The position numbers and the translations under genes were made by a program. Of a DNA stretch of 64,000 nucleotides, positions 1-64,000 are shown one piece after another (position 1 is the stretch's first letter; each line of letters starts with the position of its first letter). The notes beneath the pieces are model-generated. The model was not told the origin of the DNA and did not search any database. It saw only the letters and a list, made by a program, of their open reading frames with translations. Origin of the DNA: an archaeon (GTDB lineage: Archaea; Thermoproteota; Nitrososphaeria; Nitrososphaerales; Gagatemarchaeaceae); assembly GCA_021851265.1 (NCBI GenBank), contig JAJZIG010000001.1, positions 84-64,083 on the forward strand, in the 5' to 3' direction.

Positions 1-168
1 GCTCTCCAAATCCAGTTCGGGGTGCAGAGGGACCACGATGAACGAGACGTCATTGGTCAGCGTGACGTGGCTGGCTCCCCTTCTGCCTGAGCACTCTGAA
101 GCCGAACCGCCTCGCTTCGTCAGTATCTTGACCAGGTCCTTGCCAGAGACCACAGGGAGACGGCTCAA
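1..168 (-). CDS. hicA: HicA-like toxin (mRNA interferase), 3' end beyond window edge
   Basis: Not in the ORF track because it runs off the edge. My translation from TTG at 168 gives LSRLPVVSGKDLVKILTKRG..GASHVTLTNDVSFIVVPLHPELD. This fits the HicA pattern (SGKE/D..kiL...G....GSH......vP.H.eL). It starts 5 nt after the hicB stop. Confidence 0.5.
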   Translation of the reverse strand, partial: MSRLPVVSGKDLVKILTKRGGSASECSGRRGASHVTLTNDVSFIVVPLHPELDLES

Positions 169-434
169 TTGGTCACTCTGCGGGGACGAGCTGCCCTTTC
201 TCTATGGCCACCTTGCCGTGCTCCATGGCGTAGTCGGCCATGGCTTCGAGGTGGGTTTGGATGGCCTCCCTAAGGTTTCGCCTGGCCTCGTCCTTGGTCG
301 CACCCTGGGTGGTGATTCCCAGCCCAGGGACCCTCGCGACGAAGTATCTCTCGCCCTTGTACACCCTGACGCTGAACTGCATGGCCATCAAGCACGAAAA
401 CACTCGCTGACGGTATAAGCCGACACCTGTCAGG
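130..434. repeat. Copy A of a dispersed direct repeat (hicA 5' end + hicB + upstream flank)
   Basis: gaccaggtccttgccagagaccacagg ... ctgccctttctc.atggccac.ttgccgtgctc.atg.cgtagtcggccatggc.tcgag ... taagccgacacc..tgtcagga recurs at 5575-5791 in the same orientation. Confidence 0.75.
173..403 (-). CDS. hicB: HicB-family antitoxin (UPF0150-like)
   Basis: 76-aa ORF. YFVARVPGLGITTQGATKDEARRNLREAIQTHLEAM matches the HicB N-terminal domain signature. It is paired with the hicA-like ORF. Confidence 0.7.
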   Translation of the reverse strand: MFSCLMAMQFSVRVYKGERYFVARVPGLGITTQGATKDEARRNLREAIQTHLEAMADYAMEHGKVAIEKGQLVPAE

Positions 435-802
435 ATGTTGGGAGACAGGAATCCTCGAGCCCCTGGATGGCGTGGACGATTTCGACGGCGAAGCGACCGG
501 CTACTATCTTGGCACCACTCACGTCAGACTGGTCAGGGTCAGAAAGCTGGTACATCTGATGTTCAGCAGCCGCTAAGACGCACTAGCCCACTACGCCGAA
601 GCGAAACTCAGGACAGACTTTCGTTGAAGATGCCGGAGAGAAACACGCACGAAACCAGGGCGCAGGCCGAAGCTTCTACGGATGCTCTCGTTGCGACCGC
701 AATGGCCTCGCGAAAGAGACACGAGAAGACGGTAGGAACCGCTCCACGAGCGAAGTAGCCTACTGGACCACCTGTTCATGAAACGTCCATCAGGCGCAGT
801 TA

Positions 803-1369
803 TCATGGCTGGTCTCTTTCAAGCACAAGTCCGTAGGCTTCTTTGAGCGCACCAATTGCCAGTTTCATTTTCCCGAGGTCATTCTTTCCCCACTCAATCT
901 TAGCGCCTATCGTATAGATTGCTATGTTGCGAGTTCCACCGAATCTCAGTTCCAAGTGTATCTCATGTCGCCTTGATATTTGTCTCAGAACCCTGGCCCA
1001 ATCATCAAATCTCTTGGCAATCAGTGGAAACCTTGAATTGAATGACAGCCGGACGTTGCGTTTCGTGAAGTTGGAAAGGTCCATCTTCATCAGGTCTTTG
1101 GCGCCTTCCTCTCCGTATTCTCTCTCAACGAGCCCTATCGTATCGCCGATTTCGGAGGTTTCTAGCCACACGTAGTTGTCGTGACTCTTCCAAACGTACT
1201 TGATGTGACCAACTTCTTTAGCATAGGCCATATCAGGACACCACACGAACCATTTCGCGTTCTGTTTGACTTCGCTTCGAGATTCAGGCACTTCCGCCAC
1301 TTCGAATGGTGCCCGTACTGACCACGAAAGATAGTCCGCAACCACTTTTTGCTCTGGTTCCTCAGACAT
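803..1369 (-). CDS. Hypothetical 188-aa protein, last gene of the three-gene operon (candidate immunity/partner protein)
   Basis: ORF track. Its ATG overlaps the upstream stop by 8 nt (ATGTCTGA, 1362-1369). Low G+C (28/60 at 841-900). I recognise no motif. Confidence 0.6.
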   Translation of the reverse strand: MSEEPEQKVVADYLSWSVRAPFEVAEVPESRSEVKQNAKWFVWCPDMAYAKEVGHIKYVWKSHDNYVWLETSEIGDTIGLVEREYGEEGAKDLMKMDLSNFTKRNVRLSFNSRFPLIAKRFDDWARVLRQISRRHEIHLELRFGGTRNIAIYTIGAKIEWGKNDLGKMKLAIGALKEAYGLVLERDQP

Positions 1370-3116
1370 TCGAGTTCACCACCTGTCTCACCCGTCTGAC
1401 ATGGATTCGTATCGGGTCATCATTCAGATTCCAATCCATCACCATGACATATCCTCGCTCGATTTCTTCGCCCTGATATTTCCGTTGTCTATCGTAATAA
1501 GTCCCCACCTGAATCTCACCTCGTTTGAGGGCACTCTCTATCTGACCCCAATACTTCGATTCGGAAATCGATAACTTGTGGTCAGGGTCCCGAAATACAT
1601 GGTCAGTGCCGTTTCCTGTGACTCCGACCTTTCGCGTCTCATTAAAGGGGTGCCTTTCTATTCTCTCCCAACCAGCTAGATTCATCAAATTCGAAATCAA
1701 ACCTTCACCTACCTCTCCCTTGACTACACCGTACCTTCTTGTGCCCTCTTCCACCGCGCCTTCAAGGATCGACTTAACAGATTCCTGTAACCTCCTATCC
1801 ACAGCAAAAGTGTAAACCCCATCCGTCCCCTCTGGTGCATCAAGAAGTCTGGCAAGTCGCAGGGCCTCGGGCTTGTCCAGCTGTCCTAGCGAGAGTTTCC
1901 TATCCCCAATATCGGGATGGTCAAGCGACTGTCGATGCTCGTGTACCTCGTTCTTGCTCTGAACATATTTCACCACAAGTTCATCTCCCTCCATCCTCAT
2001 CCCTTCCACAGGGTAGTCCCTGCCGAACCTCACCGCGGCCCTATGTCCGTCGAACTCCAGCTTGCAGTCGTCCTTTCCCTCGAGCTTCCCCCGCAGAACA
2101 AGGTGCGACCCGCTCGTGGACATCTTGTATCCCTCGAGCTCCACCTGGCGCCCGTCCACGTTCAGGAACATCTTCCCCTCCTCGCGCTCCAGCCTGACGT
2201 TCTGCAGGTGTTCGCACTTTCCCCGTTCGAAGTCCCTCGCCATCTTGTATTCGTCAACACCCTTGGCTTCGACTAGCTCGTACTTGCTCCCCTTCGCTCC
2301 CCCGATGTCCCCCACATAGGCCTCCGCCCTGCGGCTTGAGGCGTTGTATCTCGCGTACACAGCTTCCACCTCGTCTCCCTCGATGGGCCTCAGCTCCAGC
2401 TGTACGATCGCGCTGTGGTCAGGCGGGCCGTAGCCTGCCTGCTCCAGGTCGCACATGGGAACCCGCACGTTGGCACCCTTGCCATAGTCGACTGCCTCGA
2501 GGACCCTCGGAACTTCTTCCCGCTCGTTCTGGCCCTGTAAACGCCGCAAACCCGGCGTTTCCGCCTGTTCTTCCTTCTTCTGACCCGGGCTCGCATGCTC
2601 GACCACGAGTATCTGGTCGTCATTTCTGGTGTAGCTCCCAGGACCTGGCTTCTCCGGCGGCTCGGGATCTGGCGGTTTCTCGTCGACACGAGGGTCCTTG
2701 GTGCCGGCCTTTGATCGGACGTCCTTGACCTCTTCCCTGCCCTCCTTCATCCTGTCGGCGTCATCCGCCCCATTCGAACCACCCTTGTCCTGTTGGGCGT
2801 GCTCCTTGGGAGCGTCCTTGCCTGCTTTTTCCTCCTGCGGTGGGGCCTCGCCGGCGTCAGGTCCGGCCTTCTTGGGGTCCTTCCTCACTTCCGACGCTCC
2901 GTCTTTCGCATCGACGGCCTTCTCTCCTTCCTCTCCTTTCTCGCGAGCTCCTGCGCCCTTCCCGTCCTCCTTGCCCGCTATCCCCTCACGCCACCCTTCC
3001 AGGGTCTCCTCGTCGACCCCGTCCACGCCCTTCTCCATCACCTCCTTCCTGAACCCCTCCAGGTCGTCGCCCTTCGACCCCTCGCCCTCGTCGGGCGCGT
3101 CCGACCCTTCACGCAC
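1362..3116 (-). CDS. Large protein: K/E/D/G/P-rich disordered N-terminus, beta-rich middle, C-terminal PD-(D/E)xK-like (restriction-endonuclease-fold) module
   Basis: ORF 1362..3248. I prefer the GTG at 3116, which overlaps the upstream stop by 8 nt. C-terminal motifs: GEVGEGLISNLMNLAGWERIERH, GNGTDHVFRD, LSISESKYW (about nt 1540-1725). Confidence 0.6.
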   Translation of the reverse strand: MREGSDAPDEGEGSKGDDLEGFRKEVMEKGVDGVDEETLEGWREGIAGKEDGKGAGAREKGEEGEKAVDAKDGASEVRKDPKKAGPDAGEAPPQEEKAGKDAPKEHAQQDKGGSNGADDADRMKEGREEVKDVRSKAGTKDPRVDEKPPDPEPPEKPGPGSYTRNDDQILVVEHASPGQKKEEQAETPGLRRLQGQNEREEVPRVLEAVDYGKGANVRVPMCDLEQAGYGPPDHSAIVQLELRPIEGDEVEAVYARYNASSRRAEAYVGDIGGAKGSKYELVEAKGVDEYKMARDFERGKCEHLQNVRLEREEGKMFLNVDGRQVELEGYKMSTSGSHLVLRGKLEGKDDCKLEFDGHRAAVRFGRDYPVEGMRMEGDELVVKYVQSKNEVHEHRQSLDHPDIGDRKLSLGQLDKPEALRLARLLDAPEGTDGVYTFAVDRRLQESVKSILEGAVEEGTRRYGVVKGEVGEGLISNLMNLAGWERIERHPFNETRKVGVTGNGTDHVFRDPDHKLSISESKYWGQIESALKRGEIQVGTYYDRQRKYQGEEIERGYVMVMDWNLNDDPIRIHVRRVRQVVNSNV

Positions 3117-4200
3117 GGGGCCCCGCCTCCAGCTCCTTCCTGAACAGCCTGGGGAACTTCTCCCTCTGCTCAGCGTTGAAGGGGAGATAGTATGCTGTGG
3201 CCAGCGAAAGCACCCTGGTCGCCACCTCGACCACGTCCCTCCCTCCAAACTCCCGGGCCTCCCAGAGCAGGAAGTCCCGCAACCCCTGCGTCCGCCCGTG
3301 CCTCACCCAGTCCCTGTAGGCCCCGAGGAACCCCTCCCTGAACCTGGGGGCTTCCACCAGCGCCTGGACCTTGGCCTCCAGCGGCTCCTCCACTTCCGGG
3401 ACAGGGTTCTTCCTGTAGAACATGGCCATGCACTCCTCCACGTCCGCGTCCGACACCTCGCGCGACTGCATGCTCCACACGTCCTCCCTCACCAGGACCC
3501 TGGCCGGGACCGGGTGCCCCTCGACGCTCACCACCGCCTCCCCGGGCCTGAGCGCCGTGAACACCGCCGCCTGCTCCTCGGTCGCGTTCATCGCCCCGGC
3601 CATCGCCTCCCTGTCAGGCAGGTCAGGGAGCCGGTGGACGAGCTTGGTCGCCGTGTTCTTTATCGCGTCGGGGAGTATCCTCCCCAGGCCGCCGGCGAAC
3701 TCGAGCCTCAGGTTGACGGGGTAGCCGAGCTCGGCGAAGGTCTGAGACAGGCGCTGGAACCTCTGCAGCGTCTCCTTCGGCTCGGCCTTCTTCGTGTCCA
3801 GGTATCCCAGGGGGACGGTCGTCAGCTCGACGCAGCGGAGGGTCTCGGGCCCCCTGTGGCTGCTTCCGCCGAAGATCTCCGAGGCCGGGCCAGCAACCAT
3901 CTCCGTGAACTCCTGGACGAGTCCCGGGAAGAGCCCGAGGACGAGGAGGCTGACCCCGGCGGCGGCGAAGACGATGGGAGAGTAGGTCCCCTGCTCGGCG
4001 ACGGCGACGATGGAGAGGAAGAGGAGGAGCGCCCCCAGGTAGATCATCCAATGCGGCCTCCCGACCCGCGGCTGGGCCTGCCTGTTCGACCAGAACCTGT
4101 AGAGCAGGAAGACCAGGATGGGCACGCCGACTACCAGTGCGCCGACGTTCAGGGCCCACACGGCGAACAGGAACACGAAGGCGGTGAGCTTCCAGCCCAT
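3109..4200 (-). CDS. Membrane protein (about 4 TM) with a soluble domain resembling the post-Walker-B tail of FtsK/HerA-superfamily ATPases; no P-loop seen
   Basis: ORF 3109..4296. I prefer the ATG at 4200 (MGWKLTAFVFLF), which has a TATA-like box 24 nt upstream. Hydrophobic helices WKLTAFVFLFAVWALNVGALVVGVPILVFLL, MIYLGALLLFLSIVAVA and IVFAAAGVSLLVLGLFPGLV. Tail motif IKNTATKLVHRLPD..D.EAMAGAM..TEEQAAVFTALRPGEAVV. Confidence 0.55.
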   Translation of the reverse strand: MGWKLTAFVFLFAVWALNVGALVVGVPILVFLLYRFWSNRQAQPRVGRPHWMIYLGALLLFLSIVAVAEQGTYSPIVFAAAGVSLLVLGLFPGLVQEFTEMVAGPASEIFGGSSHRGPETLRCVELTTVPLGYLDTKKAEPKETLQRFQRLSQTFAELGYPVNLRLEFAGGLGRILPDAIKNTATKLVHRLPDLPDREAMAGAMNATEEQAAVFTALRPGEAVVSVEGHPVPARVLVREDVWSMQSREVSDADVEECMAMFYRKNPVPEVEEPLEAKVQALVEAPRFREGFLGAYRDWVRHGRTQGLRDFLLWEAREFGGRDVVEVATRVLSLATAYYLPFNAEQREKFPRLFRKELEAGPRA

Positions 4201-4218
4201 GGCGGAGAGCCCGCGGGG

Positions 4219-4228
4219 AATACTAAAG
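4219..4228 (-). promoter_or_regulatory. TATA-like box for the three-gene operon (leaderless ATG at 4200)
   Basis: The minus strand reads ctttagtatt, centred about 24 nt upstream of the ATG. Confidence 0.4.
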
Positions 4229-4264
4229 CCGGTTGCGCACCTGTGGGACTCCCCAGAGGAGAGT

Positions 4265-4282
4265 TTCGCCTCGGGAGGCGAA
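4265..4282. promoter_or_regulatory. Perfect 18-nt palindrome between the PIN gene and the operon promoter (hairpin or operator)
   Basis: ttcgcctc-gg-gaggcgaa. Confidence 0.3.
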
Positions 4283-4481
4283 CCATGGGCCGTCAAATCG
4301 AATCAGGGGCTGAGAGGTGGAAATGACCAGCGCTCTTGGAAAGACTTCATCCCTGGCTGTTGTAGGGGACTAGACCACCCGCCACACAGCACCCCTCGAT
4401 CTCACATGGCGACGCCACGGCGGCGTGTGGAGAGGAGCGAAGACATCTCAACTCTGGGAATCGAGGCTTTTGATTGTTCGG

Positions 4482-4919
4482 TCATCTCTTGTACGGGTCG
4501 TCCGTGATGAGATGTCCTTTCTTGAAGTTCACCTCGTTGGCGATGAACTTCAGCAGCGCCGGGTTGCCCAGAAGCTTCCCCTCGAATGTCAGCAGCCCCA
4601 TGCACCTCCGGTCTGTGATGCTCATGGCCAGTATCCGGACATCAGTGCTCTCAAGGTAGCGGTCGACTCTGTGGATCTTGGCGACCATGCTCGAGTAGTG
4701 CCTCAGGTCGTCCGGCTCGACGTGCCCGACAGCGATCTTCTCTTCTTGAAGGTACCTCGTCACTTCACCCAGGTCCAGCTTCAGGTCCTTCTTCGCCGTG
4801 ACCTTGACCAGCTCCCCGAGGCAGATGTCAGGTATGACCGCTCGAATCCCCTTCGCCTTCATCGCGTTGATGGTGTTGGTCGCGAGGTCGGTCTGGTCCC
4901 TGTTCGAAGGGCGACCCAC
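4482..4919 (-). CDS. PIN-domain (VapC-like) toxin; conserved N-terminus lies upstream of the first in-frame start (possible frameshift)
   Basis: The ORF starts at a GTG. It contains IPDICLGELV and STDVRILAMSITDRRCMGLLTFEGKL. The same frame upstream (4920-4997) encodes SSEGVSTAGNYCLDANYAIAYFEGRS, which holds the first PIN acidic residue, but has no ATG/GTG/TTG. Confidence 0.6.
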   Translation of the reverse strand: MGRPSNRDQTDLATNTINAMKAKGIRAVIPDICLGELVKVTAKKDLKLDLGEVTRYLQEEKIAVGHVEPDDLRHYSSMVAKIHRVDRYLESTDVRILAMSITDRRCMGLLTFEGKLLGNPALLKFIANEVNFKKGHLITDDPYKR

Positions 4920-4989
4920 GCTCCTCCCCTCGAAGTACGCGATGGCGTAGTTCGCGTCGAGGCAGTAGTTTCCGGCCGTGGAGACGCCC

Positions 4990-5439
4990 TCACTGGATTA
5001 TGTTCTGTGAACGGAGGTCGCGCAATACCTTCTCTGCCATCGGGTCGGTCACCCAGGGCTTCGACACCCGGAGGGCACCAGGGAGGTCACCGTCGCTTAT
5101 CCCTGCGGGGGTCTCCTTCAGCGCCATGATGGCGGAAGCCAGCTCTATCCAGCTGTCCTTGTGGTCCATGAACCAGTCCAGCTTTGCCAGGACGTCGGGC
5201 TCGAGGTCAGCCTCACCTCCCGGCTTGGCGTTGTAGTACCACTGCGCGAGGGTCGAGGAATAGGGCCCGTGGATGTACAGCCCGTACTCGAGCTCGGTGA
5301 ACGGCTCCACCCCAAGGTGCCTCAGCAGGAAGGCCGCCTTCTGGAGCCTGAACCTGGCCGAGAAGTCGCCGTCGATGGCTCTCGCTGTCACTCTGAGGCG
5401 CTCCATCAGCCATCCAATCGACGCTTCATTCTTGGGCAA
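4990..5439 (-). CDS. DUF4065/Panacea-domain (SocA/GepA-like) putative antitoxin
   Basis: RLQKAAFLLRHLGVEPFTELEYGLYIHGPYSSTLAQWYY fits klqKLlY......g.pl....f.aw.hGPv.p.vY. It lies immediately upstream of the PIN gene. Confidence 0.55.
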   Translation of the reverse strand: MPKNEASIGWLMERLRVTARAIDGDFSARFRLQKAAFLLRHLGVEPFTELEYGLYIHGPYSSTLAQWYYNAKPGGEADLEPDVLAKLDWFMDHKDSWIELASAIMALKETPAGISDGDLPGALRVSKPWVTDPMAEKVLRDLRSQNIIQ

Positions 5440-5473
5440 ACCTGTTCCCCCGAGACGCTTTCAGAGGCCCTCG

Positions 5474-5481
5474 ATATTTAA
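5474..5481 (-). promoter_or_regulatory. TATA-like box upstream of the DUF4065-PIN pair
   Basis: The minus strand reads ttaaatat, about 38 nt upstream of the ATG at 5439. Confidence 0.35.
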
Positions 5482-5574
5482 GGGGGGACGCCGAAACCAT
5501 CGAATCTTGTGGCACGTGTCCCTGGAAGTGTCGGGCCCATGCCGAGCGCCGAAAACGACGTGGGTGAACGACCT

Positions 5575-5737
5575 GACCAGGTCCTTGCCAGAGACCACAG
5601 GGGGGTGGCTCAACCGCTCACTCTGAGGGGACTAGCTGCCCTTTCTCAATGGCCACTTTGCCGTGCTCTATCGCGTAGTCGGCCATGGCCTCGAGATGGC
5701 TCTGGATGGCTTCCCGCAAGTTGCGTCTCGCCGCCTC
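5575..5737 (-). pseudogene. Decayed hicAB copy (frameshifted hicA 5' stub + C-terminal half of hicB)
   Basis: The minus strand encodes EAARRNLREAIQSHLEAMADYAIEHGKVAIEKGQLVPSE-stop (stop at 5618-5620). The N-terminal hicB half present at 290-400 is missing. The hicA start region carries an extra base and then diverges. Confidence 0.65.
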
Positions 5738-5791
5738 AACACCCCCCGACGATATTCAAGCCGACACCCGCCCGAGGCTGACCTGTCAGGA
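5575..5791. repeat. Copy B of the dispersed direct repeat (see 130-434), with an internal deletion of roughly 120 nt
   Basis: By-eye alignment to 130-434, including the flank aagccgacacc...tgtcagga. Confidence 0.75.
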
Positions 5792-5809
5792 GATGGCGCC
5801 CAGTGCGAG

Positions 5810-5817
5810 ATTTAAGG
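5810..5817 (+). promoter_or_regulatory. TATA-like box for the wHTH regulator gene
   Basis: atttaagg, about 32 nt upstream of the TTG at 5846. Confidence 0.35.
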
Positions 5818-5845
5818 CGTCTCGACGCGGTCTTGAGGGGCTGGG

Positions 5846-6100
5846 TTGAAGCGGAGGTCGGACATCGTCATCATGATGCAGGTACTGGAGCAGGTCCGCA
5901 GGGAGCCTAGGGGTCCGACGAGGCTCGCGCAGTCCGTGAACCTTTCGTTCGACAAGTGCATGCCGTATCTCCGGTCACTGGAACAGAAGGGGCTCATCGC
6001 CAAGGGCGCCAGCGAAGGCAGGGACGTCTACATGATAACCCAAGTTGGCGTCGATACGTTCCTGGAGTGGGAGAGGTTGTGGGAGAAGCTCAAGCCATGA
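5846..6100 (+). CDS. Small winged-helix transcriptional regulator (HTH_45-like)
   Basis: RSDIVIMMQVLEQV..PRGPTRLAQSVNLSFDKCMPYLRSLEQKGLI....GRDVYMITQVG fits the archaeal wHTH pattern. Confidence 0.6.
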   Translation: MKRRSDIVIMMQVLEQVRREPRGPTRLAQSVNLSFDKCMPYLRSLEQKGLIAKGASEGRDVYMITQVGVDTFLEWERLWEKLKP

Positions 6101-6151
6101 ACTCCCCAAAGGGGAGCACCGCTTTTATGGCAAGTACGGCTGGTATGGTAC

Positions 6152-6499
6152 ATGACTGAAGACAGGCCCAGCCAGGTTGAGATTCACGAGGACTTCATCC
6201 AGCACGTGGAGGACGCCAGCTCGAAGATGCGGATACTGTCGGCGGTAAGCGCGGTCGTCGCCTTCCTTCTGGTGCTCGCCTACATCTCGCAACTCGTGCT
6301 CCCTCTGACCGGGACGACGAGCGTGAAGGTGAGCTTGACCGATCCTGCTCTTATTGCAACCGAGATAGCAGTACTGGTTCTGTCCGTCGCCTGGCTCTAC
6401 GTCGGGGTCAGCAACTACCGCTTTACTACGAGGCTGGCCAGGCGCATCGCAGCAGCGAGGGCCGCAGAAGCCGAGTTAGAGAAGAAGATGGCTGGTTAG
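6152..6499 (+). CDS. Hypothetical membrane protein (2 TM)
   Basis: ORF track. Hydrophobic helices AVSAVVAFLLVLAYISQLVL and IAVLVLSVAWLYVGV. Confidence 0.5.
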   Translation: MTEDRPSQVEIHEDFIQHVEDASSKMRILSAVSAVVAFLLVLAYISQLVLPLTGTTSVKVSLTDPALIATEIAVLVLSVAWLYVGVSNYRFTTRLARRIAAARAAEAELEKKMAG

Positions 6500-6580
6500 G
6501 TTGGAGCCTGTTCTGGCGGAGGCGCAACGAACCCATGCACGGCGACATGGCTCTTTATCTGGTAACGAACCAATCTTAGG

Positions 6581-6904
6581 ATGATGTTGGGCTGCCTGCA
6601 AAGCAACCTCTTCTACGAAGTATTGGCTTACTGGTTGCTGGTTTCTGGCGTTATCGGTTTCCTTGCTATGGGCGTCGACAAAGCCCGAGCGAGAGGTGGA
6701 GAGTGGCGGATACCAGAGGCGACGCTGCTAGTCATCTCATTGGTGGGAGGCGCTCTGGGTGCTGCAATAGGAGCGGTGATGTTTCACCACAAGACATCGA
6801 AGCCAAGTTTCTTGGTCCTGTTTCTTCCAGTAGTCGTTCTGTGGCTGTTGGCGTTGCAGTGGGCCGGTTTCCTCGGTCGTCTCGGAACCTACCTTCCGCA
6901 ATGA
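6581..6904 (+). CDS. DUF1294-family membrane protein
   Basis: GVDKARARGGEWRIPEATLLVISLVGGALGAAIGAVMFHHKTSKPSF matches the DUF1294 signature. Confidence 0.65.
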   Translation: MMLGCLQSNLFYEVLAYWLLVSGVIGFLAMGVDKARARGGEWRIPEATLLVISLVGGALGAAIGAVMFHHKTSKPSFLVLFLPVVVLWLLALQWAGFLGRLGTYLPQ

Positions 6905-6994
6905 GAACCCCGGGCGCAACAAAGCCTACACACGGCACCAAGGTCTTTGCAAAGAGATAACTCATCCCGGCCGCCCCATCTGGAGATGTAAGGA

Positions 6995-7783
6995 ATGCCA
7001 CCGAAAGAGGCTTTGTACGGCGAACTCGCAGAATATTACAACAGGATATACCATTGGAAAGACTACCGAAAGGAAGCCCAGAAAATCAAGAAACTGGTCA
7101 GAGAACACAAACGGTCTCCAGGTAACCGCCTTCTAGATGTCGCCTGCGGCACGGGGAGGCACATCGCCTTTCTTCGCAAGGACTTCGAGTGCGTCGGTTT
7201 GGACGCCAGTGAGGAACTCCTGAAGGTCGCCAGGAGAGATGTCCCAGGACCAGAATTCCACAGGGGTGACATGACCGATTTCAGTCTTGGGAGACGGTTC
7301 GATGTTGTCCTTTGCCTGTTCAGCAGCACAGGCTACATAAGAACAAAGAACGAAATCAGAAGGGCCACCCTCAACTTCGCGAAGCACATGGCGGAGGGAG
7401 GGGTCCTGATCATCGAACCCTGGTTCCGGAAGTCGGAGTGGCGCGAGAAGACCGTCCACCTGCAGACCTACGACGCCGAATCCCTCAAAATCGCAAGAGC
7501 GAGCTTTGCCACTTCTGATGGTGCGTTCTCGGTGGCCGACGAGTGGTATCTGATAGGCAAAGAGGGGATCGGACTGAGGCTCGTGAAAGACCACCACAGA
7601 ATGAGGTTCTTCGAGCCTGAGCTGTGGCTAGGCGCCCTCCGGGCAGCGGGGCTGGACCCGAGGTTCACCAAGGACGGGCTGATGCGAGGCCGAGGGCTGA
7701 TCATCGCAACGAGGCCTGCCGAGCGAGGCGCTCCCGAAGGCGCGATGAGCCCGACGCACAACAACCGCCCGACCACGACCTAA
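6995..7783 (+). CDS. Class I SAM-dependent methyltransferase (TylM1/DesVI-like architecture)
   Basis: LLDVACGTGRHIAFL (motif I), DVVLCLFSSTGYI, GGVLIIEPW. Confidence 0.8.
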   Translation: MPPKEALYGELAEYYNRIYHWKDYRKEAQKIKKLVREHKRSPGNRLLDVACGTGRHIAFLRKDFECVGLDASEELLKVARRDVPGPEFHRGDMTDFSLGRRFDVVLCLFSSTGYIRTKNEIRRATLNFAKHMAEGGVLIIEPWFRKSEWREKTVHLQTYDAESLKIARASFATSDGAFSVADEWYLIGKEGIGLRLVKDHHRMRFFEPELWLGALRAAGLDPRFTKDGLMRGRGLIIATRPAERGAPEGAMSPTHNNRPTTT

Positions 7784-8622
7784 CGACTCCCCGAGACCAT
7801 GCAGATTCGGGGAGGCTTCTCTGCTGCGTCGTCCAGCAGCCGCTCCGCCTTCTTGTACCCATCTAACACCCCTTTGGGCATTGACGGGTCGTACGGGAAG
7901 CGGATGGGCGCGTAGTCGAGGCTCGTCTCTATGAACTCCTGCGAAACATCGGAGAACCCCTCGACCTCGAGCAGGCGGGCCATCTCGTCGCCGGTCGGAA
8001 GGTCAAGCTCCCACCCCATCTTCGTCCTCATCGAGTAGAATGCCCGGTATCCTGGACTCCCAGGGTCGTTCAGGTCGGACTCGACGACCACCAGGCGCCC
8101 TCCCTTTCCGAGCACCCGCTTCGCCTCGCGTACGAGCCCTCCGATCTCCTCCACACCTCCGAAGTTCCTGATGGAGTGGACCGAGGCCACCAGCTGGAAG
8201 GAGCCATCTTTGAGGGGGATCGAAGTCGCGCTTGCCCTGACTCCTGAGACGCGATGGACGTGCCCCACGATGGCGGACGTCCTCTTGAACTCGTCCCACC
8301 ATCCAGATCTCCCTCTTCCGTCCATGGGGTCCACCCCGACCACTCTGGTCGACCGTGTGGCGCATGCGAAGCTGAAGAAGCCCCTCCCGCAGCCGACGTC
8401 GAGCACGCTGGCGTTCTCGGCCACGAACTTGTCCGCGACCAGGTTCCTCTCTGCGCCGACGTCGGAGGCGTCGAAGACATCTTTCCAGGTTCCCCCGCTC
8501 TTGAAGAACGCCTCCAACCAGCCCGCCCTGGGCTCCTTGGAGAGACCTTTCGTGCCCAGTCTGGGCGCTGCTTGGCCGACCAGGATGTCTAAGGTCGGCG
8601 TGCTCTCCGCGGTCGAGCTCAA
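7780..8622 (-). CDS. Class I SAM-dependent methyltransferase
   Basis: VLDVGCGRGFFSFACA, GGRLVVVE. Confidence 0.75.
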   Translation of the reverse strand: MSSTAESTPTLDILVGQAAPRLGTKGLSKEPRAGWLEAFFKSGGTWKDVFDASDVGAERNLVADKFVAENASVLDVGCGRGFFSFACATRSTRVVGVDPMDGRGRSGWWDEFKRTSAIVGHVHRVSGVRASATSIPLKDGSFQLVASVHSIRNFGGVEEIGGLVREAKRVLGKGGRLVVVESDLNDPGSPGYRAFYSMRTKMGWELDLPTGDEMARLLEVEGFSDVSQEFIETSLDYAPIRFPYDPSMPKGVLDGYKKAERLLDDAAEKPPRICMVSGSR

Positions 8623-8719
8623 TGGGCAGGCGCAGCTGACTGATGAGAGTTAGGCGTTTCCTGGTGAAGACGCAATGAACCCGCACGGCTTTATCATCCT
8701 TCATTCTATTCTGTTATGA

Positions 8720-9664
8720 ATGGCCAGAAGGCTGCGATTCTCGCCTAAATCTCTCGAGCTGACCAGGGCCCACCACTGGCAGGGAAAGAGGAATGAACTG
8801 CTGTATGACATACTGCGGCTCGAGCCTCGCCACGCGGTGGTAGACGTCGGGTGCGGTACAGGGGCGTTCACACGAATCCTTGCTGAGCGGCTGGACCAAA
8901 GGAAGCGCGGCAAAGTCGTCGGTGTCGACCGGGACGCGAGACTCTTGGCGGCCGCGAGGAAGCTCGCCTCTGAATGCGGCCTGTCTTCACGGATTGAGTT
9001 CAGACGGGGCGACGCCAAATCACTCCCATTCCCCGACGGTTTCGCTGACAGGGTCGTGTGTCAGGCCGTATTGTGGCTAATGACCCGCGGTGAGAGAGAA
9101 GCGACCCTCAAAGAAATGCTACGCGTATGCAAGAAGGGAGGCTTGGTTGCAGCGGTCGAAGGCTCCATCGACACTTCAGTTACCTGGTTCCCAGACGACC
9201 CCCGGCTGACTGACCTCTACGCTAGGCAGACCAGGGCCATGATTGAAGGCTACAAGCGGGTCTACGGCTACGACAGGCGCATAGGATACAAGCTCCCCTC
9301 GCTGTTCACCAAGCTTGGGTTGACCGGAGCCCGGTTGGACGGGGTCGCCGACGCGAGGCTGCGCCTGGACGACCGCTTCCCTCTTTCTTATACTCAAGAC
9401 GTCATCGGGCTATGGTACCTCAGATATCCTAGACAACTGCTCTCGAAACTCGACAGGATGGCCGGAGACGGGGCAAGGAGGGCCTACATCGAAAAGTCCG
9501 AGCCAATCCTGACGGCAGGGGGGATGACGTGGAAGGAGATCATCGAGCTCAACAGGCTGAGGATCGAGTACGGCACCAGGCTGTCGAAGGGCCCAAGAGC
9601 TGTCCGCCACGATGCCACGGTCGAAGCAGGGATTTCTTTCATCACGACTGGAATCAAGCCCTAA
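8720..9664 (+). CDS. Class I SAM-dependent methyltransferase
   Basis: VVDVGCGTGAFTRILAERL, PFPDGFADRVVC, GGLVAAVE. Confidence 0.75.
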   Translation: MARRLRFSPKSLELTRAHHWQGKRNELLYDILRLEPRHAVVDVGCGTGAFTRILAERLDQRKRGKVVGVDRDARLLAAARKLASECGLSSRIEFRRGDAKSLPFPDGFADRVVCQAVLWLMTRGEREATLKEMLRVCKKGGLVAAVEGSIDTSVTWFPDDPRLTDLYARQTRAMIEGYKRVYGYDRRIGYKLPSLFTKLGLTGARLDGVADARLRLDDRFPLSYTQDVIGLWYLRYPRQLLSKLDRMAGDGARRAYIEKSEPILTAGGMTWKEIIELNRLRIEYGTRLSKGPRAVRHDATVEAGISFITTGIKP

Positions 9665-9844
9665 ACGTCGATGCCACGCCCTAGTTCATTTCACATCCTT
9701 CCATTGCAGACTTAGCCTCGGTCGGGAAGCATTGCCAGACGTGCGGTGCCCCGAACAATTAGGGGTTACCACTCGAACTCGAGACGCGCACGATAGCTGC
9801 CGGAGCTGTTCTCATATCGGTCTGCTATGTGTTCCCCACTTCGG

Positions 9845-10726
9845 CTATGCTCTACTGTAAACCATCCGAAGGGAGTCGAGCTGGTTCTCGACCGGGGTCT
9901 TGCCGTCGGGGCTTGTCGTTATGATCATGTATCCGACCCCCAGGCTGGCGAGTTCCTCGATTATCCTCCCGTTCTCCTTCCTATTGCCTGAGAGCATCAC
10001 CCTCTTCTCGCCCTGGGGCCCGACGAAGTCCGACCTGTCGCTCCTCGAGTCGACGCCGATGCGGACGCAGATGTCCTTCTTCTCGCCTCCCGGGATGCCT
10101 CTGAACTTGGCGACCATGCCCTTGAACTGATCGAGGGGAACGACGTTTGGGTGCCAGGCGTCACCGAGGGCAATGGCGCGCTTCATGGCCGCCTCGCTCA
10201 CGCCGCCGACCCACATCGTAAGCCTCTTCTGGACGGGCCTTGGCTCGAAGGCCGCATCCTTGAGGCTCAAACGCGCGTCCCTGCCGTCTTCGAACACCTC
10301 TTCACCGCTCCACAGGGCCCTGAATAGCCTGATCGATTCATCGACCCTCCTTCCCCTGTCGTGAAACGACGCTCCCAGGGTCGAGAACTCCTTCTCGTTC
10401 CAGCCGGCGCCTACGGCCAGCATCACTCTGCCCGAACTCAGATTGTCGATGGTGGCGAGCTGCTTGGCCGCGATGACTGGGTTCCTCATGGCTATGATCA
10501 GCGAGGAAATCCCCAGTTTCACCTTCTCGGTTATGGGGGCGAGATAGGCCATGCACGTGAGGGACTCGAGAATCCGCTCGTAGGGGGTCCCCGAGTTCTT
10601 CGGCATCAGAATGTGGTCGGTCAGCCACACAGAGTCATAGCAGAGCGTCTCTGCCTCGAGTGCGACCATCCGGAGGTCCTTGACGGAGTAGTCCCCATAG
10701 TTGGGGACGCATACGCCGAACTTCAT
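9845..10726 (-). CDS. LLM-class (luciferase-like) F420-dependent oxidoreductase
   Basis: MKFGVCVPNYG, YDSVWLTDH, NLSSGRVMLAVGAGWNEKEF. Confidence 0.8.
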   Translation of the reverse strand: MKFGVCVPNYGDYSVKDLRMVALEAETLCYDSVWLTDHILMPKNSGTPYERILESLTCMAYLAPITEKVKLGISSLIIAMRNPVIAAKQLATIDNLSSGRVMLAVGAGWNEKEFSTLGASFHDRGRRVDESIRLFRALWSGEEVFEDGRDARLSLKDAAFEPRPVQKRLTMWVGGVSEAAMKRAIALGDAWHPNVVPLDQFKGMVAKFRGIPGGEKKDICVRIGVDSRSDRSDFVGPQGEKRVMLSGNRKENGRIIEELASLGVGYMIITTSPDGKTPVENQLDSLRMVYSRA

Positions 10727-10935
10727 CAGAGCCTGGAGCGGTCCGACTGCATAAAACGTTACCTGCAGACTTGCGGGGGATTGAAAACCAACTCGACCCA
10801 GCCCTCGCTCTCAGGGACCAGCCGTGGCTCTTGCCGTCCCACGATGGAACTACCTGCGCTGAATCAGCTCAGGCTAGCCGTCGTCAGGGGCTTCCAAAAG
10901 GACACTGCGAGGCTTCAGAGCGCTCCGGTGCCCGC

Positions 10936-12897
10936 GTGTCCAACCACGTATATACGACGCTCCGCCTCTTCGGCGCGACATTGGGCTCCAACGAGACCTA
11001 CCGCCATCTGTCTAACTCTTACGGGAAGAACCACTTCGAGGTCGACAGACCGTTGAAGCTCGTCCTGAGGTACTTCCGCATGGTACCAGACCTCTCCGCC
11101 CTGGGGAGGTTCGCCGGAAAGGAACTCTACGAAGTGGCCGACTACGTGGACAAGGTGGCCAGACCTAGGCTCGTGACCTGGAGCATCAACGGCGAAAGGG
11201 TCGACGAAGTTTGGCTCGACCCAGGCGAGCGCGGCGCTCTCGACAAGCTATTCAGGGAGTTTGGGGTGAACAAGTCCCCCTACAGGGGAGGGAGTTGGTT
11301 CGACCACTACGCGTCGATATACCTGATATCCGACCCGGGCATTGCCTGCATCCTGACTGTCACGAATCAGACCGCCTACGCCCTTTACAAGTACGGGGAC
11401 GAAGGACAGAAGAAACTTGTCGGCGGCCTGATAGGCGAAGAAGACGCCGTGAAGTACGGCGCGACCTGGTTCACAGAGCTCCAGGGAGGCAGCGACCTGG
11501 GAGCCAACCTCGTCGAGTCTCACGAGGAGAATGGTAGATGGCGGGTCATAGGCGACACGAAGTATTTCGCCAGCGACGCCGGTCTGGCGGACTACGCGCT
11601 AGTCACCGCCAGGCCACAGGGGGCGCCCGCCGGCGCCAAGGGGCTGGGGCTCTTCCTCGTGCCGCGGTACGACTCGACAGGTAGAAAGAACTTCGACGTC
11701 AGGAGGCTGAAGGACAAGAGCGCCACTGCGAGCGTCCCCACTGGCGAGGTCGAGTTCCACGACTCAGAGGCTACGCTGGTAGGAGACCTTCGGAAGGGCA
11801 TCTATTACACAATGGAGAACCTGATGGTCTCTCGGCTGGCGAACTCCTTCGGCGCGCTGGGCATTGCTAGGAAGGCGTTCCTCGAAGCGTACTACTATAC
11901 CCAAGAGAGAAGCGCCTTCGGGAAGCTATTGGTGGAGCATCCCCTAGTCCAGAGGGATCTGCTGGACATGGAGGTGTATATTGAGGGGTCAATGGCTCTG
12001 GCCTTCAAGGCTGTCGACCTGTTCGAGAGGTCCTGGAAGGACACACCCCCTTACACGGACGCCTACCACTACGCGAGGCTCCTCGCCCACATCACGAAAA
12101 ACACCACGGCCGAAATGTCTGCCCACACGACCAAGGTCGCCATGGAGCTCCTGGGAGGGATAGGGTTCCTGAACGAGTATCCTGTCGAAAGGCTCCACAG
12201 GGAGGCGCTCATCACGCCGATATGGGAAGGACCCAGCAACGTCCAGGCCTTGGACATGCTCGAAGTGATCACCAAGAAGAACGCGCACATGACGCTACTG
12301 GACGACATGAGGACCCTCGAAGAGGGAATTGTTGATGGGCGGGAGTTCGCGGGTCTCGCCATGAGGGAGATGGAGGTGGCCCTCGCCAGGCTCTCTTCCT
12401 CGGACGACATGGCGGCTCAGTTCTATGCCAAAGACGTGCTCAACACGCTCGGCCACGGGGTCGCCACTATCATGCTCCTCGAGGTGGGAAGGGGGGTCGG
12501 AGAGCGGAGGTTCGTCTCCATGGCTCGGCTGTACGCGCTCCGCTTCCTCGAAGGCAAGCCCTATCCCGCCGAGTCTCTGACGGAGGCCAGGAAGCTGTTC
12601 GCAGTGGACGTGATGGCTGACGACTCCGGAGCCTGCAGCGAGGGACCGCAGGACGATCGCATGACCGGCCCCGAACAGGCGCACCTCACCAGCCAATCCG
12701 AGGACGAAGTCGAATTCGGAAAGCAGCGGGCCCGCTTCCTGGCGGAGCTCCAAGGAGACCCGAAGAAGTGCCCTCACCCGTTCCGATTCCGAGAATGGAG
12801 CATGGAGAATCCCTCCCAGGACATAGGCTGGAACACCTCCGAGCGGCGGACATTTCGTTGCAGAATCTGCGGTAGGGTCGTCACCGAGAGGGTCTAG
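10936..12897 (+). CDS. AidB-like acyl-CoA dehydrogenase with a roughly 100-aa C-terminal extension ending in a Cys/His cluster
   Basis: ORF 10771..12897. The start is uncertain (GTG at 10936 or later). WFTELQGGSDLGANL, YFASDAGLADYALVTARP, ERLHREALITPIWEGPSNV. The tail has CPHP...CRICG. Confidence 0.8.
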   Translation: MSNHVYTTLRLFGATLGSNETYRHLSNSYGKNHFEVDRPLKLVLRYFRMVPDLSALGRFAGKELYEVADYVDKVARPRLVTWSINGERVDEVWLDPGERGALDKLFREFGVNKSPYRGGSWFDHYASIYLISDPGIACILTVTNQTAYALYKYGDEGQKKLVGGLIGEEDAVKYGATWFTELQGGSDLGANLVESHEENGRWRVIGDTKYFASDAGLADYALVTARPQGAPAGAKGLGLFLVPRYDSTGRKNFDVRRLKDKSATASVPTGEVEFHDSEATLVGDLRKGIYYTMENLMVSRLANSFGALGIARKAFLEAYYYTQERSAFGKLLVEHPLVQRDLLDMEVYIEGSMALAFKAVDLFERSWKDTPPYTDAYHYARLLAHITKNTTAEMSAHTTKVAMELLGGIGFLNEYPVERLHREALITPIWEGPSNVQALDMLEVITKKNAHMTLLDDMRTLEEGIVDGREFAGLAMREMEVALARLSSSDDMAAQFYAKDVLNTLGHGVATIMLLEVGRGVGERRFVSMARLYALRFLEGKPYPAESLTEARKLFAVDVMADDSGACSEGPQDDRMTGPEQAHLTSQSEDEVEFGKQRARFLAELQGDPKKCPHPFRFREWSMENPSQDIGWNTSERRTFRCRICGRVVTERV

Positions 12898-13057
12898 GGC
12901 GCCCAAAGGCCCACGAAGTCGCGCAGGGACCCGCCATGCGCGGTCGGATAGCCCTCGAACTGATGCTTGGCGTCCTCCACGACCGGAGCAGAGGCCGTGC
13001 TCGACCCGGGCCTGGCTATGAAGACCTGTAAGGAGTTCTCTGCCCTCCCTGAAGGGG

Positions 13058-13435
13058 CTACCTGCGCTGGATGAGCTCCAGCCAGATGCCGTTGGGGTCC
13101 TTCACGAAGGCGATCTCGCTCGACCCAGGCCCGAGGGAGTAGGGCTCCTTCGCTATCTCGACGCCAGCCTTTCTCAGCTTCTCCACCTCCTCCTTCACAT
13201 CAGCGGTTCCGAAGGCCAGGTGGTCCAGCTGGTCCCCCTCGGCGTAGTCTTTCTTGCCCTTCCACCAGGTCAGCTCTATCCTGTGGTCCGTGTCCTTCAG
13301 GCCAAGGAACGCAATCTCCGCGCCGTTCTGCGGGATCTCCCTTCTGCTCAGAAGCTCCATCCCGAAGTGCTTGGTGTAGAAGGCGATGCTCTCGTCCATG
13401 TCCTTCACGGTTATAGAAGTGTGCAGCAGTCGCAT
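13058..13435 (-). CDS. VOC-family protein (glyoxalase I / methylmalonyl-CoA epimerase-like)
   Basis: MRLLHTSITVKDMDESIAFYTKHFGM, DHLAFG, FVKDPNGIWLELIQ. I prefer the start at the internal ATG. Confidence 0.75.
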   Translation of the reverse strand: MRLLHTSITVKDMDESIAFYTKHFGMELLSRREIPQNGAEIAFLGLKDTDHRIELTWWKGKKDYAEGDQLDHLAFGTADVKEEVEKLRKAGVEIAKEPYSLGPGSSEIAFVKDPNGIWLELIQRR

Positions 13436-13873
13436 GGCCGCAGCCGGGCTCAGGACGGGTCTAATCCTTTGCAGGCCGTCGGGACACGGCCCGCGTGCTA
13501 TACCTGGGGGTTGCTGAGCACGGCGCTCGGACACCTGATGTTCTGCACCATGGTCGGCAGGGCTGTCTCGAGGCTCTCAATCAAGCTGTATCTGATTCCC
13601 ATGGTGAGCGTGACGGGGGCCCTGCTGCTGGGGAGCCTTGTCACCACGGCGGTAGTGCTCGGGGGAGGGCTCCGTGCTGCTCGCCGTCTGGCGTTCGACC
13701 TGGAGATACTCCACGCAGGGGCTGCGAGCAGCGTCTTGCCTCTGGCTCATTATTCTCTATTCTATATAGAGAGTAAGTCGGGCAGTCATATAATGCCCTA
13801 GAGGGAACCGCTTTTCCAGAGAATCCTGGAGAGCAACACAAGACAGTTGGGAACGGGGACGCCATTCGCGTCC

Positions 13874-15280
13874 ATGAACAGCAAGCCGATGTCGATGAGC
13901 CACCTGAAGATCTGGTTCACGGCCGGGATGGGATTCTTTACAGACGCCTACGACCTTTTGATTATCGGGTTCGCCCTGCTGATCTTCGGCGCCTACTCCA
14001 TCCCCGGATTCTCCATGAGCACGAGCATCCTTGGTCAATCCGCTGCGGCTTTCGTCGGCTCCTCTGCCATATTCGCCGCCATCTTCGGTCAGCTCATTTT
14101 CGGCTACTTTGGCGACAGGATAGGGAGAAAGAGAGTCTATGGGATTGAAGCTTCCATCCTCGTGGTCGGCGCCCTGCTGAGTGCAATCGCGGCCAACGTC
14201 TATCTCCTCATTCTCTTCAGGTTCATAGAAGGAATCGGCATAGGCGGAGACTATCCCATCTCTGCGACGATAATGAGCGAGTACTCCAACGTGAAGAACA
14301 GGGGGAGGCTCGTCTCCTTGATCTTCTCCAACCAAGGAATAGGCTCGGTCGCAGCCGTCGCTGTCGGTCTCGCGTCCGTCGCGTTCCTTCCGCCCGCCCT
14401 CGCCTGGAGGGTGATGTTGGGGGCCGGTGCGATACCCGCGGCTATGGTCATCTACCTAAGAAGGAAGCTTCCTGAGACCCCGCGGTACTCGCTCCTCGTG
14501 AAGGGGAATGAAGCAGAAGCAGAGAGGGGAGCCAGAGTGCTTGGGGCAGACATCGCCTACACCCATGTGACCGCGAAGACGTCTAGCCTCTCGAAGTTCT
14601 TCCAGAGATACTGGAAGACACTTGTCGTCACAGCCGGCTCCTGGTTCCTGCTTGACATGGCCTTCTACGGCACCGGGGTCTACTCAGGCCCAATCGTCTC
14701 GGCCATACTCCCGATCAGTTCCTCCCTGCCGACTCAGGCCCAACTCTTCACCAAGGTCTTCGAGGCAGGCATCCCATACTTCGTCGGCTTCTTCGGCTAC
14801 TTCACAGCCGTAGCCCTAATGGACAGGCTTGGACGGAAGGTCACCCAACTGCAAGGCTTCGCCATGATGGCCGTGCTCTACATAGCGGTCGCCGGCTTCG
14901 CCATAACCAAAGGGACCAGCATAACAGGATTCGCCATCCCAGCCGTCGGCGCACTCGCCCTCTACTCAATGTCCTTCTTCTTCATCGATTTCGGCCCCAA
15001 CACCACCACCTTCGTGATACCAGCCGAGGTGTACCCAACCGCGAGGAGGACCACCGGCCACGGGATATCCGCGGCTGCAGGCAAGACTGGGGCTGCAATC
15101 ACCACCTTCTTCTTCCCGGCGCTGCTGGTAAGCATCGGGGTCCAGGGCATCCTTGAGATGCTCGCGGTGGTGAGCGTCGTGGGCGCGCTACTGACCCTCG
15201 GGCTGAAGGAGTCCAAGAACCAATCTCTCGAAGAGGCCTCGAGAGAAGAGCTGGTAGAAGTCCCCACAGTAGAGAGGTAA
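13874..15280 (+). CDS. MFS transporter (sugar-porter/inorganic-phosphate-transporter-like)
   Basis: GFFTDAYDLLIIG, GDRIGRKRVYG, IGIGGDYPISATIMSEYSNVKNRG, about 12 TM. Confidence 0.75.
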   Translation: MNSKPMSMSHLKIWFTAGMGFFTDAYDLLIIGFALLIFGAYSIPGFSMSTSILGQSAAAFVGSSAIFAAIFGQLIFGYFGDRIGRKRVYGIEASILVVGALLSAIAANVYLLILFRFIEGIGIGGDYPISATIMSEYSNVKNRGRLVSLIFSNQGIGSVAAVAVGLASVAFLPPALAWRVMLGAGAIPAAMVIYLRRKLPETPRYSLLVKGNEAEAERGARVLGADIAYTHVTAKTSSLSKFFQRYWKTLVVTAGSWFLLDMAFYGTGVYSGPIVSAILPISSSLPTQAQLFTKVFEAGIPYFVGFFGYFTAVALMDRLGRKVTQLQGFAMMAVLYIAVAGFAITKGTSITGFAIPAVGALALYSMSFFFIDFGPNTTTFVIPAEVYPTARRTTGHGISAAAGKTGAAITTFFFPALLVSIGVQGILEMLAVVSVVGALLTLGLKESKNQSLEEASREELVEVPTVER

Positions 15281-15419
15281 CTCCTCGGGTTCGACGGCAC
15301 AGACTGCCTCCCCTTTGATGATGGGGGCTACCTAACACGCCCAATCTGTCAGCGAGGTTCATCTACCCACTCTAGCCGGTCTCACATTCCGATGCCCTGT
15401 AGTCTGGGGGAAGGAGACC

Positions 15420-16679
15420 GTGGGCAGTGAATCCGCTGCCGGCGAAGGCACCGAGAAGCGCCCTTCCCTCCTCCGCCAGAGGGCCTTCGGTGGCCTTTGG
15501 ACCGGCTCCGTGGCGTCGTCCTTCGGTTCGGCGGCCGGCCTCCTCGCCATAAACTGGCTCGTATACACAGTCACCAAGTCTGCCCTCGACGTCGGGTTCA
15601 TCGGAGTAGCCGGAGTGATCCCAAGAATAGTCTTCGGGGTCTTCGCCGGGACCCTGGCGGACCGTTACAGCAAGCTCAGACTCATGATAGTCGCTGACGC
15701 CTTTCGTGCGGGGACGATGGTCGTCTTCGCGCTGACCCTGGCCCTCTTCGGATTCAACCTGTACGTCGTCCTCGCGGCCGTGTTCCTCCTCGGCATGGGG
15801 CAGTCCCTGTTCCGTCCTTCCATCAACTCCTTCCTGCCGCAGGCGGTGCGGAAGGAGCAGCTGGGTGCGGCCAACGGCCTCTTCACCGCGGCACAGGAGG
15901 TGACCTCCATCGCCGGGAGCCCCATCGGCGGTATCCTCATCGCAGTCGTCGGCGTGGCTGCCACTCTGGCCATCAACGGTGCCAGCTACGTCGTCTCCGC
16001 CCTCATGGTTGTATTCGTCGCCCTGTCCGTCTCTTCCCGGGGTGCCTCGCGGGGAGAAGGCCAGCAAAAGCAGCCCCCGTTCCTTGACCAGCTCAGGGGA
16101 GGCTTCACCTATGTCAACGGGGAGCGCGGCCTGCTGAAGCTGACGCTGGCATCCTTCGGGGCGAATTTCTTCCTGAGCCTCTTCTTCACCTTCCTCGTGA
16201 TATACGTGACCGAAGTCCTGCATCAGTCGGCTTTCATCTTCGGGGCCTTCGGGGCAGCGGGTGGCGCCGGCTTCGGTCTGGGCTCCCTCCTGGTGGGTAG
16301 GCTCCACCCGGAGCGTCGCTTCGGCGTCTGGTTCGCTGCCCCCTGGGGGATGGCGGGGCTCGCCATCCTCGGGCTGGTATTCTTCCCAGGGACCGTGGCG
16401 GCCACAGCCTTTGTCTTCGTCTCGACGTTCTTCGGGGGGTTCGGCAACACAGCCTTCTTCACAGGGGTCCAGAGCTACGTCCCCCACGAGGTGCTGGGGC
16501 GCTATCTGAGCATAGACGAGGTGGGCAGCCTGGCGGCGAGCCCCGCAGGGCAGCTGGCGGGCGGGCTGATAATCGCAGGCTACGGGATCAACGCCGACTT
16601 CGTCCTCGCCGCCGTCGGCACGGCGGTCTTCGCCTTCGGCCTGCTGTTGTTCTCCGATGTCCGCTCGCTCAAGGTCTAG
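15420..16679 (+). CDS. MFS transporter (MFS_3/EntS-like)
   Basis: FGGLWTGSVASSFGSAAGLLAINWLV, GTLADRYSKLRLM, multiple TM. Confidence 0.75.
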   Translation: MGSESAAGEGTEKRPSLLRQRAFGGLWTGSVASSFGSAAGLLAINWLVYTVTKSALDVGFIGVAGVIPRIVFGVFAGTLADRYSKLRLMIVADAFRAGTMVVFALTLALFGFNLYVVLAAVFLLGMGQSLFRPSINSFLPQAVRKEQLGAANGLFTAAQEVTSIAGSPIGGILIAVVGVAATLAINGASYVVSALMVVFVALSVSSRGASRGEGQQKQPPFLDQLRGGFTYVNGERGLLKLTLASFGANFFLSLFFTFLVIYVTEVLHQSAFIFGAFGAAGGAGFGLGSLLVGRLHPERRFGVWFAAPWGMAGLAILGLVFFPGTVAATAFVFVSTFFGGFGNTAFFTGVQSYVPHEVLGRYLSIDEVGSLAASPAGQLAGGLIIAGYGINADFVLAAVGTAVFAFGLLLFSDVRSLKV

Positions 16680-16722
16680 AAAGTTGGAACGGCAGAGCGA
16701 CACGATTTTCCATGGCTCTGGC

Positions 16723-16730
16723 TATATAAT
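16723..16730 (+). promoter_or_regulatory. TATA box for pheA (leaderless ATG at 16756)
   Basis: tatataat, centred about 30 nt upstream of the ATG. Confidence 0.5.
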
Positions 16731-16755
16731 CAGACCATGAGCATGCCAGCGGCCA

Positions 16756-17598
16756 ATGAAGACTGATGGAGTCGCGTTTCAGGGAGCGCACGGAGCCTAC
16801 AGCGAGGAAGCCATCCGCCAGCACTTCGGGGCCAAGAGAGACACCGTCCCCTGCAGGACCATCTCTGAGGTGTTCAACTTGGTCGAGACGGGGGAGGTGA
16901 AGTACGGCGTGGTTCCCGTGGAGAACTCTACCGAGGGGAGCGTCAACGAGACCTACGACTCCCTCATAACGACTCCCACGAAGATAGCCGGCGAGATAGT
17001 GCTGAGGGTGGTCCACTGCCTCGTCGCCCTACCTTCGACGTCCATCAGCGACGTGAGGGTGGTCTATTCTCATCCTCAGGCGCTGGCCCAGTGCAGGGGA
17101 TTCCTGGCCTCCATGGGTGCAGAGTTGAATGTCTCATATGATACGGCAGGCAGTGTAGAGATGATCAGAGACGACGGGAGAAGAGACGCGGCAGCGGTGG
17201 CCAGCAAGGCCGCGGCCCAGATCTACGGGATGAACGTGTTGAAGGAGGGGATTGAGGATAACGGGCGCAACTACACTAGGTTCCTGGTGATAACGACCGA
17301 GGAGAGCGAGAGGTCGCCGGAGAGCAAGACCTCCGTCATCTTCTCGGCGCCGCACACCCCGGGTTCGCTGTACGCTGCCCTCGAGGCTTTTGCGAGGCAG
17401 GGGGTCAACCTGACCAAGATCGAGTCCAGGCCCACCAGACAACGTCCATGGGAGTACTATTTCTTCTTGGACTTCGAGGGGCACCGGGACGCCGCGACCC
17501 AGAAGGAGGCGCTGCGTGACCTCGTCAAGAGGACCACATTCCTCAAGGTGCTCGGCTCGTACCCCAAGGCGAGAGTCGAACAAGCGAGTGGGGCCTGA
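16756..17598 (+). CDS. pheA: Prephenate dehydratase (PDT + ACT domains, no chorismate mutase domain)
   Basis: AFQGAHGAYSEEA, VPVENSTEGSV, ACT region TSVIFSAPHTPGSLYAALEAFARQGVNLTKIESRP. Confidence 0.85.
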   Translation: MKTDGVAFQGAHGAYSEEAIRQHFGAKRDTVPCRTISEVFNLVETGEVKYGVVPVENSTEGSVNETYDSLITTPTKIAGEIVLRVVHCLVALPSTSISDVRVVYSHPQALAQCRGFLASMGAELNVSYDTAGSVEMIRDDGRRDAAAVASKAAAQIYGMNVLKEGIEDNGRNYTRFLVITTEESERSPESKTSVIFSAPHTPGSLYAALEAFARQGVNLTKIESRPTRQRPWEYYFFLDFEGHRDAATQKEALRDLVKRTTFLKVLGSYPKARVEQASGA

Positions 17599-17943
17599 AG
17601 GCACGAGCAGGTGTCAGATCGCAGCCGTCCGAGGTATGACCTGCATTCCAAACCATCAAAGGGAGCTTCTAGGGTTCTGCGCCTCTGGTTGGGCGAGACC
17701 ACGGAATGGGCTCTTTGGCCCATGAGACGGGACCACCAGGGCGGGGACGAACAGGGACCGAACAGTGTACATCTTCGTGCACCAATTCATAAATAGGCCG
17801 GGGGTGGCGTTAAACCCGCGAGAAACTTGAAGAATGCCATTACACGGGCTGAACGCCCCGCCTACTGGACCGTGTTTGGCTTTTTCGGCTATAGCTGGTA
17901 AGAATCCTTTCCAGCTCTATCAACACTGGGGGATTCTAGTTCA

Positions 17944-19167
17944 ATGAATAAGAGTGAATTTAGTGAAATCGTCGTAATCAAGTTCGGAGGGTCGGTGCTA
18001 GACGACGGCCAAGCTATCGGCCAGGCAGCCGCGCTCATAACCCGCATCCTCGGAAAGGGGGTCGGGGTGGTCGTGGTGGTCTCGGCGATGAAGGGGGTAA
18101 CTGATAACCTCCTCACGCTCTCCAGGGGCGTCAACCCGAACATGGAGGCGTCCCTCGTGGACGAGCTCCTCTCGTCGGGGGAAAAGACCAGCGCCAGGCT
18201 CGTGGCGGCGTCCCTGGCCCAACACGGCCTCAGGCCAGTCGTGATAGACACTGACACCCCGGGCTGGCCGATCATCACCGACGACAGGCACCAGGATGCC
18301 AATCCCATCATGGATATCACTCGCCAGCGGAGCAGGGAGGCCCTGCTCCCAATAATCGAGCGGGGTGAAATCCCCATCGTGTGCGGGTTCCTTGGCCGGA
18401 CTACGACAGGGAAGGTGACCACCCTCGGGCGAGGCGGAAGCGACACCACCGCGGTCCTGCTGGGAAACTGCCTCGGCTCGAGAGAGGTCGTGCTCATCAA
18501 GGACGTCGACGGTGTCTTCTCAAGCGACCCCGGGAAGGTGAAGAACCCCCGGCTGATCGAGAGCCTGAACGGCGAAGAGGCCGAACTACTCGCGGCAGGC
18601 GGGGCGAAGTTCCTCCACTTGAAGGCCCTGAGCTACCAGACGCCGGGACTCAAAATCAGGGTGACCAGCCTGCAGAAGCTCGACGCCGGGACGGTCATCG
18701 AGGGGGACATCCCAGAGACCAAGGTGGAGGTCGCACATGTGGAGACCTCGATGGTGACCATCGTCGGAGTAGACCCCACCCGCATCGAGTCTGTCCTGGC
18801 GATTGTCAACACGATAAGGGAGTGCAACGCGAGAATACTTGCTCTCTCACTCGAGCCTGCCTCGGTGATTTTCTACGTCTGCGGAGGCCAAGAGGTGCTC
18901 GACCGTGTCCATCATGTCCTCGTCGGAGAGAAGATAGGCAAAGCGGTGTCGTCCTTCGACGGCCTGGCCATGATTTCAATCCGAGGGAAGGCGCTAGAGA
19001 CCCAGCCGGGAATAGTTCAGCGGGTGACCCAGCCGCTGGCGAGGTCGGGCATCAACCTGTTCGGCATCGTCACAATCCAGTCGTCGGTCCGGATGTTCGT
19101 GTCAGCGGACCAGGCCCAGCGGGCGTCCAAGCTGGTCAAGGAAGCGATGATGGTGGGGGAGCAATGA
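17944..19167 (+). CDS. lysC: Aspartate kinase with C-terminal ACT domains
   Basis: VIKFGGSVL, VVVVSAMKGVTD, LGRGGSDTTA. Confidence 0.85.
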   Translation: MNKSEFSEIVVIKFGGSVLDDGQAIGQAAALITRILGKGVGVVVVVSAMKGVTDNLLTLSRGVNPNMEASLVDELLSSGEKTSARLVAASLAQHGLRPVVIDTDTPGWPIITDDRHQDANPIMDITRQRSREALLPIIERGEIPIVCGFLGRTTTGKVTTLGRGGSDTTAVLLGNCLGSREVVLIKDVDGVFSSDPGKVKNPRLIESLNGEEAELLAAGGAKFLHLKALSYQTPGLKIRVTSLQKLDAGTVIEGDIPETKVEVAHVETSMVTIVGVDPTRIESVLAIVNTIRECNARILALSLEPASVIFYVCGGQEVLDRVHHVLVGEKIGKAVSSFDGLAMISIRGKALETQPGIVQRVTQPLARSGINLFGIVTIQSSVRMFVSADQAQRASKLVKEAMMVGEQ

Positions 19168-20228
19168 CCAAGCTCAGGGCTGCGCTGCTGGGGTCGACCG
19201 GAGCAGTAGGCCAGAGGTATCTCGCGATGCTGAGCCGCCACCCCACCATCGAACTCGACATACTAATGGGAGGGGACTCAGCTGGCAGGGCCTACGGCGA
19301 AGCCGCACACTGGCTCAGCTCAGAGGACATACCGGAGAGGTTCGCGGACAGGAAGATACTCGCGACAGACCCACACAACGCCCAGGGGTGCGACGTCGTC
19401 TTCTCAGCGCTCCCCGCCGAAGCGGCCTCCACAGTCGAGCCAGAGTTCGCCAAGGCCGGCCTCACTGTGATAAGCGAAGCCAGCGCTCACAGGCTCGAGG
19501 AGGACGTCCCCCTAATGATCCCGGAAGTCAACCCGGACCACCTCGGGCTCCTGGGGTCCCAAAGGAAGAGGAGGGGGTGGAGCGGGTCCCTGGTCACGAC
19601 CCCCAACTGTACCGTCACCGGACTAGCCATGGTCCTCAAGCCTCTGTCGGACTCCTTCGTACTGAGACGCGCCATCGTGACGACAATGCAGGCGGTCTCG
19701 GGGGCTGGCTTTCCCGGCGTTCCTTCTCTGTTAATCACCGAGAACGTCATACCGTACATCAGAGGCGAGGAAGAGAAGGTAGCCGACGAGTCTAGGAAGA
19801 TTCTGGGGGCCCGGGAGGAAGGCAGGGTTCGCAGCGCCGACTTGCAGATCGCGATTTCATGCAACAGGGTCCCGGTCATCGACGGCCACGTCGAGACGCT
19901 GTACGCTGAGCTTGGCAGGGACCTCGAACCTGAAGACGCGGTGGACTGCCTGAACCGGTTCCGTGGCGAGCCTCAAGAGCTGGGTCTCCCCTCGGCACCA
20001 GGGCAGCCGGTCATCGTAAGGCCGGAGCCCGACAGGCCCCAGCCGCGCCTGGACCGACTCTCGGGCTCGGTCCCAGGCATGAGCGTGGTCGTGGGGAGGG
20101 TACGGAAGGGCCTCAGCCGCGACTCGATTCAACTAACGCTCGTTTCTCACAACACAATCAGAGGCGCCGCAGGCACAGCGGTGCTCACGGCCGAACTGAT
20201 GCATAGCAAGGGGCAGCTGGGGCGCTAG
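19164..20228 (+). CDS. asd: Aspartate-semialdehyde dehydrogenase
   Basis: Internal ATG of the 615-aa track ORF, in an ATGA overlap with the lysC stop. LLGSTGAVGQRY, TTPNCTVTG (active-site Cys), VSHNTIRGAAG. Confidence 0.9.
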   Translation: MTKLRAALLGSTGAVGQRYLAMLSRHPTIELDILMGGDSAGRAYGEAAHWLSSEDIPERFADRKILATDPHNAQGCDVVFSALPAEAASTVEPEFAKAGLTVISEASAHRLEEDVPLMIPEVNPDHLGLLGSQRKRRGWSGSLVTTPNCTVTGLAMVLKPLSDSFVLRRAIVTTMQAVSGAGFPGVPSLLITENVIPYIRGEEEKVADESRKILGAREEGRVRSADLQIAISCNRVPVIDGHVETLYAELGRDLEPEDAVDCLNRFRGEPQELGLPSAPGQPVIVRPEPDRPQPRLDRLSGSVPGMSVVVGRVRKGLSRDSIQLTLVSHNTIRGAAGTAVLTAELMHSKGQLGR

Positions 20229-20231
20229 GGG

Positions 20232-21023
20232 TTGGTCTCAGGCAAGGCGTTCAGGACTTCGAGGATCGTCGACCGAGGCAGGATGCTCTGTGTCCCCATG
20301 GACCACTCTATCACCAACGGTCCCATCAAGGGCCTCGAGGAGCCGGAGCTAACGATAAAATCGGTCGCCGAGGGGGGCGCGACCGCTTTCCTGGCCCACA
20401 AAGGCGTCCTGAAGGCCCTGAAGGAGGCGCCCTCCATAGTAATGATACTCCAGCTTTCTGCGAGTACTGCCTTCGGACCAGCTCCCAACCGGAAGGTGTT
20501 GGTATCATCCGTAGCGGAGGGTGTCAGGCTTGGAGCCGACGCCGTTTCCGTCCACATCAACATCGGTGCCAGGGAGGAGCCCGAGATGCTGGTTCAGCTC
20601 GGTGCGGTGGCGGACGAGTGCGACGCCCTGCAAGTCCCACTCATAGCCATGATGTACCCACGCGGAGAAGGGATTAAGGACCCGAACGACCCCGACACCA
20701 TCGCCCACGTGACCCGCATCGGCGCCGAAGCCGGGGCTGATATTGTCAAGACGGTTTACACCGGAAGCACCGAGACGTTCAGGCAGGTCGTCAGGAAGTG
20801 CCCCGCCCCTGTGGTGCTTGCGGGGGGGTCGAAGGTCGACTCCGACAGGGCCCTGCTCGAGATGGCGGATTCGGTCATGAGGGCAGGGGCGATGGGGGTG
20901 ACTTTCGGGAGGAATGTCTTCGGGCACGACAACCCTGTTGGCATTGTCAGGGCGCTGCGCGGGGTGGTAGTGGAAGGACTGTCCGTCGACAGCGCCATGG
21001 AGGCGCTCGACCATGCTGACTGA
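20232..21023 (+). CDS. aroA': 2-amino-3,7-dideoxy-D-threo-hept-6-ulosonate (ADH) synthase, DhnA-type class I aldolase
   Basis: RIVDRGRMLCVPMDHSITNGPIKGL resembles the MJ0400 family N-terminus. Its position is directly before DHQ synthase II. Confidence 0.8.
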   Translation: MVSGKAFRTSRIVDRGRMLCVPMDHSITNGPIKGLEEPELTIKSVAEGGATAFLAHKGVLKALKEAPSIVMILQLSASTAFGPAPNRKVLVSSVAEGVRLGADAVSVHINIGAREEPEMLVQLGAVADECDALQVPLIAMMYPRGEGIKDPNDPDTIAHVTRIGAEAGADIVKTVYTGSTETFRQVVRKCPAPVVLAGGSKVDSDRALLEMADSVMRAGAMGVTFGRNVFGHDNPVGIVRALRGVVVEGLSVDSAMEALDHAD

Positions 21024-22026
21024 AGACAAAGCGCTACTCCTCCACGTCTCAGGCCCCGAAATCTCCGAGCGCCTCCTCAACGACGCCGTTGCAGCAGGGG
21101 TGCGAGGGCTGGTCACAGACGGCCCACTCTCAACAGCAGTCCCGTTGAACGGGCTCCCTGTCTTCGAGATCTCTGAAGGCGAAGGAGAGAACAAGGCGAG
21201 GTGGATTAAGGTCGCCGGGGGAAGCGATCTCGACAGGGCGGTGGCCGCCAGCACGTCGCGTCTGGCCTTCGTCGTCGTCGAGTGCTCTGACTGGAAGATC
21301 ATCCCGTTGGAAAACCTCATCGCGGAATTCAGGCGCCGGGGACGCAGGCTCTACGCCTATGCCGACTCGAAGGAACAGATCGAGACCGCATTCGCCATCC
21401 TTGAGCGGGGGGTCGACGGCGTAGTCATCCCCCCTTCCTCTGTCGCCGAGGCCAGAGGGAACTCCGGCAGAACGACGAAGCTCGCCCTCGAACCTGCCGA
21501 GGTGACCAGGATAGTCGATGCGGGGGTCGGAGACCGCGCCTGCGTTGACACGACGTCGCAATTGGAGGTAGGGGAAGGAATGCTCGTCGGGAGCAAGGGT
21601 GGGTTCTTCTTCCTTGTGCACGGGGAGACGATACCATCGGAGTACATCGCCACCCGGCCATTCCGGGTGAACGCGGGTGCGGTGCACAGCTATACCCTGA
21701 CCACAGACGGGAAGACGAGGTACCTGTCGGAAATTGAGCCTCCAGACAGGGTTACCATCGTGAGTAGCAGCGGGGCCAGCAGGGAAGCGTCGGTGGGGAG
21801 GGTCAAGATAGAGCGGCGGCCGCTGGTGCTCGTGGATGCTAGGTCAGGGACCGGTTCTGGGGCGGTGATACTCCAGAAAGCCGAGACAATCCGCCTGATG
21901 CGCCCAGGCGGGGATGCGGTCTCGGTGACCGAGCTCAAGATAGGTGACGTTGTCTTGGTTCACACCGAAACGGCCAGGGCTAGGCATTTCGGGGTAGAGG
22001 TGGACGAACATATCGACGAAAAGTAG
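21013..22026 (+). CDS. aroB': 3-dehydroquinate synthase type II (archaeal)
   Basis: VVVECSDWKIIPLENLIAEF, GDRACVDTTS, RPFRVNAGAVHSY. Confidence 0.85.
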   Translation: MLTEDKALLLHVSGPEISERLLNDAVAAGVRGLVTDGPLSTAVPLNGLPVFEISEGEGENKARWIKVAGGSDLDRAVAASTSRLAFVVVECSDWKIIPLENLIAEFRRRGRRLYAYADSKEQIETAFAILERGVDGVVIPPSSVAEARGNSGRTTKLALEPAEVTRIVDAGVGDRACVDTTSQLEVGEGMLVGSKGGFFFLVHGETIPSEYIATRPFRVNAGAVHSYTLTTDGKTRYLSEIEPPDRVTIVSSSGASREASVGRVKIERRPLVLVDARSGTGSGAVILQKAETIRLMRPGGDAVSVTELKIGDVVLVHTETARARHFGVEVDEHIDEK

Positions 22027-22051
22027 GGCCCTGGAGCTCGTCGCGGCCCCC

Positions 22052-22729
22052 ATGGAGGGTCGGACGACGATGGTGTGCACGTCCGTGCGGGCGAAGACCC
22101 CGGCCGAACAGAGGGTCAAAGCACAGAGAGCGTTCGACTCGGGGACAGATCTCGTCGAGTTCAGACTGGATTCGCTCAGGCCGTTCCCGTCAAAGGCACC
22201 GGAGCTCTCAGAATTCCTGGGTAGGGCGATACTCACCGTGAGGTCCAGGAGCGAAGGGGGATGCTTCGAGGGGAGGGAGCCAGACCGCTTGGACGCCATC
22301 AGAGTCGCCTGCGAACTGAGGCCCGCCTACGTCGACGTCGAGCTCCGGACACTCAAGGCAAATCCTGACATGGTCTCGGAGCTGGCAGGTCAGAAGCTCA
22401 TCGTCTCATGGCACGACTGCCTCCGGACTCCTCCCAAGGCTCGCCTAGCTTCTATCCTCGCGGACGCACGGGCTTTCGGGGGCCTCGCCAAACTGGTCCC
22501 CACCGCCCGCCAGGCATCGGACAACCTCGCTGTCCTTTCCCTGTATGACGGTCAGCCTCCAGCACCGATAGCATTCTGCATGGGTGAAGCGGGCGTACTT
22601 TCGAGGGTCATGGCGATAGAACGGCGGACCCCCATCGCCTATGCTTCCCTCCCCGGGGAGCAGACAGCCCCTGGACAGCTCACCCTATCCAAACTCCTGA
22701 CAGCGCGGAGGCGGCTGGGACACGACTGA
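22052..22729 (+). CDS. aroD: 3-dehydroquinate dehydratase, type I
   Basis: GTDLVEFRLDSL; size and context. Confidence 0.8.
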   Translation: MEGRTTMVCTSVRAKTPAEQRVKAQRAFDSGTDLVEFRLDSLRPFPSKAPELSEFLGRAILTVRSRSEGGCFEGREPDRLDAIRVACELRPAYVDVELRTLKANPDMVSELAGQKLIVSWHDCLRTPPKARLASILADARAFGGLAKLVPTARQASDNLAVLSLYDGQPPAPIAFCMGEAGVLSRVMAIERRTPIAYASLPGEQTAPGQLTLSKLLTARRRLGHD

Positions 22730-22739
22730 CCGGTACCTA

Positions 22740-23555
22740 CTGCTGGGCGAGGATGTAGGCGAGTCGCCTTCTCCCAGCATGATGAACGCGGCCTTCGATG
22801 CCATGTGCATAGACGCGAAGTACGAAGCCATCAGCGTTCCGCCCTCTGGCCTGAGCGACGCCTTCAGGAGGCTCAGGGACAACGGGGTCAGGGGCCTGAA
22901 TGTCACCATGCCCCACAAGGCGTCGATGGCGCATCTACTCGACTCGCTCGATGATGTCTCGGCCAGCGTTGGTGCGGTGAACACAGTGAACGCGGAGCGA
23001 GGGGGATACCGGGGGTACAACACCGACGTCGATGGAATCCTCGTGCCGCTCGCAGTCCGCAGCCTCTCGCCGTTCCGTCATGCCGTCGCCCTTGGGACCG
23101 GAGGCGCGGCCAGGGCTTTCTGCGCTGCCGTACATCGGACGGGGTCCCATTCGCTGACGTTCCTGTCGAGGAATCCCGAGAAGGCACAAGTCTTCCTGGA
23201 TGGCCTGACGGCAGCTTTCCCGGCCATGGACCTGCAGGTTGCTTCGTACCGCGATGCCCGGTCCCAGCGCCCCGACCTGGTCTTCAACGCCTCGCCGGCC
23301 GGCTCAGGGGGGAGACCACTTCCAATCGAAGTAGCGTTCCTGCTGGATTCGAGACCCGTCGTGTTCGACGCGGTCTACTCTCCGGCGGAGACTGAGCTGA
23401 CGCGACTAGCCTCGGCCAGAGGCTGCATGACCATCCACGGGCGTGAAATGCTCCTTGCCCAGGCCATCAAGGCGCTGGAGATATGGACGGGGAGGTCATG
23501 CCCCACAGAACCGGTGAGGGAAGCGCTCTTTGCCTCGCTGGAGGCGGCGACTTGA
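22740..23555 (+). CDS. aroE: Shikimate 5-dehydrogenase (start unresolved: CTG 22740, ATG 22779, or a frameshifted CTG at 22726)
   Basis: SPSPSMMNAAF, NVTMPHK, NTDVDG. The conserved YLLLGEDVGESPSP lies upstream of the first ATG/GTG/TTG. Confidence 0.8.
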   Translation: MLGEDVGESPSPSMMNAAFDAMCIDAKYEAISVPPSGLSDAFRRLRDNGVRGLNVTMPHKASMAHLLDSLDDVSASVGAVNTVNAERGGYRGYNTDVDGILVPLAVRSLSPFRHAVALGTGGAARAFCAAVHRTGSHSLTFLSRNPEKAQVFLDGLTAAFPAMDLQVASYRDARSQRPDLVFNASPAGSGGRPLPIEVAFLLDSRPVVFDAVYSPAETELTRLASARGCMTIHGREMLLAQAIKALEIWTGRSCPTEPVREALFASLEAAT

Positions 23556-24424
23556 TCGGGAGGGCCACCGCCATGGGCGCGGTGAGCGTAGTCAACGCGA
23601 TAGCGAGCGGCCGCGGAGCCTCGCTCGCGGTAGACCTGCCCACGACCGCCAGAGTCACCATCCGCGAAGAGCGCGGTGGGTGGACGGAGTCGACCAACGG
23701 CAGCCCTGCCACTTCCACACTGCTTCAGCGGACGGTGAGGAATGCCATCAGGATTCTGGGGGAAAACCCAGAGAGATACTCAGGCAGGGTCGAGACCGAG
23801 ACATCAGCCCCAGTGGGCGTAGGTCTCAAGACGTCTTCCTCCTCGTCGGTTGCGGCCGCCCTGGCGACCTTTTCCGCCTTCGGGAGACCTGACTATGAAC
23901 CGAAGGAAGTCCTCGAGTGCAGCGTTTCGGCTTCCCTCGCCAGCGGGACAAGCATCACCGGGGCGATGGACGACGCGGCGGCATGCCTCCTAGGAGGCGG
24001 AGTTCTTACCAATAATCGTTCGAACCACATCGTCGCCACAGTCAGGCTGGGGACGCCTCTGGTCGTCCTCATCAGGGTCCCACATGACGGGAGCAGACGG
24101 GCTTCGGTCCGCACGGCTGAGATAAGGCGCTTCGCAAAGTTGGCGGATTCGGCCTTCGACCAGGCCATGCGGGGCGGAATCTGGAAGGCAATGATCCTGA
24201 ACGGGCTGCTCTACAGCGCGATCTACGGCTATCCGAACTCCGATGCCTTTGAAGCACTGGAGAGCGGAGCCTTGGGCGCCGGTCTCTCGGGGACAGGCCC
24301 CGCCGTGGCTTGCGTGTTCGACGACGCCGCGAAAGCAGACAGGCTTGAGAGCAACTGGAAGGAGGACGGGGGCGTGACGATCAGGACCGAGACCTGCAAC
24401 GGAGGGGCTACGATTGGTCACTAG
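23552..24424 (+). CDS. aroK: Archaeal GHMP-type shikimate kinase
   Basis: PVGVGLKTSSSSSVAAALA (GHMP motif), GAGLSGTGPAV. The TTG start is in a TTGA overlap with the aroE stop. Confidence 0.8.
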   Translation: MIGRATAMGAVSVVNAIASGRGASLAVDLPTTARVTIREERGGWTESTNGSPATSTLLQRTVRNAIRILGENPERYSGRVETETSAPVGVGLKTSSSSSVAAALATFSAFGRPDYEPKEVLECSVSASLASGTSITGAMDDAAACLLGGGVLTNNRSNHIVATVRLGTPLVVLIRVPHDGSRRASVRTAEIRRFAKLADSAFDQAMRGGIWKAMILNGLLYSAIYGYPNSDAFEALESGALGAGLSGTGPAVACVFDDAAKADRLESNWKEDGGVTIRTETCNGGATIGH

Positions 24425-25703
24425 GGCGACACTGGTCCCCCGCGGGCCGCTCGGCGGGAGCGTCAGGGTCCCTCCCAGCAAGAGCTACACCCACAGGTCC
24501 GTGCTCATGGCCAGCCTTTCGCCGGGGGAGAGCCTGGTCGAGAACCCCCTCCACTCCAGGGACACCATCGCCACCTTCGAGGCGTGCAGGGCTATGGGCG
24601 CCGAGGTTACAGACTCCGAGTCCGGGCTCGTCATAGCGGGGACAGAACCCAGGGCGGCGGCGAAGGAGGTGAACGTCGAGAACTCGGGGACGACATTGAG
24701 GTTCATGACTTCAGTCTTCGCCCTTCCCCTTCGAGGGAGAACTGTGCTCACGGGGGACGCGAGCGTTCGCCAGAGGCCGATGCAGGGTCTCCTCGATGCC
24801 CTCGTCCAGCTCGGGGCAGTAGCGAGCTCTGCCGCTGGGAACGGCTGCGCCCCCATCGTAGTCGGAGAGGGCGGGATGCGTGGAGGCCAGGCCAGGCTCC
24901 GTGGGGACGTTTCATCACAATTCGTCTCTTCGATCCTCATATCCGCGCCGCTGGCGAGAGAAGACTCACACCTGACGGTCATTGACCCGGTCTCGAGGCC
25001 CTACATCGACGCGACCCTGAAGCTCTCCGAGCTACACGGCATACACATCGAACGGGACGGCTATGGGAGCTTCGGAATTCATGCGGCCCAGCAGTACCGC
25101 CCCGCCGACTTCGTCGTCCCCGCCGACTTCAGCTCCGCAGCTTTCGTCATGGCCGCGGCCGCCCTGGCGGGGGGAAAGATTGAGCTCCTGGGTCTTGGGG
25201 GCGAGCTCCCTCAGGCCGACTCCGCGATCCTGAAGATACTCGGTGACCTCGGGGTAAGGGTCGAACGCAGGTCAGATTCTGTGGTCGTGAGCGCCCACGG
25301 CGACAGCCTCAAGGGAGGGTCTTTCTACCTGGGAGACTCTCCCGACCTGTTGCCCGTACTTGCCGCCTTAGCCCTGAGGTGCGAAGAGCCGCTGGCGATA
25401 GATGGGGTCGCTCACGCGCGTCTGAAAGAGACTGACAGGGTCAGCGTCCTGACGAAGGAACTCTCGAAGATAGGGGCGAGAATCGAAGAACGCCCCGACG
25501 GGATGACGATAACGAGGCCCCGCGAGTTCACCCGCTCTCATCTGGATGCCCACGACGACCACAGGATGTTCATGGCGCTCACTCTGGCATCACTTATCGT
25601 ACCAGGGGGAGTCCCCGTGATTGGAGTGAAGAGCCTCGACGTGTCCTATCCCGGCTTCCTCTCTGACATGGAACAGATTGGCATCGGGGTTGCTTTGGAT
25701 TGA
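24414..25703 (+). CDS. aroA: 3-phosphoshikimate 1-carboxyvinyltransferase (EPSP synthase)
   Basis: VPPSKSYTHR, VENSGTTLRF, DHRMFMAL. Confidence 0.9.
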   Translation: MVTRATLVPRGPLGGSVRVPPSKSYTHRSVLMASLSPGESLVENPLHSRDTIATFEACRAMGAEVTDSESGLVIAGTEPRAAAKEVNVENSGTTLRFMTSVFALPLRGRTVLTGDASVRQRPMQGLLDALVQLGAVASSAAGNGCAPIVVGEGGMRGGQARLRGDVSSQFVSSILISAPLAREDSHLTVIDPVSRPYIDATLKLSELHGIHIERDGYGSFGIHAAQQYRPADFVVPADFSSAAFVMAAAALAGGKIELLGLGGELPQADSAILKILGDLGVRVERRSDSVVVSAHGDSLKGGSFYLGDSPDLLPVLAALALRCEEPLAIDGVAHARLKETDRVSVLTKELSKIGARIEERPDGMTITRPREFTRSHLDAHDDHRMFMALTLASLIVPGGVPVIGVKSLDVSYPGFLSDMEQIGIGVALD

Positions 25704-26803
25704 GTGGCAACATCATTGGTGAAAGGTTCCTGTTGGTCACCTTCGGCGAAAGCCATGGGAGGGTGGTCGGTGCAGTCCTGGACGGATGCCCCGCGGGCCT
25801 GGCCCTGAAGGAAGACGATATCCAGTCGGAGCTCGACTTAAGAAGACCGGGCCAGTCGATAGTCACCACCCAGAGGAAGGAAGAGGACAGGGTGGAGATA
25901 ATGTCAGGGGTCTTCAACGGCCGCACCACCGGCGCCCCAATAATGATGCTCATCAGGAACGGGGACAAGGACTCGAGACCCTATGACGCGATGGTGAACT
26001 CCCCCCGCCCGGGCCACGCGGACCTGGTCGCGAAGATGAAGTACGGAGGGTTCAATGACTACCGGGGAGGAGGAAGGTTCTCCGGCAGGATCACGGCGTC
26101 CTTCGTGATGGGCGGAGCCGTGGCGAGGAAACTCCTGCACGAGGTGCTGGGTGTGGAGATCGTCGCCTACTCGCTAGAGATAGGCGGAATCCGCGCCGAG
26201 GGATTCGACTTGGACACCGCCAGGAAGAACCGGTACAAGAACGAGGCCCGTGCCCCCACGGCAGAAGCCGCGGACCTGATGAAGAAGAAGATAATCGAGG
26301 CTCGCGGGGGAGGGAACAGCCTCGGTGGCATCGTCGAATGCGTAGTGCTCAACGTACCGCCAGGGCTCGGCGAGCCTGTGTTCGCATCTCTGGACTCTGA
26401 CCTCGCCCGGATGGCGCTCTCGATACCCGCCGTCAAGGGAGTTGAATTCGGCTCCGGCTTCGCTTCGGCCAGACTCAAGGGGACTGAGAACAACGACGAG
26501 TACTACTTCCAAGGTGACAAAATCATGACGAAGACGAACAACGCCGGAGGAATCCTTGGGGGGCTTTCGAGTGGGATGCCGATTGCGTACAGGGTTGCAT
26601 TCAAACCTGCGTCGTCTGTCGCGTCTAAACAGACGACGGTCGATCTCGCCTCCAGGAAGGAAGTAGAGCTCGTAGTGCCCGGGCGCCACGACCCGACGGT
26701 CGTCCCCAGGGCGGTCCCAGTGGTCGAAGATGCGACGGCGCTCGTGCTCGCAGACCATGCTATCAGGGCAGGTATGATTCCACCGGTGCTCAGAGGACCA
26801 TGA
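25700..26803 (+). CDS. aroC: Chorismate synthase
   Basis: FGESHG, RPGHAD, GGGRFSGR. Confidence 0.95.
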   Translation: MSGNIIGERFLLVTFGESHGRVVGAVLDGCPAGLALKEDDIQSELDLRRPGQSIVTTQRKEEDRVEIMSGVFNGRTTGAPIMMLIRNGDKDSRPYDAMVNSPRPGHADLVAKMKYGGFNDYRGGGRFSGRITASFVMGGAVARKLLHEVLGVEIVAYSLEIGGIRAEGFDLDTARKNRYKNEARAPTAEAADLMKKKIIEARGGGNSLGGIVECVVLNVPPGLGEPVFASLDSDLARMALSIPAVKGVEFGSGFASARLKGTENNDEYYFQGDKIMTKTNNAGGILGGLSSGMPIAYRVAFKPASSVASKQTTVDLASRKEVELVVPGRHDPTVVPRAVPVVEDATALVLADHAIRAGMIPPVLRGP

Positions 26804-28206
26804 CAGGGACGAAGCCGGAGGTAGGGATAGATGAGCTCCGTGTCAAGATAGCCGAGACCACCGTGGAAATCATCAGGCTTGCTGGCCGCAGAAACAACCT
26901 AGCACGCGAAGTAGGGAGGTTGAAGGCCATCGAATCCATCCCCATTGAGGACGACGCAGTAGAGGACTCGCTGCTCAGGGAGGTGACAGAGGAGTGCGAT
27001 CGCGCCGGGGTGGATAGGAGCGCAGGACTGAAGATGCTCGCCCTGCTCCTCGCCGAGTCCAAGAAGGCCCAGGGGATACAGGCACTGCAGTCTGGCCCGA
27101 GCCCCATGTCAGTCTTCGCCAAAGCCGTCGAGTTGCAGAGGGGAGGGGTGAAGCTGATACGCCTAGACGTCGGTGAACCTGATTTCAGGCCGCCCCGGGC
27201 CGTCCTCAATGCATGTTCGGGAGCCATGTTCGGATTCAAGACGCACTACACCGAAGCGAGGGGTATCCCGGAACTCCTCTCGGCGCTCAGAGGCTATCTG
27301 CGAAGGAAGAGCGGCTTCGCAGCCACCGAGGACGAAATCGCGGTGACGCCCAGCGGCAGGTTCGCCGTATACGCAAGCCTCTCCGCTGTCGTGTCTGAAG
27401 GGGACAGCGCCATCGTCCCTGAGCCCAACTGGCCCGCCTACCGTGAAGTCCTGAAACACCTTGGTGCGAAGCCCATCGTCATCCACGGCAGGCTCGAGGA
27501 CGGCTGGTCACTCTCAGCCGGCGAAGTAGAGCGTGCGATCCGCCCCAACACGAAGGCGATAATCCTGAGCTACCCCAACAACCCGACCGGGAAGGTGATA
27601 TCCCAGGAGGCCTTCAGGGAGGTGGTCCAGGTCGCCGACGACCGCGGCCTCACGGTGGTCAGCGACGAGATATACAACGAGTACTCGTCGAAGCCCTGCC
27701 CGAGCGTCCTTCATACTCATACGGCCCCCAAGAAATTCGTGATGACTTCGTCCTTCTCGAAGGCCTGGGCGATGACCGGGTTCAGGATAGGCTATGTAGT
27801 CTCCAGCAAGGACATAATCGCCAGGGTCGCGAGCATGACATCATTGGTGCTTTCTTCGGTCCCCGAGTTCATCCAGCACGGGGCAATCAAGGCCCTCGAC
27901 TCGGACACAGAGGTCAAGAAGAACGTGGCTGTGATGAATGACAGGGTCGAAGCCATCTCCAGGGAGTTGGACAGGATCGGCTCGCTGGAGTACGTGAAGC
28001 CCGATGGCGCCATGTACTTTTTCCCGAGGCTCAGGAAACCGGGACTGACAGGGGGTATGCTCGCGGAAAGCCTCCTCCAAAGGGGGGTCACCGTAACCCC
28101 TGGCGTAGCCTTCGGCTCCTACGAAGACTTCTTCCGCATTTCCCTGGGTCAACCCAAGGAGGTTATCCTCGAGGGAGTGAGGCGGATGGGCGACCTCCTC
28201 GCTTGA
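26800..28206 (+). CDS. Fusion: AroQ-type chorismate mutase (N-terminal about 90 aa) + class I/II aminotransferase
   Basis: IDELRVKIAETTVEIIRLAGRRNNLAREVGRLK (CM). LDVGEPDF, YPNNPTG, SFSKAWAMTGFRIGY (PLP-Lys motif). Confidence 0.8.
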   Translation: MTGTKPEVGIDELRVKIAETTVEIIRLAGRRNNLAREVGRLKAIESIPIEDDAVEDSLLREVTEECDRAGVDRSAGLKMLALLLAESKKAQGIQALQSGPSPMSVFAKAVELQRGGVKLIRLDVGEPDFRPPRAVLNACSGAMFGFKTHYTEARGIPELLSALRGYLRRKSGFAATEDEIAVTPSGRFAVYASLSAVVSEGDSAIVPEPNWPAYREVLKHLGAKPIVIHGRLEDGWSLSAGEVERAIRPNTKAIILSYPNNPTGKVISQEAFREVVQVADDRGLTVVSDEIYNEYSSKPCPSVLHTHTAPKKFVMTSSFSKAWAMTGFRIGYVVSSKDIIARVASMTSLVLSSVPEFIQHGAIKALDSDTEVKKNVAVMNDRVEAISRELDRIGSLEYVKPDGAMYFFPRLRKPGLTGGMLAESLLQRGVTVTPGVAFGSYEDFFRISLGQPKEVILEGVRRMGDLLA

Positions 28207-29030
28207 GGGTCGCCGTCCTGGGCTCCGCCGGAGCCATGGGTTCGTACTTCGTAGAGTACTTCCGACGCCTCGGCCACACAGTCGTAGGATCTGACGTCCG
28301 CCCAGGAGGACCTCGGCTCCGGGCCAGCGCTAACACCTCCAACCTCGGGGCCGTCAGACGGGCCGACCTCGTCCTCCTGGCCGTCCCTATCGGAGACACC
28401 CTGAGGGTCGCCATGGAGATCAAACCCGTCCTGAAGCACGGCTGCACGCTCGTCGAAATCACGTCGATCAAGGGGACGACGCTGACCCAACTTGAGAAGG
28501 TCGCGTCTGCCTGCGGCGCTCCTCTGCTCTCGCTCCACCCAATGTTCGGCCCGTCGTCTAGGTCGAAGGCGCCTAGGATGCTGGTGGTAGGCAGAAGCAG
28601 GGATCTGGAAGCCGCACGGCGGATTTTCAGGGGAGCGGAGCTGACCTTGGTCGCGCCGGAAGAGCACGACCGGCTGGTGGCATACGCGCTCTCGCTGGTA
28701 CACCTCACAAGCATGGCCTTCGCGATGGCCGTAGCGAAGGGGCCTGGCCTGAAGACGTTCCAAAAGTCCGCCCCGCCTTTCGCTTCCACCCAGCTGGACC
28801 TCGTAAAGGCAGTCCTCCTGCAGGGCCCTGAGCTCTACTCCTACATCGACATCAAGAACAGATCCGTTGTGGATGCACTCTCCTCTATCATCGCCGAGCT
28901 GTCTGCTCTGAGAGCCGTCATCGAGAAGAAGGACTCGAGAGCCTTCGACAAGAAGTTCTCAAGACTCGTGCGCCAGTTCAGGCAATCTGATTTGGAGGCT
29001 TCCCTCGCCCGGGTCTACGCGGAACCCTAG
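28203..29030 (+). CDS. tyrA: Prephenate dehydrogenase
   Basis: MRVAVLGSAGAMGSYF (Rossmann), HPMFGP, context. Confidence 0.8.
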   Translation: MRVAVLGSAGAMGSYFVEYFRRLGHTVVGSDVRPGGPRLRASANTSNLGAVRRADLVLLAVPIGDTLRVAMEIKPVLKHGCTLVEITSIKGTTLTQLEKVASACGAPLLSLHPMFGPSSRSKAPRMLVVGRSRDLEAARRIFRGAELTLVAPEEHDRLVAYALSLVHLTSMAFAMAVAKGPGLKTFQKSAPPFASTQLDLVKAVLLQGPELYSYIDIKNRSVVDALSSIIAELSALRAVIEKKDSRAFDKKFSRLVRQFRQSDLEASLARVYAEP

Positions 29031-29830
29031 GGAGACATCGTGGCGTGCTTCAGGGATCTGACGTAGGCTTCAATCCTGCCGAGCGCTTCGTCCTCGCCGC
29101 CCTCAATCGCCGCCACCCTGTCTACTATCGCGCTTCCTACAATGGCCGCGTCAGCCCCCGCCCCTATCACCGTTCTTACGTGCTCGGGCCTGGAGATGCC
29201 GAATCCTACTGCCAGGGGGACTTTCCCCTGTGTGAACCTCTTCGCGAACTTGACAAGCCTTATTGTGCTGTCCTTCAGTTGCTCCCTCGCCCCCGTGACT
29301 CCGATTACTGAAACCAGATAGAGGAAGCCTGACGTATTCGCGACTATTTTCTTCATGCGTTCCTCGCCGGTGGTGGGAGCGGCGAGAAGGACGGAGTCAA
29401 TCCCTCTGGCCCGGGCAGCGCTCCCGAACTTTCGGGCCTCGTCCAGGGGGAGGTCGGGCACAATCACCCCGTCGACCCCGCTTCTGCGGGCAGCGTCGAG
29501 AAAGGCGGACGCTCCCCTTGAGAGTATCGGGTTGAAGTAGGTCATCACCACCACAGGGACGTCACGGGCCTTCTTCACCTCGGTCGCGATGCGAAGCACG
29601 TCGGCGGGCTTCGTGCCAGACCTGAGCGCCCTGACCCCTGCAGCCTGGACCGCCCTGCCATCCGCTATAGGGTCGGAGAACGGGATGCCCAACTCGATGA
29701 TGTCCGCCCCGCCCTTCAGCACCGCCTCGGCGACATCTACCGAAGCCTGTGGGTCTGGGTCTCCGCCCATGACATAGGCGATGAGGGCTCCCCTGTCGAC
29801 TGAATCGAACGTCTCCTGTATCCTGCTCAG
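29027..29830 (-). CDS. trpA: Tryptophan synthase alpha chain (start proposed at CTG 29830 overlapping the trpB stop)
   Basis: [13 protein letters not shown]. The in-frame upstream region encodes [20 protein letters not shown] before the first ATG at 29770. Confidence 0.85.
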
Positions 29831-31002
29831 AGCTCGAGCCCCGACCTCTTGCCGATGATCTGCACGTCCTTGTCCCCCCTCCCCGACAGAGTGACCGCCA
29901 CACTCTCGTCAGGCTTCATTGAGGATGCCAGCTTCATCGCATACGCGACTGCGTGGGCGGACTCGAGTGCCGGAAGTATCCCCTCTTCCTTCGCCAGCGC
30001 GTGGAACGCCTTGACAGCCTCCTCGTCGCTGACCGTCACATAGGAGACCCGTTTGATGTCTTTCAGATAGGAGTGCTCAGGGCCGACCCCTGGGTAGTCC
30101 AACCCGGCAGCTACACTATGCGTCTGGCCTGTCTGTCCGTCTTCATCCTGCAGGAGATATGTCATCATACCGTGGACGACGCCTGTCCTTCCATAGGACA
30201 GGGTGGCCGCGTTGTGGTCCCTCCCGGTCCCGCCTGCCTCGACCCCATACAGGCGCACACCCTTCTCCCGCAAGAAGGGGTAGAACGTCCCCATCGAGTT
30301 GCTCCCTCCGCCGACGCAGGCGACCAGGGCGTCGGGGTGCGCTCCCTGGGTTGACACCGACTGCTTCGCAATCTCTCTGCCGATGACGCTTTGGAAGTCC
30401 CGGACCATTATCGGGTAGGGATGCGGCCCGACGACGGAGCCGATGAGGTAATACGTGTCTGTGAGATTGGTTACCCAGTCCCTGAGCGCCTCGTTGATAG
30501 CATCCTTGAGCGTCCGCGAGCCGGCATCGACAGGATGGACTTCTGTTCCGAGCAGCTTCATCCTGAATACGTTGAGCTTCTGTCTCTCCACGTCCTCCGT
30601 CCCCATGTAGACTTCTGACTCCAGGCCCAGAGCAGCGCAGGCCATCGCCGTGGCGACCCCATGCTGCCCCGCACCCGTCTCGGCGATGATTCTAGTCTTC
30701 CCCATCTTCTTCGCCAGCAGACCCTGTCCCAACGTGTTGTTGATCTTGTGCGCTCCTCCATGCAACAGGTCTTCGCGCTTCAGGTAGATCTTCGCCCCTC
30801 TGCCCTTCTTCGTCATATTGCCTGCGAAGTAAAGCGGGGTCGGTCTCCCGGCATAGTTCTTCAGGAGCCCGGCCAACTCGGACCTGAACTCATCGTCAGC
30901 CCTGAATCGTCGATATGACCTCTCCAACTCTTTTATGGCTGGCACGAGCGTCTCCGGGACATACTGCCCGCCGTATCTCCCGAACCTCCCTCTCTCAGGC
31001 AA
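29827..31002 (-). CDS. trpB: Tryptophan synthase beta chain
   Basis: [31 protein letters not shown]. Confidence 0.95.
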
Positions 31003-31630
31003 CTCGATGACTCCTCGCAGTGGCGATAAACGCCCTTACCTTGGACGGGTCCTTTACCCCTGGTGCCGCCTCGACCCCGGATGACACGTCGACGGCGTAG
31101 GGATTCACCCTCGAGATGGCTTCGGCGACGTTCTCAGGCTTCAGGCCTCCGGAGAGGATGAATGGCAGAGGGGCGACCACGTCCCTGAGCTTCCTGCACC
31201 CGTCCCAATCTGATACCCTGCCTGTCCCACCGGCTACCCCTTTCGCATAGGTGTCCACGAGCAGGGCGTCGTAGCCAGCGGTGCTTCCGGCTCCACCCCC
31301 ATTGCCGTCCATCAGATGCGGCAGAATCAACTTCACTTTCAACTTCTCCTTCAGCGCGATGGAGTTTGGGACGCGACCGTAGAGCTGGATGACCGAAGGC
31401 CCAACCCGGCCGATTTTCTCGGCGTTCTGCTCAACCAACTCGGCCCGTGTGACCAAGACCGCGTCGACGAACGGGGGTACCCTCCTGATTAGGTCCCTTG
31501 CCTTTTCGATGGAAACATTCCTCGGAGACTCCTCGAAGCCGCTGACGAACCCCACCGCATCTGCGCCAGCCTCCACCACAAGGTCGACGTCTTCTTCCCT
31601 GGTCAGCCCGCAAATCTTGACTCTGGTCAT
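30995..31630 (-). CDS. trpF: Phosphoribosylanthranilate isomerase
   Basis: [19 protein letters not shown]. Confidence 0.85.
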
Positions 31631-32439
31631 GGTCCCGCCCTCGACAGGATCCTGAGGGCTCCTGCAGGGTCCCCGGACTTCATCAGTTCTGAACCTACCA
31701 GGAACCCGCCCGCCCCCAGGGCCACCAGAGACTCGATTTGGTCCCTGGTCCTGATGCCGCTCTCACAGATCACGGGCTTCGCAAAGGGCCCCTTGCGGAG
31801 AAGCCGTCTAGAGACGTCAAGGGAGACTGAAAGGTCGCTCAGGTTCCTGTTGTTTATCCCGACCACGTCCGCAGAGCTGGAAAGGGCGATGGCAAGCTCG
31901 TCTTCGTCGTGTACTTCGACCAAGGCCTCCATCCCCTTGGCGTGAACGCTGGCGAGCATGCGCTCCAGTCCTATTGCGGCACCCCCATCAGCGAAGACGC
32001 CGACAATCAGCAAGACTGCGTCGGCGCCTAGGCGGTCGGCTGCCGTCACCTGAAGCTCGTCCACGAAGATGTCCTTCATCAGGACAGGTATCCCTGCCGC
32101 CTGCTTGACAGTCAGGATGTAGTCCAGACGCCCATCGAAGTGTTCAGGCTCGGTCAGGACCGATATCCCCGACGCTCCGCCTTCCTCGTAGGTTTCGGCG
32201 ACCTCTCTGACACTCTTCGGCTCAGTGAGCCTCCCATCAGCCGGCGAGCGGAACTTCACCTCGGCGATGATCGGGATCCTGCCTCCCCTCACGAGCGATC
32301 CCGCAAGACTGAGTCGCCTGCCTCTCTTTTCTACCATGACGTCATAGTAGCCGTTGGCTACTCGAGCCCTGGCCGACGTGACTAGCCGTGCTAGAAAGCT
32401 CTCATCTGATTGTTGCATAGGCCTCAATCCTCGAAACAT
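31627..32439 (-). CDS. trpC: Indole-3-glycerol-phosphate synthase (the start may be an internal ATG at 32418)
   Basis: [19 protein letters not shown]-like [17 protein letters not shown]. Confidence 0.85.
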
Positions 32440-33457
32440 CCCCGCCGCTCCCCTCGACGAGCCTCCTCAACCTGGCCAGGGCTTCGCCGCTGGCCAGCGA
32501 CTCCCTGGCTAACTCGACCCCTTCGGGGAAGTCGTCCGCTCTTCCCGCGACAACCAGCGCAGCGGCGGAGTTCAGCAGCACCGTGTCAGTCAGGGATGTC
32601 GCCCTCCCGCCGCCTCCGAGTATTGATAGCACGACTTGGGCAGCCTCCTCCGCTCCGCCTACCTCACGGAGCTGCGTCCCACCCTCTCCGATTCCGAAGT
32701 CCGCCGGCGAGAGCTCGAGGGTCTCTATCTCGCCTTCCCTGAGCCAGGCGGCCAATGTCTTCCCTGACGTCGAGATTTCATCCATACCTTCCCGTGCATG
32801 AACGACCAGCGCTTCCTCGCACCCCAGCATCATCAGCACGACTGCCACCTTTTCCACCAGCTCCGGCGAGTACACGCCCACAAGCTGAGCGCTGGCGCCG
32901 GCGGGGTTGATGAGCGGGCCCATCAGGTTGAAGACCGTCCGCACTCCTAGTTCTCTCCTAATCGGAGCGACATACTTCATCGCTGGATGGAACGCCGGCG
33001 CGAACATGAAGCCGACCCCAAACTTCTCTATGCTCTCCTTCACCATTGCGGGCGACGCGCCCACGTTGTATCCTAGGCGCTCAAGGACGTCGGCACTGCC
33101 GCATTTGCTTGTGACAGACCTGTTGCCATGCTTGGCGACCGACGCCCCGGCTCCAGCCGCCACGAGGGCGGCGACCGTGCTGACATTGAATGTCTTGGCC
33201 CTGTCCCCACCAGTCCCGCAGGTATCCACCAGTCGACCATTGACTTGGGGGTCTATCCTGACGCTGTACCCCCTGAGCGTAGATGCAAATGAGGCAATCT
33301 CTTCGGGGGTCTCTCCCTTCCTCGCAAGGGCCACGAGGAATCCTCCCATCTGGGCCTGGGTCGCCTTCCCCTCGGCGATTTCTCTAGCCGTCCCTTCTAC
33401 CTCGTCCCGGGTTAGTGGGGTCCCGCCGAGGATTTTCTGTATTGCCTGCTGAATCAC
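32402..33457 (-). CDS. trpD: Anthranilate phosphoribosyltransferase
   Basis: DTCGTGGDRAKTFNVST, KHGNRSVTSKCGSADVLE. Confidence 0.9.
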   Translation of the reverse strand: MIQQAIQKILGGTPLTRDEVEGTAREIAEGKATQAQMGGFLVALARKGETPEEIASFASTLRGYSVRIDPQVNGRLVDTCGTGGDRAKTFNVSTVAALVAAGAGASVAKHGNRSVTSKCGSADVLERLGYNVGASPAMVKESIEKFGVGFMFAPAFHPAMKYVAPIRRELGVRTVFNLMGPLINPAGASAQLVGVYSPELVEKVAVVLMMLGCEEALVVHAREGMDEISTSGKTLAAWLREGEIETLELSPADFGIGEGGTQLREVGGAEEAAQVVLSILGGGGRATSLTDTVLLNSAAALVVAGRADDFPEGVELARESLASGEALARLRRLVEGSGGDVSRIEAYATIR

Positions 33458-34044
33458 ACTTCTACCCCCTTCTCAATGAAATTCCTTACGATTTTCATGC
33501 CCTCGAGGGTCATTATCGACTCAGGGTGGAACTGCACCCCTTCGATTGGGTACCGCGAATGCCTCAAGCCCATGATCTCCGCGTCGTCGAGGGCTAGGGC
33601 CGTGACCCTCAGCTCGGCGGGAAGGCCCTCCTTCTGCACGGCCAACGAATGGTATCTGGTGGCCTGGAGCGGGCTGGCTACCCCCTGCAGCACCCCCTTG
33701 CCGTCGTGCACTATCCGACTGGTCTTCCCATGCATGATTTTCGGCGCGCGACCGATTTTGGCGCCGAACACTTGGCCGATCCCCTGATGCCCCAGACAGA
33801 CCCCAAGGGTAGGCACATCTCTGCTGATTCCCCTCAGTACGCTGGCGCAGACGCCGAAGGAACGTTCGTCTGAGGGGTTCCCAGGTCCAGGCGAGACTAT
33901 AATCCTCTCAGGGGAGAGCTTCTCGACTTCGTCGACGGTCACCCTGTCGTTCCTTAGGACGAGAGGCTCGCCCCCTAACGCCCCTACACATTGAGCCAGG
34001 TTGTAGACGAACGAGTCGTAGTTGTCCAGTATCAGGACCTTCAT
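33454..34044 (-). CDS. trpG: Anthranilate synthase component II (glutamine amidotransferase)
   Basis: ILDNYDSFVYNL, LGVCLGHQ, GVQFHPES. Confidence 0.9.
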   Translation of the reverse strand: MKVLILDNYDSFVYNLAQCVGALGGEPLVLRNDRVTVDEVEKLSPERIIVSPGPGNPSDERSFGVCASVLRGISRDVPTLGVCLGHQGIGQVFGAKIGRAPKIMHGKTSRIVHDGKGVLQGVASPLQATRYHSLAVQKEGLPAELRVTALALDDAEIMGLRHSRYPIEGVQFHPESIMTLEGMKIVRNFIEKGVEV

Positions 34045-35429
34045 GCCTTCTCCGCCAGCTCCAGGGCTTTCAGTAGACCCCTGGCCTTCGCCCCGGTCTC
34101 ATCCCACTCCTTCTCCGGGGACGAGTCGGCCACGATGCCCGCTCCAGCCTGTATGGAGCAGGTTCTGCCCCGGGAGACCAGGGTACGTATGGTAATCGCG
34201 AAGTCGGCGTTTCCATTGAAGGAGAAGTACCCGACTGCCCCGGCATAGGGACCTCGTGCAGACGATTCGAGCTGCTCGATTATCTCCATGGCCCTGACCT
34301 TGGGTGCTCCTGACACAGTCCCTGCGGGAAAGACCGCCCTCAGGGCGTCATACGAGTCGAGGCCCTCCTGCAGCTCGCCGACCACATGCGAGACCATATG
34401 CTGAACGTGGCTGAACCTCTCGACCGTCATGAATTCGGGGACTTTGACCGACCCATACTTCGAAATCTTCCCGACGTCGTTCCTAGCCAAATCTACGAGC
34501 ATCACATGCTCGGCTTTCTCCTTTGGATCTTCGACGAGTTCTTTCGCGAGTCTGGCGTTCTCCTCGCTGTCAGCCAGCACAGGGCGCGTCCCTGCAATCG
34601 GATATGTCTCCACCCTTCGGTCTCCGATCCTGGCCAGCATTTCAGGGCTCGAGCCGATGATTTTCGTGTCTCCGAACTTGAGGAAGTACATGTATGGCGA
34701 CGGATTGACTCGGCTCAGGGACTCGTAGAACGCTGACAGCTCCCCTTTGACATCTATATCGATACGCCTCGAGAGCACAGCCTGGAATATGTCGCCAGCA
34801 GAGATGTGTTCTTTCATCTGGAGGACTCCGTCCTCGAACTCGTCTCTGCTCATGGACAGTCTCGGCGCGGAGGCGGTGATTCCTATGCCTTCCTCTGCTC
34901 TCTTCGCAGTGGCGAGGACTTCATTCAACCTATTCTCCCCGAGGGTGTAATAGTATGTCTCCCCTCTCACGTGGTCGTAGACAACGCCGTCCCTGTAGAT
35001 CCCAAACTGCAGGTCAGGAAACAGCGCCTGGTCTCCGCCTGGAATTCTCTCCCAGTATCTCACGGCGTCGTAGGAGATGTACCCGACGGCGCCTCCGATG
35101 AACCTGAAGAGGCCGCTGACAGAATTCGGGGGGACAATGCGCCTCAGCTCCTTTAGAGGGTCCGCTGTCTTGGTCCTCTCTTTCGACCCTGACTTGGTGT
35201 CGATCACCTCCAGCGCGCCTGACTTAGCTTCTACGAGAACCGAAGGCTCAAACCCGATGAAAGAGTACTCGGCCAGCTTCGAATGGTCGCTGGCAGACTC
35301 CAGCAAGAACGCGTTCTCGTATCTACTCAGAAACTTCGCGAAGAGCTCTCTCGGTGGCTGCCTGATGTCGAGCCTCTTGGCTGACAGTTCAAGCTCTGAG
35401 GCTGCGACGGCAGGGCCAAAAGTGACCAC
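34041..35429 (-). CDS. trpE: Anthranilate synthase component I
   Basis: SPYMYF, GTVSGAPKVRAMEII, GAGIVADS. Confidence 0.9.
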   Translation of the reverse strand: MVTFGPAVAASELELSAKRLDIRQPPRELFAKFLSRYENAFLLESASDHSKLAEYSFIGFEPSVLVEAKSGALEVIDTKSGSKERTKTADPLKELRRIVPPNSVSGLFRFIGGAVGYISYDAVRYWERIPGGDQALFPDLQFGIYRDGVVYDHVRGETYYYTLGENRLNEVLATAKRAEEGIGITASAPRLSMSRDEFEDGVLQMKEHISAGDIFQAVLSRRIDIDVKGELSAFYESLSRVNPSPYMYFLKFGDTKIIGSSPEMLARIGDRRVETYPIAGTRPVLADSEENARLAKELVEDPKEKAEHVMLVDLARNDVGKISKYGSVKVPEFMTVERFSHVQHMVSHVVGELQEGLDSYDALRAVFPAGTVSGAPKVRAMEIIEQLESSARGPYAGAVGYFSFNGNADFAITIRTLVSRGRTCSIQAGAGIVADSSPEKEWDETGAKARGLLKALELAEKA

Positions 35430-35544
35430 CCAAGTTTCTCTGTCAACTCTGCTCCCAAATGCTTATAGCGATTCGTGCTCAGAAATGTACACGGTTCCTA
35501 ACCGCAGGAGCAAGCAGTGGAGCAGGCCCAGATGCCGCAGACTC

Positions 35545-35994
35545 CTAGAAGATTTTTCTCGACTTGAGCATGTCGAGGACCTCCCTGTTGCCTTCACTCA
35601 ACTGCGCAGGAAGAGCGTCGAGGTCGAAGTATCCGGCCTTGTCGAAGTCACCACTAGGCGCTCCAACGTTCGGAACCTCTGCGCTGTACAGGAAACAAAG
35701 GTCCCAATGCCTGTCACCGTAGGACTGGACGTCAACGAGCTTCAGGGATGTCGGCGCTATCCCCAACTGCTCACTGGTCATCCTTAGAGCTGCCTGTCCG
35801 GGGTCTTCGCCGTAGTTTATCACGCCGCTGGGAAGGACCCAGTTCCCAGCCATACGTTCTGGCTTCTGCCTCCTGAGCAAAAGCAGCTGAACCCCTTTCC
35901 TCACCAACACAAACGAGGAGACGTGCACCACCTCGTCGGGCTGGGTACCGTCCTGCTGGGGCACGAGTCGTGCTCTCTTTGGAACACTGCTCAT
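35545..35994 (-). CDS. NUDIX hydrolase
   Basis: SGVINYGEDPGQAALRMTSEQLGI approximates the Nudix box GX5EX7REUXEEXGU. Confidence 0.7.
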   Translation of the reverse strand: MSSVPKRARLVPQQDGTQPDEVVHVSSFVLVRKGVQLLLLRRQKPERMAGNWVLPSGVINYGEDPGQAALRMTSEQLGIAPTSLKLVDVQSYGDRHWDLCFLYSAEVPNVGAPSGDFDKAGYFDLDALPAQLSEGNREVLDMLKSRKIF

Positions 35995-36117
35995 GAGGTC
36001 AGACTCCGCCCTGTCTGATTTAAGTCACTCGAGCACCTCTGGTCGGGAAAGGCACACAGCGGCTCGGCAGCCTCGCCAGAGGCCCCTCGTCCCTTTTGGG
36101 GCGTGCGTGGACTTGGC

Positions 36118-36543
36118 TCAACTGATGGCTTTCTTCAAGAGCGCGCGAATCTTCGCTTCATCGGGGGCTGTCAGCTCCTTCAACGCGAAGAAGTTCGGCC
36201 ACACGCTACCTTCGTCAAGGTTCGTTTTGTCGCTGAAGCCCAACGGGGCATACCTAGTCTTGAACTTCTCCGCCGGTTGGAAGTGGCAAACGACATCGCC
36301 GTCTTCGTCGGCGTAGGCAGGCATCCCATACCACGTCCTTGGCGTGAGTGACGGCGCGCTGGCCTTGATGATTTCGTGGAGCCGCTTCGCCATGGACCGG
36401 TTGCGCTCCGACGTCCCGGCAATCTTCGCGAGCACCTCCCCTTCCCCGTCGGCCTTGCCTGCTTCCAGTTCCCGCGTTCGCTCTCGCATCGCGGCCTTTT
36501 CTTCCTCTGTGAATCCCTTCGGTCTCCTGCCTGGCGTCGGCAC
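36118..36543 (-). CDS. DUF1801/YdhG-like protein
   Basis: [69 protein letters not shown]. Confidence 0.7.
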
Positions 36544-37001
36544 GCCTCAGGACCCTCTCTGGTACAACCGCATCACTCGCTCGAAGGCCGCCGCGGCCCG
36601 CGTATCTTTCTCAGGCTTCGCAAGTTAATCTCCACACCCAGTCGACCCCACGATGACGCATCTGAGCCCTCTGGCGCCGCAAACCCGCGCTTTTCAAACT
36701 CCGCCGTTACGGCAAAGAGTTCGTGAGCGCCTGCCCGGTTCCTGAGCACGAAGTTGGGTTGTGGCGTCCTCCACTCCGTAGCGTCAGGAAGGGTGGTGTC
36801 GGTAGATGAACCCTCCTATCGATCCGAGCAGCAACGAGGCGACGAACAACGGCCGGGAACGGGGATCAATATGAGGAGGTCCGGAAGTACGGGAGGAGCC
36901 TCGGCATCCCCGAATATCAGCTCGACTTCACTCCATCGGACTAGGGCCGCAAGGGTGCCAAGAGCGGAGGAGGCGCAGCAGCTCTTCCCGCAGCTCCTAC
37001 A

Positions 37002-37406
37002 CTAAGTTTGGTTCTCCAGAGCGGCCAGCCTCTCCAGCGCGTGCACGGTCCCTGATCTGAAATGGCCTTCGTTCCACTTCGACACGAGGCGAAAGGCCCC
37101 CTTGAATTTTACGTCCCACGCGGCGACCACCTGCCCTCCTTCCACCACTATAGTCTGCTTCCCAGTGAAAGGTCCCGACGTGTAGTTGATGGTGAGCAGT
37201 CGCTTGGCTTCATCCTTGGAGATGTCCGCCTCCCCAGACCCGCCGAATGCGAACTTCACCTTCGCGTGGACCACGGCACCGTTCTCGCCCACTACCTCGA
37301 GAGTCCGGGTTCCATGCCAGTACTTCGGAATCTCGTCGAGGGCTGACACCCTCTTCCATACTTCGGCGGCATCTGCCTCGAGCTTCTTTGTCTCTTCGAA
37401 CCGCAT
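37002..37406 (-). CDS. SRPBCC/START-fold (polyketide-cyclase-like) protein
   Basis: Size and pattern (MRFEETKKLEADAAEVWKRVSALDEIPKYW). I prefer the internal ATG. Confidence 0.55.
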   Translation of the reverse strand: MRFEETKKLEADAAEVWKRVSALDEIPKYWHGTRTLEVVGENGAVVHAKVKFAFGGSGEADISKDEAKRLLTINYTSGPFTGKQTIVVEGGQVVAAWDVKFKGAFRLVSKWNEGHFRSGTVHALERLAALENQT

Positions 37407-37609
37407 GTCGAAGGCAGGTACTCCAGCGCATAGAAAAAGTGAGCGCGTCCCGCCGAACCAAAACACACCAATCGTGCGTGCCCTGACCGGCACGCGTGAA
37501 ACTCGGCTCTTTTCCGATATGCTTGGCCGTCAAGGGCTTAGTCTTAGAGCTCCTACGAGAAGCTCAGCTTTGTCGCGCACGCCAGCGGACGGAGGGTCAT
37601 CCATGCGAA

Positions 37610-38197
37610 CTACGACGGGACAGAGTCGTCTGCTCTTCTGCGTCCCCCTATGGCGTATCCAAGAACGAGGCCGAGCAGTGCCCCTCCTACATGGGCCAAC
37701 CAATCCACGGAGGCGAACAGAAAGCTGCTGACTATGAAGATGACTATGAACCAGGCGACGAGGATGAAGTCAACCCTCCTGTTTGTCGCCACGTTGAACG
37801 ATATGACCCCAGCGAGGAGCCCGAAGATTCCACCAGACGCTCCGAAACTCGCCGCCTTCGGTCCGTTGGCCAGGCTCACAACGTTGCCTGCTACGGCCGT
37901 CGCAAGGAAGACTGCGTAATACTGGTTCTTGTTGTAAGCCAGCGTGAAGAAGCCGTCGAGCCAGACCAGCGCCATGGCGTTGAAACCCACGTCGAACAGG
38001 CCCGACCAGGTTGGAGGTGCGACGACCACCGAGGTGACAAGCTGCCATACCCATCCCCTAATAACAAGGCCATTGAATTGGAGGAGCAGGTAGGTCAAAG
38101 GCACGCCGTCCACACTCACAAACGCGAGCGCGGTCCCGACCGCGAGCCCCCCCACGACGGCGACGGTCAGGTTTCTTCCCTGTCTGGAGAGCTGCAA
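37610..38197 (-). CDS. Rhomboid-family intramembrane serine protease
   Basis: GASGGIFGLLAG (GxSG) and HVGGALLGLVLG (catalytic His helix). Confidence 0.8.
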   Translation of the reverse strand: MQLSRQGRNLTVAVVGGLAVGTALAFVSVDGVPLTYLLLQFNGLVIRGWVWQLVTSVVVAPPTWSGLFDVGFNAMALVWLDGFFTLAYNKNQYYAVFLATAVAGNVVSLANGPKAASFGASGGIFGLLAGVISFNVATNRRVDFILVAWFIVIFIVSSFLFASVDWLAHVGGALLGLVLGYAIGGRRRADDSVPS

Positions 38198-38303
38198 GAA
38201 TGACCATCGCGCCTATGAATGCAGCGGAAATCTGTTTCGTCAGAGCGCAGCGTGGCCGGACCATGCAAGGCTCGGACGATCCTTAGGCTCGCCCCTCATT
38301 CAC

Positions 38304-38310
38304 ATATAAT
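38304..38310 (+). promoter_or_regulatory. TATA box for the methyltransferase gene at 38341
   Basis: atataat, about 34 nt upstream of the ATG. Confidence 0.4.
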
Positions 38311-38340
38311 ACTGCTACCCATCGAAACCAGACCATCGCG

Positions 38341-39189
38341 ATGACACGGTCAGTAAGGCGGTTCTACTCTGAGAACGTGAAGAAGGAGTGGGCCAGGCTC
38401 GAATCCGACCCATACCACCGACTGGAATTTGACACTACGCTGGAATATCTCAGGAGGTACCTGCCGAAGAAGGGGCTGATACTGGACGCGGGCGGCGGGC
38501 CCGGCAGGTACACGATTGAACTGGCCAGGAAGGGCTACGATTTGGTCCTGCTCGACTACGTGCCTGAGAACCTCAGGTACGCCGAAAGGCGGATTAGGAG
38601 AGAGGGGCTTGGGGGAATAAAGGCGACCGAAGGGTCCATCGTAGACCTGACACGGTTCTCCGACGGTTCTTTCGACGCGGTGCTCTGCCTTGGCGGCCCG
38701 CTTTCTCACATAATGAAGCGCGGGGACAGGAGAAAGGCAGTGTCAGAGCTGGTCAGGGTCGCGAAGAAGCATTCGCCAATCTTCATCTCTGTGATGAGCC
38801 GGCTGGCCATGCTGGCTACGGAGCTGAAATACTTCCCGGCCGAGGTCCAGCTTCCGCTCTTCAAGAAGATACGCGACAACGGAGACTACCTCGGAGGCCG
38901 CGGTTTCACGGCGACCCACTTCTTCCTCCCCGAAGAACTGGGAAATGAAATCGAGGACGTCAAGAATGTCAAGATGCTGGCGATGGTGGGGCTCGAAGGG
39001 GTCGGTTCTGTCCACAAAGAAGAAGTGAACAGCCTGGCGAATGACCCACACAGGTGGAATATCTGGCTCGAGACCCATTACAAGACATGCACTCACCCTT
39101 CAGTCGTCGGGCTGAGCGAGCACATGCTCATGGTCTGCAGAAAGGGAGGCCGACCGGCAGCCGGGCTGTCCCTGCCTGGGCCTACGTGA
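38341..39189 (+). CDS. Class I SAM-dependent methyltransferase
   Basis: ILDAGGGPGRYTIELARKGYDLVLLD. Confidence 0.75.
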   Translation: MTRSVRRFYSENVKKEWARLESDPYHRLEFDTTLEYLRRYLPKKGLILDAGGGPGRYTIELARKGYDLVLLDYVPENLRYAERRIRREGLGGIKATEGSIVDLTRFSDGSFDAVLCLGGPLSHIMKRGDRRKAVSELVRVAKKHSPIFISVMSRLAMLATELKYFPAEVQLPLFKKIRDNGDYLGGRGFTATHFFLPEELGNEIEDVKNVKMLAMVGLEGVGSVHKEEVNSLANDPHRWNIWLETHYKTCTHPSVVGLSEHMLMVCRKGGRPAAGLSLPGPT

Positions 39190-40163
39190 ATCCAGTCACT
39201 GGCTGGGGGAGGTACGGTTCTTCCAGGCGCCTCGTCTCCTCCTCGGTGAGCTTTACGTCGAGCGCCCCGACTATCTCTTCGAGATGCTCCACTCTAGAAG
39301 TGCCTATGATGGGAGCCGTCACTCCCTTCTCCAACAACCACGCAAGGGCAACCTAGTTAGGGGTAGCCCCCTTCTGCTTCGCGAGTTCCACCAGCCTCCC
39401 AACAATCTGGTCGTTCTGGGGTTTACCGACATAGCACGCGTGACCCATGGAACCCGGGCTGACCCGTTTGCTGTCCCCATCTCTGGTCACCAGCTTCCCG
39501 TTCTCAAAGTACCTCCCCGAGAGGATGCCTCCAGCCGTGGGACTCCAGGGGATAATGCCAATCCCCTCAGCCTTACAGAGGGGGATCATCTCCCTCTCCT
39601 CCTCACGGTAGAGGAGGTTGTAGAGGTCCTGCATGGTGACGAAGCGTGCGAACCCCTTCATGTCACTAGTATGGAGGGCCTTGGCGAACTGCCATGCCCA
39701 CACGCTCGACGCCCCGATGTATCGCACCTTCCCCTGGCTGACCAGGTCAGTCAGCGTAGAGTGTCTCCTCGATGGGCGTCTCGTAGTCCCACCTGTGGAT
39801 TTGGTAGAGATCAATGTAATCGGTCTTCAGCCTCCGGAGTGACTCCCCCACCTGCCACATGATGTGCGCCCTAGACAGGCCGTGCTGGTTGGGCCCCGGA
39901 CCCATCTCCCCTCGGACCTTGGTAGCCAACACCGCGTCGTTCCGGCATCCGTCAAGGAATTCCCCGACTATCTCCTCGGACCTGCTGTTCGAGTACACAT
40001 TTGCGGTGTCGTAGAAATTAATCCCAACGTCCCAGTCGCGCGCGAGCACTCGCTTCGCCGCCTCTCCTTCGACCCTCCAATCGTCTCCGGCTCCAAAGGA
40101 CATGCACCCCAGGCAGATCCGAGACACCTTGAGGCCCGTCTGACCAGGTCTGACGTAATCCAT
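39182..40163 (-). pseudogene. Aldo/keto reductase disrupted by one frameshift and one in-frame TAG
   Basis: Track ORFs 39747..40163 and 39353..39814 join as ...[14 protein letters not shown] / [18 protein letters not shown] (one extra base near 39750-39770). TAG at 39353-39355 replaces the Q of [14 protein letters not shown]. The reading frame continues to the stop at 39182. Confidence 0.75.
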
Positions 40164-40226
40164 GGTCAGAATCAGTGATTCGAGCTTATAGATATCCGTC
40201 GACGCGACGAAATTCTTGGTTGCCCA

Positions 40227-41984
40227 CTATCTGAAGAGATTGGTCCGTGCCAGGTCGAGGACCTCGTCCCCGCGACCGTTGAGGACAGCCTTGACCATGT
40301 AGAGGGTCATCCCCCTGACCTCCTCGAGCTTCAGGCTCGGAGGGAGGGAGAGTTCCTGGCGGTTGACCACAACATCGAGGAGGGCGGGGCCTGGGTGTCG
40401 CAGCGCCTGCATCAGCATGGGCTCAACCTGCTCTGGGAGTTCTGCCCTCAGTCCGAGAATGCCGATCGCGTCGGCTAGCTTTGCGAGGTCCGGGTTGAGG
40501 AGGTCAGTGCCGTACTCCAGCATGCCTGAGGCCTTCATCTCGAGCTCAACGAAGGCGAGGGCGCCGTTGTTGAAGACCAGTACCTTCACCGGGAGATTCT
40601 GCTGCCTGAGGGTGAGCATGTCGCCCAGGAGCATCGAAAGCCCCCCGTCACCCGAGAAGGAAATCACTTGTTTCTTCGGGAACGCCTTCTGCGCCCCGAT
40701 TGCCAGGGGGAGGGCTCCAGCCATCGAACCGTGCGAAAACGATCCCAGCAGTCTGCGCCTCCCGTTCATCTTCAGGTACCGCGCCGCCCAGATGGTAGGG
40801 GTCCCCACATCACACGTGAATATGGCATCATCGGCCGCTACCTCATCAGCTACCCTGGCGACGTACTGCGGGTGAATCGGAGTCTCCCCAGGCTTCCCCA
40901 TCGCGAGGGAGTCAAGCTCGGCTCTGGTCTTCCGGTAATGGTCGATGCTCGCCTTCAGGTGACCGGCTCCTCCCCTGTTCGGAGAGATGAGGGGTTTAAG
41001 CCCGGCGAGGGTCGTCCTGACATCGCCCACCAGGCCGAGGTCGACCTTCGTCCTCCTGCCAATCTGACCTCCCCTCACGTCAACCTGAATCACCTTCGCA
41101 CCGGGAGGGTAGAATTGCTGGTACGGGAAGTCAGTCCCCAACATGAGGAGGACGTCAGAGTCCATCATGGCGTAGTATCCAGACGAGAAACCCAGGAGCC
41201 CCGTCATCCCTACGTCGTAGGGGTTGTCATACTCGATGAACTCCTTCCCCCTCATGGCATGCACTATCGGGGCGTTCAGGGTCCCGGCGAGGTCAATCAG
41301 TTCGGAGTGGGCTCCCTCGCACCCTGCCCCCCCAAGTATTGTGACCTTCTTGCCAGCGTTGAGGATTTCAGCGGCCTTCCGGAGCTCTGCTGCGGAGGGG
41401 GATATCGACGGGGTGGGCCTCTCAAAGGACGGGACAGGCCGCTTGGCGGTCGAGTCAAGGAGGGCTACGTCCCCCGGAATCACCAACACAGACACGCCCC
41501 CTTCGGCGACTGCCGTCCGCATTGCAATCTCAAGCACCCTGCAAATCTGCTCGGGGTGGGAGACCAGCTCGCAGTACAGCGAGCATTCTTTGAACAGCAG
41601 CTCCGGATGGGTCTCTTGAAAGTATCCGCTGCCGATTTCCCTGCTCGGGATGTGGGACGCTATAGCAAGGACAGGCACCCGGTTCCTGTAGCAATCGTAG
41701 AGACCGTTTATCAGATGCATGTTCCCCGGTCCGCAGCTCCCAGCGCAGACCGCGAGCTTCCCTGTCAGGTGGGCCTCTGCGCCGGCGGCAAAGGCGGCGG
41801 TCTCCTCGTGGCGAACGCCGACCCACTCAATCTCGCCGCTCGTGGAGCGGATGGCGTTGACTATCCCGTTGAGAGAGTCTCCTACGACGCCGTACACCCG
41901 CTCCACCCTCTGCGAAATGAGCGAGTCAACAATGATGTCCGCCACTCTTCTTGCCATTGCCGCTCTCGTCCCGTCCAGAGCCAT
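40227..41984 (-). CDS. poxB: Thiamine-diphosphate-dependent pyruvate oxidase/dehydrogenase (PoxB-like)
   Basis: GSCGPGNMHLINGL, FSGDGGLSMLLGDMLT...VFNNG (TPP motif). Length 585 aa. Confidence 0.8.
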   Translation of the reverse strand: MALDGTRAAMARRVADIIVDSLISQRVERVYGVVGDSLNGIVNAIRSTSGEIEWVGVRHEETAAFAAGAEAHLTGKLAVCAGSCGPGNMHLINGLYDCYRNRVPVLAIASHIPSREIGSGYFQETHPELLFKECSLYCELVSHPEQICRVLEIAMRTAVAEGGVSVLVIPGDVALLDSTAKRPVPSFERPTPSISPSAAELRKAAEILNAGKKVTILGGAGCEGAHSELIDLAGTLNAPIVHAMRGKEFIEYDNPYDVGMTGLLGFSSGYYAMMDSDVLLMLGTDFPYQQFYPPGAKVIQVDVRGGQIGRRTKVDLGLVGDVRTTLAGLKPLISPNRGGAGHLKASIDHYRKTRAELDSLAMGKPGETPIHPQYVARVADEVAADDAIFTCDVGTPTIWAARYLKMNGRRRLLGSFSHGSMAGALPLAIGAQKAFPKKQVISFSGDGGLSMLLGDMLTLRQQNLPVKVLVFNNGALAFVELEMKASGMLEYGTDLLNPDLAKLADAIGILGLRAELPEQVEPMLMQALRHPGPALLDVVVNRQELSLPPSLKLEEVRGMTLYMVKAVLNGRGDEVLDLARTNLFR

Positions 41985-42049
41985 TTATGCCATTTGCGTC
42001 CCCTAATGATTTGACTCCGGCGGAGGCCCGCCGAACCCTGCAATAACCG

Positions 42050-43291
42050 GTGAAGCTTTTTGGCAGTCGCAGGACAGGGAAGGCTCTGAGAGACCATAAC
42101 AGGCAGAGACCGTCTGGTGAAGGCGTCACCAGGGTGTCATGGAATCAGGTGGCCGCGTTCAGGCTCTCCAGACATCACCTTGGCGATAAGGCAAGCCGAA
42201 ACAGCATGACGGCGATGCCGGGGAAGATGGGCGGGGCGCAGGCGCAGATTCTCTTGGCTGGCCAGATGTCTGTCGGGACGCGAGTCTGCGGGGTAACCCT
42301 TTCCGATTTGGATAGGGCCCTGTGGAATGACCGAACCCTAGTCAAAGCATGGTGCATGAGGCGGACAATGTTCCTTCTACCCTCTAGCGAGCTGGCACTC
42401 TTCGTCAGGGGGAGCGCGCTGCGGGCAGAGCGCGAAGTGAGGTGGGTGCTGTCCAAGGGAGTGCCGGCCCGGGAGCTCGAAAGGCTGGTCGAAGAGGTGC
42501 TGCAGGCGCTCAACGCTCCGATCACCCAGACAGCACTTGCCCGCGAAGTGGGGAAGTCGCTGGGGCTCAGGGTGACATACGGGCGGGGAGGCGGCTGGGG
42601 GGGTAGGCGAAGGATCCCACACATCAGAGTGGGTCCTTTGGCCCTCCCGTCCACCTACCTCCTGCACCTCGCAGGGGCACGCGGGGTCTACTGCTCCGGG
42701 CCCAATGCGGGCACAGAATCGACATTCGTCCGCGCTGACAAATGGGTCCCCCACTGGAAGGACGTGAATCAAAGGGAGGCTGAAAGAGAGTTGGTCATCA
42801 GGTACCTCGGAGCCTACGGACCCGCCAGCGCGTCTGATTTTGCCACCTGGACGGGGATGACGGCGAGAGATGCCAAGAGAGTCTGGTCGTCAGCTGAGGG
42901 AGAGATGGCAGAGGTGGACGTCGAGGGGGAGAGCGGTATGGTGCTCTGGGAAGACCTGTCTGAACTCTCCAGCGCCTCACTCGATGGGCCAACGGTGAAG
43001 CTACTTCCCTTCTTCGATTCCTTCCTCCTGGGGCACAGGTCCCATAGGAACATAGTCGGGCCGGCCGAACACAGACGCGTCTACAGGCAGGCGGGGTGGG
43101 TCTCTCCTGTGCTCCTCGTCAACGGTCGGGCCGCGGGAGTATGGTCCCACGTCAGGAAGGGCAGGGGACTCAAAATCGCCATAAGGCCGTTCGCCAGGCT
43201 GCCGAATCGTATCGCATCGATGGCTTATGAAGAGGCGGGAGAATTGGGGCGGTTCTTAGGATGCACCAACGTGGCTACGGAGCTGCCCTGA
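42050..43291 (+). CDS. Winged-helix DNA-binding domain protein of the AlkZ/YcaQ-like (HTH_42) family; putative DNA glycosylase
   Basis: WNQVAAFRLSRHHL, TLVKAWCMRRTMFLLPS. Size about 400 aa. Confidence 0.6.
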   Translation: MKLFGSRRTGKALRDHNRQRPSGEGVTRVSWNQVAAFRLSRHHLGDKASRNSMTAMPGKMGGAQAQILLAGQMSVGTRVCGVTLSDLDRALWNDRTLVKAWCMRRTMFLLPSSELALFVRGSALRAEREVRWVLSKGVPARELERLVEEVLQALNAPITQTALAREVGKSLGLRVTYGRGGGWGGRRRIPHIRVGPLALPSTYLLHLAGARGVYCSGPNAGTESTFVRADKWVPHWKDVNQREAERELVIRYLGAYGPASASDFATWTGMTARDAKRVWSSAEGEMAEVDVEGESGMVLWEDLSELSSASLDGPTVKLLPFFDSFLLGHRSHRNIVGPAEHRRVYRQAGWVSPVLLVNGRAAGVWSHVRKGRGLKIAIRPFARLPNRIASMAYEEAGELGRFLGCTNVATELP

Positions 43292-43385
43292 TGCCCACAG
43301 TGTAGATTCAAACACAGGCGCCGTATTCCAACCACGCGCTTGGGCTAGCACGCGTCAAACCTACAGGCGGCGCCAAGGCGCTCCC

Positions 43386-43391
43386 TTATAG
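43386..43391 (+). promoter_or_regulatory. TATA-like box for the gene at 43415
   Basis: ttatag, about 27 nt upstream of the ATG. Confidence 0.35.
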
Positions 43392-43414
43392 TGGCGTGAC
43401 CTTCGACAAATGGG

Positions 43415-44014
43415 ATGAGCTCCGGCTTCCGGCATCCCCAGTCCTTCTTCGGGCCGCTGACTGGGAAGACCTCCACGTTCCTGCTGGAGAGTAGGCAGGA
43501 CAACCTCGCATTCGCTCGGGCCATCGTGGGGCTGATGAGGGCTTCAGGGGGAGCGTGCACCGTCATGGACCTCGATGCTTTCTACTCCTCCCACGCTGAC
43601 GTGGTCTTCGCACCTACATCAGTCGGAGACAGCTCGTGGACACTGAGGGTACCTCCCCCTGGCTCTGACATCGAAGCCGAGGTGTCTCAGCTCTTCGGCG
43701 CCTCCCAGAGTATCCTGATTTTGGACAGCCTCAACACGCTCTATCACCTGTTCTCCCTAGATGATGGCAGCTCCCGCGGCAGGAGGCTGGGGTTCGTGCT
43801 GGCGAGCCTGTCCTACCTGGCAAGGACGAATTCCAAATCAGTAATCCTGTGCATGTACAGACGTGAGGGCTTCGGGAGGCCCGGGACCACTCGGTCGATT
43901 TCTGGGCTTTCGGACATAACTGCGTCTGTAGAGGTTAGAGAATCTGAGCTGACGGTTAGGGCAGACAGAGGTTCGGTCTGGCCGGGCGGATTGTTCTCTA
44001 CCCGAATCCCTTGA
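43415..44014 (+). CDS. Small RecA-superfamily (KaiC/RadB-like) protein with a degenerate P-loop
   Basis: FFGPLTGKTSTFLL (GxxxGKT, one residue short of canonical Walker A) and SILILDSLNTLYHLF (Walker-B-like). Confidence 0.35.
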   Translation: MSSGFRHPQSFFGPLTGKTSTFLLESRQDNLAFARAIVGLMRASGGACTVMDLDAFYSSHADVVFAPTSVGDSSWTLRVPPPGSDIEAEVSQLFGASQSILILDSLNTLYHLFSLDDGSSRGRRLGFVLASLSYLARTNSKSVILCMYRREGFGRPGTTRSISGLSDITASVEVRESELTVRADRGSVWPGGLFSTRIP

Positions 44015-44405
44015 GGATCGCGAGGTTGAACCCTATGAACAGCGAAACTATGAGCAGCAGCAGCGCGATGCCGAGATAGAAGTTGACGGCCCTGGACCTG
44101 ACCGTCTGCCTCCCGCTCATGTAGGTGAGGTAGATGCCAGCTCCTCCCATGGCGATCACCATGGCGTCGACCACGGCTTCGGGCACCGTCTCATTCGAGC
44201 CGCTGGGGTAGGGAATCAATGTCTCATTGGGCACCGGGTAGGTGATTGCACTGACGAACCCTGCCATGAGACCGACCAGGACGATGACGTAGAGCAATTG
44301 GATGAGCCCTCCCCCTCTGGTCGCGGAGGACAAGGTGCCCACTAGACGGTCCTTCAGGGCACCGACGCTCTTCCTGTACGCCGACTGAATTGCTTGTCTG
44401 ATCAT
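43998..44405 (-). CDS. Hypothetical membrane protein (last gene of the topA operon)
   Basis: ORF track. Hydrophobic helices LLYVIVLVGLMAGFV, VVDAMVIAMGGAGIYL, LGIALLLLIVSLFIGF. Confidence 0.5.
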   Translation of the reverse strand: MIRQAIQSAYRKSVGALKDRLVGTLSSATRGGGLIQLLYVIVLVGLMAGFVSAITYPVPNETLIPYPSGSNETVPEAVVDAMVIAMGGAGIYLTYMSGRQTVRSRAVNFYLGIALLLLIVSLFIGFNLAILKGFG

Positions 44406-44612
44406 CTAACTATCACGCAGGGCTTCTGCTACCTCTTTTGCCCATGGGCCCGTCTGGACGTTGCGTATAACGTTATCCAAGTAGTCTTCCCAACTAATCC
44501 CCCCATAGGCTTTCGTCCACTGAGGAAATGCCGCCTCCAACCTCTTTTTCGCACCAGCGTGACGCTGGCAGAGGCTTTCCTGTCCCGGCTTGCCACAGAT
44601 GGCGCACTTCAT
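44406..44612 (-). CDS. Small Cys-cluster (zinc-finger-like) protein
   Basis: MKCAICGKPGQESLCQRH. ATGA overlap with the topA stop. Confidence 0.5.
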   Translation of the reverse strand: MKCAICGKPGQESLCQRHAGAKKRLEAAFPQWTKAYGGISWEDYLDNVIRNVQTGPWAKEVAEALRDS

Positions 44613-46717
44613 GACTTCCTCCGTCCAGGGCAGCTAGGGTTGACACAGAGCTTCCAGGGCCGCCTCCCCCATGAGATGTACACCACAGGCCAGGAGCACT
44701 TCACACACGGCTTCGCAACCGGCCTGATGGTCCCTCTTTGGGGAAGCGGGGCAGACGCACTGCACCCCGAAGAGTAGTTCGAACAGCCTGCGAACCTCTT
44801 CTTTGTGGTCCTTGAGCGCACGACCCTGAGGCGTCCGCTCTTACAGACCGGGCACTTCCCCAGCTCCCCCAACCTGGCCGCCTCAGCAACTAGTGTTCCA
44901 TCTATTTCCTTCCCCACCTCTTCCTCGTTTGCGAGGAGCTTTGCGAGCTGCTCTGATACTGTGCGTATCGTCTCCCTGACGATGCCTGACTCTCTTTCAG
45001 TCCCATCCTCGACACCCTCGAGCCTCTCCTCGACTTGCCGGGTGAGATCGGTGCTCACCACCGAGGGAGCATACTTCTCCATGGCCTCAACCACCGCAAA
45101 CCCGAGGTCCGTCACCTCCAGGTTCTCCCCTGAGGCGTAGCCCCTGGACAGCAGGGTCGAGATTATGTCCGCCCTGGTCGCCTTCGTTCCGATGCCTTCG
45201 TTCTCCATCTTCTCAAGTAGGCTGCCCTGGTTGTACCTCGGTGGCCTCTGTTCGAATTTCTCTGCGACGGTCACCTTGACGATCTCCACCCTGTCTCCTT
45301 CTGATACTGGGGGTGGTTCTATATCCCTGCGTCCTGCGTAGCTGCCGTAATACTCCATCCACCCAGGAAATGCTGTCCTGCTCCCCACGGTCCTGAACCG
45401 GTGCCCTTCAGCCTCCAATGAAACTTCGACCAGCTCCCTCACTGCCGGCGGCCCGAACCCAGCGAGGAATCTCCTGACGATGAGGTCGAACAGTGAGGCT
45501 GTCTGGGCGTCAAGATGCCTCAGGGGCCGCCCCCCGGTGGGGTGTATGGCGGGGTGTGCAGGGTCCGATTTTGTCCCCTGGACGGTTCTGGCGCCCGATT
45601 TCGTTATCTTTTCGGCGGCGCGGGAATACGCTGGCATCTTTCCGATGCCGCCGAGTATCCTCCTGAGGTCCAGAGAGATAGGCAACATCTGACTGTTGGT
45701 TCGCGGGTAGGAAATCAAGGCAGCCAGGTACAGGCTCTCGGCTATCCGGAGGGTCCTGCTCGGAGGGACTCTGAGAACCCTATATGCCTCCCGTTGGAGG
45801 TCTCCGAGACTGAAGGGCGTCGGCGGGCTCACCCGGGCCGTGCTCCTCCGTACCATTGTGACCAGCGCCGTGCCGCCACGACACGCCATGCGGATCTCCT
45901 CAGCCTTCGCCTTCGTCTTGACCTTCTCTTCGGCGTACCCAGCCGAGAACTCTTTGCCGTCTTTCTGAAAGGACCCTGTCACCTTCCAGCAGGGGGTGGG
46001 GACAAACTCGCGTATCTCCCGCTCCCTCTTCGCCAGGAATCCTAGGGTGGGCCCCTGGACCCTGCCGACGCTCACCGTCCTGTATCTGCGTCCCGAGCCG
46101 AGGGGGGACTGCGAAAGCGCCCTGGACAGATTGACCCCCCACAGAAAGTCAATCACATGCCTAGCCCGTCCGGCTCTCGCAAGCCCATCGGTTGTCGGGG
46201 ACTCCAACTCGCTGAAGGACTTCCTCAGATCCTCTTCTGTCAGTGTCGAGAACCTCGCCCTGAGCGCCGCCTTCTCATTTCCTCCACAAGCGTATCTCAA
46301 CAGGTTGAATCCAATGGTCTCCCCTTCTACGTCGAGGTCGCAGGCGTTGACGAATCTAGCTGCCCCCGCTGCGAGCTCCCTTATTGCCGCGATGCGTCTC
46401 TTTGCTGTCGCGCCTTCTTTGTCCACCTCGTTCAATGGGTACCACTCCACATCGAAGACAGGATAGACGGTCCTTTCCCCTGACGGGTCGGACACGCCGT
46501 AGAGGTGCCCCTGGGCGGAGCAGACAACGAACTCCTCTTCTCCCTTCACGAACCTGAACACGGACGTCCCCTCCACCTGCGAGACGGCGCTCTTCCCATT
46601 CGAAAGTGCGTCGGCTACCCTCCTCGCCGCATCGGGTTTCTCGCAGATGACTAACGTGTAGCCGTCTACTACCATGGTATTTCCAGAAGCGCGGATCTGA
46701 GAACCCCTGACCATCAA
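44609..46717 (-). CDS. topA: Type IA DNA topoisomerase with C-terminal zinc ribbons
   Basis: TOPRIM LVICEKPDAARRVA, catalytic-Tyr motif LISYPRTNSQ, C-terminal CPVCKSG...CSNYSSGC...CVKC. Confidence 0.9.
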   Translation of the reverse strand: MMVRGSQIRASGNTMVVDGYTLVICEKPDAARRVADALSNGKSAVSQVEGTSVFRFVKGEEEFVVCSAQGHLYGVSDPSGERTVYPVFDVEWYPLNEVDKEGATAKRRIAAIRELAAGAARFVNACDLDVEGETIGFNLLRYACGGNEKAALRARFSTLTEEDLRKSFSELESPTTDGLARAGRARHVIDFLWGVNLSRALSQSPLGSGRRYRTVSVGRVQGPTLGFLAKREREIREFVPTPCWKVTGSFQKDGKEFSAGYAEEKVKTKAKAEEIRMACRGGTALVTMVRRSTARVSPPTPFSLGDLQREAYRVLRVPPSRTLRIAESLYLAALISYPRTNSQMLPISLDLRRILGGIGKMPAYSRAAEKITKSGARTVQGTKSDPAHPAIHPTGGRPLRHLDAQTASLFDLIVRRFLAGFGPPAVRELVEVSLEAEGHRFRTVGSRTAFPGWMEYYGSYAGRRDIEPPPVSEGDRVEIVKVTVAEKFEQRPPRYNQGSLLEKMENEGIGTKATRADIISTLLSRGYASGENLEVTDLGFAVVEAMEKYAPSVVSTDLTRQVEERLEGVEDGTERESGIVRETIRTVSEQLAKLLANEEEVGKEIDGTLVAEAARLGELGKCPVCKSGRLRVVRSRTTKKRFAGCSNYSSGCSASAPLPQRGTIRPVAKPCVKCSWPVVYISWGRRPWKLCVNPSCPGRRKS

Positions 46718-46723
46718 CCTTAG

Positions 46724-46899
46724 TTAGTCGAAGGAGCCGTCAATCTTCCTGACTTCGACCTGGAACCTGCTCGGGGCGAGCTTGACGCCGCACTTCCTGC
46801 ACCGATAGTCCGCTGCCTTCAACACGTCGCCTGGCGAACGCAGGTCAAACCCGGAGTACAGCGGGGCGCCACAGGAACTGCAAACAATCTCATACGTCA
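46724..46899 (-). pseudogene. Small 4-Cys zinc-ribbon ORF split by an apparent 1-nt deficit (or two unrelated mini-ORFs)
   Basis: My translation: the TTG at 46899 gives TYEIVCSSCGAP, then a frame change near 46858-46866. The second frame gives YSGFDLRSPGDVLKAADYRCRKCGVKLAPSRFQVEVRKIDGSFD-stop. The span is 176 nt, not a multiple of 3. Confidence 0.3.
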
Positions 46900-46926
46900 A
46901 CGTCTAAGCCAGTTCGGCGCGGACAT

Positions 46927-47700
46927 TTAGGCGTATGCGCGGCCAGTAAATCCGAGGCTCCTGAGGTAGACATCTTCTTCCATCCTTACTGCGAACCTCC
47001 TCGGACCGTACTCAGATCCCTTCTGCAGGGCCTTCTTCAGCCCCCTGACCAGCACGATTGGCGTGGACTCGTCCGACTCGCCCATCAGCACCTCGGCGGC
47101 TGAACTCAGGTCGTCGGCCACCGCCTGAGCGGTGACCTTGAGCACGTTGCCGAAGAGGTCCCTCATCCCTCTCATATCCTGGACCGCTTCTATCCCAGAG
47201 GCCCCTATCGCCACACCCGTGGTCCCCTTTCGCGTGGGAGAGAGCCTGCTGTCGCAAATCACAACGCCCACGGAGACGCCTCTGGAAAACATCAGGGCCT
47301 CTCTGATCATCTGGGCGGCGACATCGGCTCGTCTGGGGTAGAGGATTACCGCCCCGTGCTTGACGTTCGACTTGTCTATGCCCGCGTTGGGGGTCAGGAG
47401 CCCCTCTCTGCTGGCTAGGAGGAACCCTGGGATTCCGCCTATCACACGATCGGACTCCCGGAGGACAAGCTCGCAGAGCCTCGGGTCCATATGGTGCTCC
47501 GCCGCCAGCGTCTTTGCCCTGGCCCCTGCCTTCACGCTCTGGAGTCTGACCACCCTCCCTTCTGACATGGCGACGAACTTGCTTGAGATGACGAGCACGT
47601 CGCCGTCTCTTAGCCCAGCGCCAACTTTGTGTTCGATGAGTGCGACGAGGTCGAACTTCGCGCCCTTTGCAGGGACCCGCACCGGGCGCAGGGTGAGCAA
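46927..47700 (-). CDS. cofE: Coenzyme F420:L-glutamate ligase
   Basis: DGDVLVISSKFVAMSEGRVV, LTPNAGIDKSNV, GVVICDS. I prefer the TTG at 47700, which has a TATA box about 28 nt upstream. The longer track ORF is antisense to gcvT. Confidence 0.8.
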   Translation of the reverse strand: MLTLRPVRVPAKGAKFDLVALIEHKVGAGLRDGDVLVISSKFVAMSEGRVVRLQSVKAGARAKTLAAEHHMDPRLCELVLRESDRVIGGIPGFLLASREGLLTPNAGIDKSNVKHGAVILYPRRADVAAQMIREALMFSRGVSVGVVICDSRLSPTRKGTTGVAIGASGIEAVQDMRGMRDLFGNVLKVTAQAVADDLSSAAEVLMGESDESTPIVLVRGLKKALQKGSEYGPRRFAVRMEEDVYLRSLGFTGRAYA

Positions 47701-47725
47701 CGATTTCCACCAGGACGTCGCCCAC

Positions 47726-47734
47726 TTAAATAAT
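47726..47734 (-). promoter_or_regulatory. TATA box for cofE (leaderless TTG at 47700) in the cofE/gcvT divergent spacer
   Basis: Plus strand ttaaataat / minus strand attatttaa. Confidence 0.4.
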
Positions 47735-47742
47735 GTCGGGAT

Positions 47743-48867
47743 ATGTTCAAAGCTGTGCCCAAGACCACCCAGCTCTTCGGCTACCATTCGACACACGCGA
47801 CGCTCACAGAGTTCGCCGGTTACGAGATGCCTCTCTGGTACACCACCACCGCCGCGGAGCACATGGCAGTCAGAAACACGTCGGGGATCTTCGACGTCTC
47901 CCACATGGGGAGGTTCAGCGTAGAGGGTCCGAAGGCCACAGGCTTCCTGGAGAGCTTGGTCCCGACCGCGGTGAAGGCTCAGCCACCAGGGAAGGCATTC
48001 TACACGCTCCTTCTGAATACGAAAGGCGGGATAATGGACGACCTGATCATCGAGAAGCTCGGGGAGGACGCGTATATGGTGGTGGTCAACGCCGCCAACG
48101 CCAAGGCAGACATGGACCACATGCTCGCCAACTCCCCCAAGGGCCTGGACGTCGTCGACGTGACGGACTCCACAGCCATGATCGCAGTGCAGGGCCCAGG
48201 CGCCATCGCCTCCCTTCAACGCCTGACTGACCTAGACCTGGGCCAGCTCAAGCGGTTCAGGTGCGCCGAGGCCAGGGTGGCGGGCGAGAATGCGCTGATT
48301 TCGAGGACCGGGTATACAGGCGAGGACGGGTTTGAAGTGACCGTCTACGATGCGACCAGCGAGCACCCTGATGGGGTGATGAAGCTCTGGGAGAAGCTCG
48401 CGGAGACCTCGACGCCCTGCGGCCTAGGCGCCAGAGACTCTCTGAGGCTCGAAGCAGGCTTCCCACTCCACGGCGCCGACATAAATCAAGCCACGAATCC
48501 ATTCGAGGCGGACCTCGCATGGGTAATCACTGCAGGAAAGCGAGGTTTCATAGGCTCGGAGGTCATAGAAGCGTCCGCGGCCCAACTTCCCTCCAGGGTC
48601 AGGCGAGGGCTGGTGCTGGACTCGGGCATCCCCAGGCATGGCTTCGAAGTGACAGGTGACGCCGGCGCGGTGGGCGTGGTAACAAGCGGCACCTTCTCTC
48701 CCATCCTTCGGAGAGGGATCGCGCTCTGCTATCTTGCGTACGCGGGTTCCGAACCCGGCTCAACGATCGGCGTGACGATCAGGGGGGTCAACCAGTCGGG
48801 AACGGTCACGAAACCCCCATTCTATGAAGAACGGCTGTACGGATGGAAGAGACAGAAGGGTAATTAG
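47743..48867 (+). CDS. gcvT: Glycine cleavage system aminomethyltransferase (T protein)
   Basis: TLTEFAGYEMPLWY, GIFDVSHMG, TGYTGEDGFE. Confidence 0.9.
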   Translation: MFKAVPKTTQLFGYHSTHATLTEFAGYEMPLWYTTTAAEHMAVRNTSGIFDVSHMGRFSVEGPKATGFLESLVPTAVKAQPPGKAFYTLLLNTKGGIMDDLIIEKLGEDAYMVVVNAANAKADMDHMLANSPKGLDVVDVTDSTAMIAVQGPGAIASLQRLTDLDLGQLKRFRCAEARVAGENALISRTGYTGEDGFEVTVYDATSEHPDGVMKLWEKLAETSTPCGLGARDSLRLEAGFPLHGADINQATNPFEADLAWVITAGKRGFIGSEVIEASAAQLPSRVRRGLVLDSGIPRHGFEVTGDAGAVGVVTSGTFSPILRRGIALCYLAYAGSEPGSTIGVTIRGVNQSGTVTKPPFYEERLYGWKRQKGN

Positions 48868-48890
48868 CTACATAGTGCGGCGCGGTCCCG

Positions 48891-49301
48891 ATGGAGATTC
48901 GGGGCTATCAGGTTCCAGACGACTTGATGTACACGAAGGAGCACGAGTGGGCCAGGGAGGAGGGAGAGGTGATAAGAGTCGGGATTACTGACTACGCGGC
49001 AAAGACCCTCAACGATGTTGTCTACGTCAGCGCGCCAAAGGTGAACGTCACCATCGAGCAGTCGAAGCCAATGGGGGCCGTGGAATCCATCAAGGCCGTG
49101 TCCGAGGTCTACGCCCCCTTCTCAGGCAAAGTGTTGGAAACCAACCACGACCTCGATTCCCACCCTGAGCTGATTAACAAGTCCCCTTACATGGAAGGGT
49201 GGTTGATAATGGTCGCGCCGTCGAACCTGCCTGCCGAGCGAAAGTCTCTCCTTGATGCGAAGGCCTATGCTGCCTTCCTGGAAACCCTACTCCAGAAGTA
49301 G
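48891..49301 (+). CDS. gcvH: Glycine cleavage system H protein (lipoyl carrier)
   Basis: VESIKAVSEVYAPFSGKV with the lipoyl-Lys; NKSPYMEGWL. Confidence 0.9.
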   Translation: MEIRGYQVPDDLMYTKEHEWAREEGEVIRVGITDYAAKTLNDVVYVSAPKVNVTIEQSKPMGAVESIKAVSEVYAPFSGKVLETNHDLDSHPELINKSPYMEGWLIMVAPSNLPAERKSLLDAKAYAAFLETLLQK

Positions 49302-49348
49302 CCAAAAGAGCACGGTTAAAATAGCCCGGAGAAAGTTGGGATTAAGAC

Positions 49349-51802
49349 TTGGGCGCATTCGACACCCTACGGTCTTCCATCAAGCGGCCAACCCTTTCGC
49401 GCCGGTCCGTCATGCTGACGATGGCGCTCGCGATAGTCTTCTCCATCGCCGTCTTGATGAGGTCCTACGCAGCGAAGTATGGTTTCTACCTCAACGAGTT
49501 CGACCCCTACTATGACTACTACGCGGCCCAACACATCGTGAACCTTGCCCACGAAGAGGGATTATACGCGGCTTTCTTCGCTAACCCGGCCGGGTGCGGC
49601 CCGACGGTCCTCACAAGTTGCCACAACCTGCAGGGCTACTTTTTCTGGCACGACATCCAGACATGGTTCCCCGTCGGGCGGAACGTGGCCGCGACTTCCC
49701 AGGACGGGCTCCAGATTGCCGGCGCGATGATTTACCTGCTGGTTCATGACATCTTCGGCGTCCCAATAACCCTCTATGACCTCCTGATCGTCCTGCCTGT
49801 ACTCTTCGGGGCTCTGACTTCGGTCCTATTCTATTTCGTGGTGAAGAAGATAGCCGGTGACGCGGCGGGTCTGTTCGCCGCACTCGTCTTCGCCGTTTCG
49901 CCCCCGCTCATCGAAAGAGGGAACCTAGGATGGTTCAAGTCAGAGCCACTCACCATACTCCTTTTCGTGGCGGCGAGCTACATGCTGCTCACAGCATTCG
50001 ACAAAGGGAGGCCCGCGAGAGGACGAGTCCTCCGCGCCCTCGCGGGTGGGATCATGATGGGGTACGGCAACACCGCATGGGGAGGTGGGAACTACTTCAC
50101 CGCGGCGTTCGGCGTCGTCTTCCTCATCCTCCCATTCTTGAACATGGATCTCACCGGTTACTCGCCTGCGATTGTCACTTTCGCGTCAGCCACCCTGTTC
50201 ATGAGCGCCGTCTTTCCCTTCCCCGGCGTCCATCTGATCACCGACCCTATAGGCCTCGCGATGATCGGAGGGACCGTGTTCTTCCTGATCTCACAATGGG
50301 TCAAGACTTGGGCGAAGCCCACGGAATTCAGGCCTACCCTCTTCAAACTACTTTTCGGTTTCGGGCTCGGCGGGCTCGCCCTGTTGAGCTTCGGCCTGGT
50401 GGGAGGGCTGTCTCTACGATATCTCACCGTCTTGTATCCAGGGATAGTCGCGACAGGCACAACCGCTTCTGACGAACTCGTGAAGTCCGTCGCAGAACAA
50501 GTAGTGCCCACTGGAGCCGACTACTTCACTTCCTACGCGATTCTCATGTCCTTTGGGATAGTGGGGGCTCTGGTGGCCTTCAAACGCAAAGGTATTCCAA
50601 TGATCTACGCCCTTGTATTCGGCTTGACGGGCCTCTACTTCTCGGCCTCCTTCTCTCGCTTGCTAGTCTACTCTTCTCTCGCGCTGGGGATATTGGGGGG
50701 AATCGGTTTCGCCGAACTCGCTTTCGCTCTGGTCAAACCAAGTACGACTGCCCTGGTCAAGAAGAAACAGGTGCCAACCTCACGCAACGAGATGAAGGTG
50801 GTCTTCTCAATAGCGGTCATAGCGCTGCTCGTTCTTCCGGCCGGGACCTATTGGATCCCTAACCCTGTCCAGTGCACCTCTAGCGGGCAGCTCTTCTGCG
50901 ACAACAGTCCGGCCGACTCAGGGGTGAGCATCACCAACGGGGCGACCATCTACTCTCGAGTCGGGTTCCCTGACTGGATAGACACCCTCCAGTGGATGAG
51001 ACAAAACACGCCGACCAACTCCGTCATCATCGCCTGGTGGGACTACGGCTACTGGATTACTGTCATGGGCAACAGGACCACTTTGATAGATAACGCCACG
51101 ATTAACAGCTCCAGGATTGCGCAGGTGGGACGACTGTTAATGTCAAACGCCACGCAGGCAGCGGCCATGGCTCAGAGTATGACCGACGGTCGGCCGACCT
51201 ACGTAGCCATTTTCGTTACGGGCAGCATAATGCCTGTCTCATCGTCCACAACTGGCACCTCCTACTACTACATACTGCAGGTACCGAGCGGAGGCGGGTT
51301 CACGCCGGGCGGCGGAGACGAGAGTAAGAAACAATGGTTCATACGCATTGGCGGGCTGAACGAGTCCAACTACCTAGAGTGTCCCACTGCAGGCGCCGCA
51401 CCTTGCACTGGCGTCGACGACTTCAACTTGACCCCCTACGGCGCCGAAAACTCACTCTTCGGCCAATTCCTCCCGTTCAGGTACACGGGGTGGCTCGTCC
51501 CATCGTCGTCGAACACTGGCACCGTCTGCGCTAGCTTGTTCTATTGCTCGTTCTCTACGACGTACCAGCAGGCGAGCAATGGCGCTCCTCCCTACCAGGC
51601 ATTCGCATATCCCGGTACTCTCACCTATCCTTCTAACAGCACTGGTCCGTTCAGGCTCGCGTACATATCACCCAGCTTTTCACTTGCCCAACAGGGCATC
51701 TCGGGGACCTCTGCAGGCAACCCATGCCCAGGTGACACGTCTCTCCAGTGCTTCAATACGATTCTGGTATATCAGCTGGTTCCAGGCAACTACACTGCCT
51801 GA
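49349..51802 (+). CDS. aglB: Archaeal oligosaccharyltransferase (STT3 family)
   Basis: WWDYGYWIT (WWDYG motif), multi-TM N-terminal half, 817 aa. Confidence 0.85.
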   Translation: MGAFDTLRSSIKRPTLSRRSVMLTMALAIVFSIAVLMRSYAAKYGFYLNEFDPYYDYYAAQHIVNLAHEEGLYAAFFANPAGCGPTVLTSCHNLQGYFFWHDIQTWFPVGRNVAATSQDGLQIAGAMIYLLVHDIFGVPITLYDLLIVLPVLFGALTSVLFYFVVKKIAGDAAGLFAALVFAVSPPLIERGNLGWFKSEPLTILLFVAASYMLLTAFDKGRPARGRVLRALAGGIMMGYGNTAWGGGNYFTAAFGVVFLILPFLNMDLTGYSPAIVTFASATLFMSAVFPFPGVHLITDPIGLAMIGGTVFFLISQWVKTWAKPTEFRPTLFKLLFGFGLGGLALLSFGLVGGLSLRYLTVLYPGIVATGTTASDELVKSVAEQVVPTGADYFTSYAILMSFGIVGALVAFKRKGIPMIYALVFGLTGLYFSASFSRLLVYSSLALGILGGIGFAELAFALVKPSTTALVKKKQVPTSRNEMKVVFSIAVIALLVLPAGTYWIPNPVQCTSSGQLFCDNSPADSGVSITNGATIYSRVGFPDWIDTLQWMRQNTPTNSVIIAWWDYGYWITVMGNRTTLIDNATINSSRIAQVGRLLMSNATQAAAMAQSMTDGRPTYVAIFVTGSIMPVSSSTTGTSYYYILQVPSGGGFTPGGGDESKKQWFIRIGGLNESNYLECPTAGAAPCTGVDDFNLTPYGAENSLFGQFLPFRYTGWLVPSSSNTGTVCASLFYCSFSTTYQQASNGAPPYQAFAYPGTLTYPSNSTGPFRLAYISPSFSLAQQGISGTSAGNPCPGDTSLQCFNTILVYQLVPGNYTA

Positions 51803-51887
51803 GTCCTCTCTCGTCCCACTTCAGCTATGCTCGGCAGGATAGATCGTAGTACGGCGGGTTCGTGTTCAGGGGGCGGATTTTGGGTTT

Positions 51888-52082
51888 TCAGGTGCTCGCG
51901 GCCGCCGTCGGGCTTTGAGGCTGTCCATCTTCGTAAGCCAGGGGACTTCGATACCTCGCGTACCTGTCGTCGGGCGAATAGCGGGCGGGATGGACCGTGA
52001 TGGTCTTCGTCCCGCAACTGGGGCAACTCTCAGCCAGCGTGTATCTGCCGCACTGAGTGCACTTCAGCATCAGACCCTTCAA
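51888..52082 (-). CDS. nop10: H/ACA ribonucleoprotein complex subunit Nop10
   Basis: LKCTQCGRYTLAESCPSCG...HPARYSPDDRYARYR. Confidence 0.85.
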   Translation of the reverse strand: MKGLMLKCTQCGRYTLAESCPSCGTKTITVHPARYSPDDRYARYRSPLAYEDGQPQSPTAAAST

Positions 52083-52879
52083 GACGACCCGCCATGCTTC
52101 CTCGATATCTCGCGTTTGAAGCCGAACGCGTCGTGTTTCCCCACGCCGCCCTTAATCTTCTCAAGGACTGCGTCCATCGCCTTCTCGGCCTGTTTGTAGT
52201 CGTCGGCCGTTATCCTCACCCTGTAGTGCGGAGCCCCCGCGTAGGTGATGCGGACCTCAGCAGAGGATGTGGATGCGGCCGCTAGGAGTGTCTTCTTCAC
52301 CTGTTCTATACCTTCGGGGGACCTCGAGGACACCTCTACCAATGCTCCCACCTCGTACCTCGGAGGTATGATTTTCTCCGATGCAATTTCAGCTATGGCC
52401 TCTGCTTCCTTATCTGTGAGCCCTGCCCCTGAGAGCCCCTCAGCTCCCTTCCTCGCGGCCGCCTCCAGGGAGGCGTACAAGGTGCCGAACTCCCCCTCGA
52501 GCTTCTGCCTCAGTTCCCTTACATGAACGTCGTCAATGCCCACCTTCTTGCTCACGGCGTCGATGATGGTCAGTGCCCTCTCTTCCCGCTTCCATTCGAT
52601 TACCTTCTGGCGCCTCTCCTCGTTGGTCACCTGCCTGAGTGAAAGGTCGATCTCTCTGCGCGCCCTGTTCACCCTGATGACCTTCAGGATAAGCTTCTGG
52701 GAGACCTTGGCCACTCTATCGATATTCCTAACCCAACCGGTGGAAATCTCAGAGACGTGCAAGAATCCGTTGGTTCCGTCATACTGGTCCAGGTTGACAT
52801 AGATACCATGTGACGTAATCTCTCTGACTGTGCAGACCACAATCTCACCCGGGTCAGGAAGTGACCTGTCTTCGCTCAT
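52079..52879 (-). CDS. eif2a: Translation initiation factor aIF2 alpha subunit
   Basis: S1 domain PDPGEIVVCTVREITSHGIYVNL...GFLHVSEISTGWVRNI. Confidence 0.9.
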   Translation of the reverse strand: MSEDRSLPDPGEIVVCTVREITSHGIYVNLDQYDGTNGFLHVSEISTGWVRNIDRVAKVSQKLILKVIRVNRARREIDLSLRQVTNEERRQKVIEWKREERALTIIDAVSKKVGIDDVHVRELRQKLEGEFGTLYASLEAAARKGAEGLSGAGLTDKEAEAIAEIASEKIIPPRYEVGALVEVSSRSPEGIEQVKKTLLAAASTSSAEVRITYAGAPHYRVRITADDYKQAEKAMDAVLEKIKGGVGKHDAFGFKREISRKHGGSS

Positions 52880-52913
52880 GTCCCCGTCTAGCTCCTGAGT
52901 GGTATTTCTCGGT

Positions 52914-53111
52914 TTAGCCTAGCCGCTTGACCAAGGTAGCCAGGACCACCGATTTACCGCCCTTGCTCTCGGCGAGCTTTCTCCCGCACCCTCTACATCC
53001 GATGTCCTTCGCCGAGTTTGTGAAGAGTATCCGCTCCTCACCGCAGTCAGGGCACTTCACGAGCAGAAACGAACTCCTGGTCTTAGGTATCGGCTCCCGG
53101 TCGCGCTTCAT
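52914..53111 (-). CDS. rps27e: 30S ribosomal protein S27e
   Basis: FLLVKCPDCGEERILF....CRGCG. Confidence 0.9.
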   Translation of the reverse strand: MKRDREPIPKTRSSFLLVKCPDCGEERILFTNSAKDIGCRGCGRKLAESKGGKSVVLATLVKRLG

Positions 53112-53386
53112 GCTGCTATCTCTGCCTTCCTCAGCCTGATTCCATCGCGCATGCTTTCACGGTTGCATTCCTTGCACTTTAGTCGGAGGGTCGCCTTCTT
53201 GGTGGTCTTTGCCGTTCGAATCAATTCCGGGAACTTCTGGCCGCCATAGCCGCGCTTCCTTCCTGCCTGCCTTCTGGCCCCCCAAGACCCTGCACGTTCC
53301 TTCCCTCTCTTGTAGAGACCAACAGAGTGACTGGTGTGATGCTTGCACCAACGGCAGTAGGTGCTCATTTCCTTGGGGAATTTCAT
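53108..53386 (-). CDS. rpl44e: 50S ribosomal protein L44e
   Basis: YCRWCKHHTSH...GYGGQKFP...LRLKCKECN. Confidence 0.9.
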   Translation of the reverse strand: MKFPKEMSTYCRWCKHHTSHSVGLYKRGKERAGSWGARRQAGRKRGYGGQKFPELIRTAKTTKKATLRLKCKECNRESMRDGIRLRKAEIAA

Positions 53387-53590
53387 CTTCTCACCGGGTC
53401 GGATTGGCCCCGGTCCTGCTCATGCATTTAAGTTTGGCCCGTTCTTCATTCTCTGGTCGTCTACCTCCGCTTACGCCATGATGGCTGCCGGTGACCTTCA
53501 GTTTCAGGAGGCGCATGCCCGCTTCGACGTGCTTCTGCCAACGCTTATTATCCAATCCCGGTTGACCCGGACCAAGGAACCTAGCACACC

Positions 53591-54346
53591 TTGTTTCTAG
53601 CAAGGACGTCAAGTTCGGTTGAATGGCGAGCCGTGGCTGCTGCAGTCAAGACACTCGTCGAGGAGGCGACCTTTGATGCCAATTCAGAGGGAATCACCTT
53701 CCGGGCCATGGATCCCTCACATGTCGCGCTTGTCGATCTTACATGGCCGGTCTCGGCATGGGCTGCCTATGAGTGTGACAAGCCGTTCCGGTTCTCCATT
53801 CGTGTCGAAGACCTAGTCCGGACCATAGGGCGAGCTGAGAGCAAGGACAGCGTAGAGATCTCGTCGGCCGAGGACGACAGCATCATGATAAGATTCACCA
53901 ACGGTTACAAGCGCGAGTTCAACATACACCTGATAGAGAGTACTGCTGCTTCTGCCCCGCTCCCTAAGCTCGAGTTCGACACAAAGATGACGCTTACCAA
54001 GAGTATATTGGAGAAGGTTCTCGGCGACGTGTCGGTCGTCTCCGACCAGATCACGTTCACCGCGACGAAGGACAAGCTGACGTTTTCAGGCAAAAGCGAC
54101 GTCGGAAAGGCCGAAATCTCACTCGCGAAAAATGACGCGGACGTCCTCGAACTACAGTCCAACGCCGAGAGCAAGGCGACGTACTCTACAGATTACATCT
54201 CTGGGATTCTGAAAGCCCTCGGCGGGGTCGTAGACACTGTCGAGTTGGAGTACTCTACCAAGAAGCCGGTCCGCCTCATGCTGAAGCTGAACGACCAAGG
54301 TGCCAAGATGGCCTACTTCCTCGCCCCCAGAGTCTCGTCCGACTGA
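53591..54346 (+). CDS. pcn: DNA polymerase sliding clamp (PCNA)
   Basis: MFLARTSSSVEWRAVAAAVKTLVEEATFDANSEGITFRAMDPSHVALVDL. 251 aa. TTG start. Confidence 0.85.
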   Translation: MFLARTSSSVEWRAVAAAVKTLVEEATFDANSEGITFRAMDPSHVALVDLTWPVSAWAAYECDKPFRFSIRVEDLVRTIGRAESKDSVEISSAEDDSIMIRFTNGYKREFNIHLIESTAASAPLPKLEFDTKMTLTKSILEKVLGDVSVVSDQITFTATKDKLTFSGKSDVGKAEISLAKNDADVLELQSNAESKATYSTDYISGILKALGGVVDTVELEYSTKKPVRLMLKLNDQGAKMAYFLAPRVSSD

Positions 54347-54506
54347 GGCCTCACCGGCGAGGCTGTCTACTGGGACGCAGGTCACAGACCTGCGGGTTCT
54401 CATCAATGGGCGTCTTGCAGAACCAGCATGGTCGCCTGGCCTGTTCAGATCGCTTGCAGGTTCACACAAACGGTTTTACCTTTCACAATCGCACCCTCAT
54501 AGGTCG

Positions 54507-56015
54507 TTGCTCAGGAGCCTTGAAGAAACAACGATACTAGAACTCCAAGCAGCTATGGAGGCTGGAAAGCTCACCTCCATAGCCCTAGTCCGAGGCTATC
54601 TCGACCGAATTGCCAAACTCGACAGGGCTGGACCCAGGCTGAATTCGATCGCTGAAATCAACCCGAATGCTCTTGCGATGGCCCGGCACCTAGATGAAGA
54701 GAGGAGGAAGAAGGGCGCGCGAGGGCCGCTGCACGGCATCCCGGTGCTTCTGAAGGACAACATCGCCACGGCTGACGGGATGGAGACCACCGCAGGTTCC
54801 CTGGCCCTGATAGGCTCCAGGCCTAGGCGAGACGCCTACGTCGTGACGCGCCTCCGTGAGGCGGGGGCGGTGATACTCGGAAAGACCAACCTCAGCGAGT
54901 GGGCCAACTTCCGCTCCAGCAACTCTTCCAGCGGGTGGAGCGCCCGGGGAGGGCAGGTGCGCAATCCCTACTCCCTGGACCGGTCTCCTTGCGGTTCAAG
55001 TTCGGGCTCGGCAGTGGCTGCGGCTGCCAGCCTCGCGGCCGCCGCCCTGGGCACAGAGACCGACGGCTCGGTGCTCTGCCCGTCCTCGGTCAACGGCATC
55101 GTCGGCATCAAGACCACCTTGGGGCTCGTCTCGCGCACAGGGGTGGTACCAATAGCGCATAGTCAGGACACGGTAGGCCCAATGGCGAGGACGGTCGAAG
55201 ACGCCGCTGTCCTTCTGGGTGTGATGGTGGGTGTAGACAGGGAAGACCCGTCGACCCGGTCGAGCATCGGGAAGTCACATCGAGACTATGCCAAGTTCTT
55301 GGATCGCGACGGGATGAAGGGCGCGCGAATCGGAGTCCCGCGCAGCGCGTACTTTGGGTACAGTGACAAAACAGATGCCGCAGCCGAAGCCGCGATAGGT
55401 AAGATGCGGGACCTGGGCGCCACCATCGTTGACCCAGCCGACATCCCATCAGCGAAACAGATGGATGAGGGCGAGATGGTCGTCCTCTTGCACGAGTTCA
55501 AGGCCGATCTGAACCGATATCTTTCAGGGCTCGCGTCCTCGAAGGTACGGTCGCTGAAGGATGTCATCGCCTTCAACGAGAAACACCACGAGAAGGAATT
55601 GAAGTATTTCGGCCAGGACCTGTTCCTCAAGGCGGAGGAGACCGCAGGCCTGAAGGACAGGAAGTATCTGACCGCACTGAAGAAGAACCTCAGGCTGTCA
55701 AGGAAGGAGGGGATTGATTATGTCATGGACAAGCACGGTCTGGACGCCCTGGTGGCCCCGACGGGGTCGCCCGCCTGGGTGGTGGATCACATCGATGGAG
55801 ACCACAGTCGAGGGGGCTCGTCCCAGCCTACGGCCCTGGCAGGGTATCCTGCAATCACCGTCCCAGCAGGCTTCGTGTTCGGTCTCCCGGTAGGCATCAC
55901 TTTCATGGGACGCGCTTACAGCGAGCCGACCCTGATCAGGCTCTCCTACGCATTCGAGCAGGCGACCCGCCACCGGACCCCTCCGAAGTACGCCCCGACA
56001 ACGGCCTCGGATTAG
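54507..56015 (+). CDS. Amidase-signature family amidase (start uncertain; the track ORF begins at 54300)
   Basis: LHGIPVLLKDN, GGSSSGSAVAAAA, GTETDGSVLCPSS. Confidence 0.85.
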   Translation: MLRSLEETTILELQAAMEAGKLTSIALVRGYLDRIAKLDRAGPRLNSIAEINPNALAMARHLDEERRKKGARGPLHGIPVLLKDNIATADGMETTAGSLALIGSRPRRDAYVVTRLREAGAVILGKTNLSEWANFRSSNSSSGWSARGGQVRNPYSLDRSPCGSSSGSAVAAAASLAAAALGTETDGSVLCPSSVNGIVGIKTTLGLVSRTGVVPIAHSQDTVGPMARTVEDAAVLLGVMVGVDREDPSTRSSIGKSHRDYAKFLDRDGMKGARIGVPRSAYFGYSDKTDAAAEAAIGKMRDLGATIVDPADIPSAKQMDEGEMVVLLHEFKADLNRYLSGLASSKVRSLKDVIAFNEKHHEKELKYFGQDLFLKAEETAGLKDRKYLTALKKNLRLSRKEGIDYVMDKHGLDALVAPTGSPAWVVDHIDGDHSRGGSSQPTALAGYPAITVPAGFVFGLPVGITFMGRAYSEPTLIRLSYAFEQATRHRTPPKYAPTTASD

Positions 56016-56078
56016 AGGCGCCTACCATCGGCTATCCTCCGTACTCCTCCCCGTGACTGTGAGCGCCGAGCGAAGACT

Positions 56079-56182
56079 TGTTGAATAACTACCGTGTCTA
56101 TGATAATTCTACCTGGTTGTCTGGCGAGCCACTCCTGTGCGACTTAACATAAATCTGGCCTGGTTCGGAGTTATTCAACAAC
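56079..56182. repeat. 13-nt perfect inverted repeat pair in an AT-rich spacer (ttgttgaataact ... agttattcaacaa)
   Basis: Arms at 56079-56091 and 56170-56182, 78 nt apart. Both outer flanks carry ccgagcga in direct orientation. Confidence 0.5.
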
Positions 56183-56201
56183 GCTCCGAGCGAGGAACCC
56201 T

Positions 56202-56207
56202 TAAATC
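56202..56207 (+). promoter_or_regulatory. TATA-like box for the sulfurtransferase gene (leaderless ATG at 56231)
   Basis: ttaaat, about 27 nt upstream of the ATG. Confidence 0.45.
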
Positions 56208-56230
56208 GGTATTATCACATATGTTATAAT

Positions 56231-57082
56231 ATGAGTGAAAGCCGCTTGCATCCGAAGGTCCTCGTATCCACCCAGTGGGTCTCCGAACACCTGCACGACC
56301 CCAAAGTAAGGGTCACCGAGGTCGACTACGACCCGGCTGCGAACTACAGCCAGGGGCACGTCCCAGGAGCTGTCCTTTTCGACTGGAAGAAAGACATGAA
56401 CGACCCTCTGAATAGGGATATCCTATCCAAGGAGCAACTGGAGAATCTCCTCCAGCGCAACGGCATCTCCAACGACTCTACCCTGGTCCTCTATGGTGAC
56501 TTCAACAACTGGTTCGCTGCCTACGCGTTCTGGGACCTCAAGTACCACAAGGTCGATAACGTCATGCTGATGGACGGCGGGAGGAAGAAATGGTTGCTAG
56601 AGGACAGGCTGATATCCAAGGACGTCCCGTCGTACCCGCGCGCCCAGTTCAGCGCCGCCGGACCCGACACAGAGGTCAGGGTGTACAGGGACGAGGTGAA
56701 GGCCGCGGTGGGGAAGCCCGACAAGGTCCTCATCGACGTCAGGGGTCCGAAGGAGTTCACAGGTGAGATAACCGCACCGCCGGAGTACCCCAACGAGGCA
56801 GCCCAGAGGGGAGGCCACATCCCAGGCGCGAAGAACATCCCCTGGGGGATGGCGGTAAACGACGCTGACGGGACCTTCAAGCCAAGGGAGGAGCTGGAAG
56901 CACTGTACACCTCCAAGGGAGTCACTAGAGACAAGGGGGTGATTACCTACTGCAGGATTGGGGAGCGCTCTTCCCATAGCTGGTTCGTTCTGAAGTACCT
57001 GCTGGGATATCCAGATGTTAAGAACTATGACGGCTCTTGGACTGAGTGGGGTAACTCTATACGCTATCCCATCGAAAAGTGA
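56231..57082 (+). CDS. Tandem-rhodanese thiosulfate/3-mercaptopyruvate sulfurtransferase (SseA-like)
   Basis: Two rhodanese domains. Active-site loop YCRIGERSSHSW. Confidence 0.85.
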   Translation: MSESRLHPKVLVSTQWVSEHLHDPKVRVTEVDYDPAANYSQGHVPGAVLFDWKKDMNDPLNRDILSKEQLENLLQRNGISNDSTLVLYGDFNNWFAAYAFWDLKYHKVDNVMLMDGGRKKWLLEDRLISKDVPSYPRAQFSAAGPDTEVRVYRDEVKAAVGKPDKVLIDVRGPKEFTGEITAPPEYPNEAAQRGGHIPGAKNIPWGMAVNDADGTFKPREELEALYTSKGVTRDKGVITYCRIGERSSHSWFVLKYLLGYPDVKNYDGSWTEWGNSIRYPIEK

Positions 57083-57085
57083 GAT

Positions 57086-57742
57086 TCAGCCCTTCTTCAC
57101 TATGAAGTGACGCAGCGCGCCTTCCAAGCGCACCTCTATGAGGGAGTTTCCGGTCTGGTCCTGCCACCTGACCATCTCGATCTCAGCGGTAGGGTCGTCG
57201 GAGACCAAATGGACGACCGTCCCCCGGGAGGACTTCGCGAGTTCCTCGTCCAGCCGCGCGAGGACGACAGAGCACTCGGCTCCGACCTCGTAAAGCTCGA
57301 CATCAGGGAAGGCGGCGAAGCAGCGCACCTTCATGGAACGATGTCTCTCTTCAATCGTCGACGTGGCGTCTTTGAGCGGACGAAGCCTGGACTGTCCGCC
57401 AGTCTTCTCAACCAGCGCCACCCATCCGTCGCCGAAGGGATCCTTGTTTATGATTCGCGGTTTCTCTTTGAGCTTTTCATTGGGTTTCCTTACGACGCAC
57501 TCAAACGGGGCGCGGACCACATCGAAGTGTCTGGGACCCTCCACCGAGGCCAGAGAGTTTCCCTCGGCGATCCGGGATCCTTCTGGCTTTATCGATACGG
57601 CAGTGAATCCCCCTGACAGCCAGGAGACGAGGGGGGTGACGCCGACTCTCCAAAGGCTCCCCTCAAGGCGCCCCCACGTCCCGTGCTCGGGGTCATACAG
57701 CACATCGTCCCTGTACTCACAGCCACCGACTTTCACGCTCAA
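57086..57742 (-). CDS. Fusion of a GcvH-like domain lacking the lipoyl lysine and a TusA/SirA-like sulfur-carrier domain
   Basis: N-terminal VEGPRHFDVVRAPFECVV...NKDPFGDGWVALV aligns with the window's own GcvH (VESIKAVSEVYAPFSGKV...NKSPYMEGWLIMV). C-terminal LYEVGAECSVVLARLDEEL...GTVVHLVSDDPTAEIEMVRW fits the TusA pattern. Confidence 0.7.
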   Translation of the reverse strand: MSVKVGGCEYRDDVLYDPEHGTWGRLEGSLWRVGVTPLVSWLSGGFTAVSIKPEGSRIAEGNSLASVEGPRHFDVVRAPFECVVRKPNEKLKEKPRIINKDPFGDGWVALVEKTGGQSRLRPLKDATSTIEERHRSMKVRCFAAFPDVELYEVGAECSVVLARLDEELAKSSRGTVVHLVSDDPTAEIEMVRWQDQTGNSLIEVRLEGALRHFIVKKG

Positions 57743-57867
57743 AGGGCGGACCTGGGGGTCTTAGGATTTGCGGCCCGTCCGGGCAAAAACAGATTCGATG
57801 GTTTATGCCGGCGACGGAATGTCTCGCCCTGAATGCCTGAAATAGCGGCACGCGAGAGTAGACTGCC

Positions 57868-58338
57868 TTGCTTCGCGAGGGCGCCCGCCTGGTTGTAATC
57901 CGCAGCGCTTCTGTGCTCTTCGGGTTCGTCCTCGGACTGGTGGGCGCCTCCTTGGACCTATACTCGGGGTATCAGCTCATGGCGGGTCCCGCCCAGAACC
58001 CCATGCCTGTGCTCAATGCGGGGATGCTGACGGTCCAATACGCCGGGTCCGAGTTCCCACTGGGGGTCGGGGTTGTAACATTGGGGATTCTTGTCTTTGC
58101 GTCCGCTGTGGCGAGCACATCGGCATTCGGAGCCGCTCACATGAAGGCCTTCGGGGCGCTCATGATAGTCTATGGTCTCCTCATGCTGCTGACCGGATCC
58201 TCCATGGGAGGGATGGCATCTGCCATGGGACCGGAGTCGCTGCTTGGCTTCGGGATGCTTCTGGTGGGCGGACTCATGGTGATAAATGGCTTCATGATGC
58301 TGAGGGAAGCTGCGTTAGCCCCCAACCCAATGTATTAG
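57868..58338 (+). CDS. Hypothetical membrane protein (about 4 TM)
   Basis: ORF track; G/A/L/M-rich hydrophobic segments. Confidence 0.5.
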   Translation: MLREGARLVVIRSASVLFGFVLGLVGASLDLYSGYQLMAGPAQNPMPVLNAGMLTVQYAGSEFPLGVGVVTLGILVFASAVASTSAFGAAHMKAFGALMIVYGLLMLLTGSSMGGMASAMGPESLLGFGMLLVGGLMVINGFMMLREAALAPNPMY

Positions 58339-58394
58339 ACTGCCCGCTCCGGGAGCGGTTATCTTAAAGCAGACTGCACGGGATATCATGCGCA

Positions 58395-58775
58395 ATGACG
58401 GTGAAGCCAGACAAATCAGTGAGGCCGCAGCCTGTCGAGAATGCTGTCGACACTGAGATTGAATGGCTGGTCGACAGACACGATGGCGCGCCAAACTTCG
58501 AGATGAGAAGGTTCAGAATCAGGCCGGGAGGGAGCATCCCGAAACACTTTCATCCTTCGATAGAACACGAACAGTATGTCCTGCGGGGCCGGTACAAGGT
58601 GGGGATTGGTAGCCAGACCCACGAAGTGAAGGAGGGGGATTCCATCTACATCCCCAAAGGCACCATGCACTGGTACCTGAACACGGGTGACCAGGACGCG
58701 GAGTTCCTCTGCATCGTCCCCAAGACCGAGAAGTATGAGTCGGTCTATCCAGAGGAAGATGGACGACCGTCCTAG
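58395..58775 (+). CDS. Cupin-domain protein
   Basis: GGSIPKHFHPSIEHEQYVLRG......GDSIYIPKGTMHW. Confidence 0.75.
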   Translation: MTVKPDKSVRPQPVENAVDTEIEWLVDRHDGAPNFEMRRFRIRPGGSIPKHFHPSIEHEQYVLRGRYKVGIGSQTHEVKEGDSIYIPKGTMHWYLNTGDQDAEFLCIVPKTEKYESVYPEEDGRPS

Positions 58776-58910
58776 TTCAGGCAATCGAATCAGACCTGGC
58801 AGGCTTCGCTCCTAGGCGGCAGGCTCTCCGAGGCTGGGGGCGCTCACCGGTTCAATTCGAGGGAAAGGCTCAGGGTTCTTATCTCCCGGGTCTGAGGTGA
58901 CAATGCCAAG

Positions 58911-59996
58911 ATGAACGAGCCCACGAAAAGCTTCCTCAGGTCAGCCTACAAAGAGTACTACTTCCGTGGGGCCGGCGCAATAGAGTTCCCGGCTGAGATC
59001 GGGAGAAGGGAGTTTGGGTACATCCCATTCGGCGGCGGGATGGTCCGCCACCTGTCGTTCAAGAACGAAGGGGAGGCGGTCGCTGAGATTCTGAGACAGT
59101 CGCCGTCGTCTGTGTATTGTTCCAACGCCCGCTATGAGCGCCCCGCCAGTCCAATTGACGAGAAAGGGTGGCTGGGCGCCGAACTAATCTTCGACATCGA
59201 TGCCACCGATGTCCCTACCCCTTGCAAGAGGGGGCACGACCTCTGGTACTGCGAGAAGTGCTACGCGTCGGGGAAGCTCCCCAGGCCTGCCAAATGCTCG
59301 AAGTGTGGGGGGCCGACTGCGGAGTTTCACGGGACCTGCGAGGCATGCCTGGACGCGGCTAGAGAACACACCATGAAGGTGGTCGGCTTCCTTACAGAGG
59401 ACTTTGGAGTTGAGCGCGAAGCAATCAGGGTCTACTTCTCAGGCAACAGAGGATATCACCTCCATGTGTATGACGGCAGGTTTGAACAGCTGGATCAACT
59501 CGGCCGCGGCGAGATAGCAGAATACGTCCGTGGGTCCTCTCTCCCGCTCAGCCAAAGCATCGCTTCGACTCTCAGGCGCAGGCCACAGACTGGCGCCGTC
59601 GGTGCGGGGTGGGCCAGGCGCATAGCTAGGTACACTGAAGAACGTAGGGAAGACTACGGCGGCACCTTGCAGAAGCTGGTCTCTGAGGCAATCACCTCCC
59701 AGCGCGCCCTGGTTGATTCTTCGGTGACCACAGACATCCACCGAGTATTCAGGCTCGCAGGAACGCTGCACGGGACAACGGGGATGTCCAAGACGAGGGT
59801 GACATCCATGGATAGGTTCGACCCCCAGGAGGACCCTTTCGTCCTGACTGCTAAGGCGGTGAACGTCGCAGTGTCTTTTTACCCCCAATTCAGGGCTAGG
59901 CACAGGGACTTTGGCCCGTACAAGTCAGTTACAGTTGAGCTGCCCACCTTCGCAGCGGTACAAATCCTGACGAAGGGCCTAGGCGAAGTGGTTTGA
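58911..59996 (+). CDS. priS: DNA primase small (catalytic) subunit
   Basis: ELIFDIDATD, YFSGNRGYHLHV, zinc motif CEKC...CSKCG. Confidence 0.85.
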   Translation: MNEPTKSFLRSAYKEYYFRGAGAIEFPAEIGRREFGYIPFGGGMVRHLSFKNEGEAVAEILRQSPSSVYCSNARYERPASPIDEKGWLGAELIFDIDATDVPTPCKRGHDLWYCEKCYASGKLPRPAKCSKCGGPTAEFHGTCEACLDAAREHTMKVVGFLTEDFGVEREAIRVYFSGNRGYHLHVYDGRFEQLDQLGRGEIAEYVRGSSLPLSQSIASTLRRRPQTGAVGAGWARRIARYTEERREDYGGTLQKLVSEAITSQRALVDSSVTTDIHRVFRLAGTLHGTTGMSKTRVTSMDRFDPQEDPFVLTAKAVNVAVSFYPQFRARHRDFGPYKSVTVELPTFAAVQILTKGLGEVV

Positions 59997-60554
59997 ATGC
60001 CTGAAGCGACGCTTGAACATCTGAAGCGTAGACTCGAGTTGGAGACACAATCCGAGATACTGCTCCAGCTTCCATCCGACTTCTACGCGGGCATATCAGC
60101 ATACAGCCAGAGGCTGAAGAGATCCGTAGCGGCAGGGGCGTCTGACGTGGTCGTCCGCCTGGCCGCCGTCCAGGAGAGGATGATTGAATCGATGATCAGG
60201 CAACTCCTACAGATTAGGAGGGAGAAGGCAATGCAGCAGGGCGCCGTCCTGCAGTTGCTCCCAGAAGAAAGGTATGTATGCTCTGCCGAGCAGAAATTCG
60301 AGAGGCGGTTCCAGACGTTGGTGGAGGCGATCTCGGCGGGCCAGCCATCATTCGTAGAGTTCGCTCACATGACTGAGAACCAGAGAAGCATCACAGTGAG
60401 GTTCGTGAAACACGTCAACGAGCTGGTGGGGCTGGACTTGAGGCGCTACGGCCCGTTCGAGCCCGAGGACGTGGCGTCGATTCCCGCCGCCAGCGCGGAT
60501 ATCTTGGTAGCGGGTGGAGATGCGATAGAAGTCACCACCAGAGACGATGTCTAA
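59997..60554 (+). CDS. GINS-family replication protein (Gins51/Gins15-like)
   Basis: 185 aa, helical N-terminal pattern LQLPSDFY....Y...L. It lies directly downstream of priS, a known conserved archaeal gene pair. Confidence 0.55.
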   Translation: MPEATLEHLKRRLELETQSEILLQLPSDFYAGISAYSQRLKRSVAAGASDVVVRLAAVQERMIESMIRQLLQIRREKAMQQGAVLQLLPEERYVCSAEQKFERRFQTLVEAISAGQPSFVEFAHMTENQRSITVRFVKHVNELVGLDLRRYGPFEPEDVASIPAASADILVAGGDAIEVTTRDDV

Positions 60555-60573
60555 CATTGATCTTGCGAGCAGG

Positions 60574-60918
60574 CTAGCTATACGATCGCCAGGTGTGGTT
60601 GCACTTGACACACCTGTAGAACTGCGTAGGTGGTTCGTCACCACTCCTCGTCTGTAGGAACCACCAGAACGCCTCGTTGTGGCTGCACTTGGGGCACTCA
60701 ATCTTTGTCGTCGGGAGTGAATTGAGCTTCTCCTCTTTCTCCCCGACCACCTTAATCTGCGGGGTGTTGGAGAGCTCTTCCTCAGTCTTCTGGACCAGGG
60801 CGTTCGCCTCTTTCTTAGAGTATCCACAGTTGTCGCAGGCGTAGGTGACTGATACCTCCCGGGCTCCTTTCACTTGCTTCAGCTTGAGCCGTGTCCCACA
60901 CTTTGGGCAGAACTTCAG
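60574..60918 (-). CDS. tfs: Transcription factor S (TFIIS-like cleavage factor); start proposed at CTG 60918 overlapping the rpoL stop
   Basis: C-terminal ribbon CPKCSHNEAFWWFLQTRSGDEPPTQFYRCVKCNHTW. The N-terminal ribbon needs the upstream in-frame KFCPKCGTRL together with CDNCGY. Confidence 0.85.
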   Translation of the reverse strand: MKFCPKCGTRLKLKQVKGAREVSVTYACDNCGYSKKEANALVQKTEEELSNTPQIKVVGEKEEKLNSLPTTKIECPKCSHNEAFWWFLQTRSGDEPPTQFYRCVKCNHTWRSYS

Positions 60919-61202
60919 CTTGACCCACCACTGAGCGCTTTCTTTACCCCGTCGTAGAGCTCTTTGGTGGTCTCCATGGCCCTGTCGACACTGTTGGCGA
61001 AGGCCTTTTCGGGCTTTACCCGTTGTGATCTGACCTTCAACACGAGCTTCTTGATCAGGGGGTGGGGCGGGAGCACTCCCGCAAAGGTGACGCTCTTCTC
61101 CTCTAGCAGTTCGTGATGCACGATTTCGGCTAGTGAATAGTCTTCCCCGGTAATCTCCACCGTAAGGCCCTTTTCGTCTTCACTCGTGGTCTGGACCTGC
61201 AT
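60915..61202 (-). CDS. rpoL: DNA-directed RNA polymerase subunit L (Rpo11)
   Basis: 95 aa. TVEITGEDYSLAEIVHHELLE...FAGVLPPHPL. Confidence 0.85.
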   Translation of the reverse strand: MQVQTTSEDEKGLTVEITGEDYSLAEIVHHELLEEKSVTFAGVLPPHPLIKKLVLKVRSQRVKPEKAFANSVDRAMETTKELYDGVKKALSGGSS

Positions 61203-61277
61203 ATTTTGCCTGACCGCCCCTCGACTTCTTGTTATTAAACAGATAGCAGCGTCTCAAGCAATATGCCGCGCCCCAGG

Positions 61278-61856
61278 CTACGGCTCTATGGGGGTGGTCC
61301 CGAAATCCCTGGCCAGCTTCCTCTCCTCCACATTGCCACACTCGTCACACTTCAGCTTGGTCGCGTTCCCCTTGAGAAGGTGCCTTCCACAGCTCCCGCA
61401 CAGTGCAGCTACTACCCCCATGTCGGGCTCGTCTATGGTCAGATGGATTATCCCATTAACCAGGCTGAATACCCGACACCTGACGATGTCCCCGGGTTTG
61501 ACTGGGGTGGTCCTTCTCGCCCCCCTCCCTCCTCCCGAGAGGCTTCTCAGCGAAAGCATGCCAGAGAAGTCTTTGTAGGTAGGTTTTCCATTGAGGAAGA
61601 AGATATGGACGTTCGCGGAGTTTGCCTGAGACCCCTCGACTTGGCCTGTGACCCAGTCGTCGACGCGGAACAGCTCGGGCTCCGCAGCGGGCTGCACTGA
61701 GATCTCCATGTTCTTCATATCTCTCACCACCGAGCCCGCCCTCAGAGCTCTGATCAGTCCGGAGGCGTCGTAGGTGTGCATACCGGGGAGGAACTCTTCT
61801 GACACCGCAAGCTTATCTCCGGGGAGGGCCAACGGCGCCTTCTTTCGCTCTTTCAT
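61278..61856 (-). CDS. csl4: Exosome complex RNA-binding subunit Csl4
   Basis: LPGDKLAVSEEFLPG, S1-like GDIVRCRV, zinc ribbon CGSCG...CDECG. The ATG at 61856 is in an ATGA overlap with the dph2 stop. Confidence 0.85.
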   Translation of the reverse strand: MKERKKAPLALPGDKLAVSEEFLPGMHTYDASGLIRALRAGSVVRDMKNMEISVQPAAEPELFRVDDWVTGQVEGSQANSANVHIFFLNGKPTYKDFSGMLSLRSLSGGGRGARRTTPVKPGDIVRCRVFSLVNGIIHLTIDEPDMGVVAALCGSCGRHLLKGNATKLKCDECGNVEERKLARDFGTTPIEP

Positions 61857-62884
61857 TTCTTTATGAGCCCCACTGTGAGTTCGATCCATTTCGCGCGCTC
61901 AAGGAACTCCCCCGGTTCCCTCCCCTCAATAAGTGCGACTAATGCGTCCGCCTGGGGGATGGATAACACCGGTCTGTCGAAGGTAAACCCGTCGACCGAT
62001 ATCCTGGGGCAGGCGGTCTGGACGAACGCCTCAATCTCCCTGTGGGGGGCAAGCCGTTCCGCGGTGACGTCCCTCATGGCCAGCCTAACCACTTTCCTCC
62101 CGTTCATCTCGAGGCGCTTTGCTATCCAGTTACTTCTTCCAAGCATCTTCTGACCTTCCTTCAGCCCTGTGATTACGCCGAACACCCGAGCGTCCCTGGC
62201 CTTGTAGACCGCGAGTATGGCCCGCTTCCTCCTCTCGGCCGCTGCCGCTTGCATGTCGGTCACTTCATTCATGTAGGGGTCAAGCATGAACGTGGGCTTC
62301 CCGGTGGCCAGTGCGAGCCCTACGGCGTGGAATTCGCTCTCCCCCAGGAAGGCGAAGGCGTCCACTTTGCCCCGCGTGGGGAAAGGCGTGGAGAAATCGC
62401 AGCCGAACACCTGGCCTTCGAGCATCAGGTTGTTCCTCCTGCCGACCACGACCTGGAATCCCTTTGCCTCCAACTTCTCTTTAGCCGGGCCGAGCTGGTG
62501 GAGGTGCTGGCTGAACGTCGCGAGTCCAATCCGCTTGTAGGGGGCAAGGGCTTTCGCCGCGGTTTCAATCACATCCCCAAACTCCACGTCGTCAACCGCG
62601 TCAATCAGATATGTGTAGTCTCCCACCGCCTTGACGGCCGCGTTGTGTCCGATATGCAGGGCAAGGTCGGCCTGCAACCTCTCGGCGTCGTCATCGACGG
62701 TATCACAAATCCCAAAGCAGCTGTCCCCTGACATTATTGCAGTCACTCCGTACCTCTCCTTCACACGCTCCATCAGCTCCTTCGTCTGCCTCAGCAGCCC
62801 TCCCGGCGCGTTGACTAGCACAACCTTCGGTTTCTTCGTTTCTATGATCTCGAACACCACGCGTTCGTCTATCTTGACTGTCAT
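61853..62884 (-). CDS. dph2: Diphthamide synthesis enzyme Dph2 (2-(3-amino-3-carboxypropyl)histidine synthase)
   Basis: KPKVVLVNAPGGLL, MSGDSCFGICD, FVQTACPRIS. I prefer the internal ATG (MTVKIDE). Confidence 0.8.
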   Translation of the reverse strand: MTVKIDERVVFEIIETKKPKVVLVNAPGGLLRQTKELMERVKERYGVTAIMSGDSCFGICDTVDDDAERLQADLALHIGHNAAVKAVGDYTYLIDAVDDVEFGDVIETAAKALAPYKRIGLATFSQHLHQLGPAKEKLEAKGFQVVVGRRNNLMLEGQVFGCDFSTPFPTRGKVDAFAFLGESEFHAVGLALATGKPTFMLDPYMNEVTDMQAAAAERRKRAILAVYKARDARVFGVITGLKEGQKMLGRSNWIAKRLEMNGRKVVRLAMRDVTAERLAPHREIEAFVQTACPRISVDGFTFDRPVLSIPQADALVALIEGREPGEFLERAKWIELTVGLIKK

Positions 62885-62906
62885 GAGCCAAAAGTTACCT
62901 CGGTTT

Positions 62907-63647
62907 CTAGACCACTCTTCGGTGGCCAGATATATAGTTGGAGGAAATTCCTGCATCTCGGCCGACCGAGCTTGGCTCTACCTGCACCTCTCCTCCGGTG
63001 AGCATCTTCACCGATACTCCCCCGGTCCAGACGAGGACCGACCCCAGGAACGCCCGTTCTGTCAGCCCTCCATAACGGGCGAACAAGTGGGGTATCAGGA
63101 AGGGACCGACGAGCTCAATCGCGCAAAGCGCGACCGACAGGTATGCAAGAGGGAGGGCCCATCCCGCCGCTCGAGTGAGCTCTCTGTTGCCTTCCATCCC
63201 GAGGGAGATATAGAGCACTCCAGCAGCGCCTGAGGCGAAGGCTACTACGGCCACCAGCAGATGCACAGCGCCATCCACCGAGATAGGAGCTGGCGGGACA
63301 TCCGTCGGGAATGCTGCGAGCAAGAGCGACCCTATCGCCCAGGCCGAAAAGAGGTACCCTCCGCGCCTAAACCGTGGGCCAGTCGTGTCGGAGCTGTTCG
63401 CCGTTAAGGCGAGGGCGAAGAGGAAACAGAGGGAGAGCGCCCCCCGGTTGACAAAGTTCAGGGTCATGAGGTACCCGTAAGGTCCTACGGCGAGGTCGCT
63501 CTCTGCCTGGCCGATGGGACTGTAGTGCGGAGGCAGAGACTGGGCAACCGCATCCAAGACGACATAGAGGGCGATGCAGAACAAGGTAACGAAGAAGAGG
63601 GCCCGAGCCCGTCTGGCCTGCGAGCGCCCATCATCTATAGCGGCCAA
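62907..63647 (-). CDS. Multi-TM membrane protein (DUF998-like)
   Basis: LPPHYSPIGQAESDLAVGPYGYLMTLNF and about 6 hydrophobic helices. Confidence 0.45.
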   Translation of the reverse strand: MAAIDDGRSQARRARALFFVTLFCIALYVVLDAVAQSLPPHYSPIGQAESDLAVGPYGYLMTLNFVNRGALSLCFLFALALTANSSDTTGPRFRRGGYLFSAWAIGSLLLAAFPTDVPPAPISVDGAVHLLVAVVAFASGAAGVLYISLGMEGNRELTRAAGWALPLAYLSVALCAIELVGPFLIPHLFARYGGLTERAFLGSVLVWTGGVSVKMLTGGEVQVEPSSVGRDAGISSNYISGHRRVV

Positions 63648-63751
63648 GCCTGAGTGGAAGGCCTACTGGCGAGGTTAAGCATATCGAAGCCCTCGCTGCC
63701 GCGCTGTGCGGATGCGAGGTACTCTCGATCATCTGCAGTAGGGTCCAGTTC

Positions 63752-63758
63752 ATTTAAC
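63752..63758 (+). promoter_or_regulatory. TATA-like box for the gene at 63781
   Basis: atttaac, about 27 nt upstream of the ATG. Confidence 0.35.
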
Positions 63759-63780
63759 GGACTGTACGGAGGCGGCCGGC

Positions 63781-64000
63781 ATGACTGGGCGCGAGCGAGG
63801 AATCCTAAGCTTGTCTCGCTCACTTCTGGTGAACAGGAACATCAGGGCGATTGCCATCACAGGTCTGATTTCCGGCGTCTACATCGGGATGCTCAACGTC
63901 GCCCTCCAACTCTTCCCAGGGACCCTTGGCTTTGGCGTGGCCGCTTTGGGTGTGCTCCAGGCTCTGGGCAACAGGTTCTCCGGGGTGGCGGCAACTTTTG
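63781..64000 (+). CDS. MFS-type transporter, N-terminal fragment (continues beyond the window)
   Basis: Not in the ORF track because it is open at the edge. My translation: MTGRERGILSLSRSLLVNRNIRAIAITGLISGVYIGMLNVALQLFPGTLGFGVAALGVLQALGNRFSGV. Confidence 0.45.
   Translation, partial: MTGRERGILSLSRSLLVNRNIRAIAITGLISGVYIGMLNVALQLFPGTLGFGVAALGVLQALGNRFSGVAATF

Follow-up and report, generated by a model that had tools for sequence, protein, structure and literature searches.

A conserved three-gene operon of an undescribed conflict system in Nitrososphaerota archaea

Organization of the operon

The DNA analysed here, referred to as the window, is a stretch of 64,000 nucleotides from an archaeon (GCA_021851265.1). 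Its relevant features, with positions counted from the first letter of the window, are the following.

1-168, minus strand: hicA-like ORF, 5' part only, continuing past the start of the window
803-1369, minus strand: gene 3, 188 aa (ORF 1369 to 803)
1362-3116, minus strand: gene 2, the effector protein, 584 aa, GTG start (ORF 3116 to 1362)
1365-1925, minus strand: C-terminal module of gene 2, variable, made up of a linker subdomain and the nuclease domain
1926-2504, minus strand: beta-rich central domain of gene 2, residues 205-397
2505-3116, minus strand: N-terminus of gene 2, acidic and intrinsically disordered, residues 1-204
3024-3062, minus strand: conserved N-terminal motif of gene 2, residues 19-31, DLEGFRKEVMEKG
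3109-4200, minus strand: gene 1, 363 aa (ORF 4200 to 3109)
3678-3679, minus strand: deletion junction in gene 1, GGGGAGG/ATACTCC
4217-4241, minus strand: promoter-like element GGTGCGCAACCGGCTTTAGTATTCC, BRE/TATA-like, 25 nt, containing TTTAGTATT
5846-6100, plus strand: HTH_45 winged-helix regulator, 84 aa, divergent (Pfam HTH_45, E = 1e-13)
6152-6499, plus strand: two-TM protein, 115 aa, following HTH_45

The three minus-strand ORFs are a real, conserved operon of an undescribed archaeal conflict system. Adjacent genes overlap by exactly 8 nt, as a first-pass annotation of this DNA had reported, with GTGCGTGA at 3116-3109 between genes 1 and 2 and ATGTCTGA at 1369-1362 between genes 2 and 3, and in all orthologous operons examined both junctions again show start/stop overlaps, of 1-23 nt. 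Gene 2 is translationally coupled to both gene 1 and gene 3. The ATPase gene to which gene 1 belongs, gene 2 and gene 3 lie side by side in about 10 independent lineages, and since the trio is conserved in at least 10 such lineages, these are more than chance ORFs. The trio matches no named system, with nothing similar in Pfam, NCBIfam, PADLOC or PHROGs, nor in the literature searched.

A TATA-like sequence, TTTAGTATT (4227-4219), is found about 23 nt upstream of the gene-1 ATG. The surrounding GGTGCGCAACCGGCTTTAGTATTCC, which probably functions as a promoter element, is kept almost base for base 5' of the orthologous ATPase genes in loci L001, L003 and L006. It is also conserved in L013, but farther upstream of the ATPase gene, so that the earlier description of a leaderless operon does not extend to every lineage; with L001 and L003, this makes three other lineages that conserve the element.

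Gene 1 and the membrane-anchored ATPase family

Alignments show that gene 1 of the window derives from an 898-aa membrane-anchored HerA/DUF87 ATPase by an in-frame deletion of 1605 bp. The full-length gene is carried by sister contigs whose gene 2 is 100% identical, and on both flanks of the 1605-bp gap the window is 100% identical to L006. In BLASTP comparisons with the L001 ATPase, residues 1-176 of gene 1 align with 24-199, and residues 174-363 with 732-923. An identical junction is present in L007, an independent assembly. The 535 lost codons correspond to residues 175-709 of the full protein and include the Walker A motif GMTGSGKT; no Walker A motif was found in gene 1 of the window. What remains is the N-terminal TM module (residues 1-98, nt 3907-4200), followed by some 75 aa of the N-terminal domain and by the last 189 aa of the protein.

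The hydrophobic stretches of gene 1 (residues 3-39, 49-73 and 71-98) fit three to four TM helices, in keeping with the four helices first described, but the soluble domain said to follow them is a deletion remnant without ATPase. Likewise, the proposed membrane-anchored FtsK/HerA-like partner is borne out for the full family, which is a HerA ATPase, but the window copy consists only of a TM anchor and C-terminal tail and is not a functional partner of that kind. Because the motor is lost while the nuclease and its partner are intact, the window allele is probably a non-deploying, still immune variant.

Full-length alleles match Pfam DUF87 above threshold. Matches to HerA models span E = 1e-8 to 1e-14 (about 1e-14 for PADLOC HerA), with scores of 33-44 bits against a cut-off of 800 for the anti-phage HerA equivalog models, and HerA proteins in the PDB are matched at E = 4.5e-6. 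The best named NCBIfam match is CedD (E = 1e-17), which at about 60 bits against a cut-off of 600 supports superfamily membership only.

Gene 2 encodes a leashed, very probable nuclease

Gene 2 carries a conserved motif near its N-terminus and, after a disordered acidic leash, a beta-rich domain that precedes a PD-(D/E)xK nuclease domain. There are 33 close homologues, and a wider search returned 173 cluster representatives; in all loci with enough contig, a DUF87 ATPase is encoded directly upstream.

The motif DLEGFRKEVMEKG has the family consensus LE(E/D)FR(E/K)E. Of the 19 full-length members with a match, 17 carry it near residue 13-21, and in P0014 and P0025 it lies further in. It is also present, in some cases twice, in proteins of a distant operon type, type B, and is a candidate docking peptide. 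The low-complexity N-terminus and beta-rich middle noted at first pass are both evident. The former (about 190-204 aa, 28% D/E, net charge -19) has counterparts of 128-446 aa with net charges of -16 to -98, and cannot be aligned among homologues, the motif excepted. The beta domain, modelled by AF2 with strands throughout (pLDDT about 90), is the better-conserved part, at 62-95% identity, and partly tracks the ATPase (Spearman 0.57-0.67 against its TM, N-terminal and tail regions). It is duplicated in type B, P0032 and P0033.

The C-terminus of gene 2, for which a restriction-endonuclease fold had been suggested, is very probably a PD-(D/E)xK nuclease, given its motifs, predicted topology, Foldseek matches and an in-register hhalign match. 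A linker subdomain (residues 398-458) precedes a RecB/NucS-like nuclease domain (residues 459-584), with candidate catalytic residues on the minus strand at E471 (nt 1706), D505 (1604), E519 (1562), K521 (1556) and Q536 (1511). K521 is invariant across homologues and each of the other four occurs in 90% of sequences or more; for the wider family the consensus is GPD...ExKWW...QxxxY. The AF2 model (pLDDT 84.8) gives the nuclease an alpha-beta-beta-beta-alpha-beta topology. In Foldseek searches, EndoMS/NucS is the top PDB match and phage PD-(D/E)XK nucleases lead in BFVD (probability 0.91-0.99), the best single E-value for the fold being 6e-3, such that no single match is statistically strong. 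With hhalign, the D, ExK and QxxxY elements fall in register with a YhcG_C/NucS_C nuclease. Gene 2 has no PADLOC match.

Gene 3 and the exchangeable cassette

Gene 3, in which no motif had been recognised, likewise matches no library family and nothing in PADLOC, and profile searches define it as a new family of about 190 aa (43 members of 185-207 aa, detected only by profile). Its AF2 model (pLDDT 89.8, pTM 0.84) is weakly similar in fold to 3cxj, the MotA double-wing domain and T3SS chaperones. It is a candidate immunity or inhibitor protein, the putative cognate partner of the nuclease module.

The nuclease domain and gene 3 are inherited as one exchangeable low-GC cassette, decoupled from the ATPase. 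Across eight independent operons (28 non-independent pairs), nuclease-domain identity follows gene-3 identity (Pearson 0.97, Spearman 0.90), whereas ATPase identity does not follow nuclease-domain identity (Pearson 0.18, Spearman -0.01). For instance, L006 and L001 share 80% identity in the ATPase, 33% in the nuclease and 30% in gene 3, and the corresponding values for L006 and L003 are 65%, 97% and 93%. GC content is 0.50 in the nuclease domain and 0.48 in gene 3, versus 0.68 in the ATPase.

Two displaced nuclease 3' remnants lie just beyond the window, and an intact gene-3 paralogue follows each of them. The hicA-like ORF continues, one base past position 1, into the first remnant (orphan 1), after which come two further gene-3 paralogues:

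L006 13117-13437: orphan 1 remnant, corresponding to the final 109 aa of a gene 2 of L001 type (73% identity, E = 3e-50)
L006 13434-14021: gene 3', 195 aa
L006 about 14096-14266: second remnant, corresponding to the final 58 aa of a gene 2 of L025 type (E = 1e-16)
L006 14247-14825: gene 3'', 192 aa, 93% identical to L025 gene 3

Orphan 1 begins at the most conserved motif, GWERIERHPF, and comparison of gene 3'' with its active counterpart gives a dN/dS of 0.15. Orphan modules were seen in one lineage only (L004, L006-L012) and may simply be recent. Two paralogous systems are found within one MAG.

Co-variation, GC content and orphan modules together support cassette exchange of the toxin/immunity style. 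The toxin/immunity arrangement proposed at first pass is upheld in so far as the C-termini vary with the downstream gene (r = 0.97), the outcome of a comparison that had itself been suggested, and orphan modules exist. It does not hold in full: the C-termini all have one nuclease fold, in divergent versions, and do not form a set of unrelated toxins, and type B lacks gene 3.

Neighbourhood and distribution

The HTH_45 regulator adjoins the operon in L001, L002, L003, L006, L013, L022 and L023 and is a conserved companion of both operon types; in the window lineage, two inserted genes (4482-5439) separate it from the operon. The 115-aa two-TM protein has no family match, but ORFs of 115-118 aa are found beside HTH_45 in L001, L003, L006 and L013, and its membership of the system is uncertain.

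That the operon sits beside toxin-antitoxin (TA) loci is supported by the TA and RM genes around it. Nearby TA pairs occur in L003, L006 and the window, type IIG RM genes in L001 and L014, HEPN in L014, and Mrr, an SLFN-helicase plus MazG, and a NucS-like nuclease in L013. In type-B operons the ATPase gene and gene 2 are still adjacent and the nuclease motifs intact, but gene 3 is missing and an extra RecA/Rad51-like ATPase is present. The family comprises about 170 clusters, all those placed so far belonging to Nitrososphaerota/Thaumarchaeota, and no relatives were found on viral contigs.

Possible functions of the cassette

An intact cassette consists of a small wHTH regulator, a membrane HerA-family translocase, a leashed nuclease effector and a partner of about 190 aa. 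We regard it as an undescribed conflict cassette of Nitrososphaerota in which the motor would deploy the nuclease and gene 3 would act as immunity or safety catch; export of the nuclease as a polymorphic toxin is our preferred reading, held with less than even confidence. The translocase would form a hexamer anchored in the membrane by its N-terminal 4-TM module, the N-terminal motif would dock the effector onto the ATPase or TM module, and the unstructured acidic N-terminus would be threaded by the membrane motor. The target would be related archaea; gene 3 would bind and neutralise its cognate nuclease, and retained orphan copies would protect against the variants of neighbours.

Several observations count against export. 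Gene 2 has no signal peptide, the loci encode no further envelope component, and no way into a target cell is known. The single shared C-terminal fold is unlike classical polymorphic toxins, and the RM, TA, HEPN, Mrr and SLFN-helicase genes nearby are a standard defence-system signature. Type B, without gene 3 but with a RecA/Rad51-like ATPase, points to intracellular DNA transactions and, to our knowledge, characterised HerA-clade members move DNA, not protein. T7SS toxins are exported by motors that are FtsK/HerA-type ATPases, and few polymorphic toxin systems occur in archaea (PMC3482391).

Among known systems, T7SSb EssC-EsaD-EsaG(-EsaE) of Staphylococcus aureus and T7SS/LXG toxin systems in general likewise encode a membrane FtsK/HerA-superfamily ATPase with a nuclease toxin, a cognate neutralising protein directly downstream, strain-variable toxin C-termini with immunity, and extra orphan immunity genes. 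In the S. aureus system, EsaD is the nuclease toxin and EsaG its cognate neutralising protein. The host here is archaeal, however, and a single HerA-clade P-loop domain with a 4-TM N-terminus replaces the three to four tandem FtsK-type domains with FHA of the T7SSb motor. There are no WXG100, LXG, EsaA, EssA or EssB genes here, an acidic disordered region takes the place of the helical LXG domain at the head of the effector, and the nuclease has a PD-(D/E)xK fold. The EccC-type resemblance suggested at first pass can thus be functional at most. Nuclease colicins and pyocins with Im proteins, CdiA-CT/CdiI and Rhs orphan modules share the tripartite effector (disordered N-terminus, central domain, C-terminal nuclease), the small co-varying cognate protein just downstream, homologous nuclease domains of distinct specificities, and displaced downstream C-terminus/immunity modules. 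In this archaeal system, by contrast, no lysis gene, T5SS, T6SS or Rhs shell was found, the disordered region is acidic where that of the colicin-like systems is Gly/Ser-rich, the point of demarcation falls within the nuclease domain, and any delivery machinery would be a HerA-type ATPase.

A less likely, though possible, function is intracellular defence against viruses or plasmids, whereby a membrane HerA hexamer captures incoming DNA and feeds it to the leash-tethered nuclease, in the mode of HerA-NurA or HerA-DUF4297. Gene 3 would be a safety catch or sensor subunit contacting the nuclease domain, nuclease/partner variation would reflect an arms race against inhibitors made by viruses, and effector swapping would have left the orphan modules as by-products. 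HerA-clade ATPases partner nucleases in known DNA-processing and defence complexes: archaeal HerA-NurA (end resection) and anti-phage HerA-DUF4297 and SIR2-HerA also place a hexameric HerA-family ATPase beside a nuclease effector with which it presumably works, DUF4297 is itself PD-(D/E)xK-like, and the context here is defence-island-like. That context recurs in independent loci (L001, L003, L006, L013, L014 and the window), anti-phage HerA models and structures are among the best ATPase sequence matches, there is always an adjacent wHTH regulator, and type-B operons do without gene 3, which would be expected if the effector is auto-inhibited. Yet no PADLOC system model was matched, scores fall far below the equivalog cut-offs, and no NurA, DUF4297 or SIR2 domain was found. 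Known defence HerA proteins are cytosolic, whereas the ATPase here is membrane-anchored and about 300 aa longer. A leash and a beta domain are part of the effector, and the system further includes a third partner that co-varies and orphan cassettes. Such strong one-to-one co-variation is reminiscent of toxin-immunity pairs, and two full-length orphan partner genes beside eroded C-termini, with a dN/dS of 0.15 for gene 3'', are easier to explain as immunity to exogenous toxins.

It is improbable that the operon is a DNA transfer or uptake module, with the ATPase pumping DNA across the membrane like CedB/CedD, TraB or VirD4-type coupling proteins, the PD-(D/E)xK protein processing it like a MOBC-type relaxase or competence nuclease, and gene 3 an accessory or inhibitor, as Nin is for NucA. 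A membrane coupling ATPase is paired with a restriction-endonuclease-fold relaxase in mobilisable plasmids, for example MobB/MobC of CloDF13, and type B has its RecA/Rad51-like protein. CedB/CedD of crenarchaeal Ced import likewise come from a TACK archaeon and combine TM segments with an N-terminal domain and a HerA/VirB4-like ATPase (PMC11868833), and CedD, the best named match of the ATPase, is a TM-anchored protein required for DNA import in Sulfolobales (PMC11868833, PMC11823120). However, the CedD score is a tenth of its cut-off, CedD has 527 aa versus about 900 here, and Ced has no dedicated nuclease-partner cassette. No CedA, CedA1, CedA2, VirB or pilin genes lie near the examined loci, which lack flanking integrase or replication genes, viral contigs yielded no relatives, and cassette polymorphism with orphan modules is unexpected for housekeeping uptake or transfer.

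Least probable, and indeed very unlikely, is a selfish addiction pair hitch-hiking beside an unrelated membrane ATPase, with orphan gene-3 copies as anti-addiction modules: a toxin gene followed by a small co-varying partner, retained orphan partners, an intact nuclease-partner pair beside the destroyed ATPase of the window, and interleaved HicAB-like and other TA genes fit it, but gene 2 always lies directly downstream of, and overlaps, the DUF87 ATPase gene, even in type B, where gene 3 is absent, its beta domain co-varies with the ATPase regions, and its N-terminal motif and leash would have no role in a simple TA pair.

If the preferred reading, export as a polymorphic toxin, is true, the cassette would correspond in function to EssC-EsaD-EsaG, or else to the pairing of nuclease colicins and Im proteins.

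Operon organization and library searches

The three genes of the operon lie on the minus strand and overlap as the first-pass annotation had described, with GTGCGTGA and ATGTCTGA at the junctions, and a TATA-like sequence is found upstream of the first of them.

4200-3109, minus strand: gene 1 ORF (363 aa)
3116-1362, minus strand: gene 2 ORF (584 aa)
1369-803, minus strand: gene 3 ORF (188 aa)
4227-4219, minus strand: TATA-like TTTAGTATT, part of the 25-nt element GGTGCGCAACCGGCTTTAGTATTCC

The 25-nt element is kept 5' of the orthologous gene in three other lineages, and at the orthologous locus L013 it is positioned farther from the AUG codon. The earlier statement that the trio matches no named system holds, as Pfam, PADLOC and NCBIfam give nothing significant for any of the three proteins, and PHROGs gives no match for genes 2 and 3. 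PDB sequence searches with the window proteins also return no match. No matching system is described in the papers searched, on the dark matter and immune strategies of archaea, the mobile elements of thaumarchaea, polymorphic toxins and Ced, a coverage that leaves out Makarova 2019 (mBio) and Iyer 2004 (NAR). For the 64-kb window as a whole, there is no Rfam family at gathering threshold, no tRNA gene and no tandem repeat.

Comparison of orthologous loci firmly supports a conserved, undescribed cassette, in which a predicted, leash-tethered PD-(D/E)xK nuclease is obligatorily accompanied by a HerA-family motor anchored in the membrane. The evidence for the motor, the nuclease and the small partner is taken in turn.

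A HerA-family motor and its deletion allele in the window

In the orthologous loci inspected, gene-2 homologues are always found directly 3' of a DUF87/HerA protein of 876-975 aa, built of a 4-TM module, an N-terminal domain of ~300 aa, a HerA core and a tail of ~120 aa. The undeleted allele on L006, a sister contig of the window, encodes 898 aa, and this protein and its orthologues score 32-41 bits against Pfam DUF87 (cut-off 23.2) and carry the Walker A motif GMTGSGKT. The full-length ATPase also matches PADLOC HerA (E ~1e-14) and HerA proteins of the PDB (E = 4.5e-6). With NCBIfam, the full-length orthologues reach 60-64 bits for CedD against a cut-off of 600, 33-44 for HerA_antiphage against 800, and 18-26 for helicase_HerA against 970. 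Since these scores fall far under the equivalog cut-offs, they support superfamily membership only, and the ATPase is assigned to the FtsK/HerA superfamily and to no curated family within it.

The protein encoded by gene 1 of the window retains 3-4 hydrophobic helices within its first 98 residues, and aligns with the orthologue of locus L001 in two blocks (residues 1-176 with 24-199, and 174-363 with 732-923). It has neither a Pfam match nor a Walker A motif, and hence lacks the P-loop (DUF87) feature of FtsK/HerA proteins, and its C-terminal tail gives only weak matches to HerA (E = 0.016) and CedD (E = 0.04). The initial description of a 4-TM/ATPase-tail protein is accurate, but for a broken gene whose core is deleted and whose L001 and L006 orthologues are full-length; the description of the same product as an FtsK/HerA-like partner does not apply to the window protein, whereas the L006 allele does qualify.

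The deletion can be placed precisely. Window DNA matches L006 at 100% as far as L006 position 7833, and the match is taken up again at 9438, giving a clean, in-frame loss of 1605 bp (535 codons) with essentially no microhomology, by which residues 175-709 are removed, including GMTGSGKT. A gene 2 100% identical to that of the window is present on contigs of the same population, where L006, L008-L012 and at least 16 similar places encode the 898-aa ATPase; among the sister contigs listed, the 363-aa form is found in L007 only. An assembly error is unlikely, because the same junction occurs in L007, a separately assembled contig with 5 differences from the window in 9000 bases, indicating a real minority allele. 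The motor of the window is accordingly predicted to be dead, with genes 2 and 3 intact, and the window allele cannot use it under any of the readings considered below.

Gene 2 carries a predicted nuclease domain

Residues 1-204 of gene 2 are disordered and strongly acidic, with a net charge of -19 in the window and of -16 to -98 in relatives, nearly all of which share an LE(E/D)FR(E/K)E motif near the N-terminus (approximately residue 13-21). Neither a signal peptide nor any known trafficking domain is found in gene 2 (0 Pfam families), and the candidates for a putative trafficking function are the conserved motif and the acidic leash, together with the adjacent membrane ATPase.

An AF2 model of residues 190-584 (mean pLDDT 84.8) has an all-beta region at residues 205-397, a small linker subdomain, and a C-terminus arranged as helix-strand-strand-strand-helix-strand-strand, the alpha-beta-beta-beta-alpha-beta core of which is modelled at pLDDT 85-93. 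In this model the first helix bears E471, D505 immediately precedes the second strand, E519-x-K521 is on the third strand, and Q536 is in the helix after it. Among 20-23 homologues K521 is invariant, and the other four residues are at least 90% conserved. The catalytic signature of PD-(D/E)xK enzymes (helix-1 acid, (P)D, (D/E)xK, QxxxY) is present in gene 2, and 41 divergent nuclease domains share the consensus E...GW...HP...GPD...ExKWW...QVxxY. The PD, ExK and QxxxY elements are motifs of RecB/NucS-like nucleases.

Structural and profile comparisons give individually weak matches. With Foldseek, the top PDB match is EndoMS/NucS (E = 0.02, probability 0.41), and the top BFVD matches are PD-(D/E)XK nucleases, RecB-family exonucleases and regions of bunyaviral cap-snatching endonucleases (probability 0.9-0.99, E = 6e-3 to 5e-2). 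By hhalign, D, ExK and QxxxY are in register with a YhcG_C/NucS_C nuclease, at E = 0.008 and low probability. Per-member Pfam scans of the gene-2 family give only weak hints (HamA, RmuC, REase-ARP, DUF7346), and comparison with Mrr_cat is uninformative. Pfam and PDB sequence searches return no significant match, and the 41-sequence profile finds nothing in the PDB under E = 0.75. Because all lines agree, a nuclease fold at the gene-2 C-terminus is nevertheless highly probable, as the first-pass annotation had proposed from the motif residues. An AbrB/MazE-like swapped hairpin considered for the VDYGKGAxVRVPK segment was dropped, the hhalign comparison with a MazE protein giving E = 0.58.

The gene 3 family

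A word-indexed search returns two close relatives of gene 3, and the impression that the gene is nearly without homologues is an artefact of that search. A profile made from four window-type sequences (including both word-search matches) and the syntenic ORFs of loci L001 and L002 finds 43 proteins of 185-207 aa, all hypothetical and all on the same contigs as gene-2 homologues, with no Pfam family for any member. The AF2 model of gene 3 (pLDDT 89.8, pTM 0.84) has as its nearest PDB folds the uncharacterised Methanothermobacter protein 3cxj (E = 8e-4), the MotA double-wing domain, and class-I T3SS chaperones. These neighbours suggest a protein that binds or serves as an adaptor rather than an enzyme.

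Distribution and two operon types

Operons with gene 3, here type A, occur in approximately 10 independent lineages, so that the three genes do co-occur, a point that the first-pass annotation had left to a survey of synteny. Their order is a divergent HTH_45 wHTH gene (often with a two-TM protein of ~115 aa), the ATPase, gene 2 and gene 3, and gene 3 follows gene 2 with an overlap of 1-23 nt in all type A loci. In the window lineage only, two minus-strand genes (145 aa and 149 aa; 4482-5439) lie between the HTH_45 regulator and the operon, and neither protein has a Pfam match at E < 0.01, which leaves their earlier labelling as a TA locus tentative.

The more distant type B operons (L021-L023) are without gene 3, as judged by HMM search, and have the order HTH_45, a ~400-aa protein ending in a wHTH-like segment, a RecA/Rad51-like ATPase, a ~350-aa stand-alone 'MGW' 4-TM protein, a HerA-type ATPase and a gene-2 homologue. 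The HerA-type ATPase is 47% identical to that of type A, the stand-alone protein carries the same 'MGW' 4-TM module as the ATPase, and the gene-2 homologue has a duplicated beta domain and intact nuclease motifs.

An exhaustive profile search with gene 2 yields 173 clusters at 50% identity, nearly all of which keep the beta-rich plus nuclease architecture and have N-termini of very different length; every annotation among the ~170 gene-2 clusters and the 43 gene-3 proteins is hypothetical. Only six loci are found in GTDB species representatives, in five of them, all Nitrososphaerota/Thaumarchaeota MAGs. The MAG 'Thaumarchaeota archaeon clean25' (L016, L017) carries two paralogous systems, with gene-2 regions 94% and 53% identical to that of the window. 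A metagenome scan adds one duplicate of L014 and one fragment, and IMG/VR viral contigs contain no relatives with the usable patterns.

Variants of gene 2 are also seen. At L026 (1122-3794) it is split in two: the acidic leader, in which the LE(D/E)FR motif occurs twice, is in a 273-aa ORF, and a 598-aa ORF encodes a divergent nuclease behind a beta domain that is duplicated; this may be a frameshifted gene or a genuine two-part variant. At L003/L004, the orphan beta-rich domain of a gene-2 paralogue (~754-1545; HMM positions 4-214, E = 1e-43) lies ~4 kb 5' of the intact operon, past a PIN/MazE pair.

Among independent loci, L001 and L014 have type IIG RM genes as neighbours, joined at L014 by HEPN, and L013 lies near Mrr, an SLFN-type helicase with MazG and a NucS-like nuclease. 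Fic and AlkZ-like genes also occur around the loci, and L003, L006 and the window have PIN/MazE or HicAB-like pairs. Integrase, replication, pilus and T4SS genes were not seen around the inspected loci. In the window, three successive SAM-dependent methyltransferase genes occupy 6995-9664 (262 aa, plus strand; 280 aa, minus; 314 aa, plus), adjoined by a gene for a DUF1294 membrane protein (6581-6904).

Exchange of the nuclease domain with its partner gene

The operons are mosaics, in that similarity of the ATPase does not predict similarity of the nuclease.

Identity between operons
L006 (window lineage) and L001: ATPase 80%; nuclease domain 33%; gene 3 30%
L006 and L003: ATPase 65%; nuclease domain 97%; gene 3 93%
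L006 and L025: ATPase 72%; gene-2 C-terminal two-thirds (not nuclease domain alone) ~21%; gene 3 25%

Correlations between modules (8 independent operons, 28 pairs; pairs phylogenetically non-independent)
Nuclease and gene 3: Pearson 0.97; Spearman 0.90
ATPase and nuclease: Pearson 0.18; Spearman -0.01
Beta domain and ATPase TM, N-terminal domain and tail: Spearman 0.57-0.67

GC content along the locus
ATPase 0.68; gene-2 leader 0.64; beta domain 0.60; linker and nuclease 0.50; gene 3 0.48

Between L006 and L025, the N-terminal trunk of gene 2 (P0033 at L025) is still 51% identical, and between loci in general the nuclease domain is 30-97% identical as against 62-95% for the beta domain, with a drop in GC at the nuclease module. 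It had been asked at the outset whether gene-2 C-termini vary together with the downstream gene, and the first of these correlations indicates that they do. Sequence comparison firmly supports the view that the nuclease domain is exchanged together with its specific small partner. The C-termini are not unrelated toxins, a possibility rejected because the nuclease domains are all homologous to one another and share one set of catalytic residues.

Orphan modules beyond the window edge

Displaced copies of the exchanged unit are found just outside the window.

L006 13117-14825, starting 1 nt beyond window position 1: two orphan modules, with gene-2 remnants of 109 and 58 codons and partners of 195 and 192 aa

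In the case of the first module, a hicA-like ORF from window position 168 continues in frame as the 109 C-terminal residues of a gene 2 of L001 type (73% identity, E = 3e-50). This remnant begins exactly at the conserved GWERIERHPF and overlaps by 4 nt a full-length gene-3 paralogue (gene 3', 195 aa), whose match to the family profile is better than that of gene 3 in the operon itself. Some 80 nt on, the 58 C-terminal residues of a gene 2 of L025 type (E = 1e-16) overlap a third full-length paralogue (gene 3'', 192 aa), 93% identical to the active gene 3 of L025; dN/dS against this counterpart is 0.15 at dS = 0.24, a value that covers both branches and not the orphan branch alone. Truncated C-terminal remnants beside intact partner genes are the pattern of cdiA-CT/cdiI and Rhs orphans.

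A 164-nt direct repeat (85% identity; window 129-292 and 5574-5737) represents two copies of a hicB-like gene, the first complete (173-403), the second 5'-truncated and followed by a 50-aa hicA-like ORF (5461-5613). The repeats bracket the operon and the 145- and 149-aa genes, and may trace assembly or movement of a 5.4-kb block.

Relation to known systems

Three of the four sequence-level hallmarks of polymorphic toxins are found at the locus. There is a variable C-terminal module on a conserved trunk, decoupled from the ATPase, all C-termini being of one fold; there is a directly downstream partner gene that co-varies with the toxin domain, with a putative immunity role and with type B operons lacking it; and there are orphan C-terminus/partner modules, in L004 and L006-L012, all of one lineage. 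The missing hallmark is a known trafficking route, that is, an N-terminal signal tying the toxin to a recognised secretion pathway.

The closest functional analogue is EssC-EsaD-EsaG of T7SSb. Nuclease colicins and their Im proteins are alike in architecture, and CDI and Rhs orphan modules in locus dynamics. The nearest systems by homology are HerA-NurA, HerA-DUF4297, SIR2-HerA and CedB/CedD, and the cassette differs from each. The EccC-type resemblance proposed earlier is at most functional: unlike EssC/EccC, the ATPase has a single DUF87/HerA domain and no tandem FtsK/SpoIIIE domains (the FtsK_SpoIIIE profile reaches only E = 0.011, below cut-off), and WXG100/LXG or Ess/Ecc families are encoded by no neighbour of the inspected loci. 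Gene 2 and its homologues are without NurA, DUF4297 and SIR2 in Pfam and PADLOC scans. The parts are of known kinds (a HerA motor, a PD-(D/E)xK nuclease, a cognate partner), and what is new is the combination, the membrane anchoring and two protein families.

Functional interpretation

Beyond architecture, conservation and recombination history, the function of the cassette is something that we infer. From co-variation and the orphan modules we argue that gene 3 physically recognises its cognate nuclease, and probably neutralises it. On that basis, the cassette is likely to be a conflict system.

As to how such a system would act, we tentatively favour a reading in which the nuclease is exported as a polymorphic toxin and gene 3 confers immunity, with odds somewhat short of even. 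In its favour are the anchoring in the membrane, a modular trunk whose C-terminus varies, the intact orphan partners, and an unstructured leader suited to threading. If the nuclease is indeed such a toxin, the window allele would represent a non-producer that is still immune. In its most specific and rather doubtful form, the proposal is of an archaea-specific toxin-export machine, whereby a repurposed membrane HerA-clade DNA pump would thread the polyanionic, DNA-mimicking leader and export the PD-(D/E)xK nuclease against related archaea, with gene 3 as cognate immunity.

The defence-island context of the loci, the known DNA substrates of the HerA clade, and the existence of type B operons without gene 3 all favour intracellular defence, where foreign DNA would be reeled in by the motor and passed to the tethered nuclease, with gene 3 as a safety catch; we consider this unlikely, but a serious contender. 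A module for DNA uptake or transfer is improbable: CedD similarity and the RecA-like gene of type B speak for it, but it leaves the polymorphism unexplained. The CedD and HerA scores of the cassette ATPase are an order of magnitude below the cut-offs, and there are no Ced-like neighbours by Pfam in 10 loci, in which respects the cassette is distinct from Ced DNA import. A hitch-hiking TA pair is very improbable, being contradicted by the universal linkage to the ATPase.

Implications

The cassette joins two known themes, the coupling of a HerA motor to a nuclease and the exchange of nuclease-immunity cassettes with orphan modules, and three things set it apart as new: its anchoring in the membrane, its restriction, so far, to Nitrososphaerota/Thaumarchaeota, and the new families formed by two of its three proteins. 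To our knowledge, CRISPR and restriction-modification apart, very little is known of how archaea combat each other or their mobile elements. Polymorphic toxin systems are regarded as uncommon among archaea and as acquired from bacteria (PMC3482391). Alleles that have lost the motor naturally, as in the window, provide a ready comparison inside one population. The proposed toxin-export machine, if true, would be the first system for secretion of polymorphic toxins that is native to archaea rather than bacterium-derived; it would also constitute a new class of protein translocase. If the motor exports the nuclease, the cassette would represent a new secretion principle, and if it supplies the nuclease with DNA, a new defence system sited at the membrane.

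Follow-up and report, generated by a model that had tools for sequence, protein, structure and literature searches.

Colicins E2, E7, E8 and E9 are variants of one design, in which homologous nuclease-type domains are matched by homologous cognate partners. Such colicin E-type DNase-immunity pairs, together with polymorphic toxin, CDI and Rhs systems (Zhang et al., 2012; PMC3482391), resemble in several respects the locus reported here, a previously undescribed three-gene operon in the defence islands of Nitrososphaerota. The operon encodes, in this order, a membrane-anchored HerA-like ATPase, a middle protein (MID) and a partner of about 190 aa. As in the toxin systems, the N-terminal body is conserved and the C-terminal domain variable, changes in that domain are matched in the small gene that directly follows, both are swapped together through recombination in adjoining conserved sequence, and a displaced orphan C-terminus lies downstream with its partner. 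The likeness to the colicin E-type pairs extends to the MID C-termini and the partners, each homologous among types. However, the operon is archaeal and holds a single C-terminal family instead of many unrelated toxin folds. Furthermore, neither a secretion or trafficking domain nor a repeat stalk or secretion apparatus could be recognised, the associated gene of the operon encodes a membrane HerA-type ATPase, and toxicity and immunity are putative here. Classical polymorphic toxin loci are reported to be rare in archaea, where they are mostly bacterial imports (PMC3482391).

A second comparison is offered by DUF4297-HerA and Sir2-HerA, in which a HerA-clade ATPase is likewise encoded in defence islands beside a PD-(D/E)xK-type nuclease effector (putative in the present case); in DUF4297-HerA, the nuclease is regulated through its assembly with the ATPase hexamer (PMC11291478). 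DUF4297-HerA is a soluble two-gene system, whereas the ATPase described here has an N-terminal anchor of four transmembrane (TM) helices and a pre-ATPase region of about 400 aa. In addition, MID matches no DUF4297, Pfam or PADLOC model, a third, co-varying partner gene is present, and the effector end undergoes allelic module exchange. The ATPase architecture, with a TM domain followed by an N-terminal domain of unknown type and a C-terminal HerA/VirB4-like ATPase, recalls CedD and CedB of the crenarchaeal Ced DNA import system (PMC11868833). NCBIfam CedD (NF053655) is among the best ATPase matches (E 1.3e-16), but the protein is not a CedD member, because its 60.4 bits are far below the cut-off of 600. 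Unlike in the Ced system, cedA and pilin genes are absent nearby, and the ATPase shares its operon with a nuclease-like protein and a small partner. Finally, the archaeal HerA-NurA pair for DNA-end resection also sets a HerA-family ATPase beside a nuclease (nuclease-like in the present operon). NurA is not known to be a PD-(D/E)xK protein. HerA-NurA is a soluble housekeeping pair with broad conservation, whereas the present operon has a membrane anchor, belongs to the accessory genes (found in 6 of 151 genomes in the order) and is hypervariable.

Operon layout and the middle gene

In the window, i.e., the whole stretch of 64,000 nucleotides analysed, the operon lies on the minus strand. Its first gene (3109..4296) encodes a HerA/DUF87-type ATPase reduced to 395 aa. 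A tblastn search with the 923-aa protein of locus L001 joined residues 2-199 directly to 732-920, leaving about 200-731 missing, and locus comparison identified an in-frame internal deletion of 1605 nt with its junction at nt 3679, a position corresponding to both 7833 and 9438 of locus L003. The intact 898-aa L003 allele matches Pfam DUF87 (37.7 bits, cut-off 23.2) and PADLOC HerA (5e-15); the 395-aa copy has no DUF87 match in Pfam. Loss of the ATPase core has probably crippled the system in the genome from which the window comes. Divergent from the operon, on the plus strand, lie an HTH_45 winged-helix regulator (5846-6100; Pfam HTH_45, 1.1e-13) and a 115-aa membrane protein (6152-6499), a conserved neighbour pair that also adjoins the operon in L001, L002, L009, L022 and L023. 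tRNA and Rfam scans of the 64-kb window returned nothing.

MID (1362..3116, minus strand) is a 584-aa protein with a GTG start, and 38 homologues cover its residues 200-584. Its gene overlaps the upstream ATPase gene by 8 nt (GTGCGTGA) and the downstream partner gene by another 8 nt (ATGTCTGA). Residues 1-234 (2415..3116) hold a conserved N-terminal LE(E/G)FR motif, present also in distant family members, after which comes an acidic, low-complexity, disordered spacer that varies in length; a Pfam search found no domain in the N-terminus, where Gly, Ala, Glu and Pro abound. Residues 235-376 (1989..2414) form the high-GC3 part (0.74-0.91) of a conserved core, which retains 65-79% amino-acid identity across all allele types and is modelled by AF2 entirely as beta strands with a pLDDT of about 90. 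Beyond it lies the low-G+C cassette, or type-A module (803..1988), delimited by the GC3 change point and tetranucleotide composition. Within it lie the last ~22 core codons, a linker, the alpha/beta C-terminal domain of MID in full and the entire 188-aa partner gene (803..1369, minus strand). At all 11 loci studied whose contig extends far enough, the partner gene directly follows MID, always with the 8-nt overlap. Searches of MID and the partner against Pfam, NCBIfam and PADLOC assigned no family, PDB sequence profiles for both gave spurious matches only, and Foldseek comparison of the two-domain MID model with the PDB yielded nothing significant.

The composition step and its persistence

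A preliminary description, made from the letters of the DNA, had reported a sharp G+C drop in 803-2000, with a break near nt 2000 inside the 584-aa ORF and low G+C limited to its last ~210 codons and the next gene. Sliding windows, genome-wide 1-kb windows, GC3 and tetranucleotide profiles all contain this step. In region 803-2000, G+C is 48.9%, the genome mean being 60.5% (z = -2.8); of the 6825 1-kb windows of the genome, only 0.23% reach so low a value. Along the sliding profile, G+C falls from 0.61-0.70 at nt 2001-4100 to 0.46-0.52 at nt 801-1900, and bin 1001-2000 (0.492) is the minimum among all 64 1-kb bins of the window. The change is concentrated at third codon positions, with GC3 passing from 0.84-0.92 to about 0.50 across the step while GC1 and GC2 stay nearly flat. 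By maximum likelihood, the change point falls after codon 376 of 584, at nt 1988 (2-log-likelihood interval nt 1982-2018), so that the last ~208 codons are low and the position first described is accurate; mean GC3 in the ORF is 0.78 before and 0.51 after it, and the log-likelihood ratio of 21.3 compares with a best value of 9.2 in 2000 permutations (p<=5e-4). An intragenic GC3 step can thus locate a module boundary to within ~20 codons. The partner gene has a GC3 of 0.52, and its stop codon (nt 803) forms the 3' border, G+C returning to 0.55-0.62 directly beyond it. In tetranucleotide distance to the genome, 803-1988 stands at the 99.3rd percentile and the flanking segments at the 61st-90th.

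Such a step could in principle arise from a chimeric metagenome assembly, the source genome being a MAG in 212 contigs, or from amino-acid composition, given the Gly/Ala/Glu/Pro-rich MID N-terminus. The junction recurs, however, at 99.9-100% identity across independent NCBI and ENA assemblies (23 contigs read; the protein is indexed in 48 blocks) and was also found in a JGI locus of 60-69% identity, which discards a chimera; the confinement of the step to GC3, with GC1 and GC2 barely moving, discards a composition effect. The chance that either artefact produced the step is negligible.

Among the relatives, the step occurs at the identical codon in the type-A loci L003, L009 and L002, the last with a module of 60-69% nucleotide identity and equally low GC3, and it is absent from type-B loci. 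Because all type-A loci, even at this divergence, have the step at codon ~376, low G+C is a persistent property of the module. A GC3 of ~0.5 is thus an old trait of the type-A allele and not the mark of a fresh, un-ameliorated import.

A reading that needs no transfer holds that hypervariable 3' modules are intrinsically lower in GC3, either as diverged alleles that escape homologous recombination and GC-biased conversion or through relaxed codon selection, whereas in the conserved ATPase and core GC3 is driven to very high values. It agrees with the values of all 11 loci, in which C-terminus and partner have a GC3 of 0.51-0.70 against 0.77-0.94 for the ATPase, and with an ATPase GC3 of 0.93, at about the 99th percentile of genome ORFs (median 0.74). 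It leaves unexplained, however, the abruptness of the step and its type-specific position, the drop falling at codon 376 in type A while the linker of type-B loci stays at 0.71-0.84, except in L022 (0.57); it also gives no reason for the conflicting trees or for the orphan described below. As a sufficient explanation it is therefore rather doubtful, although it is compatible with module exchange and does not exclude it. Since a weaker GC3 fall toward the C-terminus and partner is seen in every locus, part of the step may have a cause other than transfer, such as a reduced strength of GC-biased gene conversion or of codon selection where the DNA is hypervariable. The preferred reading, which we hold with good though not full confidence, is that an exchangeable module of this three-gene archaeal operon has its fixed 5' border at the G+C step at nt ~1988.

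Module exchange and a displaced orphan

The loci compared include two in metagenome contigs and six in genome contigs, the rest coming from contigs that encode homologous proteins. They fall into deeply diverged allelic types, namely A, B and the more distant forms of L023 and L024, and several allele types occur among assemblies of one ENA accession series. Between types, the core is 65-79% identical and the linker plus C-terminus 27-47%. At the nucleotide level, identity of type A to type B falls from 80-85% to about 50% over codons 376-399. The homologues are all collinear, each with a C-terminus of this one PD-(D/E)xK-like family and a partner that likewise belongs to a single family, and no foreign domain has therefore been grafted onto MID.

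That C-terminus and partner gene move between lineages as one unit by recombination, as had been proposed, is established by tree incongruence, co-variation and a displaced orphan. In the window's lineage, the ATPase is 81% identical to that of type-B L001, 79% to type-B L022 and 66% to L009. Identity to L009 is 93-97% in core, linker, C-terminus and partner; to type-B loci, it is 26-35% in linker, C-terminus and partner. In AU tests of clades chosen after inspection of the identity matrices, the type-A clade was rejected by the ATPase data (p=2e-10), and the grouping of L003, L001 and L022 was rejected by the linker plus C-terminus (p=1e-4) and by the partner (p=8e-64). Mantel correlations of the partner reached r=0.95 with the linker and r=0.95 with the C-terminus, against 0.64 with the core and 0.18 with the ATPase. 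The window's lineage combines an ATPase and a MID N-terminus that belong to the type-B clade with a type-A module. Pairwise dN/dS values of 0.1-0.6 gave no sign of positive selection.

Synonymous divergence between L003 and L009 is lowest in the exchanged part, with dS of 0.57 in the ATPase, 0.18 in the core, 0.08 in the C-terminus and 0.086 in the partner. Together with the strongly atypical composition, this could favour a recent arrival of the cassette from a low-G+C donor, with the step as the un-ameliorated scar of a single event. However, the tract recently shared with L009 (94.7% nucleotide identity) starts at position 10480 of L003, that is, at MID residue ~160 and not at codon 376; the step occurs at the same codon in the far more diverged L002, and a uniformly low-G+C donor gene was not found. 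A fresh import is consequently quite unlikely. With the latest-transfer tract beginning at about MID residue 50-160 and the step common to all type-A loci, the codon-376 step is not the breakpoint of the latest transfer in the window's lineage, and the preliminary description needs correction where it treats the step as the direct product of an exchange event. Its appeal to a polymorphic-toxin type of exchange survives as regards the unit swap of C-terminus and partner and fails as regards the C-termini, which belong to one family: the process is allele replacement within a family and not the unrelated-toxin diversity of classical polymorphic toxins. Crossover would take place in the last conserved block adjoining the variable region.

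A suggested search for orphan cassettes also succeeded. In a set of near-identical assemblies (L003-L008 and L011), an orphan type-B C-terminus with an intact 195-aa partner gene lies just downstream of the operon. In L003, 13108-13434 is 85% identical to the C-terminus of L017, and the next gene, of 195 aa, is 76% identical to the L017 partner. A 162-aa ORF of L003 matches HicA_toxin over residues 9-53 (E 0.0016) and then continues as GWERIERHPF.... The window retains the corresponding start: a truncated hicA-like ORF (1..168, minus strand; translation of window 168..1) reads on in frame into the orphan type-B C-terminus, which begins at about nt 9-1 and continues beyond the window and beyond its contig, C157, where positions 3-92 match the C-terminus profile (E 1.4e-12). 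Upstream of this ORF lies a hicB-like antitoxin gene of 76 aa (173..403, minus strand; Pfam UPF0150 8e-5, HicB_lk_antitox 9e-4, both sub-gathering). All HicAB bit scores are below their cut-offs, with 19.8 (27) for HicB_lk_antitox, 22.9 (27.3) for UPF0150 and 19 (27) for HicA_toxin. The orphan is a former type-B C-terminus with its partner, displaced downstream behind a hicBA insertion; the arrangement was found once, in this one set of closely related assemblies.

Between the partner and the hicB-like gene, just 3' of the partner, lies a conserved, apparently non-coding element (481..754, minus strand). It is 72% identical in nucleotides to the region 3' of the type-B partner in L017, while the adjacent partners are only 26% identical. 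It may serve as a right-hand homology arm or as a regulatory or terminator region. Its mismatches have no codon periodicity (20/16/24), and a small ORF at 591-806 and an antisense ORF were for this reason dropped as candidate genes.

Candidate function and significance

The C-terminal domain of MID is a putative nuclease effector. Its PD-(D/E)xK-like core (residues 482-584; 1365..1673, minus strand) was delineated from invariant alignment columns, DSSP and sub-threshold Pfam matches, and the evidence for a nuclease consists of the motif, the predicted topology and these Pfam matches. Invariant positions comprise GWExIERHPF, D505, PD512, E519-x-K521 and Q536; D505, PD512, E519, K521 and Q536 are unchanged in 11 C-termini of every type, orphan included, and the E and D are nearly invariant among 68 distant relatives. 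In the AF2 model the catalytic-type residues are located at beta2 and beta3. DSSP gives two helices followed by beta-beta-beta-alpha-beta-beta, and the elements of the confident model (H225-246, E250-254, E272-275, E281-288, H292-309, E320-327) follow an order that fits an alpha-beta-beta-beta-alpha-beta core. Nuclease matches of the MID model in Foldseek against the PDB were weak (AdnA, prob 0.63; CinB), and curated families gave sub-threshold matches only: Mrr_cat 0.006, PDDEXK_9 0.037, HamA 0.0019, RmuC 0.011, REase-ARP 0.16 and SduA_C 0.13. A profile search with the C-terminus gathered 125 clusters sharing this one domain, with the MID core also present in 68 of 118, and among them neither alternative N-terminal architectures nor alternative C-termini were seen.

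The partner model is confident (pLDDT 90.9, pTM 0.86), with a predicted alpha-beta3-alpha-(helical insert)-beta2-alpha fold. Its best PDB match is 3cxj, an uncharacterised archaeal protein (prob 1.0, E 1.3e-3, TM 0.41/0.49), and it is weakly similar to the T3SS chaperone VecA (prob 0.60, TM 0.43/0.57). We infer that the partner would bind the C-terminal domain specifically, as an inhibitor or immunity protein or as an adaptor, and because of this putative binding the two would have to travel together. MID, in turn, may be recruited by the ATPase hexamer through its N-terminal motif. A toxin/immunity function of C-terminus and partner is plausible, and a conflict system is the most likely role of the operon, whether in anti-mobile-element defence or in inter-strain antagonism, and would be under diversifying, frequency-dependent selection.

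The neighbours of the operon include type IIG restriction-modification, Mrr, SLFN-type helicase, HEPN and toxin-antitoxin genes, and no relative was detected in the viral contigs searched. An intracellular anti-virus or anti-plasmid HerA-plus-nuclease system, with the partner as regulatory or adaptor subunit and module types that differ in trigger or target specificity, would fit this defence-island setting, the patchy distribution within the order, the PADLOC HerA matches of the ATPase and the precedent of a nuclease activated on the HerA hexamer (PMC11291478). However, no PADLOC model matches MID or the partner, the membrane-anchored ATPase and the three genes depart from DUF4297-HerA and Sir2-HerA, and such a system offers no obvious role for keeping an intact orphan partner; its prospects fall slightly short of even.

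The retained orphan partner would be explained if MID were an exported polymorphic nuclease toxin, the partner its cognate immunity protein and the membrane HerA/FtsK-type ATPase a dedicated exporter like a type VII secretion motor, the orphan partner then conferring immunity to an earlier toxin type. Such an arrangement would agree with the variable C-terminal domain, the tightly co-varying downstream gene, the four predicted TM helices, the role of FtsK/HerA ATPases in T7SS toxin export (PMC3482391), the weak chaperone likeness of the partner and the multiple allele types within one ENA accession series. It is countered by the single family of C-termini, by neighbours that are defence and not secretion genes, and by the rarity of classical polymorphic toxins in archaea. 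No signal peptide, secretion domain, channel component or secretion apparatus was identified, the membrane ATPase being the sole candidate for a secretion component, and export is unlikely. By analogy, the operon would be a native archaeal inter-strain weapon, in which the ATPase exports the MID toxin, a chaperone-like partner provides immunity and orphan immunity genes are retained, comparable to T7SS LXG-type toxins or colicin DNase-Im pairs and independently evolved in Nitrososphaerota; a small probability, similar to that of export itself, is given to this proposal. The caveat also applies that all C-termini are homologous, as are the partners, and their co-variation could reflect ordinary co-evolution of interacting subunits with no toxin/antidote relation.

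Little is known about the conflict systems of Nitrososphaerota (Thaumarchaeota and relatives), and two of the three operon proteins are without a Pfam, NCBIfam or PADLOC model. The operon bears the full evolutionary signature of an arms race between effectors and cognate partners, with allelic nuclease-like modules, strict co-variation, exchange as a unit and a displaced orphan. If the relationship between nuclease and partner is confirmed, the operon would represent a new HerA-linked effector family and provide a natural set of orthogonal nuclease-binder pairs.

The three-gene operon and its setting

The 584-aa middle gene (minus strand, 1362..3116) and its 188-aa partner (minus strand, 803..1369) matched no family in Pfam, NCBIfam or PADLOC. 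By homology searches and neighbourhood look-ups, both were found to belong to a conserved, translationally coupled three-gene operon present at about a dozen Nitrososphaerota loci, one 96%-identical homologue being labelled Nitrososphaerota archaeon. The operon links a ~900-aa membrane protein, with TM helices at its N-terminus and a HerA/DUF87 ATPase, to the middle protein and to a partner of 186-199 aa; both gene junctions in the window are 8-nt overlaps. The ATPase matched Pfam DUF87 (37.7 bits) and PADLOC HerA (5e-15), while its NCBIfam CedD and HerA_antiphage scores lay far under the cut-offs. Conserved beside the operon, and transcribed away from it, are an HTH_45 regulator and a small membrane protein. 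Since the genes nearby encode type IIG restriction-modification, Mrr, SLFN-type helicase, HEPN, MazG-like and toxin-antitoxin functions, the setting is a defence island. With the C-terminal domain of the middle protein as marker, the operon was detected in 6 of the 151 genomes for the order, in 3 of the ~20 for the genus, and on none of the viral contigs searched. Within the libraries searched, the system appears undescribed.

In this genome, the ATPase gene (3109-4296, minus strand) has lost 1605 nt in frame, with the junction at nt 3679, and the ATPase (P-loop) core is gone. This deletion varies among 99.9%-identical assemblies: the window and L004 share it, while L003 and L005-L008, the majority of contigs read, have the intact gene. 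In addition, an inserted pair of 149-aa and 145-aa genes (4482-5439) is without counterpart in the other loci, and a 142-nt direct repeat of hicB/hicA sequence (129-270 and 5574-5715, 88% identity) has one copy downstream of the partner and a decayed copy between HTH_45 and the inserted pair.

From alignments A1, A3 and A4 and an AF2 model (pLDDT 88), the middle protein has a conserved LE(E/D)FR motif at its N-terminus, followed by a low-complexity acidic spacer whose length varies greatly, a core built entirely of beta strands (residues ~235-398), a flexible linker and an alpha/beta C-terminal domain. In the latter, a catalytic-type motif is conserved: GWExIERHPF, D505, PD512, E519-x-K521 and Q536 are invariant, and these residues, together with the modelled beta-beta-beta-alpha-beta order, point to a PD-(D/E)xK pattern. 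The corresponding database matches were all sub-threshold (Mrr_cat, PDDEXK_9, HamA, RmuC, REase-ARP, SduA_C), and Foldseek returned weak matches only, to AdnA and CinB. The partner was modelled with confidence (pLDDT 91, pTM 0.86) as an alpha-beta3-alpha-(helical insert)-beta2-alpha fold, closest to the uncharacterised archaeal structure 3cxj and weakly matching a type III secretion chaperone. Residues ~15-30 of the middle protein (window ~3030-3070) carry LE(E/D)FR(K/E)E...(K)YG, which is kept even in relatives below 25% identity, sits in front of an acidic, disordered spacer 0-500 aa long, and is a candidate docking peptide. Stand-alone ORFs homologous solely to the beta core (37-43% identity; L009/L011 2757-3545 and L021 1-363) sit several kb upstream of the operon, and distant family members contain 2-3 core repeats.

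Exchange of the C-terminal module together with the partner

The module occurs as deeply diverged alleles, type A (the window and its near-identical assembly L003, L009, L013, L014 and L002) and type B (L001, L017, L021 and L022), with more distant forms in L023 and L024. Between types, the core is 65-79% identical, and linker, C-terminus and partner 25-47%. The window-lineage ATPase is 81% identical to L001 and 79% to L022, both type B, and 66% to L009, whereas identity to L009 is 93-97% over the core, the linker, the C-terminus and the partner. In AU tests on groups named only after the identity matrices had been seen, ATPase data rejected a type-A clade (p-AU 2e-10), and the ATPase grouping was rejected by linker plus C-terminus data (p 1e-4) and by partner data (p 8e-64). 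Furthermore, partner identity co-varies with that of the linker and of the C-terminus (r=0.95 each, Mantel p=2e-4), compared with r=0.64 for the core and r=0.18 for the ATPase.

An orphan C-terminus with its partner, the kind of cassette that the preliminary description proposed to look for, lies downstream of the window-type module. The assemblies L003-L008, which share 99.97% identity with the window, have hicB next to the 188-aa gene; then come a truncated hicA, joined in frame to a C-terminus of type B, a 195-aa partner and a 192-aa gene. The orphan C-terminus begins GWERIERHPF and is 85% identical to that of L017, and its type-B partner is 76% identical. The 192-aa gene (L003 14247-14825) is a distant partner-family paralogue (23-27% identity) with a 36%-identical counterpart after the L017 partner (8789-9028). 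The L017 order, in the same genus, is type-B middle gene, partner and 192-like gene, presumed to be ancestral. The window's contig stops 92 nt into the orphan, and this short stretch matches the profile of the C-terminus (E 1.4e-12).

Because of this mosaicism, the incongruent trees, the co-variation and the orphan, the C-terminal part of the middle protein and the partner are seen to be exchanged as a unit. The earlier reading of a swapped-in cassette is supported as regards exchange. The grafting of a foreign domain is not seen: homologues are collinear down to the last residue, the module is C-terminal in all 125 clusters that its profile found among 1.84 billion representatives, and the core is also present in 68 of 118 module proteins. 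The unrelated-toxin diversity of classical polymorphic toxin loci is absent, one C-terminal module occurring in all 125 clusters; the polymorphic toxin/immunity label is so far only an analogy.

Two further sequences were recorded. Behind the partner, an element of ~270 nt (481-754), lacking codon periodicity, is 72% identical to the stretch behind the L017 type-B partner, the adjoining genes being just 26% identical; it could be a homology arm, terminator or regulatory RNA. In L027 (G097:C31, same genus), a second, distant C-terminus-like fragment (12534-12821; 131-aa open frame, 36% identical to the L024 C-terminus) lies ~7 kb upstream of that genome's operon.

The compositional step

The source MAG (1.89 Mb, 212 contigs), of which the window covers C157:84-64083, has 60.5% G+C. 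In 300-nt windows, G+C is 0.61-0.70 at nt 2001-4100 and 0.46-0.52 at nt 801-1900; 1001-2000 is the lowest of the 64 1-kb bins, and 803-2000 (48.9%) ranks with the bottom 0.23% of the genome's 1-kb windows. Along the minus-strand middle ORF, GC3 falls from 0.84-0.92 to ~0.50 with GC1 and GC2 almost unchanged, so the drop is synonymous. The likelihood change point on GC3 follows codon 376 when the ORF is read as 584 aa from the GTG at 3116, which puts it at nt 1988 (support interval 1982-2018; LLR 21.3 vs a null maximum of 9.2 in 2000 permutations). The partner (1369..803) has GC3 0.52, with G+C back up directly past its stop codon, and the tetranucleotide distance of 803-1988 from the genome is at the 99.3rd percentile. 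The low G+C first noticed by eye is thereby confirmed; the per-line hand counts were correct, as was the break near nt 2000. Other 1-kb windows with G+C down at the level of the cassette (0.47-0.50), on contigs C96, C101, C52, C95, C49, C200, C201 and C48, are candidates for additional islands; on C200 there is also a distant DUF87 paralogue beside HTH_45 and membrane-protein genes.

The step had been taken as the trace of the swap itself, which is not borne out for the last transfers. A tract in common with the L009 lineage (94.7% nt identity) runs from L003 10480, at residue ~160 of the middle protein, through hicB, the ATPase being only 75% identical, and dS between L003 and L009 declines stepwise down the operon (ATPase 0.57, core 0.18, linker 0.14, C-terminus plus partner 0.08); the breakpoints of the last transfers are therefore upstream of the step. 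Moreover, all type-A loci have the step at codon ~376, including L002, whose module is only 60-69% nt identical yet equally low in GC3; in type-B loci GC3 stays high at this position. As type-A loci switch to A/T-ending synonymous codons from codon 377, where the protein is still conserved, codon usage points to a probable ancient junction within the final conserved block, ~20 codons ahead of the structural domain boundary. In our reading, the step is a fixed border of the type-A allele, whose low G+C is either maintained or re-imported repeatedly.

Part of the step reflects unusually high upstream GC3, because the ATPase value of 0.93 is at the ~99th percentile of ORFs in the genome (median 0.74). 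GC3 declines toward C-terminus plus partner in all loci (0.51-0.70 vs 0.77-0.94 for the ATPase), and we read a general tendency to lower GC3 at the hypervariable end, relative to the conserved, frequently recombining end, as also contributing. Across orthologues of the ATPase gene (L003 7312-10008), GC3 is 0.86-0.94 in most loci.

Possible mechanism and role

The C-terminal domain would act as a putative nuclease effector, which the partner would bind specifically as an inhibitor/immunity protein or adaptor, while the N-terminal peptide and disordered spacer may tether the middle protein to the ATPase. Such specific binding would account for the joint movement and for the persisting purifying selection (dN/dS 0.1-0.6). 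An exported toxin/immunity system, by analogy with the FtsK/HerA motor of T7SS type (PMC3482391), is ranked as less likely than intracellular defence and seems improbable. As the ATPase has the same architecture as CedD of the crenarchaeal DNA-import system, namely TM, N-terminal domain and HerA-like ATPase (PMC11868833), a membrane role linked to DNA translocation is conceivable as well. The role that we tentatively favour, at somewhat under even chances, is that of an intracellular HerA-plus-nuclease defence system, for which DUF4297-HerA provides a precedent (PMC11291478).
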